NCBI GenBank assembly: GCA_963702845.1
Contig: OY969763.1
Location: 672,001 to 736,000, forward strand
Source: an uncultured Verrucomicrobiae bacterium
GTDB lineage: Bacteria; Verrucomicrobiota; Verrucomicrobiia; Limisphaerales; Palsa-1400
Direction of reading: 5' to 3'
DNA length: 64,000 nucleotides
The notes below the pieces were generated by a model, which saw nothing but the letters and a program-made list of their open reading frames with translations, was not told where the DNA came from and made no database searches. Positions 1 through 64,000 of the stretch are shown in pieces. The position numbers and the translations under genes were made by a program. Position 1 is the first letter of the stretch, and the number at the start of each line of letters is the position of its first letter.

Positions 1-498
1 CAGAAGCATGCTCCAGAGGCCGATCAGTCGATCGACGAAGACGGTGGTGACGGCTTCGGTTTTTTTGTGATGCGTTTCGCGCGCGGCGTAATAGGCCTTG
101 ATGAGGTCGCCGCCGCTGGAGCCGAGCAGGAAGGAATTAAAAAACTGGGCGACGAAGGAAATGCCGGTGGCGCGAGCAAGCGAGAGATCGAGACCTTGAA
201 CTTTCAAGACCATGCGCCAGCGGATGACGTTGAGCATGACGACGACTCCGACGCACAACAGCGACGCGGCGAGTGCGGCAGGGTGAATGAGGCTGAGGGT
301 GTGCCAGAGTTCGCGTGGGCCGGCGGTCCAGGCCTGGTGCCATTGGGCGGCACGGCTGAGGCTTTGCCAGTTGAGGCCGGCTTGTTCGGCGGCGTATTTG
401 CCTTCGTTGAGGAAGATGGAATGGAAAATCCAGGCCAGGAGCAGGACGCAAATTGCCATGCGCCAGGTTGCGCGCCAGATGTCTTTTAGGCGGTTCAT
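1..498 (-). CDS. Lysylphosphatidylglycerol synthase TM-domain (flippase-like, UPF0104) membrane protein; 3' end runs off the window
   Basis: Not in the ORF track. Manual translation from ATG 498, which overlaps the upstream TGA (ATGA), gives ...SFVAQFFNSFLLGSSGGDLIKAYYAARETHHKKTEAVTTVFVDRLIGLWSMLL, with the family FN..GGD and DR motifs. Confidence 0.8.
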   Translation of the reverse strand, partial: MNRLKDIWRATWRMAICVLLLAWIFHSIFLNEGKYAAEQAGLNWQSLSRAAQWHQAWTAGPRELWHTLSLIHPAALAASLLCVGVVVMLNVIRWRMVLKVQGLDLSLARATGISFVAQFFNSFLLGSSGGDLIKAYYAARETHHKKTEAVTTVFVDRLIGLWSMLL

Positions 499-1409
499 TC
501 CGGGCCCCACACTTCCTTGATGTGGGCAATGCCTTTCTCTACGGCATCGCGCTGCACATGCGGGCTGAGTTCGAAAACTTTTATGTGTTCTGGCTTAACC
601 ACCGGTTTCAAAGCGGCAAAATCGATTGTGCCCGAGCCCGGTGCAGCATGGTCGCGTCCCGGATAATCGACATCGTGCACGTGAAAACCGAAAAGCCGCT
701 CAGCCATGCATTCTAGATGAATAACGTGATGAATAAAACCCAAATTCTCTTTGATTTGCGCGTGACCGGTGTCGTGCCAGTAGCCGACGTTTGGGCGGTT
801 CAGGCGGCGGAATAGTGCTGAAAATTCGGTATCAAATGGAATTTCTTCGAGCTTCTCGCGATTTTCAATGCCGAGCTTGAGGCCGCGCGCTTCGGCTTCT
901 TTGGCGAGGCGGTCGAGCATCTGGTAAGCGTTCTCGATGTAGCGATCTTTTTTCTGCTCGCGCTTCATGAGGAGTTCTTCGCAAAGGGCAGCGTAGCGGT
1001 CGGACTCGCGTTGGCCTTTTTCGATGAGTTCCATCAGCTTCTCCGTGTAATTACGCATGTCGATCCGGCCGGTGTGCAGGACGACGGCTTGGGCTTTGAG
1101 GCGCTGGGCGGTATCGAGAGTTTTGATGGTGTGGCGAAAGGCATTGTCGCGTTCGCGCGGGTCTTCGGAGGAGAAAAGATAAAGGTTAGGGGCCGCGCGT
1201 TCGACGCCCATGGGCAAGGGACAGAAATTGTGGAGCGTGGAGATTTTGATTTCACCTGCGTCAACCGCCTGAAGGATCCCAGGGAGCAGGCTCAGACGGA
1301 TTCCGTGACTCAACTCAGCGTAGTCAAAGCCAAGCGCGCGGATTTCGCGAAGCATCTCGCGTCCGTCGGTGTGGCGATGGGAGTTCCAGCAGGTGGAGAA
1401 GGAATACAC
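495..1409 (-). CDS. Sugar-phosphate isomerase/epimerase family TIM-barrel protein (AP endonuclease 2 / xylose isomerase-like)
   Basis: 304 aa with metal-ligand motifs GIENRE, WHDTGHA, FHVHD, HAAPGSG and VFE. Confidence 0.85.
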   Translation of the reverse strand: MYSFSTCWNSHRHTDGREMLREIRALGFDYAELSHGIRLSLLPGILQAVDAGEIKISTLHNFCPLPMGVERAAPNLYLFSSEDPRERDNAFRHTIKTLDTAQRLKAQAVVLHTGRIDMRNYTEKLMELIEKGQRESDRYAALCEELLMKREQKKDRYIENAYQMLDRLAKEAEARGLKLGIENREKLEEIPFDTEFSALFRRLNRPNVGYWHDTGHAQIKENLGFIHHVIHLECMAERLFGFHVHDVDYPGRDHAAPGSGTIDFAALKPVVKPEHIKVFELSPHVQRDAVEKGIAHIKEVWGPE

Positions 1410-1488
1410 GGTTCGTTAGGGGTCAGTTACTTCGCAGTAGAGCTTTTTTAGTATTCAGTGCGTCAGATGTTAGCAGTTGGCATTAAAC

Positions 1489-1526
1489 GAAAAGTGAAAA
1501 GCGGTTTTGCCACTTTTCACTTTCAC
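1489..1526 (-). terminator. Rho-independent terminator of rpsU
   Basis: The minus strand reads GTGAAAAGTGG-CAAAA-CCGCTTTTCAC followed by TTTTCGTTT, just after the rpsU stop. Confidence 0.7.
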
Positions 1527-1541
1527 GGTATTAGTCCTGAA

Positions 1542-1739
1542 TTACAAGTCAGCGTAGCGTGCGCTGAGCATGGCGGAGAAGCGGGCCGCTTTCATTTTGC
1601 GACGTTTGCGTTCGCTCGGCTTCTCGAAAGTGCGATGACTGCGCACTGTCTGGAGAATGCCTTCGCGGTCGACTTTCTTTTTTAGACGACGGAGCGCCCT
1701 GTCGACGGGTTCGCCTTTTTTAAGTCTAATCTCGGTCAA
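1542..1739 (-). CDS. rpsU: 30S ribosomal protein bS21
   Basis: 65 aa, EPVDRALRRLKKK...FEKPSERKRRK. TTG start with GAGAGG upstream. Confidence 0.97.
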   Translation of the reverse strand: MTEIRLKKGEPVDRALRRLKKKVDREGILQTVRSHRTFEKPSERKRRKMKAARFSAMLSARYADL

Positions 1740-1804
1740 AAAAATTCACTTCCTCTCTGGAGTTGAATGCCGAACCACCATGGCTTGGCATTTTGCGAAG
1801 GGGC

Positions 1805-1833
1805 AGGGTAAGTGCATGTAGCGCAGGTGTCAA
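1805..1833 (-). promoter_or_regulatory. sigma70-type promoter of rpsU
   Basis: TTGACA (1833-1828), 17-nt spacer, TACCCT (1810-1805). Confidence 0.65.
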
Positions 1834-1992
1834 CGGCCAAAGATGAAATGACGATTGTCTAAGGAAAAATTGTGGAAGAATGACTAATGTTGTGATTGGA
1901 ACAATTCTAGGTTCACGTGTTTGTGGATTCTTGCATTTCCACCTAAATCCCTTGCGTCAGTAGTTGGTAAGTCGCTATGTTACAGGCACCGA

Positions 1993-2247
1993 ATGCAGAT
2001 GCCGCAATCTCCAACAACGCTGACGCCTGAGCAATTAGAAGAGCTCAACAACAAGCTCTCGCACATGCGTCATGAGATCAACAATCAACTTTCGTTGGTC
2101 GTCGCGGCATTGGAACTAATTCGGTTCAAGCCGGATAGCCGCGATAAGATGCTGCATACCATTTCGGAGCAGCCGAACAAAATTATCGCAGAAATGCAGA
2201 AGTTTTCGACGGATTTCGAGCAGGCGCTTGGGATTAAACGCGATTAA
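1993..2247 (+). CDS. Small stand-alone HisKA/DHp-like helical protein
   Basis: About 84 aa from ATG 1993. H-box-like LSHMRHEINNQLSLVVAALEL, with no ATPase domain. Confidence 0.65.
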   Translation: MQMPQSPTTLTPEQLEELNNKLSHMRHEINNQLSLVVAALELIRFKPDSRDKMLHTISEQPNKIIAEMQKFSTDFEQALGIKRD

Positions 2248-2274
2248 TTGGCATATTCCGCGGGTAAATTGGGC

Positions 2275-2338
2275 GGACCGACACCGGAGCTTCACTCGTC
2301 TATAACCTTCCGTAACTTTGCGCATTAACCTGTCGTCT
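2275..2338 (+). promoter_or_regulatory. Two tandem ECF-sigma-type promoters
   Basis: GGACC-N17-CGTCT (2275-2301) and GTAAC-N17-CGTCT (2312-2338), upstream of the CDS at 2377. Confidence 0.45.
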
Positions 2339-2376
2339 GTTCTATTGACCGGTGCTGAAGCCGGATAAAGGAATAT

Positions 2377-2871
2377 ATGAAAAAGTTTAATCTATTGGCC
2401 GTGGCAGCCGGCCTGCTCATCTTGAGTTCCCCCGCTGCATTATTTGCTGATGACACGAGCGATAATAAACCCGCTGATAAACCGAATACTGAGCTGCGCG
2501 AAAAACTTCGCAACATGACGCCGGAAGAGCGCAAGCAATGGATGAAAGGTCATCCTGAAGTTGCCAAGCGAATCGAACAGAACCGTGGCAATTTTGAAAA
2601 GAATCGCGCTGTGCTGGAACGCGCTGGATTGAAGCCCGAAGAGATGAAGGATCTGCCGCCGGCTGAACGCCGCGCGAAGGTCAAAGAGGCCATCGATACT
2701 CGGGTCGCTGATCTGGAAAAGAAAAAGAGCGGCGGCACGGCTTTGACTGAACAGGAACAGTCAGACCTCGATACGCTTAATCAATTGAAAGGCATGGTTG
2801 ATCGCCAGGGGCAGCATAGTCCAGGTCGCCAGCCGAAGGCGCAAAAGCCGTCCGGCGACGATACGAAGTAA
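2377..2871 (+). CDS. Secreted charged helical protein, Spy/CpxP-like (LTxxQ-type motifs)
   Basis: Signal peptide MKKFNLLAVAAGLLILSSPAALFA; motifs MTPEER, LPPAER and LTEQEQ; AGGA Shine-Dalgarno. Confidence 0.6.
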   Translation: MKKFNLLAVAAGLLILSSPAALFADDTSDNKPADKPNTELREKLRNMTPEERKQWMKGHPEVAKRIEQNRGNFEKNRAVLERAGLKPEEMKDLPPAERRAKVKEAIDTRVADLEKKKSGGTALTEQEQSDLDTLNQLKGMVDRQGQHSPGRQPKAQKPSGDDTK

Positions 2872-2902
2872 ATTTCGGTTCTACCCTACTGCACTAACGG
2901 AG

Positions 2903-2933
2903 AAGGCCACCGCAGAAATGCGGTGGCTTTTTA
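2903..2933 (+). terminator. Rho-independent terminator between convergent genes
   Basis: AAGGCCACCGCA-GAAA-TGCGGTGGCTTT followed by TT. Confidence 0.8.
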
Positions 2934-2986
2934 GTTTTGTCCACGGTGGCGGGTGAACGCCGTGGTTCGCAACGGTTGGCGGATGA

Positions 2987-4132
2987 TTACAATCCGCGAT
3001 AGATCATCTCGAGGGTGATTACGGAATATGTGGTGACGAGCGCTGGATCTTTTTCCCACCAACGACCGGCATTGTTCTGCCACGAACCATCGGCTTTTTG
3101 GAGATCGATGAGTTTCGACGCCACGGATTTACGCCAATCAACGGTTTTGCCGTTGTTGAGCGTGAGTTCGTTTACGTTGCAAATGGTCAAACCTTTGGTC
3201 ATGAGGTGGAGGTAATAATAAAGGCCTTGCTGACCCATCGCAGGATTTTCGTCTACGGTCCAATTATTTTTTAGCCAATCCATCACGGCGACGACGCGCG
3301 GGTCGTCTTGCTTGAGGTCTGCGTAAATGTAACTGAGTAGGCCGGCGTAGCTGATCGAGCCGTAGGAACGCAAGGCGACGCGGCCGTTGGCGTTTGTTTC
3401 CGAGCCGGCTTTGCTCTCGGCAGGGGTGTAGATGAAACCTCCTTTATTTTTTTGATCGTCCGATGCCCACGGTTGTTTATTGTAGGCGGGCAGATTTTGG
3501 CAGCTTTCGATGAAGTGAATGGCAGCGGGCCAATTCAGGTCGCTGGCGGAGCTCGGTTTGTCGCGATCGAGATATTTGGTGTAGTAGAGCGCTTCCAAAG
3601 CAGTAAGCGTGTTGTTCATGTCGGAATGGTCGTGCTTGTCGCCGTAACCAACGCCGCCGTCGAATGGGGAATCGATTTTACCTTTGGCGTTGAGATCAAT
3701 TTGTTGGCCGTTCAACCACCCGCGGGCGCGGCGTAGGACGTTGTCGTATTGCGAGTCCTTCGCCGTGACCAGGGCCATCATGCAAATCGACGTGTTGTAA
3801 TTTTCCAACTCGCGCGCGTAGATGGCTCCATCTGGTTTAACGTTTGAGAGTATGAATTTGTAGCCGTTGCGGATGGCGGGCGTTTGGTTCCGTTGGAAAC
3901 GGCCAGTTGGTTCGCCCATGTAAGCTTCCAGCGCGAGAGCGGTGACGGCAGGGTGATCGGGCGTCGACCAGGAGCCGTTTGTTTTTTGATTTGCGGTTAG
4001 CCAATCGAGACCTTTGTCGATTGCGTGTTTGACTTCGTTGGCAAAGGAGATGTCGCGGTTTTGCGGAACGGCTGCGTTCGCCGCAACCGAGCAAAGGATG
4101 GCCAGCCCAATCAGAAATCGTTTCGCACTCAT
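2987..4132 (-). CDS. Secreted prenyltransferase/squalene-oxidase-repeat (alpha/alpha barrel) protein
   Basis: QW-like repeats (WLTANQKTNGSW, LIDLQKADGSW, NVKPDGAIY). Signal peptide from MSAKR at 4132. No DxDD motif. Confidence 0.8.
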   Translation of the reverse strand: MSAKRFLIGLAILCSVAANAAVPQNRDISFANEVKHAIDKGLDWLTANQKTNGSWSTPDHPAVTALALEAYMGEPTGRFQRNQTPAIRNGYKFILSNVKPDGAIYARELENYNTSICMMALVTAKDSQYDNVLRRARGWLNGQQIDLNAKGKIDSPFDGGVGYGDKHDHSDMNNTLTALEALYYTKYLDRDKPSSASDLNWPAAIHFIESCQNLPAYNKQPWASDDQKNKGGFIYTPAESKAGSETNANGRVALRSYGSISYAGLLSYIYADLKQDDPRVVAVMDWLKNNWTVDENPAMGQQGLYYYLHLMTKGLTICNVNELTLNNGKTVDWRKSVASKLIDLQKADGSWQNNAGRWWEKDPALVTTYSVITLEMIYRGL

Positions 4133-4246
4133 CGATTCAGTTTTCCACAAAGGGCGCTGGCTGCAAGGTTGGGATTATTTCGAGCGGACGGTGAATGATA
4201 AACGGCGATTGCGTGAGCCGCTTGGCGCGTCATATCGTGTCCAGCG

Positions 4247-5830
4247 ATGAAGGTTCCGAGTGTTACTTCGCGCCGGCAATTTCTTGCGCAAACGGCGGCT
4301 GCAGCCGCGGCGTCGTGTGTCCCGACAGCGCTGGGACAAAGTGTTACCACCGGCGAGCCAACGACGGTTCGCGTTTTGCTGCATGAAGCCGACGGCAAAC
4401 CGCTCGCGCCCGAACGCGCAAAGCGTTTGCATGCGCGCGATCTTGTTAACGATCCGTTGCCACAAAAAATTCATTCGGCGGAAGGTCGTGCTCGCATTGA
4501 TCTTGCGAAGGAGCCGATTCAGTTAAGCTGCCAGATCAGTGTTCCCGGGTTTGGTGAGGTTTATTGTTATGCAGATAATGATGGCAAGGGATACACGCAA
4601 CCGGGGAACGTTGAGTTTGTTGTCGAAGCGGCCAAAACGCGGCTGCGACGTGTTCGCGAATATTATCAGCAAGTAAAACACGGTATCGCGATTGATCCTG
4701 AAGTGGAAAAACGTCTCGATGGCGCGTCACGGCCGATTCCGAAACAGACCGGGCTCGTGCAGATCGCGGTTGCGAATGAGGCACTCGCACACGGCTTGCA
4801 TGCTGGTGAAAGGCTTTCGTTATTGGCTGCGCGTGCGCGGATTTCGCGAATGGCGGAACCGCGCCGGAATTTTTTATTTGGCGGACCGGGCTATGGTTGG
4901 CAACGCGGTGGGGAATACGAAAAACGTTTTCTCGAATTATTCAATTTCGCGGTGACGAGTTGGTATTCGTGGAAAACCCCCGAACCGGAATCGCAACCAA
5001 TCGATTACGCGCGTTATGACCAATCGCTCAACTGGTGTGAACAGCACAAGCTTGCGGCGAAGGGATTCGGCTATTGCTACATGACCCGAGGAGCGACGCC
5101 CGAATGGATTCGTTCGTGGCCTTACGCCAAAGTTTTGTCGGAATACAAAAACGTCGTCCGCCAAACCATGCAACGTTATGACGGACGCTTTCCGTATGTT
5201 GAAGTGATCAACGAGGCGCATGACAAAGCCAATTTGTTCCGGCTATCGCACCAGCAGATTTTGGAATTCACGCGGGAAGTTTTGCGCTCGGCGCGCGAAG
5301 GCTCGGCCAAAGTGAAACGGTTGATCAACAATTGTTGTCTCTGGGCAGAATACGCGGTCAAACAGAACGATGACGGATCACGACGTTGGTCGCCATATCG
5401 GTATCTTAAGGATTGTGTTTCGGCGGGTTGTGAATTCGAAACGATCGGGTTGCAACTGTATTATCCCCGCAACGACGTGTTTGAAATCGAGCGCATGCTC
5501 GAGCGGTTCAAATCGTTTAACAAGCCGCTGCATATCAGCGAAATTTCGTGCAACTCGGCGCCCGGCCTTGACGCGGCGAGTATGCGGCCGAAGGAACTCG
5601 TGCCGGGTTGGCATGGGCCGTGGACGGAAACGATGCAGGCCGATTGGCTCGAAGCGATTTACACGCTTTGCTACAGTAAACCGGAATTTGAGGCGATCGG
5701 ATACTGGGACTTGGCCGATTATGGTGGGCATTTTTGGCCCAACGGCGGATTGCTCCACAAGGATTTTACGCCGAAGGAAAGCTTTGGTCGGTTGCTGAAC
5801 TTGCAGAAGGCGTGGGGGCTCAAGGTGTAG
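4247..5830 (+). CDS. Tat-exported GH10-like glycoside hydrolase
   Basis: SRRQFL Tat motif; VEVINEA acid/base, IGLQ, LHISEI nucleophile, YWDLAD...GLL..DFTPKES. Confidence 0.8.
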   Translation: MKVPSVTSRRQFLAQTAAAAAASCVPTALGQSVTTGEPTTVRVLLHEADGKPLAPERAKRLHARDLVNDPLPQKIHSAEGRARIDLAKEPIQLSCQISVPGFGEVYCYADNDGKGYTQPGNVEFVVEAAKTRLRRVREYYQQVKHGIAIDPEVEKRLDGASRPIPKQTGLVQIAVANEALAHGLHAGERLSLLAARARISRMAEPRRNFLFGGPGYGWQRGGEYEKRFLELFNFAVTSWYSWKTPEPESQPIDYARYDQSLNWCEQHKLAAKGFGYCYMTRGATPEWIRSWPYAKVLSEYKNVVRQTMQRYDGRFPYVEVINEAHDKANLFRLSHQQILEFTREVLRSAREGSAKVKRLINNCCLWAEYAVKQNDDGSRRWSPYRYLKDCVSAGCEFETIGLQLYYPRNDVFEIERMLERFKSFNKPLHISEISCNSAPGLDAASMRPKELVPGWHGPWTETMQADWLEAIYTLCYSKPEFEAIGYWDLADYGGHFWPNGGLLHKDFTPKESFGRLLNLQKAWGLKV

Positions 5831-5880
5831 TTATGCGTAAATAATCCGAAGAAATCGGCAGTCAAAACAATCTAACGAAC

Positions 5881-7900
5881 ATGCTACGTCGATTCGTGCG
5901 AACATTTATTGCTCTTTTGATTCTGAGCGCCCTCACGATTCAGTCGCAGGCCGCGTTGAAGTTTTACGTCGCGACGAATGGAAATGACGGATGGTCGGGG
6001 CACTACGATGCGCCGCGCAAGAATCAGAAAGATGGGCCCTTGGCGAGTTTGCCGGAAGCGATTCGCCGCGCACGATCGGAGCGGAAAGCGGGAAGCGTGG
6101 AGATAATTTTGCGCAATGGGGTTCACGTTCTGGCTGAGCCGCTGGTTTTGACGGCACAAGATTCGCACCTCAGTATTTCCGCGTATCGTAACGAGAATGC
6201 TATCGTTAGTGGGCAAACGTTGATCGGTGGTTGGGAACATTTGGGAGGCAGCACGAATTTGTGGCATGCGCGTGTGACTGACGAAAAGTTGAAGCAATGG
6301 AATTTCCGCGAGTTGTTCGTGAATAACCATCGCAAGCAACGCGCACGAACACCAAATGAAGGATTTTTCCACCTGGTCGGTGCTAGTGCGGGAGCAGAGT
6401 AATCAAGTTAAGTATGCGGGCAGTGATGTTAAAGCCGAATGGGCGAAGTCGGGTGAGGTCGAGTTGGTGACGCCCCAGTTGTGGGCGGGGAGTCGGAACC
6501 GGATTGTTGCGGTCGATACGAATTCGCACGTGATCACGCTCGGCGGACAGGCCATCACCGAAAACAAGGAAGACAACGCGCGTTACTTCATCGAGAACTC
6601 GCGTGATGCGTTGGATAAAGCAGGTGAATGGTTTTTTGATCCGAAATCGGGCGAGGTTTTGTACTGGCCTGAAGCTGGCGAGGATATGGCCAAAGCGCGC
6701 GTGACTGTGCCGCATTTATCTGAGCTGGTGTTGCTCAAGGGCACGTCCAACGCGCCGGTTAGTGATGTCACGCTCCGTGGGTTGACGTTTGCTGATGCGG
6801 ACTGGCGGCTTGCGCAGAACGGTTACTGTGACGTGCAAGCGGCGGTTTACATCCGCGGCGCGGTCCATGGTGAGTTCGCCAACGACTGTGCGATTGAAAA
6901 GTGCGAGTTTGTGCGACTTGGAACTTACGCGGTTGATTTCGGGAGTGGATGTCAACGTAATCGCGTTGTTGGTAACATAATTCACGATATGGGTGCCGGT
7001 GGCGTGCGGCTTGGTGATACGGACCGAAAAGCTGCGTTTGCAAATCCTTCGGGTCAGTGCGAGATCACCGACAATGAGATTCATAACATCGGCATCATCT
7101 ATCCACCAGCGGTTGCAATGATGTTGTTTCACACCGCAGGTAATCACGTCGCGCACAACGAAATTCATCATACATTCTACACGGCGATTTCCGTGGGTTG
7201 GTCCTGGGGATATAAGCCAACGCCGTGCGGGACGAACCTTATTGAGTTCAATCACGTGCACGATATCGGGCAGAAAATGCTCAGCGATATGGGCGGGATT
7301 TACACACTTGGTTTGGAGCCTGGAACGGTGTTGCGTAATAATCTTATTCACGATGTGAACGCGCTGGCTTACGGGGGATGGGGGCTTTACACGGACGAAG
7401 GCAGTAGCGGAATTGTTTTGGAGAACAATGTCGTTTACCGCTGTGGTTCGGCAAATTTTCATCAGCATTACGGCAAGGAAAATGTTCTGCGGAATAATAT
7501 TTTTGCGTTCGGTCGCGATGCGCAATTGGCCCGGACGCGACCGGAGGAGCACATCTCGTTTTTCTTTACCAACAACATCGTTTACTACGACTCTGGTTCG
7601 CTCTTGACTGGAAATTGGTCAGGAACCAACTACGTCATCGATCACAACGTTTACTTCGATTCACGGCCGGATGGTGCGACGCGGCCGATTGAGGGTGCGA
7701 TGACCTGGCGCGGATGGAATAAAAAGGGGCGCGATGTTCACTCGATTTTTGCTGATCCGTTGTTCGTCGCGCCGGATAAAAACGATTTCACATTGAAGAG
7801 AAATTCTCCGGCTCGGAAGTCGGGTTTTAAGCCAATCGACATCCGCAGCGTTGGTGTTCGTAAACAGTTCGCAAGGACAACCAAAGATGAAACTGATTAA
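5881..7900 (+). CDS. Secreted right-handed beta-helix protein (GH141-like); one frameshift near 6390
   Basis: N-terminal FYVATNGNDGWSG..DGPLASL (ORF 5881-6402) joins ORF 6356-7900, which has beta-helix repeats, DMGGIYTLG and GWGLYTDEGSS. Confidence 0.8.
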
Positions 7901-10900
7901 CATTTTTTGCGCGGTTGCGGTTTTCACTCGATTGAGTTCGATGGCGCAGGAAGTGCATGACCAAGCGGTCGTGCTCAACGCCGCGTCACCGATCGCGAAT
8001 TCATTGGCGGATGATATTCGAATCGCCGGTTACGACGTGCGCACCGCGGACGCTCCCGCATTGAGCGACGCCACATTAAAAGGTGTTTCGCTGCTCGTCG
8101 TGCCGGATGGGCGTTCTTTGCCGGATAGTGCGGCCAAACCAATCGAAAAATTTCTCAACGCGGGCGGCCATCTAATCGCTGCAGGATTGCCGGGTTGGCA
8201 AAACTCCACCACGAGTCCGACGAACCTGCCGTACATCGAAGGATTTTCGCCGAATTACATTTTCTATCCTGTAAGTGGTGATGTGTTGGTGTCGACGCCT
8301 GCGGAAATTGCTTTGGTGACGTCGATCGCGAAACCAATTCCGCTGGTGAATGGTGGCAGTCTTTCGGCGATGCATCCGCGGCCGCGTAGCGTTGGTTATA
8401 ACCAGAAGCGCGCATGGCGATGGCAGCCGATATTGGAAGCGCGTTCGAAGGACGGTGATTATCGCGGGGCGATAGCTGCGCTGGTCATTCACTTCGACGG
8501 CAAAATGCGAGGGGCGATGGTCGCGGGTTTCACGCCGACTGACGCGCGGTTTTATCAACAGCCGGAAGTGCGACGTGTCATTCGCGAATTGGCCGTTGAT
8601 ATGCAACGCGGCGTTTTTATGCGTGAGGGCGGGAGCGAGTTTTTCACCGTGTTTCAAGACCAGACGTTCAATTGCGGCGTGCGTGCGGCCAATTTAGGCA
8701 AACTAGTGCAGCCGAGCCTGACTGCGAGGATTCAGATTTTGATCGGCAAGAAAACGGTCCATTCCTTTTCGTATGATTGGGCATTGGGCGGCGGTGAGGA
8801 AAAGAATTTCGAGCAGCCGTGCAAGTCTGAGATTTGGCCTAAACACGGTATGCAGGTCGTCGCTGAATTGCTGAGTGATGGAAAGGTTATCGATCGGTTC
8901 ACGCATGATCTTCATTCATGGACGCCGAAAGAGACGAAGAATTTTATCACGATTACGAACGGACACTTCGAACTGAAAGGCAAACGTTGGAAGGTTAATG
9001 GCGTCAATTACATGCCGTCTTCCGGTATCGCCATGGCAGAAGTGTATTACTTCGAATATTGGCTGGATCGCGGCTCTTACGATCCGGAAGTTATTGAACG
9101 CGATTTGACGCGCATTGAGAAGATGGGGATGAATGCGGTCAGCATTTTTATTTATCACGAATCGATGAAAGCGCAGCACTTGCTGGATTTTCTGCGCCGT
9201 TGCGATGCGCATAAGCTGCATGTGAACCAATCACTGCGTCCGGGCACGCCGCTCAGTTTTAATTGGACGAAGATGAAGGAGTTGATCGAGTTCTATCACA
9301 TGCCCGAGAACGATACGATTTTCGCCTATGATCTGGCGTGGGAACCGAATTTTGGCAATCAGGCTGAACAACAAGACAACTTCGGCGAAGAATGGACGCA
9401 ATGGGTTCACAAAAAATATGGATCCTTCGACGAAGCGGAGCAGTCTTGGGGCTTGCCGCCGGTGTTTGTGGAAAACAAGACGAATGTGCTTAGTGTCCCG
9501 ACCATGCATCAACTGACGCAGAATGGAAACTGGCGGTGGCTTGGCCAGTGATTACCGTCATTTCCTCGACGAGAAACTCGGCGCTGACTTACGGCGAAGC
9601 GCGGCGTCTGGTCAAAACTGTCGATACCAATCACGCCGTCAGCTTTCGAATGACCGAGACCGGCAACCCAACATTTAATTGGGATCAGGTCCTCGCCTAC
9701 GATTTTTACGGCTTGCGCGATGTTGTTGATATCTGGGAACCCGAAGCCTACGGGCGAATTGGTGATTTGGAAAAAGTAAAACCGGGCCGTTTCGAGCGCG
9801 ACTACGCACGTCTGTGCGATCCGGCCGAAGCCGTTCGTGTGGGCGGAAATGGGCGAGACAGTTTGGGATCGTGTCAACATGCGCGAGAACGCGGATCGCG
9901 TTGCTTTCGAAGGTCCGTGGTGCCGCAATTTTTACAAAATGATGGAGCAGTCCGGCGACTGATGGCGTGTTTTTCTGGTGGTATCCCGGCGGATTCCGGC
10001 TTAACGAAAAGAGTGATTTCGGAATCATCAACCCGACGGCACGGACCGCCCATTCTCGCGCGCGATTCGCGAAGAAGGACTGAGGTTTCTAAAAGCCGGC
10101 GATCCGCCGAAACCAAATTACCCATCGCGATCGATCGCGACGTGACGCGCGTGGGATTTTCGGCGTTTACCAAGACGTCAAAAGACGAATATTGGCGCGC
10201 CATCGACGAAGGCAAGACACCGAAGTTGGATTGGCAACATAGACCAGGGGAAGGACTGGCGATATCGAATCAGTTGGTGAGGATTACATTTCCGCGTTCG
10301 GCTGCACTGGGCATCTCGAAAGGGCGCGAATTTTTCGCGCGCCAGAGCAATGACTGGATCAATGTCGCAAGTTGGTCGCCACTATTTCGCATCGGTTTGC
10401 CGAACGGTGATTCGGTGACGAACTGGACATTCGGCGCGGAGCCGGCAACGAACCATTGCCAACGTCGCACTCGGCTGAATCGCCGCCGACGCAACTGACA
10501 AGAACGGCGTGCGTTGGAAAGTGTCGTTGACGCGTTAGCTTGGCAGGCCACAAGCAGCCGTTTGCGCGCGTGCATTATTCGTGGACTCCTGATGTGGCGA
10601 CGGAAGTGAAGTCGATTCTGGGGCCGAACATTTACGTCGGCGAAGCAACCGTCGGCGATGCGAAATCGTGGGGACTGTTTCCAGGGTTGGAATATTTATA
10701 TGGCGCGGAGCGCTCGTCGAATCCGCGCGATTTTTCTGAAAAGCTGGCGGATCGGCGCACTCCCAATCCGAACAAAAGTTTCGATACCACTGATGGCTGT
10801 GACTATCGGGCCTGACAGTCAAACGCCGCCGACGAATGCTTCCAAGTTTTTTGCCCCGGATTCGATGAAGGACCAGGCGTTACTCGGCAAAGACAGTTGG

Positions 10901-12644
10901 GCTGCCACTGGATTGAAAACAAATTTCTCGGTTGGCTTGATGTGGAATCCGCAACAGAAGTGGGACGGTGAACACGCGTTTCCTTCGCCGCGTTTTGCTT
11001 CGCCGAATTTTGATGAAGGAAAAACCAATCACCGCATTGCGCTGTTCCTTCCTTCAACTCCGGAGTTCGTTGCTAGAAAACAAGGACGAGGCGAAGACGC
11101 CGTTTGCCATAGCAGCAGGTAAATCGCTGCAATTGGAAGCGATGTTGGTGGTGGAGCAGGGGACGCCAATCGCAGTGTTGCGCAATTGGCTGGAGGAACG
11201 CGGCGGGTTGCCAAAACCAAATAATCCAGCGCGGAGCTTTCAACAGGAACTCGATTTGTGCCGAACTGGTTTTCTGAAAACAATGTGGAATGAACAGGCA
11301 CAGGGTTGGTCACATTGTATCGGTTGGGCGCCAGGAATCGATTCGCCGGGATACTGTTCGCTGTTGTGGATGGATTCGCAACTTTCCACCGAATGCCGAC
11401 GGTCGTGCTGCCTCACAATCGCGCGTCGATCTCGCCGCGAACAGAATGCTGAAGGAACAACGGAGCCGGCGTGTTTACTTGAGCCAAAACCGTTGTCACA
11501 TCATGCAATGGGAATTTCCATTTCTCTACGGCGACTTGCCTGAGGCGCTCCAAATTTCGACGAGCAGATCCGCCAAATAATCCATCGCAGCAGATCGAAT
11601 GGTCGCTTGGTTCGTTGAGCTCGGAAAAAAGCCGAACGAAAAAGCCTCGGGATTGGAAGGCGATTCGGTGCTCGGCACGTGCGCTGAATGCGAGCTGAAG
11701 CGTTGATGCGTTATGCGCGGATCACCGGTGATCGCGAAGCGCAGGCAGCAGGGGAACGAGCATTGGCGTTCATGGAATCATTCCGTGTGCCGCGCGGCGC
11801 ACAAGGTTGGGAATGCCCTGTTTATGAACCGGATATTTTAGCGCTGGTTACGCGGTGCGCGCGTATGACGAAGCGTTTCGCGCGACGGGAAATGATCGCT
11901 GGTTGCAGGACGCAGTGTATTGGGCCGAGACTGGTGTGCCATTTATATATCTATGGTCGTTGCCGGATCGCCCGATGATGCTCGGCGCGACGTTGCCTGT
12001 GTTCGGAAGCACGTTTTACACGCATTCAGCTGGCTGGCGATGCCGGTGCAATGGAATGGTCTGGTTTATTCCTATGCTGTGTCGCACTTGGCCGATGATT
12101 TAAAACAGCATGTGCTTTCGAAAACCAATTCGCCGCTGCCGATCCAATTGGATTTCACGCCGGAAATTGGAAACGCATTGTTCGAACTGATTACCGTCAG
12201 CGGCGAATACCAACAGTTTCCTGACGGCGAAAAGCCGGCGCGTATCCGGATAGCATTTCAGATTTCAAGACTCGCAATCAGCCATTCCTCAATCCCTGAG
12301 GACATTTTGGTCAATCGCCTCGCATTGAAGGTCAGGATCCGGACATTAAGACAGCACGAATCGATCACGCGCTTGTCAGTTCAGGCGCGACGATTGAGCG
12401 AGTTCAAGGAGACAACGTCATGGCATTAAGTTTGGTTTGAGATTCTTTGTCCGGTCAAAACAGTCATAGTTTTATGACTGGTTTCAGGCCAACGGAAATT
12501 GTCGTGAACGGCAAAAAACTTCCGGAAAGTGGCACGCCTATCAGACGCGAAACGGGCTGGTGGTGGGACCGCGTGCATCGTCGAGCCTATTTTACCGTGC
12601 CGCACGAACGTGCGGAGATGAAAATCGAAATCAAGCAGCAGTAG
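7887..12644 (+). CDS. Very large secreted multidomain protein: clan GH-A TIM barrel plus C-terminal alpha/alpha-toroid-like region; many frameshifts after 9540 (may be two genes)
   Basis: Signal peptide MKLINIF; GVNY, AYDLAWEP, and in shifted frames PFVWAEMG and FFWWYPGG. Later fragments ALMRYARITGD and AFRATGNDRWLQDAVYWAETG. Frames joined by eye. Confidence 0.6.
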
Positions 12645-12693
12645 AATAGAAACTGGCACTCGTTCGTCCATCCTATAGATTGAGTCGATTGTT

Positions 12694-14132
12694 ATGACCG
12701 AATGCCACATCCCAGCGCTGCGACGCGGACGGCCTTACGAAAGTTTGGATAAGTCCAATGTCGTCGATTGCCGTTCTGGCGCGGTGCTGGCGACGGTCAG
12801 CCAGGTCAACGCAGGAATCATTCGCAAAGACCTCGCGCGCGTTGCGGAGAGCCGGGCTGCGCTGAAGAAGTTTTCCGTCTCGCAACTCATCGAAATTTGC
12901 GCAAGGGCAGGGGAGCAGTTCGTCAATGGAACATTGCCGCTCGGCGACAACGGCGCAGACGCAATCGCCCACGCAATATCTCGAAACACTTTCTCCACTA
13001 GCGGCCTGCCGCATGTCATGGTCCGGCGCAACATGAACAAAATTCATCAAGCGCTGACCAACATGGCCAAGGTGCTCAATGGTCTGACGCGCGGGCTTGA
13101 CCTTTCGATTTTGGACAAGGGTATTGGTGAACAGAATGGCGCCCGCGTCTGTTATTATGCCGCCACGAGAGCCTTGGCCTTGTTATGCCGAGCAATTCGC
13201 CCGCGGTGAATTCGCTGTGGCTGCCTGCGATTCCGTTGAAAATTCCAGTCATCATCAAACCCGGACAAAGACGAACCTTGGACGCCGTATCGTTTGATTC
13301 AGGCGTTCATTGCCGCGGGATGTCCCGCGGAAGCGTTTGGCTTTTATCCGACCGACCACGAAGGCGCGGGTGAAATTCTGCGTTCCTGCGGTCGCGCGTT
13401 GATCTTTGGTGACAAATCGACGACGTCCCAATACGCCAACAATCCGGCGATTCAGATTCACGGGCCCGGCTACAGCAAAATTCTGATCGCCGATGACGAA
13501 ATCGAACGTTGGCCCGAATTCATCGACGTGATCGTTGCTGCGATTTCCGACAATGGTGGACGCAGTTGCATCAATGCCTCGACCGTTGTTGTTCCGAAGC
13601 ATGGCGCGGAAATCGCCGAAGCTTTGGCGAAAAAACTTGGATCCGATTGCGCCGACCTCGCCCGAAGATGAGAACGCGAGGCTCTCCGGTTTTGCAAACG
13701 TCAAAATGGCCGATTACATCGACGCGGCAATTGAAGAAGGATTGCAAACGCCGGGCGCAACGGAAGTGACTGCCAAGTATCGCAACGGCCCGCGGAAAGT
13801 GCAATTCCAAGGCGCAACGTATTTGCGACCGACGATTGTCTTGTGCGATTCGTTTGCGCATCCATTGGCCAATCGCGAATTTCTGTTTCCCTACGCAAGC
13901 GTGGTCGAAGTGCCGCAATCGGAAATGCTCAAACAAATCGGGCCTTCGCTTGCCGTGACGCTCATCACCAAAAATCCCGGAGCTCATCGCGCAAGCCGTC
14001 GAATGCCCATTGATCGATCGTCTGAACATCGGCCCGATTTCCACGATGAACGTTTCCTGGGACCAGCCGCACGAAGGCAACATGTTCGAGTTTCTCTACA
14101 AGCGGCGCTCGTTAGAAATGTCGCCCGCATGA
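12694..14132 (+). CDS. Aldehyde dehydrogenase superfamily protein (LuxC/acyl-CoA-reductase-like); about 4 frameshifts
   Basis: Fragments MPSNSPAVN, IIKPG, IHGPGYSK, catalytic GGRSCINAS and EFLFPYASVV. Ends ...YKRRSLEMSPA*, with TGA overlapping the next ATG. Confidence 0.75.
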
Positions 14133-15277
14133 TCGCCCCCTTCGATTACCAGCCGCGCACGCGCATTGTCTTTGGGGTTGGCAGCATCGATCGCTGCGGC
14201 GAACTCAGTGCGGAACTTGGCGCGCGGAAAATTTTGGTTGTGACCGATCCAGGAGTGGTAAAAGCCGGGCATCTCGATCAACTTTTCAACTCCCTTTCAG
14301 CCGCGAAAATTCAATCTGTGGTGTTCGACGGAGTGCGCGAAAACCCGACAACGCGCGATGTTGACGCCTGTCTGCAATTGGCGAAGGCGCAGACAGTCGA
14401 TATGCTCATCGGCCTCGGCGGCGGCAGTAGTCTCGATACCGCCAAAGGTTGTAACTTTCTTCTCACTAATGGCGGTCGGATGCAGGACTATTGGGGCTTG
14501 GAAAAGGCAACCAAACCAATGCTGCCGTTTATCGCAATCCCCACAACCGCCGGCACGGGTAGCGAATGCCAGTCGGTCGCGCTGATTGCCGATGAAAAAA
14601 CGCATGCCAAGATGGCCTGCGGAGATCATAAGGCTGCCGCGCGCATCGCGATTCTCGACCCGGCATTAACAATTTCGCAGCCCGCACGCGTGACGGCTTG
14701 CACCGGCATCGATGCCCTGTCGCATGCGCTCGAATCGGCTGTGACGCGCAAACGAACTTCGCTCTCGCTCGCCTTTTCGCGCGAAGCGTTTCGTTTATGT
14801 GCAGAAAGTTTGCCGAGGATTTTTCGCAATCCGAAAGATATCGAAGCGCGTGCAAATATGCTGCTTGGTGCGGCGTTCGCCGGAATCGCGATTGAAAACA
14901 GCATGCTCGGTGCGGCGCATTCAGGAGCGAATCCATTGACGGCTCATTTCAACGTCATCCATGGACAAGCTGTCGGGATGATATTGCCGGCGATTGTGCA
15001 GTTTAATTCTGCCGACGCGCCAGCGCGTGAGATTTATCAGCAACTGCAACTGCCGGATGGAGCGAACTCCTTGGTGGATTGGCTCAAAGACATTTTGGAT
15101 ATAGCGGGCATGCCGAAGTCGCTGGCTGATTGCGGAGTGGATAGTTCAGCTATTCCAATGTTGTCGGCAGAAGCGGCGAAGCAATGGACTGCGGCATTCA
15201 ATCCGAGAACGATTGCTGCAGCTGACTTTGTGAAGCTCTACGAACAGGCGTTCAGCGCGCGCTGCCGAAGTGTTTAA
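14129..15277 (+). CDS. Iron-containing alcohol dehydrogenase
   Basis: Starts MIAPFDYQPRTRIVFG; GGGSSLDTAK, PTTAGTGSE, DALSHALE, AAHSGANPL and HG metal ligands. Confidence 0.92.
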   Translation: MIAPFDYQPRTRIVFGVGSIDRCGELSAELGARKILVVTDPGVVKAGHLDQLFNSLSAAKIQSVVFDGVRENPTTRDVDACLQLAKAQTVDMLIGLGGGSSLDTAKGCNFLLTNGGRMQDYWGLEKATKPMLPFIAIPTTAGTGSECQSVALIADEKTHAKMACGDHKAAARIAILDPALTISQPARVTACTGIDALSHALESAVTRKRTSLSLAFSREAFRLCAESLPRIFRNPKDIEARANMLLGAAFAGIAIENSMLGAAHSGANPLTAHFNVIHGQAVGMILPAIVQFNSADAPAREIYQQLQLPDGANSLVDWLKDILDIAGMPKSLADCGVDSSAIPMLSAEAAKQWTAAFNPRTIAAADFVKLYEQAFSARCRSV

Positions 15278-15931
15278 GAAAGGTATTGAGGCCCTCGTAA
15301 AGTGACGTCGGCGTCTTTAATATTACTAACGAGTGCGTCCTTGGACTGAAGTCTTAGATAAACGCCGAAACCCGGTCCCCAGGCACGACCATTCATCACA
15401 CAAGCATCCGTTTTGTTGTCATCCAATTGGCGCAACGCTTTCTCCTGAACCGATTTTTGATCGCCGTCCAATTCGTACTTCCAGCCGACGATGCAGGCGT
15501 TTGGAAACCATTGCGCGCAGATTACCAATGATCTTTGCCGTCGGAACCAACTCTGCGAGCATCGTGCCGTCGCGCGTGGAAATTTTTGCGGATTTAATTT
15601 CGATCAGCTCGCCTTTTTCATCCCGCGTCCATGTTTTGCCGAGTTTGAAATCGCTGACGGCCGCAGCGTGAAAAACGGCGTTGATTGTGGGAGACGCTAA
15701 ATTCTCCAAACGATCGCAGAGATTCTGCGTGCTGGTGAAGCGTTGGATTTTCTTTGCCTTCTGTTCCCCGCACCACGTGGCCGATTCGCCAAGTAGAAGT
15801 TCGACTTCGTGACCGCGTTCAGTGAGGAAATTCGCCAGTTCAGAACCGAGCTTGCCTGTGGAAAAATTCGTCAGCCGTCGCACTTCGTCGAGCGGCTCGT
15901 AAGTCGGACCAGCTGTGATGATGCAGTGCAT
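15274..15931 (-). CDS. coaB: Stand-alone phosphopantothenate--cysteine ligase (CoaB/Dfp C-terminal domain); frameshift near 15510
   Basis: IITAGPTYEPLDEVRRLTNFSTGKLG, HAAAVSDF, then IVGWKYE in the adjacent frame. Confidence 0.8.
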
Positions 15932-15972
15932 AGTGCGCCAACAAGAACGGCGCGCGGAGCGACGCGCCCTGC

Positions 15973-16473
15973 CTAACCGCCAAATTGCAGCCGCGGATCT
16001 TCCTTCAACATATCGTCGAGGTTTTTCCACTGAATTTCGTTCATCGAATCGAACGCATTCAGATAAACGGCAACTTCCTCCGGCGCATACTTGGCCAAAA
16101 GTTTGTCGACAGCAGCCTTCAGTTTGTCATCGGGAACGCTTGGCGGTAGTTCGTCGACAGCGCCTTCCTTATGCGCGATCCCAAGCGCGTCGAGAAAATC
16201 GACAAGCATGTCCTTCTTATGCTTCATCAGCCAATTGCGGATGAGATTCGCAGCAGCCAGTTCCAGGCGCGGCTTCGCAAGCATCGCGATCATATCCGTG
16301 TGACGTGTCGCGCGCGGCATGCGTTCGAAAAATTGTGGGCGAAGTTTTTTTGAATCCGCGACGGCGGCCATGGTGGCGCGATAAGTGTCGCGGTCAGTTT
16401 CATACGCCTTCTCCAAAATACCCGACGCCAGCGCGGGCGACATAAATCCAAAAAGTTCGTGAGACGTCAGCAT
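15973..16473 (-). CDS. Hypothetical helical protein
   Basis: 166-aa ORF with typical codon usage; FLDALGIAHKEG. Function not recognised. Confidence 0.75.
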   Translation of the reverse strand: MLTSHELFGFMSPALASGILEKAYETDRDTYRATMAAVADSKKLRPQFFERMPRATRHTDMIAMLAKPRLELAAANLIRNWLMKHKKDMLVDFLDALGIAHKEGAVDELPPSVPDDKLKAAVDKLLAKYAPEEVAVYLNAFDSMNEIQWKNLDDMLKEDPRLQFGG

Positions 16474-16552
16474 ATACAGCGTGGTTAACCTAGCGAACGG
16501 AAGCTGAAACGCAATAATGAATGGGACAACGGAGGATCACTTCGGCCGTTTC

Positions 16553-18489
<1,937 letters not shown>

Positions 18490-18549
18490 TCATAAAACCC
18501 GAGCGCCTCGAAACAAGCTCAAACGATTTTGCGTTTCATCAAACATTCT

Positions 18550-18577
18550 TTGACACCGGCTGCGGTCGTTCCATGAT
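18550..18577 (+). promoter_or_regulatory. sigma70-type promoter, likely leaderless transcript
   Basis: TTGACA, 16-nt spacer, CATGAT, then 6 nt to the GTG start at 18584. Confidence 0.55.
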
Positions 18578-18583
18578 GCCCGC

Positions 18584-19699
18584 GTGAGATGTCGACTGTT
18601 TTTGTTGCTATTGCTCGCGCCACTGTTTGTCTCCTGTCAAACCGGACTGAAACACTCCGTGACCATGGACCGTGTCGTGGTTTCGCCGGATGGCCACGGC
18701 CTCATTCTCGCGCGATCGCGCGAACCATTTCATCCGTGGGGGTTCAATTACGGTAATCGCGGACGTTTGATGGAGGATTTCTGGAACAAAGATTGGAAGG
18801 TGCTTGCTGCCGATTTTCGAAAGATGAAATCTATGGGCGCAAACGTCGTGCGCGTCCATTTGCAGTTTGGCAAATTCATGCTCGGGCGGAACACGCCCAA
18901 CTACGCCGAGCTTCGCCAATACACCCGACTGCTTAAACTAGCCGAGGACACGGGAATTTATTTAGACGTCACCGGCCTCGGCTGTTATCGCCCGTCGGAC
19001 GTTCCGGAATGGTATGACAACTTCGACACCCGCACGCGCTGGGACGCGCAGGCCAACTTCTGGCGGGCCATTGCCAGCGCTGGAGCAGCAAGCCCGGCGA
19101 TTTTCTGTTACGACTTGATGAACGAACCGTTCGTTCCGGGCGGTCCGCGCAAAAGAGGGGAGTGGCGTTCCGGCAGTTTGCTCGGTGGCTACGATTTCGT
19201 GCAATTCATCGCTCTAAATACTAACAAATATTCGCGTGAAGAAGTAGCGCGCGCCTGGATCGGTTTTCAACGCGCTGCTATTCGCGAGAACGACACCAAC
19301 ACGCTCATTACCGTTGGCATGTTGCCGTGGTCGGAGCAATGGCATTTCCTTTCCGGATTCGACCCTCACAAATGTGCAGACCAACTCGATTTCGTCAGCG
19401 TACACATTTATCCGGACAAGAAGATTCCGGCGGAAGCTATCGAGTGTGCGCGCGAATTTGCGGTCGGCAAGCCGCTGGTCATTGAAGAAACCTTTCCGCT
19501 TTCGTGCGACTCCCCACAGCTCGAAAAATTTCTCTTCGATTCACGCGAATACGCAACCGGTTGGGTCGGCCATTACGACGGCGATTCGTTGGCTGAATTA
19601 GACGCGCTCAATCGTCGGCACAAACTGACGATTAGCCAGGCGATCTACCGTTCGTGGATGCAACTTTTCGTCAAACTGCGTCCGCAGTTCTCGCCCTAG
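18584..19699 (+). CDS. GH5-like (clan GH-A) glycoside hydrolase, probable lipoprotein
   Basis: FVSC lipobox-like; WGFNY, ANVVRVH, YDLMNEP, VSVHIYP and KPLVIEE. Confidence 0.82.
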   Translation: MRCRLFLLLLLAPLFVSCQTGLKHSVTMDRVVVSPDGHGLILARSREPFHPWGFNYGNRGRLMEDFWNKDWKVLAADFRKMKSMGANVVRVHLQFGKFMLGRNTPNYAELRQYTRLLKLAEDTGIYLDVTGLGCYRPSDVPEWYDNFDTRTRWDAQANFWRAIASAGAASPAIFCYDLMNEPFVPGGPRKRGEWRSGSLLGGYDFVQFIALNTNKYSREEVARAWIGFQRAAIRENDTNTLITVGMLPWSEQWHFLSGFDPHKCADQLDFVSVHIYPDKKIPAEAIECAREFAVGKPLVIEETFPLSCDSPQLEKFLFDSREYATGWVGHYDGDSLAELDALNRRHKLTISQAIYRSWMQLFVKLRPQFSP

Positions 19700-20666
19700 G
19701 AATTCTTGTGCAGGTTAATCTGCGCGAGCACTTTGCACATCGCCTCAAGCCTCGGTGTCGCGATGCCAGCCTTTCGTGCCTGACGCAACGGTTCGAAAAA
19801 TAGCGAATCCAATTCAAGTTCCTGGCCACGTTCAAAATCGATTAAGGTCGAAGCGCGATAATCTGCCATCTCAAGAGTGCGATCGATTTGTTTCTGCGCA
19901 GCGGAATCCTTTATCGCCAAACCAAGCGCTTGCGCCGCGCGAATGGTTTCCTCCATCAACTCGCGCACGAGCTTCGCCCAACGCGCGTCAGTCAGCAAAA
20001 TGTCAGTCGTGAGACAAGGGGTCAGCTTTTTACTGGGATCAACTTTCCCACTGTTCACCGCGTCGTAACCCGCTGTGCCGGCGACTCCAAGGCCGTTGAA
20101 AGGAACATTCCACACCAACTTTTCCCAGTGCGCCTGTTCCAGAACGTCCGTGACTTTGCACGGCACGCCCGATTGCTGAATCGCTTCGGCAATGGCGTGT
20201 GTCCGCGGCAGCGCCGGACCAGCGAATTCGCCCATCATAATCGTGCCATGCGCGATGTGCTGAATTTTTCCAGGAGCGATGCGGTTCAGACAGACAAAGC
20301 ACAACCCGCCCAACACCTTCTCTTTGCCGAACAAGGCCGCCAACTGCGCCTCATTTCCCAAACCATTTTGCAAAGTAAGCACGGCGGTCGATGGCCCGAC
20401 CAGCGGCGATACCAATTCCGAAAAATGCCCGTTAGCCGTCGTCTTCAACCCAATCACTACGAGGTCTACGACCCCAATCTCCTTCGGATCCGCGCACATT
20501 TCGGCCTCGTTGTAAAATCGCCTTCCGCAGTAAAAACCTGCACCCCATGTGCTTGCACGGCATTATAATCCGATCGCAACAAGAAAAGGACATCATGTCC
20601 GGCTGCGCAAAGGCGCGCTCCGTAATAGCTACCAACTGCCCCACAACCAACAACGGCAATCTTCAT
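19696..20666 (-). CDS. panE: 2-dehydropantoate 2-reductase; frameshift near 20497
   Basis: MKIAVVGCGAVGSYYG joins LTLQNGLGNE, WEKLVWNVPFNG and STLID...ELE. Confidence 0.88.
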
Positions 20667-20717
20667 TCAGATTCAAAATGCCACATATAGAGTTTGTCCT
20701 ACAAGTCGCTACTGGGG

Positions 20718-20735
20718 GTGGCATGACCCGTGCTA
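20718..20735 (+). promoter_or_regulatory. sigma54 (-24/-12) promoter candidate
   Basis: GTGGCATGACCCGTGCTA: GG (20720-21), N10, GC (20732-33), about 30 nt upstream of ATG 20764. Confidence 0.55.
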
Positions 20736-20763
20736 AGTCATTCTCAAGAAAACAAAAAAGGTT

Positions 20764-21039
20764 ATGCGCTTCAAATTCGAACTCGGCGAAATGGAAAAAC
20801 ACGTCATCGAATATGAGTTCAACCAGTGGTTCGGAAAGCTGACGATTAAAGTCGATCACAAACTCGTGGAGCAATCGACGAGGCTTTTCTCCGAGCCGGT
20901 GCGTCAGGATTTTACGATTACTGTCGGTGTGAACGAGAAATACACCGTGCGCATCGAGAAACAACGCAAGAAACTTTATGGGCAACTCAATCGAGTGTTT
21001 GTTAACAACCGATTGACGCAGTTATATCAGGGGATTTGA
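20764..21039 (+). CDS. Small hypothetical beta-rich protein
   Basis: 91 aa with an AAGG SD. Internal two-fold repeat GEMEKHVIEY / GVNEKYTVRI. Confidence 0.7.
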   Translation: MRFKFELGEMEKHVIEYEFNQWFGKLTIKVDHKLVEQSTRLFSEPVRQDFTITVGVNEKYTVRIEKQRKKLYGQLNRVFVNNRLTQLYQGI

Positions 21040-21095
21040 TCTCTTCCTGGCGGGGGGCTGCTTTTCTTGGTTAGCGGACCCTCGCCCCTCCTTTT

Positions 21096-21127
21096 TCCGG
21101 AACGGCCACCCGTTCCGGATTTTTTTT
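21096..21127 (+). terminator. Rho-independent terminator
   Basis: TCCGGAACGG-CCAC-CCGTTCCGGA followed by T8. Confidence 0.85.
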
Positions 21128-21172
21128 GTCGATTTAGCGTAATCGACAGCTGATATTTCCCGTCAAAGCATT

Positions 21173-23080
21173 ATGGCCATCCGTCTTTTCATCGCGCTCA
21201 TCGTCTGCATTCGATTCGCCGCCTTCGCGTCCTTCCGCGACACCTCCGTCCTCGTCGAAGCCGAATCGATGTCGCATCTGGGCGGTTGGATGATCGACCC
21301 GCAATTCATGGATCAAATGGGCTCGCCCTATCTGCTCGCACACGGTCTCGGCAAACCCGTTGCTGATGCCTCAACGACAGTTCAATTTCCGAAGCCCGGC
21401 ACTTACCACGTATTCGTCCGCACCAAAGATTGGGTTGCACAATGGAAAGCTCCCGGCACGCCTGGTCGGTTCCAACTTCTCATCGATGGCAAACCACTTA
21501 AGACAACCTTCGGCACCGAAGGTGCTGAATGGCACTGGCAGCCCGGCGGCACGGTCAAAGTCGGTTCCGATCACAAACTCAATATTGCTCTCCACGACCT
21601 CACCGGTTTCGAAGGCCGTTGTGACGCCATCCTTTTTACAACCGAAAAGAAACTCACGCCGCCGAATCAAGGCGAAGCCATGGCCGACTTCCGTCGCGAA
21701 CTGCTCGGCTTTCCAAAAGAACCTGAAGCCGTCGGCACTTACGATTTTGTTGTTGTGGGCGGTGGCATGTCCGGCACCTGTGCCAGCATCGCCGCTGCGC
21801 GTCTCGGCATGAAGGTCGCCCTCATTCAGGACCGCCCCGTTCTCGGCGGCAACAACAGCTCCGAAGTTCGCGTCTGGCTCCAGGGCGCGCGCACGAAAGA
21901 ACCTTGGCCGCGCATCGGCGACATTGTGGCCGAACTCGAGCACACCAATCGCGCCCATTACGGCCCCAGCAACACCGCCCAACTTTACGAGGACGAAAAG
22001 AAAATGAGCGTCGCTTCTGGCGAATCAAACTTGACCATCTACATCGAACACCGCGCCAACGAAGTCATCACGAATAACTCGACCATCAAAGCGATTATTG
22101 CAGAGGACACTCGCACCGGCCGCCGCATTCGCATCAACGGACGTTGGTTCGCTGATTGCACAGGCGACGCCGTCATCGGCGCGCTCGCTGGCGCAGAATT
22201 CGAACTCCAAGCCGAAGGCCGCATGGGACAATGCAATCTGTGGAACGTCTGCGAATGCAAAGACACCAACGCCATCAACGTCGCCGCCATCGAAGACAAC
22301 ACTCCCAAGCCATTTCCGCGCTGTCCGTGGGCACTCGACCTTTCCAAAAGTCCCTTTCCGGGCCGCAGCAAAACCAAACCGAATATCAATCAACTCGGGG
22401 GCTGGTATTGGGAAAGCGGTTTTGATCGCAATCCGATCACAGAAATGGAATACATCCGCGACTGGAATTTTCGCGCGATGTACGGCGCATGGGACGCGAT
22501 GAAAAACGTCGACCACGTCCTGCCGAATCACTCGCTCAACTGGGCCGCCTACATCATTGGCAAGCGCGAGTCGCGCCGTCTCCTCGGCGACCTCGTCCTG
22601 ACCGTTGACGACCTCAAATACGGCAAAAAATATCCCGACGGCTGCGTGCCGAGTGGTTGGAAAATCGACGTGCATATTCCGAATGCTAAATTCGACAAAG
22701 GCTTCGAAGGTGATGCGTTTATTTCCAAAGCTGAGTATGGCCTTTATCCAATGCCTTATTGGGTCCCTTACCGCTGCCTCTATTCCCGCAATATCACCAA
22801 CCTCTTTATGGCTGGTCGGGACATCAGCGTCACCCACGAAGCTCTCGGCGCCGTTCGGGTTATGCGGACCTGCGGCTGCATGGGCGAAGTCATCGGTATG
22901 GCTGCCAGCATTTGCAAAAAACACGAAGCCAACCCGCGCGATGTCTATGCTAGTTACCTGAAGGAATTGCAGGACGTCATGCGGAAGGGCGCCGGCAAAA
23001 AACCGGCTGACCCTCACTACGAGAACCAGGGCGAACCTGAACTCGTCGCGGAAAAGCCTAAAAAATCCGCAACTCACTAG
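21173..23080 (+). CDS. Secreted FAD-dependent oxidoreductase with N-terminal beta-sandwich domain
   Basis: Signal peptide; VVVGGGMSG, LGGNNSSE, ADCTGDA, KRESRRLLGD and VPYRCLYSRNITNLFMAGRDIS. Confidence 0.88.
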   Translation: MAIRLFIALIVCIRFAAFASFRDTSVLVEAESMSHLGGWMIDPQFMDQMGSPYLLAHGLGKPVADASTTVQFPKPGTYHVFVRTKDWVAQWKAPGTPGRFQLLIDGKPLKTTFGTEGAEWHWQPGGTVKVGSDHKLNIALHDLTGFEGRCDAILFTTEKKLTPPNQGEAMADFRRELLGFPKEPEAVGTYDFVVVGGGMSGTCASIAAARLGMKVALIQDRPVLGGNNSSEVRVWLQGARTKEPWPRIGDIVAELEHTNRAHYGPSNTAQLYEDEKKMSVASGESNLTIYIEHRANEVITNNSTIKAIIAEDTRTGRRIRINGRWFADCTGDAVIGALAGAEFELQAEGRMGQCNLWNVCECKDTNAINVAAIEDNTPKPFPRCPWALDLSKSPFPGRSKTKPNINQLGGWYWESGFDRNPITEMEYIRDWNFRAMYGAWDAMKNVDHVLPNHSLNWAAYIIGKRESRRLLGDLVLTVDDLKYGKKYPDGCVPSGWKIDVHIPNAKFDKGFEGDAFISKAEYGLYPMPYWVPYRCLYSRNITNLFMAGRDISVTHEALGAVRVMRTCGCMGEVIGMAASICKKHEANPRDVYASYLKELQDVMRKGAGKKPADPHYENQGEPELVAEKPKKSATH

Positions 23081-23212
23081 TCGGTCGTCCTGCCTTTATC
23101 TTACTCGCGAACGGAAAATCTCCGACATTTCCGTTCGCACTTCGACGGTCAAAAGTAACGGGTCGCGCGCCATATACGGCTTTTAGTTGTCACGGTAAAA
23201 AGACTGGCAACT

Positions 23213-23893
23213 ATGAAGCTTACAAAACTATTAGCTCTATCATCGTTGTTTTTGGGTGCTGTGACCGTGGGTGCGCAGCAGGATAATACGCTCTCGGTCA
23301 CGATCTCAGCGCGTATCATTTCTCAAAACACAAACGTTACCGACGTGCACAACGTCACCAGCACGCCGTCGCCAAAATCGCGTTCCGGCTCGAACACCGA
23401 CTTGCTCAAACGTCTTGCTCAGGACGAATTCAACGCTGGAAATTGGCCCAGCAACTCCTTCCCACACGGCGCTAAGTTGGTTGTTGTGGGCGGCAGCTTT
23501 GTCATCGTCAAGGGCACCAACACACTCGTCGACGTTTCCAATGTGATCAGCATCGGATTTGGCGTAAATACCATTATGTCGGGCCGCCAAAATGACATTA
23601 CCGGACTCGCCAGTCCGACCATTACCAATGTCCGCATCGGGCACCTGGTCTTCGATGACACCGGCCTCAATCCGACCGATGGTCTGCGGTTTTATCTCCA
23701 AGGCGTCCTGACCGAGACCATCACCGACAGCGCCGTTGCGAACAATGGCACGTATAACCAGACGCACAGCGTGAGCATGCCGACCGCTGCTGGCGAAGGT
23801 GATTCCGGGGTCGGTTCAGGAAATGACCAACCGATCATCGTCACCGGAAGCGTCTCCGCGTTCGGCAGTGGACGACTGACGTTGGTGCCGTAA
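23213..23893 (+). CDS. Secreted hypothetical protein
   Basis: Signal peptide MKLTKLLALSSLFLGAVTVGA; S/T/N/G-rich beta composition. Confidence 0.75.
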   Translation: MKLTKLLALSSLFLGAVTVGAQQDNTLSVTISARIISQNTNVTDVHNVTSTPSPKSRSGSNTDLLKRLAQDEFNAGNWPSNSFPHGAKLVVVGGSFVIVKGTNTLVDVSNVISIGFGVNTIMSGRQNDITGLASPTITNVRIGHLVFDDTGLNPTDGLRFYLQGVLTETITDSAVANNGTYNQTHSVSMPTAAGEGDSGVGSGNDQPIIVTGSVSAFGSGRLTLVP

Positions 23894-23911
23894 CGAATTG
23901 CTTACCTTTCG

Positions 23912-23950
23912 AAATCCGATGCGAGCACGCCTCGTGTCGGATTTTTTGTT
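23912..23950 (+). terminator. Rho-independent terminator
   Basis: AAATCCGATGCGAG-CACGC-CTCGTGTCGGATTT followed by TTTGTTTTT. Confidence 0.8.
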
Positions 23951-24036
23951 TTTCAGGCCAGCTGGCACATGACGCAGGTCAATAAGGCGCTCCAAATTTT
24001 CTCGTTCACCACTCGCCGTTCTGATTCAATGAAAGG

Positions 24037-25131
24037 ATGCATCTCAGATTGGTCGTAGGTTTAGTTGGTGCGGCGTTCATTAGTTTCACAGCAGCGGGTG
24101 CGACCACCAACACCACCATCCGGATCATGGCCAGCAACCTCTCGAGCGGGAACAATCAGCGCTATGAAACCGCGGGCATGGACATCTTGAAAGGGCTCAA
24201 GCCCGATGTGGTGGCGATGCAGGAGTTCAATTACGCCAGTGCCACACTTGGGACCAACACCACCGCCGCTTTGCGCGAAATGATCGATAAAACGTTCGGC
24301 ACGAATTTTGTCTACTTCCGCCAAACCAGCGTGAACATCCCAAACGGCATCGTCAGCCGCTATCCGATCCTCAACAGCGGCGTTTGGGACGACACCACGC
24401 TGTCAGACCGCGATTTCGTCTGGGCGCAAATCGACATTCCCGGCACCAATGATCTCTACATCGTTAGTGTGCATATGAAAGCCAGCAGCGGTTCGTCTAG
24501 TCAGCGCGCCGGTCAGGCGACCACTTTGAAAGGCCTCATTCAGGCGAATTTTCCGGCTAACGCTTACATCGTCGTTGCCGGTGATTTCAACCTCTACTCT
24601 ACCGGCGAAGCCTGCTACACGACGATGACGTCCTATCTGACCGACCCAAGCCCCGCCCCGAACGATTCTGCTGGCGACGCCGATACCAACGAACCCCGCA
24701 GTGAACGATACGACTACGTCTTCGCCAGCCAATCGCTCAACACCACTCGTGTCGCCTCAGTAGTTGGCGCTCACACATTCACCAACGGCTTGGTGCTGGA
24801 TTCTTCCGTTTACCCGACGTTGAGCGAAATCTCGCCGGTGCAATCTGGCGATTCACACGTGACCGGCATGCAACACATGGGCGTCATCAAAGATTTTAAA
24901 CTGATCTACACTTTAACCGACCCAACCGCCCCCCCACCAACCCTCACCCTGACCGCACCGAACATTCTTCAATGGCAAGGCGTCGCCAATACAACCTACA
25001 GCGTCCAACTCACGACCGATTTACAAAGCTGGTCGCCCGCCGTCCCTGTAACATCTTCATCAACCGCCTTTTCCTTCACCAACCAATCCCCCGACCCAGC
25101 CGAGACTTTCTATCGCGTCACGTATCCATAG
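24037..25131 (+). CDS. Secreted endonuclease/exonuclease/phosphatase family protein with C-terminal beta module
   Basis: RIMASNL, PDVVAMQE, VSRYPI, VHMK, AGDFN and RYDYVF; Pro-rich linker, then W..Y..DL.SW...FYRV. Confidence 0.88.
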   Translation: MHLRLVVGLVGAAFISFTAAGATTNTTIRIMASNLSSGNNQRYETAGMDILKGLKPDVVAMQEFNYASATLGTNTTAALREMIDKTFGTNFVYFRQTSVNIPNGIVSRYPILNSGVWDDTTLSDRDFVWAQIDIPGTNDLYIVSVHMKASSGSSSQRAGQATTLKGLIQANFPANAYIVVAGDFNLYSTGEACYTTMTSYLTDPSPAPNDSAGDADTNEPRSERYDYVFASQSLNTTRVASVVGAHTFTNGLVLDSSVYPTLSEISPVQSGDSHVTGMQHMGVIKDFKLIYTLTDPTAPPPTLTLTAPNILQWQGVANTTYSVQLTTDLQSWSPAVPVTSSSTAFSFTNQSPDPAETFYRVTYP

Positions 25132-25243
25132 TGGCGAATTCCCGCGAAGCGGCTTGGAGCAGCCCCAGAGCGTTGGCATTTGAACCTTTCGAAAAATACT
25201 GCCGAACACGTGCCCTCGTGTTAGAACCAACACAAAGGAAACT

Positions 25244-26305
25244 ATGAAACTCACGCGCTTTTGCTTCCCAACGCTCCTGCTCCTGCTTTCGCTGCTGGTC
25301 GGATGCAAGCCGTCGCGGGATATTTCCGGCGCGTGGTCTGGCACGCTCGATGCAGGGCACCTGAAACTTCGCCTTGTTTTCCACATCAAAAGAAGTGGCG
25401 GCTCCTACGAAGCGACCGTTGACACCATTGATCAGGGGCGGCGAGACCTTCCGGTTTCCGCGATCAAAACAAAAGGTAATGAGGTCCATATCGAACTCGG
25501 CGCATTCTCTGCGGTTTATGATGGCAAAGTTGATTCGACGGGCACGCAAATGACCGGTTTATTCCGCCAGGCTGGCGCAAATATTCCCTTCAATCTCCAG
25601 AAAACCGCGCAGCCGCCAACCGTCGCACCGCCGCTTTTGCCAGCCTCATACACGCCTCGTTCTGGCTCGGACCTGCAAGGATACTGGGAAGGCACCGTGA
25701 CCATTGGGCCGGTGAAGAATCGGCTCGGGTTCAAAATTGCTGAACTCGGGAAAGGCCAATATCGCGCCGAACTCGACAGCCTCGACCAAGGTGCCACCGG
25801 CATTCCGATTACCGCCGTTTCATATAAAGCGCCTACCGTGCACATGGACGTCATGGGGGTTGCGGGCAGTTTCGACGGCACCGTCATTCAACCCGGCGAA
25901 ATCAGCGGCACCTGGAAACAGGGACCGAATTCGTTGCCTGTCATCTTGCGACGAGGCGCGCCCCCAGCGAGTGACACGGCTGATTATCGCGCGAGCAAAG
26001 ATACCGAGCCCCAGGGCACCTGGGCCGGCGGACTCGATGCCAAAGCTGCTATCCTCCACCTCGTATTGAAGATCGGCAAGCAACCCGATGGCACTCTCGT
26101 CGCCAAACTCGACAGTCCTGATCAGGGTGCGGCCGGTATACCCGCTTCCACGGTGCAATTCACCGCGCCGTCGACCCTCAACGTGGAATGGAAAGCGATG
26201 TCAGGCGTTTTCAAAGCCGAACTGAAGAATAATAAATTGACCGGCACCTGGATCCAAAACGGCCAGTCGTTCCCTCTGACTTTCCAGCGCGAAAAATCCA
26301 AATAA
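25244..26305 (+). CDS. Lipoprotein built from three tandem ~100-aa beta-domain repeats
   Basis: LLVGC lipobox. Repeats GAWSGTL..DTIDQG, GYWEGTV..DSLDQG and GTWAGGL..DSPDQG, each ending G.(F/W).Q...(I/L/F)P. Confidence 0.8.
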   Translation: MKLTRFCFPTLLLLLSLLVGCKPSRDISGAWSGTLDAGHLKLRLVFHIKRSGGSYEATVDTIDQGRRDLPVSAIKTKGNEVHIELGAFSAVYDGKVDSTGTQMTGLFRQAGANIPFNLQKTAQPPTVAPPLLPASYTPRSGSDLQGYWEGTVTIGPVKNRLGFKIAELGKGQYRAELDSLDQGATGIPITAVSYKAPTVHMDVMGVAGSFDGTVIQPGEISGTWKQGPNSLPVILRRGAPPASDTADYRASKDTEPQGTWAGGLDAKAAILHLVLKIGKQPDGTLVAKLDSPDQGAAGIPASTVQFTAPSTLNVEWKAMSGVFKAELKNNKLTGTWIQNGQSFPLTFQREKSK

Positions 26306-26455
26306 TTTCTGAGCCAATACACGTCGTCTTACTTGACCCGCTCGACTGTGTTGAAGAGTTCCAGTTGCTGCTGGATTCAACACCTCACCAAAATCAGCTA
26401 CAACTTTAGCAATATCTGGCAAGTCCGTGTCGCCCCTATCAAACATAGTGACTAC

Positions 26456-26883
26456 ATGAAAACGTCACGCACTTGCGGTGTCCTGTGTGTGCTCTTTGCT
26501 GTCGCCGTTGTGTCCATCGCGTTCGCTGACGCCACGGCTGACCGCTCTAACATGCAGATTTTCATGCGCCAGAAACTCGAGTTTTCCAAGGGCATCACCG
26601 AAGGCATCGTGCTGGAAAAATTCGAAGTTATTTCACTCAATGCCGCCGCCTTGCGCAAAATGACCCAGACTAATTTTTGGATCCAAACCCAAAACACGAA
26701 TTACCTGGCGAAGATGACGAACTTCCAAACTCAGCTCGGCACCCTCTTTTTGCCGCGGGCGATCGCAATCTCGACCGCACCACCGAAGCCTACGGCAATG
26801 TTCTCAAAAGCTGTATCGATTGCCACCACCTCGTGCGCAAAGAACAAGTTGGCTTCCCGCGTTGGGGTAGTCGCGACGAATAG
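26456..26883 (+). CDS. Periplasmic four-helix-bundle monoheme cytochrome c (c'/c556-like); frameshift in T-run near 26750
   Basis: Signal peptide and FMRQKL in the first frame; C-terminal SCIDCHH in ORF 26677-26883. Confidence 0.75.
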
Positions 26884-26902
26884 CGCAGTTATTTACAAAC
26901 CA

Positions 26903-26931
26903 TTGCACCTGATGGGTGCTCATTGTAGTTT
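26903..26931 (+). promoter_or_regulatory. sigma70-type promoter of nadA, leaderless
   Basis: TTGCAC, 17-nt spacer, TAGTTT, then 6 nt to ATG 26938. Confidence 0.6.
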
Positions 26932-26937
26932 GCATTG

Positions 26938-27942
26938 ATGGCTATCGCAGTCGCCCCAAATCAGGATTTCGTCACGCGCATCCCGCTGGCGCCGCAGCGT
27001 CTTGATGCTCTTTCGCGCGACATCATCGCGCTCAAGAAAAAGCTCAATGCCATCATTTTGGCCCACAATTATCAAGTCCCCGAAATCCAGGACATAGCCG
27101 ATTTCGTGGGTGATTCCCTCGGCCTCTCGCAACAAGCCGCCAAGACCAGCGCCGACGTCATCGTCTTCTGCGGCGTACATTTCATGGCCGAAACCGCCAA
27201 GATTCTGAACCCGAACAAATTGGTCATCCTACCCGACAAAGACGCCGGTTGTTCGTTGGAAGAAAGCTGCCCCGCGCCCAAGCTCAAGCAACTTCAGGAC
27301 ACAAATCCAAATTTTTACACTGTCACCTACATCAACTGCAGCGCCGAAGTCAAAGCCCTCAGCGACGTGATATGCACCAGTGGCAACGCCGTCAAAATTG
27401 TCAACGCAACGCCGAAGGACAAAGACCTATTATTCGTCCCCGACGAAAATCTCGGCGCGTGGGTGATGGAACAAACCGGTCGTAAGATGACCTTGTGGAA
27501 AGGCAGTTGTTACGCGCACGTCGAATTCACGCACGAAAGCATCATGCGCATCCGCCGCGAGTATCCAGACGCGCCCGTCGTCGCGCATCCCGAATGTACC
27601 CGTGCCGTTCGTCTGTTAGCTGACGAGATTTGTTCGACCGAAAAGATGGTCGACTTCTGCAAACGCAGCCCGGCGCAAACCATCATCATCGCCACCGAAG
27701 CGGGCATGATTCATCGCCTCAATAAAGAATGTCCCGGCAAACGGTTCATCCCAGCGCCAGTGGCTAACTGCCGTTGCAACGAGTGCAAATTTATGAAAAT
27801 GAATACGCTCGAAAAGTTGCACGCCTGCATGGAAGATTTGAACCCGCGCATCGAACTGCCAAAGCACATCATCGAACGCGCCCGTCTGCCCATCGACCGC
27901 ATGCTGCAAATTTCAGCACAGCCGCTCGCTAACGCTGGTTGA
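26938..27942 (+). CDS. nadA: Quinolinate synthase A
   Basis: ILAHNYQ, GDSL, FCGVHFMAE, AGCSL, YINCSA, AHPEC and CKFMK. Confidence 0.97.
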   Translation: MAIAVAPNQDFVTRIPLAPQRLDALSRDIIALKKKLNAIILAHNYQVPEIQDIADFVGDSLGLSQQAAKTSADVIVFCGVHFMAETAKILNPNKLVILPDKDAGCSLEESCPAPKLKQLQDTNPNFYTVTYINCSAEVKALSDVICTSGNAVKIVNATPKDKDLLFVPDENLGAWVMEQTGRKMTLWKGSCYAHVEFTHESIMRIRREYPDAPVVAHPECTRAVRLLADEICSTEKMVDFCKRSPAQTIIIATEAGMIHRLNKECPGKRFIPAPVANCRCNECKFMKMNTLEKLHACMEDLNPRIELPKHIIERARLPIDRMLQISAQPLANAG

Positions 27943-27997
27943 AATCACAATAACCTGGGCTTGTTATTAACGGAACCGGTTGCAGTTCAAAACTGGT

Positions 27998-28759
27998 TTA
28001 CGGTGGGAAGTCCGACAACGTAGTGTCGCGCGTAATGGCATACTGAAACTCCCAATCCTTGCGTGTCACCCAGGCAGCATGTCCATCGCAATACAGGACG
28101 TTGCCTCCGTATCTGCCGTGATTGTCCGCTGGATCCAACTCCAGATTTGTGCCCGGATCATCCTGATCGAATAGCAGCCACACTCGGCTCGGACCTGGCC
28201 GAAATTCAGGGCTCACTCTTGTGTTGTGATAGTTCACGAATGACTGCACGTAATCGAGCGTCACTTTGTTAGTGATGGCTCGGGCCCCGGCGCCAGGCAC
28301 GACATGCTGGATGGATCCGAGGACTTCGAAGCTGTGGCCATGCACGGCTCCTTTCGACGCGGAGTTGTCCGTCAGGTCCTTGATAACTTTGTTCGCGTTC
28401 GGAGTAAACACCGTCAGGAACAAATTCGGATTCACGATGTTCTGCGTACCGGGGCATGTGAACGCATTACAGTTCGGCACGTAACTCGGCATTAAAAACG
28501 ACAAGTCGTCGTCACCGATGTAACGCTCGTTGGGCGTGTAACTGGGCACCTGCGTATCGCAAGTGAGGTGCCCCTTGAAATCACCGGCATACATCTGGGA
28601 GCCCAACCCGATTTGCTTCGTGTTACTGAGGCACTTGATCCGTTGCGCCTTATCCTTCGCGCGTGACAACGCCGGCAGCAACATCGACGCGAGAATCGCG
28701 ATGATCGCGATCACCACCAATAACTCGATCAACGTAAACCCACTCCTACGCCTGTTCAT
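27998..28759 (-). CDS. Prepilin-type N-terminal cleavage/methylation protein with C-terminal H-X9-DG motif
   Basis: [36 protein letters not shown] and [15 protein letters not shown]. Confidence 0.92.
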
Positions 28760-28763
28760 AACT

Positions 28764-31007
28764 CTAGAATTTGAGTCGGAAGAACGCCGCGGCATCCGTT
28801 GCCGGCACTGTTACGGTATTGTTCGATCCGGAAACAACCACCGGTTGCGCGACGTTTGCCCAATTGTTACCTGCTGGAAATGAGCCGACAGATTGTAGCG
28901 TAAACGCGCCGGCATTGGTCGGCCACGAAAACACAATGTTTGGCGCCGCGTAGGAGAAGCTCAATTGCGGTGACGGCGGCGCAGCAAACCCGATCGGCGT
29001 GACCGCAGCCCAACTGGTGTCGATGCGCACCTCGTCCCACGTCATCGCATTCGGCGTGTTTGCCGATGTGCTTTGCCGGATAACGAACGTGTCGATCAAA
29101 GTGATGTCCGCGTCGAGCAGGGGAGCACTGAGCGTCGGCGTGGGCGCGGATGCTTGTCCAAAACTGGCGGCTGTCGGATTGATCCACAAATCAAACGTGT
29201 CATCGCTCGTCGCGGTGGAGTTGAACGTGTATCTTCCGACGATGAACACCGTCTCACCGGGGAAATGGTCGGTCGTGTCCCAAATATACGCGGTGCTCTT
29301 CGAAGTTTTGTTCGCGCCGATTTGGTAACCGGTGCCGTCTCCGTTCAAGCGCACCACCAGTCGTGCATCTTGAACATCGGCGGCTTGATTGACGAACGCG
29401 GCAATAAAGTTCGCGCTCGAGTTGAACGCTCCCAACGCATCCACTCGCATCAAAAATGAATAAAACAATGGCCCGCGATTGATCTGTTGGCCGAGCGCCA
29501 GGCGTTCGGCAGCGCCGGAGCCGCCATTGGTGATGGAGTTGCCGGTTGAATTCGCGAGTCCGGTGTAACTCAAATTTCCAGCGACGATCGTCGTATCGTC
29601 ACCTGAGCCATTCGTGTTCCAAATCATGCCCGCACCGGGCGACTTGCCGGTCAGCCCTTCACCAACGTTGTAATTGAACGGTTCGTAAACATGAATGACA
29701 ACCGGTGGTGGCGGATTGGTGAACACCAGGATTGCTGCCGAACTCGTCGCCGCGCCGACACTGTTACTCGCCACTACCGTATAATTTCCCGCTGCCGTAA
29801 ACGGCGCGTTGGAAATCACCAAAATAGAATTCGTCCCGTTCAACACCGGCGTGTCACCACCGACGAACCATTGAAAAGTCATCGGCACATCGCCCTGTGC
29901 GCCGGCGCGGAACGTCACCGTTGTATTCGTCGCTGTCGTCACGTTAGCGGGCTGACTAAAAAACGTCGGGGCCGCCGGAGTATTCGTTAAAATCGCGTAA
30001 ACCTGGATGCCATTGTTGCAGTCCATTACGAACAATCGATTTGTTCCGTAAAATGCATCGGCATACCCGAAATCCACCGCGCCGGCAAAAGCGCCGTTAG
30101 CGATGTCGCTCGGCAGAGTCTTGCTGTCCTGCAGCACCGGCACGCTCGCGGGTTGGCTCACGTCAAAGAGATATGCGGCGTCGCCCGTTTTGATCGCCAC
30201 ACCGCCAAGCAAATTTAACGTCGGACTCATCTTGATCGGGGCCAAACCAGTCGGCATCGGTGGCTGCGGATAAGTGACCATCGTCGTTGCACTGCCAGTG
30301 GCGACGTTAAACGAGAACAAGCGCAACGGATCAGTCGTCGACCCGCTAGTCGTTCCGAACGCTCCATAAAAAGTATTTCCTGGGCCAAAAGTGATTCCGT
30401 AACCCGCCGATCCGGCTGGGCCGTCCATCGTCAATATCGTCGGCGTAAACGCGGTCAGTGAGGCATCTGTCGGACGAAACAGCGCCGCGACCGTTCCGCG
30501 CGAACCGAATACGATCATCGTGCTCGTCCCCGAACCGCGCACATCCATTGTGTCTCCGTAACGCTGACCATCACCGGCGGTGCCGGGATGTCCGTGCCAA
30601 ACGATCGATTGCGCGGAGCTTTCATTGGCCCAACTATAAATGTTGAGATCGGGCGCGCCTGTGGTGTTCTCCAGATTGGCCGCGTAAATGACCCCGTCAT
30701 CGGCCACGCGCACCAGGTTCATGACGAAACTCGAGTTGCCACCCGTCGCCAGGCCCGACGTATCAAGGGCGCCGATGTCACTGCCGGTCACGCCATCGAT
30801 GATGTGAATCGCAGGCACGGATTTATCAACGATGAGGATGTGGCCGGTGGCTGGATTATAGGTCATGCCACGTTGATTACTGGCTGTGCCGAGCCAAGTA
30901 TACGTTCCTGCGGCGACGTTAGTGATCAAACTCAGCGAATAGGTCGAAGCTTTGGCCGAGGCAACAATGCCAAGGGCGAGAGCAAGGGCGGCAAATGAAG
31001 TCTTCAT
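28764..31007 (-). CDS. Large secreted protein: beta-propeller-like (DUF4623-like) + Ig-like + beta-sandwich + C-terminal FFRL module
   Basis: Signal peptide [24 protein letters not shown] and [10 protein letters not shown]; Ig motif [27 protein letters not shown]; ends AAFFRLKF. Confidence 0.75.
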
Positions 31008-31195
31008 ACGGGTGGGTAGAGCGCGAAATGAGTTCACGGCTTTTTTAAAAGGGCTTGGGCTGAGCATACAGAAGTCGTGACCGAAAAGTAGCCGCCAAAC
31101 CCTGAAAACTTTGTAAGGGATTACCCGATGGCAAGCTAAGCCACCCCTTAACGCCTCACGCGGCCATTGCAGCTCACGTTCGCACTTTTCCGCAC

Positions 31196-32026
31196 CTATC
31201 TGGGTTCATCTGTGGTTAAATCCTTTATCAATCGATCCAACCTCTGGGCCCACTCATCCAACTTAAAGTTCTGTGGATCATCGTGTCCATCAACCATCCC
31301 CGAATCGAAACAACAATGATACCCCGGCACCAGCCACGTCCCATGTTCCAAGCTCGCGGCCACATATAATAACGCCAGCCGATTATACTGCCCCGATGTG
31401 AACCCCGGCTCTGGCGAAATGGCATCGTTGCCTTTGTGCCCGGCGGGATCAGATCGTCGTGGTTGGCTCAACTCGGTGTGCACAAACATCCCGTGACTCT
31501 CCTCTTTCGTGAGCGTTTTCGATTCGTATTTCGTCGCGCGCCACGACATCGAAAACGGATGCCATGTCATCGACTGTCCCAACCGATTCACAAACATGTG
31601 CGCCACCGGCATCTTTTTCCAACGCTCGAAATTATTCAGCGGCCACTCCGGCGTATTGATATTGGTGGGGATCGCTTTCTCCCTGTAATTCGGCGTGCTC
31701 GTATCGTGAATCACAAAATACTTCGCCGTCACCTTCTGCGAAATCGGCCCGCCGATGTCGTCTTCGGCAATCTTGTGTTCCGCCAAATACTTCTTCAACT
31801 CTTCCGCTTTAATCGCCACCGGTTTCCCAATCAACGATTCCAACGGCTCCGGCAACTTCGCAAGGGGCTCGGCTAACACTCCACCGCGTTTTACCGGTCT
31901 CAACAAACACTTCGCCTGTTCCACCGGCGTCCCCGCAAACTCCATTTTTCTGCGATCAAAAGGGCAGGGTGTCGACTGCGCGGTGATGCACGCGAGAAAT
32001 ATAACCGCGACAAAACGTGAATTCAT
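31196..32026 (-). CDS. Secreted N-acetylmuramoyl-L-alanine amidase-like (Amidase_2/PGRP fold) protein
   Basis: FVIHDTS, AHMFV, HTELSQP and YHCCFD..GHDDP Zn-ligand pattern. Confidence 0.65.
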   Translation of the reverse strand: MNSRFVAVIFLACITAQSTPCPFDRRKMEFAGTPVEQAKCLLRPVKRGGVLAEPLAKLPEPLESLIGKPVAIKAEELKKYLAEHKIAEDDIGGPISQKVTAKYFVIHDTSTPNYREKAIPTNINTPEWPLNNFERWKKMPVAHMFVNRLGQSMTWHPFSMSWRATKYESKTLTKEESHGMFVHTELSQPRRSDPAGHKGNDAISPEPGFTSGQYNRLALLYVAASLEHGTWLVPGYHCCFDSGMVDGHDDPQNFKLDEWAQRLDRLIKDLTTDEPR

Positions 32027-32115
32027 TTGCGGAGAATGAAACCCAGTCCCCCAAATTGCAACGCAGGTTTCCGCACCATTGATTAGTCGTGCGCGTGACC
32101 GTCTTCACCTCAGGT

Positions 32116-32148
32116 TCTCTGTGATCTTTGCGATCTTTGCGGTTAAAT
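32116..32148. repeat. 9-mer tandem repeat TCT(C/T)TG(T/C)G(A/G) x3 at a gene 3' end
   Basis: TCTCTGTGA TCTTTGCGA TCTTTGCGG TTAAAT. A related ATCTGGGTTC ATCTGTGGTTAAAT occurs at 31198-31221. Confidence 0.6.
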
Positions 32149-32412
32149 AGGTTTTGTTTGTGCTTCTTTGCTGTCGCTCGTGGGTAAATCAATCACTTTC
32201 ACCCCATCGCGAATCTCCGACACTTCTCGCGCCGTCATCAACACTGCATTCTTAATCAGCCGACAAAACTCCTTCTTCGTAGCGCGATGATGCCCGCCTT
32301 CCTTCGTCGTAAGATTCTCGATCAGCTTGTAATCGACTGACAACCGATCGAGCTTTGCGATTCGAAAGTAAGTGTCGCCGCGTTTCCAAGTCTGGCCCTG
32401 GCACAATTTCAT
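32143..32412 (-). CDS. Small hypothetical protein
   Basis: MKLCQGQTWK...KKEFCRLIKNA, 89 aa. Confidence 0.65.
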   Translation of the reverse strand: MKLCQGQTWKRGDTYFRIAKLDRLSVDYKLIENLTTKEGGHHRATKKEFCRLIKNAVLMTAREVSEIRDGVKVIDLPTSDSKEAQTKPI

Positions 32413-32479
32413 TTTCAGAAACTTAGTTCTCAAACTGCGCCAATGCGAGAGCATTGTCGTCGACGCTCATCTTCATAAC

Positions 32480-32580
32480 CAATCCCAACGGGATTGCGGC
32501 CTTCAGCCCGGGGTTGAGAAGGGCAGCGGGGCTCTACCCCGCGTAACGTCCACAATATAAAAGAACCCCGAAGGTGGTTC
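32480..32580. repeat. REP-like extragenic palindromic element (two hairpins)
   Basis: CAATCCC-AAC-GGGATTG (32480-96) and GAACCCC-GAA-GGTGGTTC (32563-80) flank CAGCCCGGGGTTG...CTACCCCG. Confidence 0.55.
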
Positions 32581-32646
32581 TGGCGATGTTCACTAACGCT
32601 CCTTGCGTATTGCCTACCGACGCCATCGCGACCTGCGCCCTGAACA

Positions 32647-33132
32647 TTAATCCCGAAAATTTTGGAAATTTAAAGAGACCGGAAATTCATGCGCGCGCAC
32701 GGCCGCAATCACCGCCTGAAGATCATCTCTGCTCTTACCCTGCACTCGAACGGCATCGCCTTGTATTTGCGTCGTCACCTTCAACTTGGAGTCGCGAATA
32801 AACGAGGTAATTTCCTTAGCCGCCGCCTGTTCGATCCCTTGTTTAATTTTGATGACCTGGCGCGCATGCCCCAACGGCGAAATGTCCGGCTCCTGAATAT
32901 CGACGCTCTTCAAACTGATCTGACGTTTGGCCAGCTTGTTGACGACGATTTCGCGCAGAGCGTTGATTTTAAATTGGTCGGTCGCGGACAATTTGATTTC
33001 GTTCTTTTCGAGTTTGATTTCGGCGTTACTGCCCTTGAAATCGAACCGGTTGGCCAGCTCTTTGTTCGCGGTGTTGACCGCGTTTTCAATTTCCATCGAG
33101 CTAACTTCAGAAACAATATCGAATGAAGGCAT
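32647..33132 (-). CDS. yajQ: YajQ family nucleotide/cyclic-di-GMP-binding protein
   Basis: MPSFDIVSEV, RFDFKG, QIQGDAVRVQGKSRDDLQ and FQNFRD. Confidence 0.96.
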   Translation of the reverse strand: MPSFDIVSEVSSMEIENAVNTANKELANRFDFKGSNAEIKLEKNEIKLSATDQFKINALREIVVNKLAKRQISLKSVDIQEPDISPLGHARQVIKIKQGIEQAAAKEITSFIRDSKLKVTTQIQGDAVRVQGKSRDDLQAVIAAVRAHEFPVSLNFQNFRD

Positions 33133-33138
33133 GGTCGA

Positions 33139-33166
33139 AATCTACCGAATGCAGTGCGGAACTCAA
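33139..33166 (-). promoter_or_regulatory. sigma70-type promoter of yajQ, leaderless
   Basis: TTGAGT, 16-nt spacer, TAGATT, then 6 nt to ATG. Confidence 0.6.
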
Positions 33167-33173
33167 GGTTCGG

Positions 33174-33281
33174 AAAAACTCCAAAATCCAAAATTCAATG
33201 AAGTTCGCAAATGCCAGCCTTCCCATTGAAGTTTGAATGTTGGAGTTTCTCTGAAGTTTGGAATTTGATGTTTGAAGTTTA
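33174..33281. repeat. Long imperfect inverted repeat of heptamers (consensus TTGRAGT / AMTYCAA)
   Basis: Left arm AAACTCCAA AATCCAA AATTCAA; right arm TTGAAGT TTGAATG TTGGAGT .. TTGGAAT TTGATGT TTGAAGT. Confidence 0.65.
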
Positions 33282-34523
33282 AATCACCGGTTTTCGCCGC
33301 GCCGGTGGCCGCAGCCAAAAGATAATAGCCAGCCCGACGAGCAGCAGTCCCACCACCGACCACGCACCTCCCGACGGATGTTGCGGCAACAACCAAATCG
33401 CCAGCGCCGCAATCGCCGGTCCACCACCATTACCCGCACCAATTGCTGCTTCATGAATGCCGCTATGTTCCCCCTTAGTTTCGCCAACGTCCATAGAGTA
33501 GAACAGCGAAGAATAATAAATCAGTCCGTGGGCGAGGCCAAAGACAACCTGAGCCCCGATCAACACCCAAAGATTCGGCACAAGCAGGATCACTGCAAAC
33601 GCGGCAATCATTGCAACGTAAGCGGCGACGAGAAGATGAAATTTGTAATGCCAACTCGGCCAGAACCGCAACACCACAAACGAGCCTGCGCGTACAAACA
33701 TCCATATCGAACCCGCGAACCCGGCGATCATTGGCGAAAGTTGCATTTTGTGCGCCAGCGTCGGAATGATGGCGATGACTGTGTTGCAACCCAGGTAGGC
33801 GAACGGATTGGCGACCCAGGCGATTTTCAAAAACGCCCCGGCATCGGTGTGTTTTTCGCCAATTGTTGCCTGTTCGCTCACTGAGTTGGACGCGGGCAGG
33901 ACAGAAGCGCTGGTATCTTTGAGGTCCCTTTCAATAAACAGGGCGAGGACATATTCGACAACGAGCAACGCAGCAGGGACCAGATAAAGGCTGCGAATGC
34001 CTAAGTGTTCTATCATCGCGCCGCCCGTGAAATACGCCAACGCGCCGGCGCCGGCCCAGGTGAAATTATAAATTCCCACCATCGACTGCATGCGATGGCG
34101 CGGTTCTCCTTCGCTCACCATCGCTTCCAACGCGGGCCAGGTGAAGCTTAGACCAAAATTGGCCACAAAAAGAATCAGCAGCCACAACCACAAATTCCCA
34201 ACGAACGCTCCAACCGCAAAACTTACGGTCAGAATCGCAACGCCAACCCGCACCGAATAAAAATAACCGTGCCGCTGCGCAAAACGTCCCCCGTAAATCG
34301 CCGCACCCACATAGGATAGTCCCAGTGCCGCCGCCAATAGAAGGTTCTGCAGAGTTTTGAACCCGAATTGTTTCTCTGCGAGGAAGTAGATGTAGTAAAA
34401 GAAATAGGTTGTCGCCAGCGAGTTAATCGCCTCAAGCGCAAAAGCCCCGCCCTTGAGCCTCCTCGTATGCAGGCGGACATGGGCCGGCTGTGTTGCCACT
34501 GTTGTAGAACTAGAACTACTCAT
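33279..34523 (-). CDS. MFS transporter
   Basis: About 12 hydrophobic segments; GGRFAQRHG motif-A-like, WPALEAMVSE and HSGIHEAAIG. Confidence 0.85.
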   Translation of the reverse strand: MSSSSSTTVATQPAHVRLHTRRLKGGAFALEAINSLATTYFFYYIYFLAEKQFGFKTLQNLLLAAALGLSYVGAAIYGGRFAQRHGYFYSVRVGVAILTVSFAVGAFVGNLWLWLLILFVANFGLSFTWPALEAMVSEGEPRHRMQSMVGIYNFTWAGAGALAYFTGGAMIEHLGIRSLYLVPAALLVVEYVLALFIERDLKDTSASVLPASNSVSEQATIGEKHTDAGAFLKIAWVANPFAYLGCNTVIAIIPTLAHKMQLSPMIAGFAGSIWMFVRAGSFVVLRFWPSWHYKFHLLVAAYVAMIAAFAVILLVPNLWVLIGAQVVFGLAHGLIYYSSLFYSMDVGETKGEHSGIHEAAIGAGNGGGPAIAALAIWLLPQHPSGGAWSVVGLLLVGLAIIFWLRPPARRKPVI

Positions 34524-34683
34524 CGAATTTCGAGCCGGTGATACTACGAAACGTGCCGCCAATTACAACGTTTCCCCGGAGTGCGGGCGTCCGCGCCCGT
34601 AGCAACGGCGCCTACAAATCCCGCTTAGATCGTTCCCGACCGTCGAACCCACAGCGCTTCTCCCTATCGTCACTGCTTCACAG

Positions 34684-34755
34684 TTGACAAGTAGCAACTG
34701 TACGTTAGCCTTCCTTTCAGGTTGCGGAGCCTCAAGTGCCGCTTGTTCTTTGAAA
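34684..34755 (+). promoter_or_regulatory. sigma70 promoter followed by hairpin and boxA-like sequence
   Basis: TTGACA (34684-89), 16-nt spacer, TAGCCT (34706-11); GCGG..CCGC hairpin; TGTTCTTTGAAA (34744-55). Confidence 0.5.
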
Positions 34756-34844
34756 TAGAATCGTCAGACAATTTGGGCGCGAAAACCCTCATATTTTCTG
34801 AACTATAATGCGCGTAAAAGTGCTGCAATGTATCGATTCAAAAA

Positions 34845-34873
34845 CTTGACCGTTTCTTGACCATTCCTTGACC
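34845..34873. repeat. Three phased CTTGACC direct repeats (11-bp period)
   Basis: CTTGACC at 34845, 34856 and 34867. Confidence 0.8.
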
Positions 34874-34907
34874 GAAAAACGAAGCTCAAAACGGCTGGCA
34901 TGCTGAT

Positions 34908-34920
34908 AATCAAGCACTTG
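34908..34920 (+). promoter_or_regulatory. IHF consensus site
   Basis: AATCAAGCACTTG matches WATCAANNNNTTR exactly. Confidence 0.5.
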
Positions 34921-35147
34921 CGGTAAACCGCTGAAAACGCCGGTCGGTTTTGCGTAACAGATGCAGTTTTGGCTAAAAATTCGCCGATTCGCGGTAGTTC
35001 GCGCTAATTCGCACATGATCGCAGTGAAATGTTTTGATAGTCGCCTGCCCCATCAACTTCGCGCTTGCCGAAATCCAATAGCCGCGCAATGTTCTCGCGT
35101 GTTCAGCGCCGTGGTTTCGTTTTAGGGAAGCGCGACATCCTTTTAAA

Positions 35148-36612
35148 ATGGAGCACTATCCGAAACATTATTGCGGTGTATTTGGCGTTTACGGTCATCC
35201 AGAACGCCGCCGAACTTACGTATTACGGCCTCTACGCCTTGCAGCATCGCGGCCAGGAAAGCGCGGGCATCGTGACGAGCGACAATGGAGAGTTCCGCGA
35301 GCACAAGCGCATGGGCTTGGTGTCGCAGATTTTTAATGGCGATGTGCTGCGCGCCTTGAAAGGGCCGATGGCAGTCGGTCACGTCCGCTATTCCACGACC
35401 GGTTCGTCACATTTGCGCAATGCGCAACCGCTGACCGGTGTGATTGCAAGCGCGGCCAGATCGCGATCGCGCACAACGGTAATTTGACCAATGCGGCGCA
35501 ACTTCGCGAAGAACTCGAAGAGACCGGCGCAATTTTTCAAACCACGGTCGACAGCGAAATCATCTTACATTTGCTGGCCCAACCGTGCCTCGACGGTGCG
35601 TGAAAACAACCTGATTCAAACTGTGCGCCGGATCGAAGGCGCCTATTCGCTGGTGATCATGACCGAGCACGAGTTGATTGGCGTGCGTGATCCGCATGGC
35701 TTCCGGCCGCTGTGTTTGGGGAAGGTCGGCGATGCTTTGGTGCTCGCCAGCGAAACGTGCGCGTTTGATTTGATTTCGGCGAAGTACGTTCGCGACATCG
35801 AACCCGGTGAAATTGTTATCATCGATAAAAACGGGTTGCGGAGTATCCAGGCATTTCCCGAGCAGACGCAGCGCGCGTTTTGCATTTTTGAATACGTTTA
35901 TTTTGCGCGACCCGATAGCACGATTGCCAATCGCAACGTCTATAAGGTGCGCGTCGATATGGGACGCGAGTTGGCACGCGAGCATCCGATCGACGCAGAT
36001 ATCGTCATTCCGGTGCCCGATAGCGGCAACTGCGCGGCCTTGGGGTATTCGTTGGAATCAGGAATTCCCTTCGAGATGGCGTTTGTGCGCAATCACTACG
36101 TCGGACGCAGTTTCTTGCAGCCATCGCAACTGATTCGCGACTTCGATGTGCGCGTGAAGTTGAACTTGATCAATGAGCTTGTGCGCGGAAAACGCGTCAT
36201 CGTTGTCGACGATTCGATTGTGCGCGGAACCACGTGCAAAGCGCGCGTGAATAATTTGAAAGAAGCGGGCGCGAAAGAAGTGCACGTGTTGGTGAGCTGT
36301 CCGCCGCACATGAACCCGTGTGTTTACGGAATTGATTTTCCTGATCGAAGCAAATTGATGGCGGCGAATCATTCCTTGGACGAGATTCGCGCCTATCTCA
36401 ATGCGGATTCGCTCTCGTATCTGTCGCAGGACGGAATGGTGCGGGCGACAGGTCTTCCGCGGCATTATTTTTGCATGGCGTGTTACGACGGCAAATATCC
36501 TGTGGCGTATGATCCTTCCATCGATAAGCAAGTGATGGAGCGGCGTCGATCGAGGACAGAGGGATTGGGTTACGGCATCAACAAAGAACAGATGCAGTCG
36601 AAGTTGCTGTAA
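35148..36612 (+). CDS. purF: Amidophosphoribosyltransferase; about 3 indels (near 35190, 35439, 35600)
   Basis: [14 protein letters not shown]-terminal Cys, [51 protein letters not shown] and YGID. Confidence 0.95.
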
Positions 36613-36732
36613 GCATTCAGCGTCTGGGTCCGCTTCAGTTCTGGGTCGTTAGTGTTTCCCTGCATTCCGAAAGCAGTGGTGTGCCTCCCTTGAGTACCGT
36701 TGGTTGTGGAGTACTTTGGCGGCGGGAGGGTT

Positions 36733-37875
36733 ATGAAAACAGTTTTACTTTTTGCCGCTGCGGCCATGCTGCTCGTTGGATGTGAGAGTCCCTACGAAAC
36801 AAACGGAGTGGGTAGTTACGGGTATACCTACGATTTAAACCTGCCGCATATGTCGGGTTCGCCCGCGGCGCTCCAAGCCTTAAATGAAACGCCCGGGACA
36901 CCTGTTGTGGCAGGCTCTCCAACGCTTGGTCCGTTGCCTCCAGGGCCGGCCGCCCAAAGTGTCACGTTCTATGAAGGTGCGCAGGCGCCGCAAACAGCAG
37001 TCGCCGCCACGACGCCGACATGGACAGTCCCCGCGCCAGTGACGTCGGTTCCGGGAGCGGTTCCCGGCGTGGTGACGGGTGTCCAAGGTGTGCCCGTGAA
37101 CGAAGCAGCTGGAGCGGCGGCAGGCGAAGTCGCGCCACAGACAGCAGCGCCCGTCGGCGGCGGATTCTTTGGTGATGGCGGGGTTACAATCGTCGGCTCG
37201 AACGGTTTGCCGACAAGCCAGACCGTTTTTCCAACCAACATCACGATCTCTAATATTATCGTCACGAACTTGACGAACACCGGTGGCAACACGAATGGTG
37301 CACCCATGACCAACGCCGTCGGGGCCATCACAAATGCAAACGGTTCCACCGTAATCACTAACTTCACCGGTGGGCCGAGTAACTTTGCTTTGACGAATGG
37401 AACAAGTTTCACGCCAGTGCCCGGGGCGACGAATAATTTGAACAACCTGCCGCGCGCAAACGCTACGGCACCTGGTGCTCCGTCAGGAACTACTTTAGTG
37501 CCGGCCCGCCCGTTAGGCCAGCCTCCCACGCCATTTCAGTCTCAGGTTATATCTGGAACAACTACGACGCCAAATACGCCAACTCAGCCAGGGCCAACGA
37601 CCACTGAAGCAGCTGGCGCCGCAACTGGGAATGCAACCGTGATAGGCGGTGGCCTTGGCGTGCAGCAAAATACGACGACGGGCACTGTGCAGCAAAACAC
37701 GGGGACGGCGGGAACCACAACGCAGGGGACAACAACCCAATCCAGCAGCGGCGCAACAACGACCACGCCGACTTCATCAGCCGCGCAACAACAGCAGCAG
37801 CGCATTTTATTGCAACATCAAGCGGCGCAGCGGCAAGCTGCTCCGGCTCCTGCTCCGGCAGCCGCGCCTAAATAA
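36733..37875 (+). CDS. Low-complexity Thr/Gly/Pro/Asn/Ala-rich lipoprotein
   Basis: MKTVLLFAAAAMLLVGC lipobox with a GGGAGG SD; repeated EAAGAA; Q-rich tail. Confidence 0.7.
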   Translation: MKTVLLFAAAAMLLVGCESPYETNGVGSYGYTYDLNLPHMSGSPAALQALNETPGTPVVAGSPTLGPLPPGPAAQSVTFYEGAQAPQTAVAATTPTWTVPAPVTSVPGAVPGVVTGVQGVPVNEAAGAAAGEVAPQTAAPVGGGFFGDGGVTIVGSNGLPTSQTVFPTNITISNIIVTNLTNTGGNTNGAPMTNAVGAITNANGSTVITNFTGGPSNFALTNGTSFTPVPGATNNLNNLPRANATAPGAPSGTTLVPARPLGQPPTPFQSQVISGTTTTPNTPTQPGPTTTEAAGAATGNATVIGGGLGVQQNTTTGTVQQNTGTAGTTTQGTTTQSSSGATTTTPTSSAAQQQQQRILLQHQAAQRQAAPAPAPAAAPK

Positions 37876-37878
37876 TAG

Positions 37879-39237
37879 TTAGCCGACGCGCTCGATCAAT
37901 TGTAGCAAACCGCCTACGAGCGCGTCACCGGACGTGGCCACGAACGGACATTGGCCGGTGAACTTTGGGGATTGCAGGGCAGCATAGCCGCCGCGCTCAA
38001 TTTCGAATTCGTCGGGTAGGTAGCCGATCGAGCCATTAGAATAGCCGAGGACGAAGATATCTTTGGCTGAAGAGCGCTGGCGGAGGTCTAGGCCGAATTT
38101 CGTGAACAATTCGGACGGATGAGCGGCAAAATAGGAGTCTCCGATTCGCAGCACCTGCAGTTCCGCATTCACCGGTTTGGCTGTCTCGCCTTTAGTGAGC
38201 ATTTCGTCAGACCATTCGATGCCAAATCGCGCCAGCGCGGCAATGGCTTTGGATTCACTCCCGCCGTAACGCAACGGCAATCGATCCGGTTGACCGACAG
38301 CAGCGCGCGCGAAACCTTTTAGCCAATCCCTCGTATCGCCGGTGTTTTGGCGGTGCAGCGCCTCGTCGCGAATGGTCATCACTTCGCTACGAGTCCAAGG
38401 ACGCGTTGGCAAATCCACGTTGCTCGAGGCAGACGCAACGGTCGTGTCCTTTATAGGTTTAGCCGTGAGCCAGGCTTCGAACACAGCGGCTGTGATTTGT
38501 TTCGCCGGTTCGGATCGTAGCTCGGTGCTGGCGAATTTGCGGAACACGTTTACGTCTCCAGCAGTGCCCTGAACGTAGAGGGCGGTCGTGCCCGGGAATG
38601 CCTTCGCAAAACGATCGACGACTTCGCCCGGCCAATCGCGGCTGATGGCGCGCAGATCGACTTCCATGTGCGCGGTGCAATGCGAATGAAAATTGATCAC
38701 CGCGCTGATCGGTTCTTCCTTGGGCGATTCGATTCGCAAAACGCTGAGGCGGGTATCGACGGGACCACCTTCGCGCGTGCGGTTGAAAGTGAGGCCGGAG
38801 ATTTCGCTGTGGCCGGTGCTGATGCGCGCGGGTTTGCGATTGTTCCATGCTTCGACGATTGCGTCGGCAGCTTGTTTGGCGGCGAATTGGAGATACTCGG
38901 GATTTTGTTCACCTGCGCCACGGATGAAACCGGCAGTGGGCGCGTTGTGCGAATGAGAGCAGTTGACGCAAATGGATTCCGGAGCGAGGCCGGTTTGGGC
39001 GGCAGCCTGTTGCCGAATCGACGCGGTGAACGCTTCGTCGTTATACATCAGGTCCAACGCAACGATCGCGACGGATTTGTCATTCGAGCCAGTGATGACA
39101 AGAGCAGTCGCGTTAATGTCGTCGCGCACGCGCTCCCAATAGCGTTCGAGATAGTAGCCGAGCCCGGCGAGTTCGACCTTCGTGGTCGGCGTGATGACGC
39201 GACGCGCTATGCCAGCTTGGAAACCGGTGCTTTTCAC
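37879..39237 (-). CDS. Neutral/alkaline ceramidase N-terminal-domain-like hydrolase
   Basis: AGIARRVITP, CSHSHNAP, FNR, NFHSHCT, ISRDWPG, QGTAGDVN, PSELF and GYSNGSIGYLP. Confidence 0.8.
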   Translation of the reverse strand: MKSTGFQAGIARRVITPTTKVELAGLGYYLERYWERVRDDINATALVITGSNDKSVAIVALDLMYNDEAFTASIRQQAAAQTGLAPESICVNCSHSHNAPTAGFIRGAGEQNPEYLQFAAKQAADAIVEAWNNRKPARISTGHSEISGLTFNRTREGGPVDTRLSVLRIESPKEEPISAVINFHSHCTAHMEVDLRAISRDWPGEVVDRFAKAFPGTTALYVQGTAGDVNVFRKFASTELRSEPAKQITAAVFEAWLTAKPIKDTTVASASSNVDLPTRPWTRSEVMTIRDEALHRQNTGDTRDWLKGFARAAVGQPDRLPLRYGGSESKAIAALARFGIEWSDEMLTKGETAKPVNAELQVLRIGDSYFAAHPSELFTKFGLDLRQRSSAKDIFVLGYSNGSIGYLPDEFEIERGGYAALQSPKFTGQCPFVATSGDALVGGLLQLIERVG

Positions 39238-39902
39238 TATTCGAAGAGCAATGTTCCAAAGCAGCGCGGCAAATGGAAATTAAATTCGTCCACCGGCGAC
39301 CATGACGCCCAATGTGGATGTGAGAGGTCTTCGGCGCATTTGAAAAAATTGCCGCGCCATTGCTGGCTCTTCAAATTGCCGAGCGGGCCGACGAACTTTT
39401 CTAGAACCGCGCGAGGAAGAAAAAAGCTCAATTCCCACGTGATTGGTTTTGTGATTTCGGGATCGACGACTTTTGGAAGGGAAGAGCGGATTTGGATTGT
39501 TGTGCCGAGTTCCCGTGGCACCTGGGTCCACTTTTTGAGTCCGTTGGCGTCGCGGGTTGGGTCTTCGATGTACCAGGTCAGATGAGAACCGCCTGCGTTC
39601 ATTTCTAAATTGAAGTAGCCTGCGTTAGCACGTGGCTGCACAAATAATTCGACGCAACTGTCTTTCCAAACTTCACTGCAATACTCGGTGCGAACGGAGC
39701 GGACGTATTGGTCGTCAACTTTGTAAATGCCGCAGATGCCGTCATCAGTATAAAGGAAGCGAGCGGACGTGCGCGGGCGATGGTCGCTGCTTTCGGGACG
39801 GAAGGTCTCAATTTCAACGATGTGAGCGGCACTCCACGCAGGATCGTTCCAGTTTTTGGCAAGCGGAGGTTCGGACGCGCAGCAGGCGATGCGATAGGTC
39901 AT
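39237..39902 (-). CDS. Carbohydrate-binding family 9-like protein
   Basis: VWKDSCVELF, YFNLEMNAGG, WRGNFFKC and NFHLPRCFG. Confidence 0.8.
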   Translation of the reverse strand: MTYRIACCASEPPLAKNWNDPAWSAAHIVEIETFRPESSDHRPRTSARFLYTDDGICGIYKVDDQYVRSVRTEYCSEVWKDSCVELFVQPRANAGYFNLEMNAGGSHLTWYIEDPTRDANGLKKWTQVPRELGTTIQIRSSLPKVVDPEITKPITWELSFFLPRAVLEKFVGPLGNLKSQQWRGNFFKCAEDLSHPHWASWSPVDEFNFHLPRCFGTLLFE

Positions 39903-40630
39903 GCGATTTTGCTATGATGGAAAAACAAGTAATACACGCCGGCAACGGCAATAAACGAAAAAACGACGCGGCGCATTTGTTTGGGCGAGATTTTTTCCAG
40001 GCACCAGTGGCCTCCAACAATTGCGCCATAGAGCGGGATTGCGAGCAGCACGCCGCGACCCCACGAGAATTGCTGGAAGTAACCGAATTTGCTGTAACAA
40101 ATCATGCGCAACACGCAGCTCACCGTGATCATGACCTGTAGAAACGCCATAATTTGGCCGCGCGTCCACGGGTTTGTGTAGGCGTAAGCGGCAGTCGGAA
40201 TGCCGCCAAGATTAAAAGCGCCGCTGAGGCCGCCGCTGAACAGTCCTAATGGAATCGTTAGCGGACGGGGAATCGGTTGTTGGCTTTGCTTCAGAAAAAA
40301 TTCACGTGCCGCGATCACGACCATCACACAACCGAGGATGTGCAGCAGGAGCGATTCGCTAGCGCTGTTTAGAAAGTAAACGCCGATCGGCACGCCGATG
40401 CAGACGCTTATGAGAAAGGTGAGGCCGAGGCGCCAGTTGTAATCTTTGGCGTGGCGAATGAAGGTGGTGACCGTGGCGAGGAGTGAGAAAACGGTCGAGA
40501 TCGCCGCTGCCTGTTTGATGTTCAGGAACAGTGGCATCAACGACATTGAAACCAGCCCAAAACCGAATCCCGTCAGCCCTTGGACGAACCCGGCGCACGC
40601 GAGTGTGCTTCCGAGCAATAACCAATTCAT
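39899..40630 (-). CDS. Sulfite exporter TauE/SafE family membrane protein
   Basis: AGFVQGLTGFGFGLV and SGGLSGAFNLGGIP internal repeat. Confidence 0.88.
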   Translation of the reverse strand: MNWLLLGSTLACAGFVQGLTGFGFGLVSMSLMPLFLNIKQAAAISTVFSLLATVTTFIRHAKDYNWRLGLTFLISVCIGVPIGVYFLNSASESLLLHILGCVMVVIAAREFFLKQSQQPIPRPLTIPLGLFSGGLSGAFNLGGIPTAAYAYTNPWTRGQIMAFLQVMITVSCVLRMICYSKFGYFQQFSWGRGVLLAIPLYGAIVGGHWCLEKISPKQMRRVVFSFIAVAGVYYLFFHHSKIA

Positions 40631-40767
40631 TTCGCAGCGAATTCTCCACGAATGCGCGCCAAAAGCAAAGAGCCGTCTGCATGAGCAGCATCAAACTTTT
40701 ACACTCCCTTAACAAAACAGCTTTGCGTTTAAATAAATACTTAACAGTGCGGAATTAGCTTAGACAC

Positions 40768-42198
40768 ATGAAACCGAGCATTTCCGCAGTGTTGATGTGG
40801 TTGTTGATGTCAACCGGTTCTGCTTTCGCCGACGCGCAAATCGATAGCTGGTTTACGCGCGATTCGGGCCGATACGCGCGGATTTATCAAACGACAGCCG
40901 ATCAAACCTCTGGCACCACAGTGACGACATGGAGCCGCGGTTCGGGCGTGCAATCCGTCCCGGTCTATGTCGGCGTGCATGATGTCAGTTATTCCGCAAG
41001 TTGGGTTTACGTTCACACGAGCGGGTTGGCCAGTTATGTGATGGGGCCTTGGTACCTGAACGCCGCCAAGACGCAGCTTTTTCCAAATTACCCAGCGAAT
41101 ACAAAGACGCTTTACCGCATCCCGCGTAATCCAACGATTCCCGCGAGCAAGACACTAACCGGGCTGGGGGCAGTCGGATATTTCGTCAATGGTGTGGCGC
41201 TATTCGATAATCGCGATGCGTTTTACTGGAACGGCACGGCGGATGTATCGGGCACGGGCAACTGGAATCGCGATGCTTACGTAAACGAAGGGGTGACGTT
41301 CGACGCCGCGCTCGCGCATCAAGCCGGTGCGACGCATCACTATCACGCGAACCCGATCGCGTTGCGATATCAGCTCGGTGACCACGTTGATTTCACCGCG
41401 GCGAGCAACACCTACAAGGAGAGCGCGAACGCGCCTACGCAACATTCGCCCATCGTGGCATGGGCGCGCGATGGTTTGCCGATTTACGGGCCCTACGGTT
41501 ATTCGAATCCAACGAACTCCAGCAGCGGAGTGCGCCGAATGATTTCGGGTTTCGTAATTCGCGACGGCAACAACGGGACGCAAAATTTAATACTGACGGG
41601 AAGAACTAATCTGCCACTGTGGGCAGCCCGCGCTTACAACCGTTCGGCAACACTGTTGGCGACCGAATATGGTCCAGCCATTAGCACCACCTATCCGATG
41701 GGACGTTATATCGAGGACAACGACTATCTCGGCGATCTTGGCAAAACTTTGGGCAGTGACTTCGATTTGAACGAATACAACGCCCGTTACTCCGTGACGC
41801 CTGAATTCCCGAACGGCACATGGGCGTATTTCGTTTGCATCACGTCGAGCGGCGCGCCGGCGTATCCCTACAACATCGGTCGTGCGTTTTATGGAAATCC
41901 CACAGGCAACACGGTCACGAGCATCACCGAAAGTGTGACAACAAATTTTATTGGCGCGGCCAGCGCTGAGTTGCGGATGTCGACGCCGGTGGTGAATAAC
42001 AATGTTGTGAGTCTCGTCTGGACCGCGACCGAAGGCGGCACGTATCGGATTGAATCGAGTGGGAACCTTGTAAACTGGAGCACGAACGCGGCGGGCATCA
42101 ACGCCGTCTACAATAGCGGTTCAGCGACTGCCGCGAACACGTTCACCAACCAATCATTCCGTGTCACGCGAACTGCCCTCGCGACGTATGACAACTAA
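40768..42198 (+). CDS. Secreted YHYH-domain protein 1 (HHYH variant) with C-terminal module
   Basis: Signal peptide; VNGVALF, AHQAGATHHYHANP, HSPIVAWARDGLPIYGPYG, DLNEYNAR..TPEFPNGTWAYF and YPY. Confidence 0.85.
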   Translation: MKPSISAVLMWLLMSTGSAFADAQIDSWFTRDSGRYARIYQTTADQTSGTTVTTWSRGSGVQSVPVYVGVHDVSYSASWVYVHTSGLASYVMGPWYLNAAKTQLFPNYPANTKTLYRIPRNPTIPASKTLTGLGAVGYFVNGVALFDNRDAFYWNGTADVSGTGNWNRDAYVNEGVTFDAALAHQAGATHHYHANPIALRYQLGDHVDFTAASNTYKESANAPTQHSPIVAWARDGLPIYGPYGYSNPTNSSSGVRRMISGFVIRDGNNGTQNLILTGRTNLPLWAARAYNRSATLLATEYGPAISTTYPMGRYIEDNDYLGDLGKTLGSDFDLNEYNARYSVTPEFPNGTWAYFVCITSSGAPAYPYNIGRAFYGNPTGNTVTSITESVTTNFIGAASAELRMSTPVVNNNVVSLVWTATEGGTYRIESSGNLVNWSTNAAGINAVYNSGSATAANTFTNQSFRVTRTALATYDN

Positions 42199-42261
42199 TA
42201 CGTTTACAAAATTCTTTTTGAGCGACCAAAATTTCTTAAACTCCACACCTGCAGCATTCGT

Positions 42262-44046
42262 ATGAAAATCATTTCGCGTGTCTCTCTTATTTTGGTTCTG
42301 ACCTGTTTTAGTGCACGCATCGCGTCGGCTGACCCGCAGGTCGATTCTTGGCTCACTAAGTATTCGGGTAAATACGCGCACATTTACACGAACGACACGA
42401 TGAAGGCCAATGGCACGACAGTGACGACGTGGAGCAACGGCCAGCAAACGCAGTCGTCGCCGGCTTATTGCGGCGCGCAGCAGATTTTGACGTCCTCCAG
42501 TTACGTGTATGTGCGAAGCACTGGATTGGGCAGCCACATCATGGGCCCGTGGTGGAACAACACGGCGCATACGGTGGTGTTCGTCAATTTGCCGGCCAAT
42601 CAGAAAATGATATATCGCTTCACGCGTACGCCGACTCCGGCGACAACGCATGCCGCTGTCCAGGGAGAAGTAGGCATGATGGTCGACGGTGTGCGCATTT
42701 TCGATTCGGGTGATGCGTTTTCCTATTCGTATGCGAACAGCCAGGATGCAACGGCGGGCAATGGCCTCACAGGGGATGGCCTGTGGAATCGCGAAGCATG
42801 GTCGAACGAGGGCACGACGATGGACCCGGCCTACGCGCACCAACAAAACACTGGACGCTACCATTATCATGCCACGCCGATTGCGCTACGCTACGTGCTG
42901 GGAGACAACATCGCTTTCGATTCCGTCGCCAAGACTTACGATGAAAGCACAAATGCACCAACGAGACATTCGCCGATAATCGGTTGGATTCAGGATGGCT
43001 ATCCATTGTATGGGCCATATGGATATTCGAGCGCGTCAAACTCGAGCAGTGGCATTCGTCGTATGGTTCCCGGATATGTGAAACGCGATGGCACTGCCGG
43101 CTCGATTAATCTGACGCTTACCGGGCGCACCAATTTTCCAGCGTGGCGCGCCCGCGAGGGAAATCGCTCCGCGACACTCACAGCCAGTGAATACGGCCCG
43201 AATGTCAGCACGACGTATCCGATTGGCCACTACGAAGAAGATTACGAATACCTTGCCGACCTCGGCAAAGTGCAGGGCGTTTATTTCGACCTTGATGAAT
43301 ACAACGGACGTTGGTGCGTGACGCCGGAATTTCCCAACGGGACGTACGCGTATTTTGCAGCGATCGATGCGAGCGGCACGCCCGTGTATCCCTACAACAC
43401 GGGCAGGCAGTATTATGGGATCAACAACGGTGGCCTGGTTACTTCGATTAATGAAAGCGTAGTGACAAACTTCGACGGCGGTGCGAATGCCGCGCTCACT
43501 GTGACTGCGCCGGTCGTGAGCAATGATGTCGTTACGTTGGTGTGGGCGGCCACTGAAGGTGGCACGTATCGAGTCGAGACGAGCACAAATCTTACGACGT
43601 GGACCACGAACACGGGAAACCTTTCCGCGACGCTTAACACCGGCACGTATACGCAAGCTGCCAACGCTTCGAACATTTTTTATCGAGTCGCACGCACGAA
43701 CCTCGCGTCCTTCGACTCTGTGATTAGCACAACTAGTGGCGGGATTTTGAGCGTGTCGCCGACGAGCGGCAATCGCAGCACGACTTTCACGCTGACCATT
43801 AATCTTGATCCGAACGCGAATCCTGCGCCGCCGCCGTCGCAGGCACCGATTAACAGTGTGACCGTTGGAAGCATTACTGGAACCAGCAACGTGCACGTCA
43901 GTCAAACGCAGATGACCAGCAGCATTTCGATTCCGGCGAATGCAACGACGGGCACGCAGACGGTGACGGTCGTGTTTCCGGGGCCGCCGGACAATCCGAC
44001 AGCGACGGTTACGTATACCCTTGCGAACGGCTTTACGGTAAAATAG
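42262..44046 (+). CDS. Secreted YHYH-domain protein 2 with C-terminal module and extra IPT/TIG-like Ig domain
   Basis: Paralogue of 40768; AHQQNTGRYHYHATP, HSPIIGWIQDGYPLYGPYG and DLDEYNGR..TPEFPNGTYAYF. Tail ILSVSPTSG...LANGFTVK. Confidence 0.87.
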   Translation: MKIISRVSLILVLTCFSARIASADPQVDSWLTKYSGKYAHIYTNDTMKANGTTVTTWSNGQQTQSSPAYCGAQQILTSSSYVYVRSTGLGSHIMGPWWNNTAHTVVFVNLPANQKMIYRFTRTPTPATTHAAVQGEVGMMVDGVRIFDSGDAFSYSYANSQDATAGNGLTGDGLWNREAWSNEGTTMDPAYAHQQNTGRYHYHATPIALRYVLGDNIAFDSVAKTYDESTNAPTRHSPIIGWIQDGYPLYGPYGYSSASNSSSGIRRMVPGYVKRDGTAGSINLTLTGRTNFPAWRAREGNRSATLTASEYGPNVSTTYPIGHYEEDYEYLADLGKVQGVYFDLDEYNGRWCVTPEFPNGTYAYFAAIDASGTPVYPYNTGRQYYGINNGGLVTSINESVVTNFDGGANAALTVTAPVVSNDVVTLVWAATEGGTYRVETSTNLTTWTTNTGNLSATLNTGTYTQAANASNIFYRVARTNLASFDSVISTTSGGILSVSPTSGNRSTTFTLTINLDPNANPAPPPSQAPINSVTVGSITGTSNVHVSQTQMTSSISIPANATTGTQTVTVVFPGPPDNPTATVTYTLANGFTVK

Positions 44047-44049
44047 CAC

Positions 44050-45799
44050 ATGCGCAATCGGGTCCAACGTTTCGCGGTCGCGGTCGCGTTTATTCTCGCG
44101 GCCGCGTTGGGGCTTCGTGCCGCAACGTTGGAACTGTCGATGAACCACGTGTTCAATGGCGTTCCGCTCACGTTGAACTCGATGCAATATCGCAACGCGC
44201 GCTGACGAGGTGATGTCGGTGGAGCGCGTCAGTTATTTGCTCAGCGACATTGCTTTCGAACGGGAAGATGGAAAATGGGTACAGCTCGACGAGAAGTTTG
44301 CTTGGCTCGATGTGGAGAAGAAACGAGTTAGCGCGCGATTAGATGTGCCGAGCGGAGTCTATCGTGCGATGCGGTTTTCGGTTGGCCTCAATACGAAGGC
44401 GAATTTCAGCGACGTTACAAAATATGCGGCCGACCATCCGTTAAATCCAAATCTGAACGGGCTGCACTGGAGTTGGCAGGGTGGATACATTTTCCTCGCA
44501 CTAGAGGGACTCTATCAAACGGCGGCTACCGAACCGAAAGGGTATTCGTATCACTTCGCGCGCTCCAACAATTGCACGCCGGTGACACTCTCGGCGAATT
44601 TGGATCTGACAAAGGACGCGCGAGTCGTGGTGGATTTCGATATCGCGACGGTTCTGAACTCGCCACGTTTGCTGTCATTTGTGAAGGACGGGGCCTCGAC
44701 CCATTCACGCGATGGCGATTCGGTTGCCGCAGCGATTCGCGCGAATTTGCCGGGAGCGTTTAGAATACGACAATTTATCCAAACGTCGGACACCGCGCAG
44801 AGCGTTGCAGCTAAACCACTTTATTTGCCGAAGCAGTTCACACCTTATCGGTTCCAGATGAGCGGGATGTTTCCGATTCCGAGTTTGCCGCGCGACAATC
44901 CATTGATTGAGGAACGGGTGAGCCTCGGAGAAAAGTTGTTCAACGAGAAAGCACTATCGCGCGATGGCTCGATTTCATGCGCGTCATGCCATCAGCAGTC
45001 GGCAGCATTTTCGGATTCGCGCCGATTCAGCATTGGTGTGCGCAATCAATCCGGAACAAGGCAGGGGATGCCGTTATTCAATATGGCGTGGAAATCGAGT
45101 TTCTTCTGGGATGGGCGCGCGCCGAGTTTGCGTGCGCAGGCGTTGATGCCGATTCAGGACCATGTCGAGATGGACCAGACTCTTGAAGGCGCGGCGTCGA
45201 ATATGAACGCGCGCGCGGAGTATTTACCGCTGTTCGAAAAGGCGTTTGGCACTAAAGAAATCACTGCTGAGAAGATTGGCCTCACGATTGAACAATTTGT
45301 CCTGACGTTAACGTCATTTGATTCAAAGTTTGATCGCGTTTTGCGAGGACAGGAAAAATTTACGGAACAGGAGCAACGCGGGTTTGAATTGTTCATGACC
45401 GAATACGAGCCGCGCACCGAACACTACGGGGCTGACTGTTTCCATTGTCATGGCGGGCCGTTGTTCAGCGACTATCAGTTTCACAATAACGGGCTCGATG
45501 CCAAATCGGATTCGGACCCTGGCCGGTTTAAGTTCACGAAAATCGAGTTCGACCGCGCCAAGTTTTCAACTCCGTCCTTGCGCAACATCGCGTTGACCGC
45601 TCCGTACATGCACGACGGTCGATTTAAAACTCTCGAAGAGGTGGTGGAACATTACAGCACTGGTGTGATACGGAGTCCTACTCTGGATCCGAATATTGCC
45701 AAACACCCGGACGGCGGGATTCGTCTTTCCACGGCGGACAAACAGGCGTTGGTCGCGTTTCTGATGACTCTGACTGATCCGAAATTCGCCAAAAATTAG
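44050..45799 (+). CDS. Fused MbnP-like domain + MbnH/MauG-type di-heme cytochrome c peroxidase; one frameshift near 44200
   Basis: Signal peptide from ATG 44050 (MRNRVQRFAVAVAFILAAALG). MbnP-like LHWSWQGGYIFLALEG and YSYH. CASCH, FFWDGRA, CFHCH and TPSLRNIALTAPYMHDGRFKTLEEVVEHY. Confidence 0.85.
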
Positions 45800-45825
45800 A
45801 AGCGCTGATTGCCGCGAGCGTTAAC

Positions 45826-47703
45826 TCATTTTGCCGCAGGTTCGACCGTCGGATTGAGCGGCGTTGGTTCGACTGTTTTGTCGGGCGCACCGCTCATTGC
45901 TATCAGTGTCGTAACCGCTTCGCTCAGGCTAACAACGAATGTGTCCGGTGAGACATCCGGACCTTTTTCAGTGATAAGCGTGTCATCGCGTTTTATGCCC
46001 CAGACGCCGACTACAACTTTTGTATCAGGGAATCGCGAGCGCAGTTTCTTCAACAGATATCGAGTGCGACGCAGACGCGTCGGCGGAACGGCGGAAATAC
46101 AAACCACGCGCGCCTGAATCGCAGCGACGTCTTCGACGAAATCCGCAGTGAGGCCCATTGCCGAAAGCGCACGTGCGCCAACGCCGTGCGATCGCAACAG
46201 GCACGCCAGCATCAACCCGACAATTTCGTCTGCAGCATCTCTTGCAGGCACGATCACCGCCAATTCCGGCACGGTCGGTGTTTGGAAAGCGTGTTGGCGA
46301 TCAGTGTCATCATGAACATCGGTTGCAGGGTGCGGTTCTTGGTGTTCTTCGCACAATTCTTCAACCATCTCGCGCAGGTTTTGAAATATATCGAACTCGC
46401 GATCACGCGAGATGCGGCCACGGGCGCGATCCTCTTCGATCAGCCCAAGCGAGGGTAAGATGACTTCTTCGAACAACGCTGGAAGAGGTTTCTCTTTCAT
46501 GTATTGATCGACAATTTCACTCGCTTCGTCGCGATCTCCCGCGAGCAGACGTTGATAGAACCGCGCATCAATGGTCAGCACTGGTTCATCGCTGAGAAGC
46601 ACGTGCAAGAAACCGAGCTTGCGGACATGCGCGCCGGCGACGGCTACGAAAACTGTCAGCGGAGTGGAAAGCAGCAACCCGATTGGCCCCCACAGCCAAG
46701 TCCAAAAAATGGCAGCGAGCAATAGCGCGACAGGAGAAACTCCGGTCTGCGACCCATAGACAAGCGGTTCAATGATATTTGCGGTGGTCAGTTCCGCGCT
46801 GCAGTAGAGACCCGCCGTCCAAAGAAATTTTGTCCAGCCTGGGTCAATTGCGAATGCAAGCGCAAGGGGCGTTGCTGCCGCGATCCAGACGCCGACGTAG
46901 GGAACAAACCGCAGCAATGTTGCCATTGCGCCCCACAACATCGGACTCGGGACGCCGATGAAATAAAGCCCTGTCCCGATAAGCGTGCCAAGGCACAAAT
47001 TGACCAGCAGTTCAAAGAGCAAATATCGGCTTACTCTGTCGGCTGTTTCATTGAGAGTGTCGACTGTTAAGTTCATGCGCTCCGTGCCAGCCAGTCTGAC
47101 GATGCGGTCGCGCATGTCTTCGCGATAGCTCAGCATAAACGAAAGCACAAACAGGATCATGAAAACACTGAGCAGTGGCTTCATGCCTGTGCCGACCATC
47201 GTCTTGACCAATGTCAGTGGACCGGCCTGCGGATTCTGAATCTCCACTGGTACCGGCGTAGCCTCAGAGGGTTCTTTCAAGTTGCTCGACTGTGTGCCCG
47301 TCTTGTTGTCAGGGGACTGGAGTTGACGGCTGCTATGTTTGATCAAACGATTTACCCGTGCGATGGGTCCTTGTGTTTGCGACGCAATGCTAGTGAATTT
47401 TGTTTCGATCGTTTGTTGGTATTGAGGCAGTTTCTTTGCAAGATCGTAAAATTGCGCTCCGACCAGCCAGCCGATCGCGCCGACGATGCATAGCGCGAGC
47501 AAAATAGTGGTAAAGACAGCAATGCCCCGTGGTAAGTGGAGGCGTTCCAGCCACGCGCAGGGCATCGTGAGCAGGAAACTCAGCAACACTGCGACCGAGA
47601 GGGGAATGAGAACTTCGCGCGCGAAATAAAGACCGGCAATTACCAAAGCCACGCCAAACAGGGCGTTCGAACTGATTTTAGCGTAGTCGTTGCCGCGGTA
47701 CAC
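45826..47703 (-). CDS. AI-2E family transporter with C-terminal cytoplasmic Rossmann-like domain
   Basis: REVLIPLSVAVLLSFLL, LRFVPYVG, IEPLVYG and FWTWLWGPIGLLLSTPLT; C-terminal RDAADE..VVCISAVPP. Confidence 0.88.
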   Translation of the reverse strand: MYRGNDYAKISSNALFGVALVIAGLYFAREVLIPLSVAVLLSFLLTMPCAWLERLHLPRGIAVFTTILLALCIVGAIGWLVGAQFYDLAKKLPQYQQTIETKFTSIASQTQGPIARVNRLIKHSSRQLQSPDNKTGTQSSNLKEPSEATPVPVEIQNPQAGPLTLVKTMVGTGMKPLLSVFMILFVLSFMLSYREDMRDRIVRLAGTERMNLTVDTLNETADRVSRYLLFELLVNLCLGTLIGTGLYFIGVPSPMLWGAMATLLRFVPYVGVWIAAATPLALAFAIDPGWTKFLWTAGLYCSAELTTANIIEPLVYGSQTGVSPVALLLAAIFWTWLWGPIGLLLSTPLTVFVAVAGAHVRKLGFLHVLLSDEPVLTIDARFYQRLLAGDRDEASEIVDQYMKEKPLPALFEEVILPSLGLIEEDRARGRISRDREFDIFQNLREMVEELCEEHQEPHPATDVHDDTDRQHAFQTPTVPELAVIVPARDAADEIVGLMLACLLRSHGVGARALSAMGLTADFVEDVAAIQARVVCISAVPPTRLRRTRYLLKKLRSRFPDTKVVVGVWGIKRDDTLITEKGPDVSPDTFVVSLSEAVTTLIAMSGAPDKTVEPTPLNPTVEPAAK

Positions 47704-47794
47704 GTTGGTATCTCAACCTAATCCGCGCAGGTATTGGAAGCTAGAGCAGGAACCCCGATTGTAGGGTGAAGCGGCGCACTGATGGATGGGCAAA

Positions 47795-48311
47795 TCAGTG
47801 CGTGCCCACGCGCGACGCGACCGCTGCGATGAGAACGGCGGTGATGTTGACATAAACCGCAGCAAGCAGATCATCAAACGTAACGCCCCAACCACCGGGC
47901 AAGTTCTGGCTCTGACGAACCGGCCAAGGCTTCCAAACATCAAAAAGACGGAACCGTAAAAATACCGCGACCGTATACATCCAACGCTGTTGCCCGAAAA
48001 AATACTCTGGTCCCGGAAGTTTTTCGCCGCCCAACGACAGCAACCACGTTAAAAAGCAAAATGGTATCGCAACGATTTCGTCGAGCACGATCGAGCCAGG
48101 ATCCGTCTGCCCCAAAATCTTCTCACGCTTCTCCACAAAGCCAAACCGAAGCAGCGCTTCCAGGATGATGCCGCAGATCACACCAATCAGCGAATGCGTG
48201 TACAATAGCGCGGCGAAAAAACCGAGACCTCAGAACAGAGCCGAACGTCCCCGGCGCGACCGGAATTCGTCCAATGCCGAAACCTTGCGCGATCCAAAGT
48301 TTCCAGTTCAC
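47795..48311 (-). CDS. pgpA: Phosphatidylglycerophosphatase A; frameshift near 48215
   Basis: GFGIGRIPVAPGTFGS, DPGSIVLDEIV, FRLFDVWKPWP and GGWGVTFDDLLA. Confidence 0.9.
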
Positions 48312-48901
48312 AGGTCTTGTAAATAGAGGCGGCGATTGCGCCAGAGATAAATGCTGCCGGAGGTGAAGGTCAGGATGATCGCTGCCCAAACCGAGATGCT
48401 GGTAAACCAAACAATCCATGGTTGGCCGGCGATCTGCCAGCCGACGACGACTTCGCCGAATTTACCCCAATGACTATATCCTTGCATCACGAGCAACGCG
48501 AGAATCGCGATCATTTGCGAAATCGTTTTGTGTTTGCCAAATCTTTCCGCCGCAAGAACGACGTGTTGTGATGCGGCGAGCAAGCGCAAACCCGTGATGG
48601 CTAGTTCACGCGAGACGACCACCACAACCATCCACGCCGGAATCCAACCGTGGCCGACAAATGCAATGAACGCCGAACAGACAAGAATTTTGTCTGCCAA
48701 CGGATCCATCAGAATGCCGAAATTAGTGATGAGCTTGTCGCGCCGGGCGATCATGCCATCGAAGTAATCGGTAATACTGGCAGCGCTAAAGAGGAACAAG
48801 GCGACGGTGTCGCGCCATGGATTTGGATCCAAAAAAATGACGAAAAGGAAAGCTAACGTCAGGACCAGGCGAGACAGCGTTAGTTTGTTGGGTAGATTCA
48901 T
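48308..48901 (-). CDS. pgsA: CDP-diacylglycerol--glycerol-3-phosphate 3-phosphatidyltransferase
   Basis: MNLPNKLTLSR and TDYFDGMIARR..TNFGILMDPLADK. Confidence 0.95.
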   Translation of the reverse strand: MNLPNKLTLSRLVLTLAFLFVIFLDPNPWRDTVALFLFSAASITDYFDGMIARRDKLITNFGILMDPLADKILVCSAFIAFVGHGWIPAWMVVVVVSRELAITGLRLLAASQHVVLAAERFGKHKTISQMIAILALLVMQGYSHWGKFGEVVVGWQIAGQPWIVWFTSISVWAAIILTFTSGSIYLWRNRRLYLQDL

Positions 48902-50518
48902 TCAGCGATCAGATCGTAATCTGTATGGCCGATGATCTTAACCTCAGCAAACTGGCCGGCCGGCAGATGGCGTTTGATATACACACGACCATCAATATCT
49001 GGCGCATCCGCCTCACCTCGCGCAACTACAAACTTTGACCCGAGCTTCATTTCCAATTCGCCGCCGCTGCCGCGAATCAACCCATGTTCCCACGAACTAA
49101 CGTTCGCCTTCTGCAAAGCGTCCGCTGTCGCCTCACCTTCACAGAGAACCTTCAGTTTGTGACCGACGAATGATTGAGAAATTTCACACGCGATTTTTTG
49201 CTGCTCTGCCATCGCGAGTTTCTGGCGCTGAAACTTAATCTTATCCGGAATTTGCCCTTCCATCTTGCCGGCGCGCGTGCCGTCCTGTTGCGAGTAGGTA
49301 AATACGCCAAGACGTTCGAAACGCGTTGTGCGAATAAAATCGAGCAATGTCTGGAAATACGCATCCGTTTCGCCCGGGAATCCGACGATAAATGTCGTGC
49401 GAATCGCAATGCCCGGAATACCGGCGCGGATTTTCGCGATGAGATCGACAATATATTGCTGCGACGTTTCGCGGCGCATGCGTTCCAGCATGTTCCCGTG
49501 AATATGCTGTAGCGGAATATCAATATAGCGCGCGACCTTCGGACATTCCGCAATCGTCTTGATCAACTCGTCAGTCCAATGCGCCGGGTGCGTGTAGAGC
49601 AGGCGAATCCAAAAATTACCGGGAATTTTATTTAATTCCCGGAGCAAAGTGCAGAGCGTCGTCGCATCCGAAGGCAACGAATGTGCCGCTGCAGAAAATT
49701 TTTCAGGTGAAGAAATCGCGCGGCTATGATTCGCGCGCAGGTCCAATCCGTAATAAGTCGAATCCTGCGAAATCAAATTGAGTTCTTTGACGCCATCGGC
49801 GACGAGCGCCTTGGCTTCCGCAACAACATCAGCCTGGGTGCGACTACGATGCGATCCTCGCATGCGCGGGATAATGCAAAACGTGCACGGGTGATTGCAC
49901 CCTTCCGCAATTTTGACGTAAGCAAAATGTTTTGGCGTCAGACGAAAACGCGGCGTCTCAAAATCCTGCACGTAAATAGGCCGCGCGTTTACTTCGATCA
50001 ACGGCGCGCTCGCCTCTTGTTCTGGCTTGAATGGCAAAGTCCGCTTTTTCTTTGAACCTTGGACGTTGGATGTTGGATGTTCGACGTTTGCCTTCGTCTT
50101 TGTCCTCCTTCAGTTCCAAGGCAGCCCTAACAATCTGCGGTGCCTGCGCCACTTGATCGATGCCCATGAACGCGTCCACTTCCGGCAGCAACGTCGGCAG
50201 CTCTTCGCGAAACCGTTGCGGCAAGCAGCCCGAAACGATCAGCCCCTGGTGCGGCTTGCGTTGGTTGCGCAATTCATCCGACTCCAAAATCGCGTCGATG
50301 CTTTCCTGTTGCGCCGATTCAATGAAGGAACAGGTATTAACAATAACCACGTCCGCCTCACTCGCTTCATTGGTGATTTGAATGCCGTCCTTCAACAGCG
50401 AGCCGAGCATGATTTCGGCGTCCACAAGATTCTTGGCGCAACCAAGGGAAATTAATCCGACGCGAATCGGTTTGGCGTTGCGTGTTTCGGTGCTTTTAAC
50501 TTTTTGTTCGGGCTTCAC
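48898..50518 (-). CDS. rimO: Ribosomal protein uS12 methylthiotransferase; frameshift within about 50035-50110
   Basis: SLGCAKNLVDAE, NTCSFI, SGCLPQR, radical-SAM CNHPCTFC and DAPDIDG TRAM domain. Confidence 0.93.
50059..50086. repeat. Four tandem heptamers inside rimO
   Basis: TTGGACG TTGGATG TTGGATG TTCGACG. Confidence 0.8.
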
Positions 50519-50579
50519 TGGCGGCTGCCAACTTACGCGACTTTCGGCGCAAATCTAATGGAAAATGACGTCTTTTTCG

Positions 50580-51521
50580 TCAGCGAATATACCCGTCGTA
50601 GACGTGTTTTCCGAGGTATTCGTAACCTTTACCCTCCTCGGGCGTGCCGGCCAGCAGCGCGTGAATGAAGCCGTTGAGTTCTACCTGGACCGTGTGCCAA
50701 ATCTTCTTTTCTGGATTCTCGCGCAGGAACATCAGGACATGCCGCGCATCGGCTGTGCAGGTTTCTAACTCTTTGCTTTGCGTGCCCTGAAATGGAAACT
50801 TCGAACTCAGATCGTTTTTCATCAAGTGAGTGCGCCCCCACGTTCCACCAGCCGCGCTGACGAACGTCTTCCCGTTGAGAAGCGCAATATCATCGTGATA
50901 GGCGAGAACAACCAACCAGTGCGGACGCGAGCTTTGCAACCATTGCACGATTTTATCGCGATGCAGCTTAGTATCATACGCGTAATCGGCATCGAGAAAA
51001 GCAATGCGCGTCACGTCATTGGGGATGTTGGTGACGGCATTGAGGTAACCAAAAATCAAGCTTCCGCCACCGCTGTGCCCGGCAAGAATCGTTTCGATAT
51101 TCCGATCAGGAAACCGTTTTTTGACGGAATCGAACAGGGCGGGGATGCCCGCGTCGCCGTGTTTTTTTCGCCAGGCGGGCCATGCTTTCAAATTATTTTC
51201 CATGAACGCGACGACGAGCGTTTGGTTTGGGAACCGATTCCGAAGATAGCGAGTCTGCGCACCGATGTGTTGGATATTGTAGTGCCAATCATCCTCGGGT
51301 TTGACCTGCTTACCGATCGCGTGTTCGGCCGTGCCTCCATTCGGCAAACCGTAAAACACCAGCGTGATGTTCTTGTTGGCCGGCATCGGCGATGGTGCGT
51401 CGATGACAATACGCACACCATCAACATTGGTGATCGTTGAAAGCTGCTCCCCGGCAGGGTCAGCGACTGCTGCGGAAGCAAAACTCAACAACATTGCGAA
51501 CAAGCCGCCAATACGCGCCAT
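50580..51521 (-). CDS. Secreted alpha/beta-hydrolase-fold protein
   Basis: Signal peptide ..FASAAVA; nucleophile elbow AGHSGGG, AFLDADY and WHTVQV. Confidence 0.65.
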   Translation of the reverse strand: MARIGGLFAMLLSFASAAVADPAGEQLSTITNVDGVRIVIDAPSPMPANKNITLVFYGLPNGGTAEHAIGKQVKPEDDWHYNIQHIGAQTRYLRNRFPNQTLVVAFMENNLKAWPAWRKKHGDAGIPALFDSVKKRFPDRNIETILAGHSGGGSLIFGYLNAVTNIPNDVTRIAFLDADYAYDTKLHRDKIVQWLQSSRPHWLVVLAYHDDIALLNGKTFVSAAGGTWGRTHLMKNDLSSKFPFQGTQSKELETCTADARHVLMFLRENPEKKIWHTVQVELNGFIHALLAGTPEEGKGYEYLGKHVYDGYIR

Positions 51522-51588
51522 GATTGGAGCCGATTTTGTCACGACCTGCTCATTGTCAAAAGAACCAATTTACTCATAACTTGTGCGT

Positions 51589-52311
51589 GTGGGGACTCTT
51601 TACCGACGCGACTTGGCGTGGATTCATCACCATGCCTACGGAAATTTCGCGCGCAATGCCGCGCCACAGTTGGTTCGCATCGTGCGCAAAGCCGGTATTC
51701 GCAAAGGCACGCTCGTCGATTTGGCCTGTGGCAGCGGTATTTGGGCCGACGCCGCACAACACGCCGGTTTCGATGTCATCGGCATCGACCGTTCGAGAGC
51801 GATGCTCGAAATTGCCAAGAGCGTCGCTCCTAAGGCGCAATTTCGTTGTTCATCTCTTCACGACGTTGCGGTTCCGTCATGCGATGTTGTGACAATTATC
51901 GGCGAAGGAATCCAATATCTGCAGCCGAATGAAACCAAACCGCGTCCGCTTAAACCTATATTCCAGCGCGTCGCCAACGCACTACGCTCCGGTGGCCTTT
52001 TCATTTTCGATGCCATCGCTCGACCGGAAAAGCCGATCAATTACTTTCACAATCGGGCGGACCGCGATTGGGCAGTTTGCGTGGAGGCGAAACAAAAGGG
52101 TAACCTGCTTACTCGCAATATCGTGGTGTTTCGAAGAGAGCAGGGGACATGGCGGCGTTCCGACGAAATCCATCGCGCGCAATTGCTCGATGTGAAAAAA
52201 GTTACGAAAGCGCTCGAGGCCTGCGGTCTTACAGTTCAAGTCGCTCGCAAATACGGGACCTTGAAATTGGCTCTAAACCGCGTCGCATTCATTGCGCGCA
52301 AAACGCGCTAG
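51589..52311 (+). CDS. Class I SAM-dependent methyltransferase
   Basis: LVDLACGSG, VIGIDRSRAML and LRSGGLFIFD. Start chosen at GTG 51589, 6 nt after TAACTT. Confidence 0.88.
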   Translation: MGTLYRRDLAWIHHHAYGNFARNAAPQLVRIVRKAGIRKGTLVDLACGSGIWADAAQHAGFDVIGIDRSRAMLEIAKSVAPKAQFRCSSLHDVAVPSCDVVTIIGEGIQYLQPNETKPRPLKPIFQRVANALRSGGLFIFDAIARPEKPINYFHNRADRDWAVCVEAKQKGNLLTRNIVVFRREQGTWRRSDEIHRAQLLDVKKVTKALEACGLTVQVARKYGTLKLALNRVAFIARKTR

Positions 52312-53435
52312 TTATTTAACTTAACCCGATACTTTTGGATTTTCTCCTCGTCCAGTTCCACACCCAGCCCGGGTTTGCCATTTGGACGCGCTTGCCCGGC
52401 AACAATCGGCAGCGGCTCCTGCACAACATCGTCCTCGTAATAAAACGGCCCGATGATATCGCACGGGAAGTTTTCGGCGTGAATACCCGCCGTCGCGATG
52501 CCGAGATGCGTCATGGCCGCGCTGCCAATGCCGAGTTCCAGATTGCTCCCGATCGTGCAACGCAATCCTGCTGATGTGGCAAAATCTGCAATTTTCTTGG
52601 CAGGTCCAATGCCGCCGGCCTTGCCGACGTAAACGGAAAAAACATCCGCTGCATTCATGCGCGAAACCATTTTAGCGTCTTGCAGAGTATAAACGCTTTC
52701 ATCGGCAATGACTGGCAAACCAATCCGCTCGCGCAACGCGGCCATCTCAACAATCTCTTCCGGCGGCAACGGTTGCTCGACAAAATAAATTTTCAATTCT
52801 CGCAATCGTTCGATCGTGGGCGCTGCGTTTTTCAGATTCCAACCACCGTTTGCATCAACTCCCAATTTGATATCCGGCCCAATCGCTTCACGCACTGCTC
52901 GCACACGCGCAACATCCTCATCAGGATCAATCCCGACTTTGACCTTCATTGCCTTGAACCCCTGATCGACCGCTCGCTTCGCAATCTCGGCAGCTTTAGC
53001 CGGTTCCACTCCCGAGACTGACCACTTCGTCGTAACAAACTCCCGCACTTTGCCACCGAGCAATTCGTAAACGGGTTTCCCCGCCGCTTTACCCGCGATG
53101 TCCCACAGGGCCATTTCGACCGCCGCCTTTGTGAACATGTTTCCGGCGAAGGCCAGGCGAAATTTTTGCGTCAGTGATTCAATCTCCAGCGGATTTTGAC
53201 CGGCGAGCAGCGGTTCGAGATAAGTCGCGATCAGATGCGCAGCCGTGAATTGATCTTCACCACTCCACCGCGGCGTGCACGAAGCTTCGCCCAGGCCGAC
53301 AATTCCCGCATCGGTGTGAACCTTGACGATTAGGAATGGTGAGATCGTGTGTGAACCGCCGCGGCCACTGCGTATGGCAACTTGAGAATTGAGCGGAACC
53401 TGAATTGGAATGGTCTCGATGCGTGTAATCTTCAC
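52308..53435 (-). CDS. Mandelate racemase/muconate lactonizing enzyme family (enolase superfamily)
   Basis: GTG start VKITRIET; MKVKVG, VDANGGW, VEQP and IADES. The ORF-track extension to 53714 overlaps radC and is spurious. Confidence 0.9.
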   Translation of the reverse strand: MKITRIETIPIQVPLNSQVAIRSGRGGSHTISPFLIVKVHTDAGIVGLGEASCTPRWSGEDQFTAAHLIATYLEPLLAGQNPLEIESLTQKFRLAFAGNMFTKAAVEMALWDIAGKAAGKPVYELLGGKVREFVTTKWSVSGVEPAKAAEIAKRAVDQGFKAMKVKVGIDPDEDVARVRAVREAIGPDIKLGVDANGGWNLKNAAPTIERLRELKIYFVEQPLPPEEIVEMAALRERIGLPVIADESVYTLQDAKMVSRMNAADVFSVYVGKAGGIGPAKKIADFATSAGLRCTIGSNLELGIGSAAMTHLGIATAGIHAENFPCDIIGPFYYEDDVVQEPLPIVAGQARPNGKPGLGVELDEEKIQKYRVKLNN

Positions 53436-53525
53436 TAATGAGGCGGTTATCTTGTTTTGTTTGCCCGTCAAAGCAATGCAAAAACAGATTGCTGGCGCGC
53501 GGGCTTGAGGATACAACGCGGGCAC

Positions 53526-54239
53526 ATGACCGACGGCACCCGCATCCAGGACCTTCCCGAAAGCGAACGGCCGCGGGAACGTTTGATGAAGCACGGCGTC
53601 GATGCCTTGAGCAAAGCCGAGTTGCTGGCCATTCTTCTCCGCACTGGAACCAAGGGCGCTTCCGCCATCCAAATCGGAGCCGAACTGGTGAAACGATTCG
53701 GCACACTCGACCAACTTTCCCGCGTATCACTTGACGATTTGCGAACGGTAAAAGGTGTCGGTCGCGACAAGGCGATCGCCTTGAAAAGCGCCTTTAAGCT
53801 CGCCCGATTGCTCGTCGAAGAAACTCACGGTGAAGCTCCGGTCCTCGACGAGCCGGGGCGCGTCGCCGATTATCTGCGGGAAGATAATCGGCAATACGAA
53901 GTGGAACAGTTCCAGGCTGTCCTCTTGAACAGCCGCCGCAAATTGATCCGCGTCGAAAAAATCTCGCAAGGCATCTTGGATCAAATCCTCGTTCATCCGC
54001 GCGAAGTCTTCCGCCGCGCCATCGCTGCCAATGCCGCCGCGATTGTTCTTGTTCACAACCATCCCAGCGGCGATCCGACCCCATCCGAAGCCGACATCCG
54101 AACCACTCGCGACATCATTCGTGCCGGGCAACTGCTAAAGATCGAGGTGATCGACCACATCATTTTGGGTCGCAAGTCGGCCGCCGCGCACGGAAAAGAT
54201 TATGTTTCCTTGCGCGAATTGGGCTATTTTTATACCTGA
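53526..54239 (+). CDS. radC: RadC/JAB-domain protein
   Basis: ERPRERL, ELLAILLRTG, VHPREVF, VHNHPSGDPTPSEAD and DHIILG. Confidence 0.95.
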   Translation: MTDGTRIQDLPESERPRERLMKHGVDALSKAELLAILLRTGTKGASAIQIGAELVKRFGTLDQLSRVSLDDLRTVKGVGRDKAIALKSAFKLARLLVEETHGEAPVLDEPGRVADYLREDNRQYEVEQFQAVLLNSRRKLIRVEKISQGILDQILVHPREVFRRAIAANAAAIVLVHNHPSGDPTPSEADIRTTRDIIRAGQLLKIEVIDHIILGRKSAAAHGKDYVSLRELGYFYT

Positions 54240-54240
54240 C

Positions 54241-55035
54241 ATGATTCATCTGACGGCCGTTATCCACCCCAAAGCGCAACTGGACCCCACAGTTGAAGTC
54301 GGTCCCTTTGCTGTCATTGATCAGCACGTCGTTCTCGGACCCAACTGCATCGTGGGCCCGCACGCCTACCTCACCGGCCACACCACAGTCGGTGCGAACA
54401 ACAAAATTTACGCCGGCGCCGTCATCGGGGAAGCGCCCCAGGATCTAAAATATAAAAATGCGCCCACGCGGTTGCGCATTGGTAATAATAATACCTTCCG
54501 CGAAATGGTCACTGTCCATCGGTCCAACAAAGACGAAGAAGATACGGTCATCGGTTCGGACAATTTCCTCATGGCCAATGCCCACGTCGCGCATAATTGC
54601 CAGATCGCAAACAACGTCATTATCGCCAACGGTGCGCTCTTAGGTGGGCATGTGCATATCGCCGATCGTGCGTTTATTTCCGGCAATTGCCTCGTGCATC
54701 AATTCGTTCGTGTCGGTTCACTCGCGCTCATGCGCGGCGGTGCCGCAATCAGCAAAGATTTGCCTCCGTTCACCGTTGCCCTTGGCGACAACGGTATTTG
54801 TGGACTGAACATAATCGGTTTGCGGCGGGCCGGGTTCAGCGCAGACGAACGCCTCGAGTTGAAAAAACTCTATCACGAACTCTTCCGCAGCGGTCAGAAC
54901 CTGACGAAAGTCGCCGCCGCTTGCAAAAGCACGTTCAGCAGCAAACCCGCCCAGTTGGTAATTGATTTCGTCCTGTCGAGCAAACGCGGCGTCACCGCGC
55001 ACTTCGCCGAACTCGAATCCGACGACGAAGAATAA
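54241..55035 (+). CDS. lpxA: UDP-N-acetylglucosamine O-acyltransferase
   Basis: IHLTAVIHPKA hexapeptide repeats, GEAPQDLKY, HVAHNC, VHQFVRVG and GLNIIGLRRAGF. Confidence 0.93.
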   Translation: MIHLTAVIHPKAQLDPTVEVGPFAVIDQHVVLGPNCIVGPHAYLTGHTTVGANNKIYAGAVIGEAPQDLKYKNAPTRLRIGNNNTFREMVTVHRSNKDEEDTVIGSDNFLMANAHVAHNCQIANNVIIANGALLGGHVHIADRAFISGNCLVHQFVRVGSLALMRGGAAISKDLPPFTVALGDNGICGLNIIGLRRAGFSADERLELKKLYHELFRSGQNLTKVAAACKSTFSSKPAQLVIDFVLSSKRGVTAHFAELESDDEE

Positions 55036-55036
55036 A

Positions 55037-55459
55037 TCAAATCCGCTTTTCGTCCGCGTCGATGAAGTCGACGAAATTATCGATGTCCGTGCGGTGACCC
55101 ATGTTCGCCTCTTTCAGTCGCATTTTCAGGCGTTCGCGTGCATCATCAGCGTCGCGTCCCCGGTTGAGCACAAAATTATTAAATGCCGCCTTCTCCGCAT
55201 CCGACTTCTTCACATTCTGCCGAACCCAATCAGCCACTTGCCCATCCGTGATCGAATTCTTCACCACCTCGATCATCTTGTCAGGCGCTACCCCTGAAGC
55301 CTTGAGCCACGCCCCATCAAAACCTTTGGTAAAGTTTTCCTGGTAATCCTTGTGCAATTTGTCCGCGAGATGCAGGCGGATTTTATCAACAAAGCGGGGC
55401 AAATAGACCCAACCAGCCATGGTCTCGCGTGCACTGCGTGGATAAATAATCTGTTCCAT
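55037..55459 (-). CDS. DUF5069 domain protein
   Basis: PRSARETMAGWVYLPRFVDKIR...FIDADE. Confidence 0.75.
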   Translation of the reverse strand: MEQIIYPRSARETMAGWVYLPRFVDKIRLHLADKLHKDYQENFTKGFDGAWLKASGVAPDKMIEVVKNSITDGQVADWVRQNVKKSDAEKAAFNNFVLNRGRDADDARERLKMRLKEANMGHRTDIDNFVDFIDADEKRI

Positions 55460-55556
55460 AAGAACCAAGTTTCAGGAACGGCGTGCCGCTGTCAACTGAG
55501 CGCCACGCAAATTGGTTCGAATGTTTTGATTATTTTCGTCGTCCGTGTTTTGATAC

Positions 55557-58500
55557 ATGTCGATGCCATTCACAAACGCCAGAGTCGTTCTATGCCTCTT
55601 GCTTGCAGTTTTCACCGCGCGAGCGGCGACACCGGTGAAGCGCATCGATTTCAACCGCGACATTCGCCCGATCCTTTCCGACAACTGCTTTAACTGCCAC
55701 GGCTTCGACGAAAAAAAGCGCAAAGCCAAACTCCGCCTCGACACCTTCGAAGGCGCTACTGCAACACGCGATCCGAAGGCTGCCATCAAACCCAAAGATC
55801 TCAACGCGAGCGAACTCTGGTATCGCATCAACACCACCAACGCCGACGACCACATGCCGCCGGCTGAATCGAACAAAAAACTGACCGCCGCGCAAATCGA
55901 CTCCTTGAAACGCTGGATTCAGGAAGGAGCCCAATACAAGGGCCATTGGGCATTTCAAGCGCCGGTAACGCCTGAACTCCCGGTCATCAAAGCGAAGAAC
56001 TGGCCCAAAAACGAAATCGATTATTTCATCGCCGCAAAGCTGGAAGAAAAAGGCCTCAAGCCAGAGTCTGAGGCCAGCAAAGAAACATTGATTCGCCGCG
56101 TGACCTTCGATTTAACCGGTTTGCCACCGACACCGGCCGAAGTGGATGCGTTCCTGAAAGACAAGCGTCCTGAAGCTTACGAAGCGGTGGTCGATCGATT
56201 GTTGGAGTCACCTCATTATGGCGAACACCAGGCGCGCTTCTGGCTCGATGCCGTGCGCTATGGCGACACCCATGGATTGCATTTGGACAACGAGCGCGCC
56301 ATGTGGCCCTATCGCGATTGGGTGGTCAAGGCCTACAACGAGAACATGCCGTATGACCAATTTACGAAGTGGCAACTCGCCGGCGACCTCATGCCAAACG
56401 CGACCCGCGCGCAAAAGATTGCCTCGGGCTACAACCGCTGCAATGTAACCACGAGCGAGGGCGGCGCGATCGAGGATGAGTTCTACGTCCGTTACGCCGT
56501 CGACCGCACCGAAACAACCGCCGTGGTCTTCATGGGATTGACCGCGGGTTGTGCCGTCTGTCACGACCACAAATACGATCCCATCACGCAAAAAGAGTTC
56601 TACTCGATGTACGCCTTTTTCAACAATTGCACTGAGAAGGCGATGGACGGAAATGCGAAGGATACGGCCCCGTCCATTCAACTCCCAACCGTAAAACAGA
56701 CAAAAGACCTCGCCGCGATGGACGGAAAAATTGATGTTGTAAAAAACAAAATTTCAACCGCTCTGGCGAAAATTACCTACAAAGATCCCGGCCCAACCAT
56801 GCTGCAAACAAACGGGACGGTAGAAGAATTTGTATGGGTCGACGACGAATTGCCGACTGGCGCAGTTGCTATCAAGGACGACAAAACCCCAGAATTGCTA
56901 TGGGTGACGAACAATGTGTTTAGCGGTAAACGCGCCATTAAACGGAGCGGAACCGGCCTCGTTCAGGATTTTTTCACCAACTGCGCCTCGCCGTTGATCG
57001 TCACGAAGAACGACAAGTTATTTGCTTACGTTTATCTGGAGCCCACCAATATGCCGAAGGCGATCATGCTCCAGTTCCACACCACGGATTGGCTCTACCG
57101 CGCGAACTGGGGCGACGAAGACGCGATCCCGTTTGGCGACAAGGGCACGGAAAAGAAAAAACAGATGGGCAAGTTACCCGAAGCCGGCAAATGGGTGCGC
57201 CTTGAAGTGGACACCGCCGATTTAAAAATGAAACCCGGCCTCCGCATCAAAGGCCTCGCCCTGACGCAGTTTGGCGGCACGGTTTCTTGGGACAAGATTG
57301 GCGCGGTGACACGAGCCGTCCAAAAAGATTTGTCGCCGGTTTCCCTGAAACAATGGGAAATCCACGTGAGAGCGGAAAGCTACGTCGGGCTGCCTGAGGA
57401 TGTCGTTAAGGCGCTCATGCCAAAAAAAGGCGAGAAGGCGACCGACAAAGACCGGAAAGCATTGAAAGAATATTATCTGTCTGAAATCCACGACGGCACT
57501 CGCGAGAAATTCAAGTCCATGCGTGCCAAACTCGAACCGATGGAGAAAGAACGCAAAGAGTTGAACGAAAATATTCCGATTACTTTGGTCTTTAAAGAAA
57601 TGGAAAAACCACGTGGCGCTTTTCTGCTCAAGCGTGGCGCATACGACCAACGTGGCGATCCCGTGCAGCCGGGCGTCCCAAAGATGCTTCCGCCGTTGCC
57701 AAAAACGGACCAAACAAATCGACTGACGCTCGCCGAATGGTTGGTGGCAAGGAACCACCCTCTGACCTCGCGCGTCATCGTCAATCGTTATTGGCAGCAG
57801 TTCTTTGGTACGGGCATTGTGAAAACAGCGCAGGATTTCGGATCGCAAGGCGAATGGCCGTCTCATCCTGAATTGCTCGATTGGCTTGCGACACACTTCA
57901 TGGACAGCGGTTGGAACGTTAAACATTTCCATCGACTCCTCATGACTTCCGCAGCCTATCGCCAGGATTCACACGTTACGCCGAAGAAGATCGAACTCGA
58001 TCCCGAAAACAGGCTCGTATCGCGTGGCCCGCGTTTCCGTCTTGATGCCGAGGAAATCCGCGACAACGCACTTTACGTCAGCGGCCTTTTGGTCGACAAA
58101 CCCGGCGGACACGCCGACAAACCCTACCAGCCAGGCGGAATTTGGGAGGCAGTCGGCTACACCGCGAGCAATACGGCGAAATACGAGCAGGACCACGGTG
58201 ACGCACTTTATCGCCGCAGCCTTTATCTATTCTGGAAACGCACTGCGCCGCCGCCGACGATGGTCACGTTTGACGCGCCTTCTCGCGAAAAATACTGCGT
58301 TCGGCGCGAGCGTTCTGACACGCCGCTCCAGGCGCTGATCACGATGAACGATGTGCAATTCGTCGAAGCCGCGCGTCACCTTGCCGAACGCTTGTTACGC
58401 GAGAAGAAGGATCCTGCCGAACGATTGGATTACGGTTTCCAATTGGTCACCGCGCGCCACCCATCGGCGACCGAGAAGAGCACGTTGCGTGATTTGCTGG

Positions 58501-58664
58501 AGAAAAACCTTTCGCGCTATCACCACGACAAAACCGCTGCCGAAAAATTAATTTCCTTAGGCGAATCGCCGGTGGATAAGAAAACTGATCCGGGCGATCT
58601 CGCCGCTTACACGATGGTTTCGAGCCTGCTGCTCAATCTCGACGAAACCCTCAACAAGAACTAG
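55557..58664 (+). CDS. Planctomycete cytochrome c / DUF1549 (PSCyt2) / DUF1553 (PSD1) protein
   Basis: FNRDIRPILSDNCFNCHG, HWAF, RRVTFDLTGLPP, WLDAVRYGD, CAVCHDHKYDP, HPELLDWLA, YRRSLY and LLNLDE. Confidence 0.93.
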   Translation: MSMPFTNARVVLCLLLAVFTARAATPVKRIDFNRDIRPILSDNCFNCHGFDEKKRKAKLRLDTFEGATATRDPKAAIKPKDLNASELWYRINTTNADDHMPPAESNKKLTAAQIDSLKRWIQEGAQYKGHWAFQAPVTPELPVIKAKNWPKNEIDYFIAAKLEEKGLKPESEASKETLIRRVTFDLTGLPPTPAEVDAFLKDKRPEAYEAVVDRLLESPHYGEHQARFWLDAVRYGDTHGLHLDNERAMWPYRDWVVKAYNENMPYDQFTKWQLAGDLMPNATRAQKIASGYNRCNVTTSEGGAIEDEFYVRYAVDRTETTAVVFMGLTAGCAVCHDHKYDPITQKEFYSMYAFFNNCTEKAMDGNAKDTAPSIQLPTVKQTKDLAAMDGKIDVVKNKISTALAKITYKDPGPTMLQTNGTVEEFVWVDDELPTGAVAIKDDKTPELLWVTNNVFSGKRAIKRSGTGLVQDFFTNCASPLIVTKNDKLFAYVYLEPTNMPKAIMLQFHTTDWLYRANWGDEDAIPFGDKGTEKKKQMGKLPEAGKWVRLEVDTADLKMKPGLRIKGLALTQFGGTVSWDKIGAVTRAVQKDLSPVSLKQWEIHVRAESYVGLPEDVVKALMPKKGEKATDKDRKALKEYYLSEIHDGTREKFKSMRAKLEPMEKERKELNENIPITLVFKEMEKPRGAFLLKRGAYDQRGDPVQPGVPKMLPPLPKTDQTNRLTLAEWLVARNHPLTSRVIVNRYWQQFFGTGIVKTAQDFGSQGEWPSHPELLDWLATHFMDSGWNVKHFHRLLMTSAAYRQDSHVTPKKIELDPENRLVSRGPRFRLDAEEIRDNALYVSGLLVDKPGGHADKPYQPGGIWEAVGYTASNTAKYEQDHGDALYRRSLYLFWKRTAPPPTMVTFDAPSREKYCVRRERSDTPLQALITMNDVQFVEAARHLAERLLREKKDPAERLDYGFQLVTARHPSATEKSTLRDLLEKNLSRYHHDKTAAEKLISLGESPVDKKTDPGDLAAYTMVSSLLLNLDETLNKN

Positions 58665-59301
58665 CGCGGATTTCGGGAACGCCCAAAACGCGTATTCCCG
58701 CAGGCGGATTTTCAACGCTCCATACCAGCGCGTTCAAAATTTGTTCCAACGTCACCAGCCCGAGCCGCCGCGCGCTTTCCCGAGTTGCCGGCAATCGTTC
58801 ACAAATCCAATAGAACGGAATCAACGCAGACGGCCAGCGGCGGCCGGGGCCTAGCACATACCACGGTCGCAGAATCGTTGCCGTCAAGCCGCGCTTGCGA
58901 ATCGTTTCCTCGCATTCGCTGCGAACTCCGATGTAGGCGTGCATCATCGGAGCAGGGTGGGCGACGCTCAAATAAATGAAGTGTTTAACTCCAGCTTCCT
59001 TCGCCGACTCGATCGCAACCTGCGCAGAGACAAAATCAATTTCGCGAAATTGTTTGGCTTTCGATGGACTCGGATGCGGCACGCCAATCAGTTGAATGAA
59101 CGTGTCCGCCGGACGAATCGCTGTCGTATATGAATCCGTTTGCAATGGATCGGCGACCACGATCTCCGTCCCCGACGGCGCTTTCCCTTCCGATCCTTTT
59201 CTCGCCAGGACCTTCACCATGTGCCCACGTTCAAGGAGAAGCGGCACGAGCCGCTGCCCCATATAACCGGTTGCGCCGGTGATGAAGACCTGTCGCCCCA
59301 T
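58651..59301 (-). CDS. NAD(P)-binding atypical SDR (NmrA/NDUFA9-like)
   Basis: FITGATGYMG and ILRPWYVLGPG. Confidence 0.85.
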   Translation of the reverse strand: MGRQVFITGATGYMGQRLVPLLLERGHMVKVLARKGSEGKAPSGTEIVVADPLQTDSYTTAIRPADTFIQLIGVPHPSPSKAKQFREIDFVSAQVAIESAKEAGVKHFIYLSVAHPAPMMHAYIGVRSECEETIRKRGLTATILRPWYVLGPGRRWPSALIPFYWICERLPATRESARRLGLVTLEQILNALVWSVENPPAGIRVLGVPEIRASSC

Positions 59302-60746
59302 TAAACTTGTGTCGGTACCACGAACGGCTTGCGATATTCGCGCGTGAGCAGCGCGTTGGCGTCGCTGTTGTCGATGAACTTTTCCTGCACCACATCCATT
59401 TTCAAGAATTGTCCAAGTGTCGCTTTCGTTTTATTCAGGTCGACATCGTTTTGCCCGAGGTGTTCAACCATGCGATTGAACGTATTCACTGCGTCGCGAT
59501 CGCCTTTAATGCGATCGCGGATTTCATCCGGTCCGACAGTTTTGCCGAGCCGGTACGAAATATTGCCCGTGTGGCAGAGCGCACTCGAAATGTGGCCCTC
59601 GGAAATATCCGCGTGCAAATCGCTGACTTTGCGGCTGCGCACGCCTTTCATGAAATTTTCGTAATGGCTGGAGGTGCCGTTGAAGGTTTTAACTTCTTTG
59701 CCGCTCTTATCGAATACGATTGCCTTGGTATAATCAGGCACCTGCACGCGCCCGCCTTCGCATTCGATACTCGCACCGACGGCGTCGCCCATGTATTTCG
59801 GCGTGTGATGGGCGGTTGTGCTTTCCGGTAATCCGCGCAATTCGAAAATCAAAGGTGCTTTCTCGTAATCGTGAAATATCGTCGCTGTATTGGGCGTTTC
59901 GCCATCATCTTCGTAGCCGAGGCGTCCGCCGACAGCCCATACGCGCGGCGAAAGATGCTGTTCGCCGAGAAACCAGCGGGCGATGTCCATCTGGTGAATC
60001 CCCTGGTTGCCAAGGTCGCCATTGCCGTAGTTCCAGAACCAATGCCAATCGTAGTGCACCGGGCCGAATTTCTGGTGATTCCAATGCGGCGCCAAAACTT
60101 GCGCTGGACCGGACCAAAGATCGTAGTCGATGTAATCGGGAACTTTTTGTGCGCCGTTTTTGCCGACGCTCGGGCGTGCTTTGTAACAGAGACCACGCGC
60201 CACGAGGATTTTCCCAAGATTACCTTTTTGCACCCACTCGACTGCCTCACGAATCCCGTGACTGGATCGCGATTGCGTTCCGGCCTGGCAAATACGCTTG
60301 TATTTCCGCGCTGCCTTGATGATTTGCGGGCCTTCCCAGACGTTGTGCGAAACCGGTTTTTCGAGATAAACATCTTTGCCCGCCTGCATCGCCCAAATCG
60401 ACGCTAACGCGTGCCAATGATTCGGTGTGGCGATGGTGATGACATCAACGTCTTTATTCTCCAAAAGTTTCCGGATGTCGGTATAGCCCTGCACATTTTC
60501 GCCGCGGTTCTTGGCCGATTCGACGCCGTTCCCAAGAACATGTTTATCGACATCACAAAGCGCGACGAGGCGCACGCCTTTTACATTGCGCAGGCCCGCG
60601 ATGTGGTCGCCTCCGCGTCCGTGAAAGCCAACGACCGCGACACGAATATCGCTGTTCGCGCCGAGGATGCGTTTGTTTACCGAGAATGTGAGTGCGCCAG
60701 TGGCCAGCGCCGTTTTTTGAAGGAAGCTACGACGAGTTAATTTCAT
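59301..60746 (-). CDS. Tat-exported Gfo/Idh/MocA oxidoreductase
   Basis: TRRSFL Tat motif; ATPNHWH, DVYLEKP, GTQSRS and GDLGNQGIHQMD. Confidence 0.92.
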   Translation of the reverse strand: MKLTRRSFLQKTALATGALTFSVNKRILGANSDIRVAVVGFHGRGGDHIAGLRNVKGVRLVALCDVDKHVLGNGVESAKNRGENVQGYTDIRKLLENKDVDVITIATPNHWHALASIWAMQAGKDVYLEKPVSHNVWEGPQIIKAARKYKRICQAGTQSRSSHGIREAVEWVQKGNLGKILVARGLCYKARPSVGKNGAQKVPDYIDYDLWSGPAQVLAPHWNHQKFGPVHYDWHWFWNYGNGDLGNQGIHQMDIARWFLGEQHLSPRVWAVGGRLGYEDDGETPNTATIFHDYEKAPLIFELRGLPESTTAHHTPKYMGDAVGASIECEGGRVQVPDYTKAIVFDKSGKEVKTFNGTSSHYENFMKGVRSRKVSDLHADISEGHISSALCHTGNISYRLGKTVGPDEIRDRIKGDRDAVNTFNRMVEHLGQNDVDLNKTKATLGQFLKMDVVQEKFIDNSDANALLTREYRKPFVVPTQV

Positions 60747-60794
60747 AAAGGGCAAGCCAACCGGTCGCAACGCCGCGCTGCGGCGTCTGCTCCT

Positions 60795-61245
60795 TTAGGC
60801 TTTACCCCCGTAGCTTACATAATCATCGACATCCAACAAGTCGAACCATGTGTTGATGTCTTTGCGTTTGGGCGCGCACTCGGATTTCATCTCGTTGAAA
60901 AACTCGCGCGTGTCGTCGTCATGTGGCTTGCGTTGTTCCTGCGCGGCAGACCAATGTTGGATTTGTTCCGGGGTCGGATGGTTTTTTGCGTTGGCCTCAA
61001 TCCAATCGAGAATTTCACCATCGCTTTTGCCTGCGGCGAGTTGTTCTCGCAACTTTTCAGGATCGACGCCAACGAACGTGAGGAATTGTTGATCGAGCGG
61101 GCAAGCATATTTGTATTCACCCTGTTTTCCGACCAGCACGGAACGGCCTTTATCGAGTCACTCGCGGTAAAACAACATACCCGCCGAGACGAACACGGGC
61201 GCTGCGCGGTGGACGTTGTGTCAGATCAAGAAAGTAGTTTGGCAT
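60795..61245 (-). CDS. Second DUF5069 domain protein; frameshift near 61160
   Basis: Manual translation MPNYFLDLTQRPPRSARVRLGGYVVLPR joins DKGR..GEYKYACPLDQ..WFDLLDVDD. Confidence 0.75.
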
Positions 61246-61351
61246 ATTATTGACTAACTTCGAGGGCACCCGCGAAAAAATCAAGAGCCGGTTCGAAGGC
61301 CTCCGAGCCTATCGTATTGCAGGTTTCCAAAGCTGCAGACATTGAGGACCG

Positions 61352-62135
61352 TTACATCTCCAAAGTAGGACAAATCGTATCCTGCGAAGTCGACATCACA
61401 TTTACATGCGTCGCCCCGATCTTCTGCATCCGTTCACTGAGCACACGATGCGCCAATTCCGGTGTATTACAGTCGCGGCTTAAATGCGCCAAATATAACT
61501 GCCGCAATTCTGCCGAACAAATTTCCTGGGCAACATCCGCTGCCGCCTCATTCGACAAATGCCCATGTCGACTGAGAATGCGCTGCTTCAAACTCCAAGG
61601 CCGATGCGGGTCGTCCTGCAACATCTTGACGTCATGATTCGTTTCCAGAATCAACACATTCGCCGCCCGGACGCGTTCAACCGCCAGCTTGGTGGCATGA
61701 CCCAAATCGGTCAGCACGCCCAACATTTCCTTTTCGCGTGCGTAGAAGGAACCCGACCGGGTCAATCGCATCGTGCGGAATGGAAAACGTCTCCACCACA
61801 ACATCACCAATCTCAAACGAGCCACCGGTATCAAAAATCCGGCAATCCAATTTACATTGCAGCGTCGATTCGATGGCTTCCTTCGTCAGGCGATTGCAAT
61901 AAATCGGCACGTTCACCTTCGCGAGAATGCCTGTCAGCCCCGTGATGTGGTCGGAATGTTCGTGCGTGATGAGAATGCCTTGCAGGCTCTCCGGTGAACG
62001 TCCAATCGTGGCGAGCCGCTGCCGAATTTGGCGTCCGCTCAAACCTGCGTCGATTAAGAGCCGCGTTTCACCGGTTTCCAGAAAAGCGCAGTTGCCCGAT
62101 GAACCACTTCCTAAAATCGTCAGTCGCGCGGACAC
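61352..62135 (-). CDS. MBL-fold metallo-hydrolase (YycJ/WalJ-like); frameshift near 61733
   Basis: LGSGSSGN, ITHEHSDH, PHDAIDPVGF, TDLG, LETNHD, GHLSN and AHLSRDCN. Confidence 0.88.
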
Positions 62136-62142
62136 GGGCGCA

Positions 62143-62171
62143 ACCTTAGAAGTTCGTCAAAAATCCAGCAA
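62143..62171 (-). promoter_or_regulatory. sigma70-type promoter, leaderless
   Basis: TTGCTG, 17-nt spacer, TAAGGT, then 7 nt to the GTG start at 62135. Confidence 0.5.
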
Positions 62172-62237
62172 TCTTTTTCAGAATTATTCTGGAATACCTC
62201 TTGAGGTAAAATGCTTCTGCACTAAAATCTCCTCTCG

Positions 62238-63738
62238 ATGTCGCAGGGTTTACATTTATCGCAGAAAATGTCGCTGTCGCAGGTGCTCGCACCGCAACTG
62301 CAACAATCCCTCGCGCTGCTGCAAGCCCCGACCCTCGAACTCAAAGCGCTCGTTGAACAAGAACTTCAACAAAACCCGGTGCTCGAAGAAGTTTCCGCCG
62401 CTGAAATTGAGCAGAGCGATAAAATCCGCGACGACGGCGCGCCGGCTCACGACGCTTCAGATCCAGCCGAACCGCCGGCCGATACAAAATTTGATCCTGC
62501 GACCGAAAAGCCGCAGGAGGGACCGGTAGATGATTTTCAGGCCGAGTTCGAAAAGCTCACGCAGATGGACCAGGAATGGCGCGATCATTTTTCCGCCACC
62601 AACCTTCCGATGCGCCAGAGCCAGGAAGACCGAGGAGCGTCGCCAGTTCATGTTCGATTCGCTCGTCGCTGGAACATCGCTCCAGGAAAGCCTCTTGGAG
62701 CAAATGCGGTTCTCCGATTTGGACGAGGGCCACCGGTCGATTGCCGAAATGATCATCGGCAACATCGACGATTACGGTTATCTCAAAGCCAGCATCGACG
62801 AACTTTCGTTCTCAACAAACATTCCGGCGGACAAGATTTTGAACCGTCCTGAAAGTCATCCAGACTTTCCACCCGCCCGGAGTTGGTTGTCGTGATTTGC
62901 GCGAGTGCCTCATGTTGCAGCTGGAGCGCGCGGGCAAAGAAAAGACGCTCGAATACCGGATCATACGCGATTGCATGGAAGCGCTAACCAAGCGCAAGCT
63001 CCCCGAAATCGCACGCGCAGTCGGCGGCATGTTGACCAAGTGCAGGATGCCGTCGGCCGCATCGCGATGCTCGAACCACGTCCGGGCCGCGAATTCCTCC
63101 CTGACAACGACCGTTACATTTCGCCCGAAGTATTCGTCGTTAAGGTCGGCGAAGATTTTGTCGTCACCACGAATAACGAGCAAATTCCGCATCTCCGCAT
63201 CAGCAACACTTACAAAGATCTGATGTCGCAAGGCGATGCCACGAACGAAGTGCGCGATTATATCCGCGACAAAATTCGCGCCGGAAAATTTCTCATCAAA
63301 AGTTTGCAGCAACGCCAGCAAACCATCCTGAATATCGGCAACGAAATCGTGAAACGTCAGCGCGAGTTCATGGAAAAAGGCGTCGCGCATCTTAAGCCGA
63401 TGACGATGGTGCAGATTGCCGAAGTGGTCGGCGTTCACGAAACCACGGTCAGCCGCGCCGTTTCGAACAAATACATGCAAACGCCTCAAGGCGTGTTCGA
63501 AATGAAATATTTCTTCACGTCGGGCATCAAGACCGACAGCGGCGATGGCGTTTCCAACACCAGCGTTAAAGACATGGTGGCGGAAATGTTCAAGAGCGAA
63601 AACTCGGCAAAGCCTTTGTCCGATCAGGAAATCGTGAAGATGCTCAAAGAAAAAGGCATCGTCATCGCCCGCCGCACTGTCGCCAAATATCGCGACGAGT
63701 TGAATATCCTCCCGTCGAATCTTCGCAAGAAGTACTAG
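62238..63738 (+). CDS. rpoN: RNA polymerase sigma-54 factor; about 3 frameshifts (near 62632, 62845, 63030)
   Basis: LAPQLQQSLALLQ, NPVLE, IGNIDDYGYL, HETTVSRA and RpoN box ARRTVAKYR. Confidence 0.96.
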
Positions 63739-64000
63739 CCCTTCATCGCTGCTTTTGTCTTCGCCTGCAGTTCGGCGATCTCCGGCTTGCACCTCGTCTT
63801 TCGAATCGCGCGACATGCGGTCGATGAACAGGATTCCATTCAGATGATCGACTTCGTGTTGAATGGCCCGTGACAATAAGCCACCGGCGCGAAATTCGAT
63901 CATGTCGCCGTTCTCATTCATCGCCTTCACCTCGACGTGCGATGGGCGCGAAATGTCGGAGAAGATCTCCGGGAAACTCAGGCAGCCTTCGGGACCGGTC
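63735..64000 (-). CDS. def: Peptide deformylase, 3' part only; indel near 63790
   Basis: EGCLSFP and QHEVDHLNGILFIDRM. A shifted frame ends KPEIAELQAKTKAAMKG*. Confidence 0.92.

Follow-up and report, generated by a model that had tools for sequence, protein, structure and literature searches.

A conserved and likely regulated module of tandem YHYH proteins and a fused MbnP-MbnH protein in an uncultured Verrucomicrobiae bacterium

Introduction

MbnP/MbnH pairs are widespread, including outside methanobactin producers. What might such a pair serve when its neighbours are two exported proteins of the YHYH family (PF14240)? The question is raised by a locus in the genome of an uncultured Verrucomicrobiae bacterium, a single contig of 6.03 Mb that is 89.8% complete, of which a stretch of 64,000 nucleotides (hereafter the window) was analysed. 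Its verrucomicrobial origin is borne out by close homologues bearing the names Limisphaerales and Pedosphaera. The initial annotation took the locus for a new system, a claim that is overstated because MbnP and MbnH are already a described pair; what is new here is a TTTACA-N5-TTAACA repeat and a dispersed regulon. The module itself is real and conserved, and it is likely to be regulated.

The locus ties MbnP/MbnH to YHYH and names residues to mutate, while the promoter repeat and a candidate regulator offer a route to the inducing signal. Among the full-text matches listed, no paper treats YHYH together with MbnH; the MbnH/MbnP papers of 2019, 2021 and 2023 and their supplements lay outside that scope and may name YHYH as a neighbour.

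A three-gene module

Three genes follow one another on the + strand at 40768-42198, 42262-44046 and 44050-45799, separated by 63 nt (42199-42261) and 3 nt (44047-44049), and the coordinates thus bear out the co-orientation and gaps first described for them. Judged by this spacing, the trio is likely to be co-transcribed; scans for sigma-70 promoters and terminators gave results at chance level. The signal peptides of YHYH-1, YHYH-2 and MbnP-MbnH were all called by eye. The first two genes are as follows.

40768..42198, + strand: YHYH-1, 476 aa, PF14240; by-eye signal peptide, long-type core and C-terminal beta-sandwich tail
42262..44046, + strand: YHYH-2, 594 aa, PF14240; core and tail as in YHYH-1, with about 110 extra C-terminal residues

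Linkage across genomes

If the association were a peculiarity of this genome, relatives should lack it. Among 30 other genomes of the family, MbnP is found in 7, YHYH in 8 and neither in 22. All seven MbnP genomes carry a long YHYH, which is adjacent in six and lies on a separate contig in the seventh (G009); the eighth family YHYH (G012) is interrupted by a contig end. In a sample of 300 genomes from the phylum, YHYH occurs in 17 and MbnP in 9, and the nine MbnP genomes are the same nine that hold a long YHYH, with the genes adjacent in eight. Two of the linked loci in the phylum sample are themselves fragmented. A protein-led scan of 35 loci, three of which duplicate family loci, found MbnP or MbnH in 22 and neither in 10, the remaining 3 being cut inside YHYH by contig ends. 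The adjacency could have failed in other genomes and has instead been kept in 6 of 7 MbnP genomes of the family and 8 of 9 of the phylum sample. No p-value is attached to the linkage because related genomes are not independent; the linkage itself is very likely real.

The link is not universal. Across 201 genomes of Planctomycetota, YHYH occurs in 26 and MbnP in none, and two Planctomycetota genomes of unstated completeness (G332 and G335) have a long YHYH with no MbnP match; conversely, the control genome of Deinococcus radiodurans has MbnP and lacks YHYH. Plasmids yielded 2 and 9 YHYH records, and no annotated MbnP or MbnH was seen near YHYH in the three plasmid regions examined. Phage records matching the short YHYH type number 459; a blue-copper domain was not confirmed in the first 3015 residues of the one phage YHYH protein considered, AIR93427.

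The fused MbnP-MbnH protein

The third gene encodes both partners of the described pair in tandem, and its domains and key residues are located as follows.

44210..44779, + strand: MbnP-like domain, PF20243; WSW at 44468-44476, two invariant His
44822..45799, + strand: MbnH/MauG-type di-haem domain, PF03150; best PDB match 6E1C
44978-44992, + strand: CASCH haem motif, invariant in 30 sequences
45107, + strand: Trp of FFWDGR, invariant in 30 sequences
45437-45451, + strand: CFHCH haem motif, invariant in 30 sequences
45653-45655, + strand: Tyr aligned with 6E1C residue 312, invariant in 30 sequences

The MbnP-like domain proposed for the N-terminal part stands, scoring 95.5 bits against the PF20243 cut-off of 27, and the motifs LHWSWQGGYIF, CASCH, CFHCH and FFWDGR read from the DNA are all present. 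Its WxW aligns with the motif of 7L6G, in a weak match (E 0.046). Across 29 fused MbnP domains, the WxW and two His are found in every one, and W, W, H, H and D are invariant. Copper in solved MbnP is ligated by His, Met, kynurenine and water (PMC11951088). The His and Met ligand pair of 7L6G is not reproduced in the fused domains, as no Met is conserved among the 29, and the ligand set of any copper site here must therefore differ from that of solved MbnP. Nor is any Cys conserved in these 29 domains (0-3 Cys per domain), so that the four-Cys motif, taken from the PDB name of 7L6G, does not recur. Against the equivalog model TIGR04052, the window's protein, shortened as described below, scores 35.2 bits with a cut-off of 140, and the protein of an intact relative gives nothing at E <= 1e-15; a profile of the 29 fused domains likewise retrieves no PDB chain at E <= 1. 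Overall, the residue pattern suggests that the fused domain likely works like MbnP with an altered site.

The second half is closer to its namesake. It scores 177.5 bits against the PF03150 cut-off of 25.6 and carries two CxxCH motifs, as expected of a di-haem protein. Its top PDB match is MbnH (6E1C, E 2e-45), with bacterial cytochrome c peroxidases and MauG ranking behind. Y482 aligns with residue 312 of 6E1C, the Tyr that acts as distal ligand to the second haem. W300 aligns with the inter-haem Trp of the same structure; both residues are invariant. The best NCBIfam model is TIGR04039, at 232.9 bits, below its cut-off of 362.85.

The nearest described system is thus the MbnP/MbnH pair of Methylosinus trichosporium OB3b (7L6G, 6E1C; TIGR04052, TIGR04039; GenProp0940), which shares the WxW-bearing MbnP-like part and the di-haem domain with two CxxCH motifs, supplies the best PDB match in 6E1C, and has the Tyr312 that aligns with the invariant Tyr here. 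It differs in that the two proteins are here encoded by one fused gene, the MbnP part has no conserved Met or Cys, both NCBIfam cut-offs are missed, and YHYH takes the place of methanobactin genes or a TonB receptor as the partner. In gammaproteobacterial methanotrophs, MopE/SACCP and CorA/CorB resemble the module in that a secreted or surface protein is encoded with a di-haem enzyme and has a kynurenine copper site (PMC3621798 and PMC11951088). In those systems, however, the kynurenine lies in the partner itself; in the present module it is the fused MbnP domain that holds the WxW, and no PDB sequence matches YHYH.

The YHYH proteins

The two upstream proteins were annotated as a paralogous exported pair with His-rich YHYH motifs. 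Those motifs are there, and the pairing holds: PF14240 scores are 113.6 bits for YHYH-1 and 136.3 bits for YHYH-2 (cut-off 25), 260 of 481 aligned residues (54%) are identical, and both N-termini look like signal peptides by eye. Family membership is given by the Pfam cut-off and by the His triad with Asp alike. In a quick tree, the two fall into different subclades, each of which includes members that stand alone before MbnP-MbnH, and the tandem is therefore not a recent duplication. A third YHYH copy lies at C1:4.14 Mb, far from MbnPH.

The core residues of YHYH-1 are D179, H184, H191, H193 and H226. Among 146 YHYH sequences, D179, H193 and H226 never vary, and H184 and H191 are each kept in 145; W166 likewise reaches 145, and there are highly conserved Met positions too. 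Alignment of 23 sequences covering three subtypes shows that the Asp and three His are common to all three, and that H226 is mostly confined to the long type. The long subtype, marked by two insertions, this conserved fourth His and the C-terminal tail, is the one that tracks MbnPH. The wider PF14240 family, including cyanophage baseplate proteins, shares the three His and the Asp, its 459 phage records being of the short type; the YHYH of the module is set apart by its long-subtype marks.

An AlphaFold2 model of YHYH-1 is confident (pLDDT 97.5, pTM 0.94). No PDB sequence matches YHYH at E <= 10, and a fold search over 48,161 chains returned nothing at Z >= 8; the best 50 matches listed all fall on the C-terminal tail of the 455-residue model, so that the core was barely probed. 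The tail (about residues 400-474) resembles FnIII/Ig sandwiches, with Z up to 7.7. Some 40 further proteins of the genome carry it too, in most cases no more than a few residues from the C-terminus, and many of these have signal-like N-termini; we infer that it may be a sorting domain.

What the core does is a matter of prediction, and the YHYH proteins are best described as predicted metalloenzymes. YHYH has been predicted to be a Zn hydrolase on phage tails (PMC7824862), and a preprint predicts a His3 Zn site in a PF14240 protein while describing the family as without metal-binding or enzymatic characterisation (10.64898/2026.10.18.759936, a 2026 preprint). YHYH transcripts also occur in diatoms (10.1101/2024.06.08.598090).

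Could YHYH instead be acted upon by MbnH? MauG oxidises methylamine dehydrogenase residue(s) to build a cofactor, and a Trp or Tyr of YHYH might be converted in the same way, making it a second MbnH substrate, as had been suggested at the outset. The MbnH/MauG features are intact, and YHYH offers the conserved W166 and Met residues. Yet neither YHYH-1 nor YHYH-2 contains a WxW, the short YHYH type has W166 as well, W285 recurs in the long type of Planctomycetota where MbnP is not found, and no Trp restricted to MbnPH-linked YHYH is seen among the 23 aligned sequences; moreover, MbnH is already fused to a WxW partner. The suggestion is left unsupported, and we regard it as very unlikely.

Neighbours, fusions and the direction of metal flow

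Relatives place further enzymes beside or within YHYH. In 70 loci searched, a subfamily of Cys-type sulfatases is fused to YHYH in 14 and lies 3' of MbnP-MbnH in 5; the present genome has no close member of it (best 125 bits). In two loci, L047 and L073, multicopper-oxidase domains are joined to a long YHYH, and the gene after it is CusB-like and encodes a heavy-metal-binding domain; multicopper-oxidase-type domains occur on 2 of 30 long YHYH representatives hand-picked from 150. Other fusions join YHYH to Ig, cadherin and Calx-beta domains or to additional YHYH cores. These fusions, with the sulfatase and CusB-like partners, suit a surface enzyme and may carry a modest hint of copper.

The same observations bear on whether metal might run the other way, with YHYH as a surface metal scavenger in the role of methanobactin or MopE/CorA, from which MbnPH strips copper for uptake. 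When mbnP or mbnH is deleted, methanobactin stays in its copper-bound form, a sign that the pair functions in copper release or uptake (PMC13729199). MopE and CorA are copper proteins that are secreted or sit at the surface, and each is paired with a di-haem enzyme (PMC3621798). The MbnB family (PF05114) has no match in the genome (89.8% complete), consistent with the claimed absence of mbnABC, and a methanobactin operon, in which mbnA, mbnB and mbnC cluster with a TonB-dependent transporter, is not found. Against a scavenger, there is no TonB receptor in the 64-kb window, as first claimed, the nearest match lying about 70 kb from the module; furthermore, the proteins that contain YHYH cores include adhesin-type, sulfatase and oxidase fusions as well as phage baseplate proteins, a range that an enzyme fits better than a carrier. 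Removal of copper from YHYH is thus, in our view, unlikely.

The upstream repeat and its candidate regulator

Co-regulation of YHYH with MbnPH gains support from a conserved repeat upstream of the operon. Two elements are involved.

40698..40714, + strand: direct repeat TTTACA-N5-TTAACA (box A), a predicted OmpR-family response-regulator site
C1:1098853-1099599, encoded elsewhere in the genome: candidate OmpR-family response regulator

Upstream regions of YHYH genes carry two repeat types, A and B, and the repeat is kept 5' of YHYH in relatives. The type A repeat has its sole match in the window here (0.04 expected; 4 of 100 shuffles matched), and the strict pattern has 4 matches in the genome against 0-1 in five shuffles. 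Scoring this genome with a matrix trained on 9 sites of other genomes gives 6 matches of at least 15 bits. Two belong to the present operon and to the third YHYH. Of the others, one belongs to an EF-hand gene that diverges from a two-component pair, one to a PQQ-type beta-propeller gene with a weakly LTXXQ-like gene behind it, and one to a PqqD-like gene; the sixth match is weak. Three of the 9 training sites are same-genus orthologues of the two YHYH matches, so those two are partly circular and the others are not. Box A would accordingly mark about five promoters in the genome, one of them beside the response-regulator orthologue. An orthologue of the propeller gene lies 3' of MbnP-MbnH in one further locus (L066).

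Regulators that neighbour YHYH-MbnPH in four other loci (L050, L065, L083, L087) share 68-74% identity with the candidate regulator. When 47 YHYH genes were scored, box A was present for all 5 whose locus includes a type-A regulator and box B for all 8 with a type-B regulator, an agreement of 13/13 for genes with a regulator in the locus, with patterns that had been written by eye from the same sequences as were scored; ten genes have a box without a nearby regulator and 24 have neither. The type-A regulator and kinase are closest to the OmpR/CpxR and BaeS/CpxA models, ahead of heavy-metal models, and the type-B kinase to a heavy-metal sensor model, all below cut-off. This genome has no close orthologue of the type-B pair (best 30-50% identity); a loss of regulation, which this might suggest, is contradicted by the presence of the type-A pair.

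OmpR-family sites often resemble one another. The UzcR site of Caulobacter crescentus, CATTAC-N6-TTAA, shares the core TTAC-N6-TTAA with box A, differing in its first two bases, and the UzcRS regulon, which responds to U, Zn and Cu, controls mainly exported proteins (PMC8963506), as would the regulon here; the likeness is a lead from site sequence and implies no orthology of the regulators.

A common regulator could by itself bring the genes together. YHYH would then be a hydrolase that uses zinc or some metal other than copper, and MbnPH would have a separate copper or peroxide role, the two being parallel members of a stress regulon whose sole link is one two-component system. The His triad and Asp have been predicted to form a Zn site and hydrolase (PMC7824862) and a His3 Zn site was predicted for a PF14240 protein (10.64898/2026.10.18.759936); box A also precedes the unrelated EF-hand, beta-propeller and PqqD-like genes, and YHYH occurs without MbnP in Planctomycetota (26 versus 0 of 201). 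On the other hand, these other regulon members are scattered in the genome and lie away from the module in most loci examined, while only a few bases usually separate YHYH from MbnPH, and the two occur in the same 9 genomes of the 300; predictions of sites from structure may also confuse Zn with Cu. Membership in a common regulon as the whole explanation is possible, if doubtful.

A working model of metal supply

The reading that we favour, at somewhat less than even confidence, is that the fused MbnP-MbnH may be a copper supplier that matures itself and serves YHYH enzymes at the cell surface. Supply of metal to YHYH by the fused protein is plausible and even likely, with copper the probable metal. 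A two-component system of envelope-stress or metal type, encoded elsewhere, would bind the repeat at 40698-40714 and activate the operon. After export and haem attachment, peroxide-driven conversion of a Trp of the WSW to kynurenine by the MbnH domain would make the copper site, as in MbnP/MbnH biochemistry. MbnP would then hand metal in the periplasm to the putative D179/H184/H191/H193 cluster of YHYH, possibly with H226, and the C-terminal tail would carry YHYH to the cell surface. There it would attack an extracellular polymer, assisted in many relatives by the fused or adjacent sulfatase.

Copper supply is favoured by the co-occurrence and adjacency of MbnP and long YHYH in the family, the phylum and the protein-led loci, by the conservation of the core Asp and His (n=146), by the multicopper-oxidase fusions and CusB-like gene of L047 and L073, by the agreement of box with regulator type (13/13), and by the copper-bound methanobactin left after deletion of mbnP or mbnH (PMC13729199). 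Against it stand the 35 bits of the fused MbnP under TIGR04052, the lack of an invariant Met or Cys and of any PDB chain found by profile; YHYH without MbnP in Planctomycetota and the third YHYH remote from MbnPH; the zinc predicted for YHYH in two papers; a regulator and kinase nearer to OmpR/CpxR and BaeS/CpxA than to heavy-metal models; and a shared regulator, which would account for the linkage without metal hand-over.

A stronger form, in which YHYH is an undescribed family of copper enzymes at the cell surface, with no relative of solved structure, and MbnP-MbnH serves it as a dedicated single-chain copper chaperone that matures itself and uses a Met-free kynurenine/His site, is put forward tentatively and is perhaps too bold. 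If it is true, MbnP/MbnH would gain a protein client beyond methanobactin biology, and a function would be at hand for a domain that diatoms and cyanophage baseplates share.

Integrity of the third gene

The annotation of the third gene as one exported polypeptide does not hold in the assembled sequence, where the signal-peptide frame stops at a TGA and MbnP-MbnH continues in the next frame.

44050..44205, + strand: 5' part of the MbnP-MbnH gene; ATG at 44050, by-eye signal peptide and first MbnP residues, TGA at 44203-44205
44195..44202, + strand: frameshift by one extra base, located by comparison with two same-genus relatives lacking the base

In alignments with relatives, the 5' part matches the beginning of their intact gene, and the extra base falls near 44197-44200. 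Tested by tblastn, 10 of 97 gene entries of the assembly, two of which are the same gene, are frameshifted, and in the window both purF and rimO are split, with rpoN shortened; the extra base is therefore likely to be an assembly (sequencing) error. MbnP-MbnH might otherwise be a recent true pseudogene here and the module partly dead, a matter independent of the readings of mechanism. The frameshift is indeed present in the assembled sequence, and three contigs of one DNA run do not reach its site, yet in so frameshift-prone an assembly, and with every invariant residue intact and 86% identity to an intact relative, we consider decay of the gene quite unlikely. From that relative, the enzyme and its substrate should be readily expressible as a single chain.

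Partners and fusions of YHYH in other loci

The fusion of MbnP to MbnH may not be required, because the two proteins appear as separate ORFs after YHYH in a Sumerlaeota locus.

L090, 8077-9983: MbnP and MbnH as two ORFs, 3' of YHYH

YHYH is itself fused to multicopper-oxidase domains in two loci, and CusB-like genes come after the fusion in both; in L047, AcrB/CusA-family genes also come after it and multihaem cytochrome genes lie upstream.

L047, 7667-17354: YHYH-multicopper-oxidase fusion
L073, 489-6599: YHYH-multicopper-oxidase fusion

In 19 loci (L043, L044, L045, L046, L065, L066, L072 and L074 among them), YHYH is accompanied by one subfamily of Cys-type sulfatase, either fused to it or encoded next to it; this subfamily has no close member in the genome of the window (G000). 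The short YHYH type, as distinct from the long type of the module, is matched by 459 phage records (including H3-H27), nearly all from cyanophages, the matches lying within structural or baseplate genes.

Verrucomicrobial-type genes fit poorly with the record titles of L077, L079, L081 and L097 (Binatia, Akkermansia muciniphila, Bifidobacteriaceae and Yoonia). These titles or bins may be wrong; sampling from the genome of L097 gave the Verrucomicrobiota sample.

Other genes with box A

The strongest site for box A, the repeat found upstream of the module, precedes a lone gene of the PqqD family, with a secreted GH25 protein carrying Ig/cadherin domains encoded downstream.

L105, 10843-11079 (G000 contig C1, about 4727000): PqqD-family gene, 79 aa, box-A site upstream
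L106, 2106-5092, and L107, 6288-8014: genes associated with box A, encoding an EF-hand protein rich in Gly and Pro, a PQQ-type propeller and a small LTXXQ-like protein

An EF-hand gene and the propeller gene also occur within the YHYH-MbnPH cluster of L066.

A shared C-terminal module

Both YHYH proteins carry an FnIII/Ig-like module of about 65 residues, closed by an FYRV-like motif.

Window 41971-42186 and 43495-43707: FnIII/Ig-like C-terminal module

About 40 other G000 genes encode the same module, which forms the very C-terminal end of many proteins that look secreted, and it had no Pfam match here. It is a candidate verrucomicrobial sorting domain.

Neighbouring genes and assembly quality

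The reading frames of purF and rimO are each broken in two, and rpoN stops short at 204 aa, consistent with indel errors of the assembly.

Window 35065-36612: purF
Window 48898-50518: rimO
Window 62238-62849: rpoN

An AI-2E family transporter gene converges on the YHYH-MbnPH operon, and a similar gene lies near the YHYH locus L032.

Window 45826-47703: transporter of the AI-2E family, B12-binding-like domain at its C-terminus
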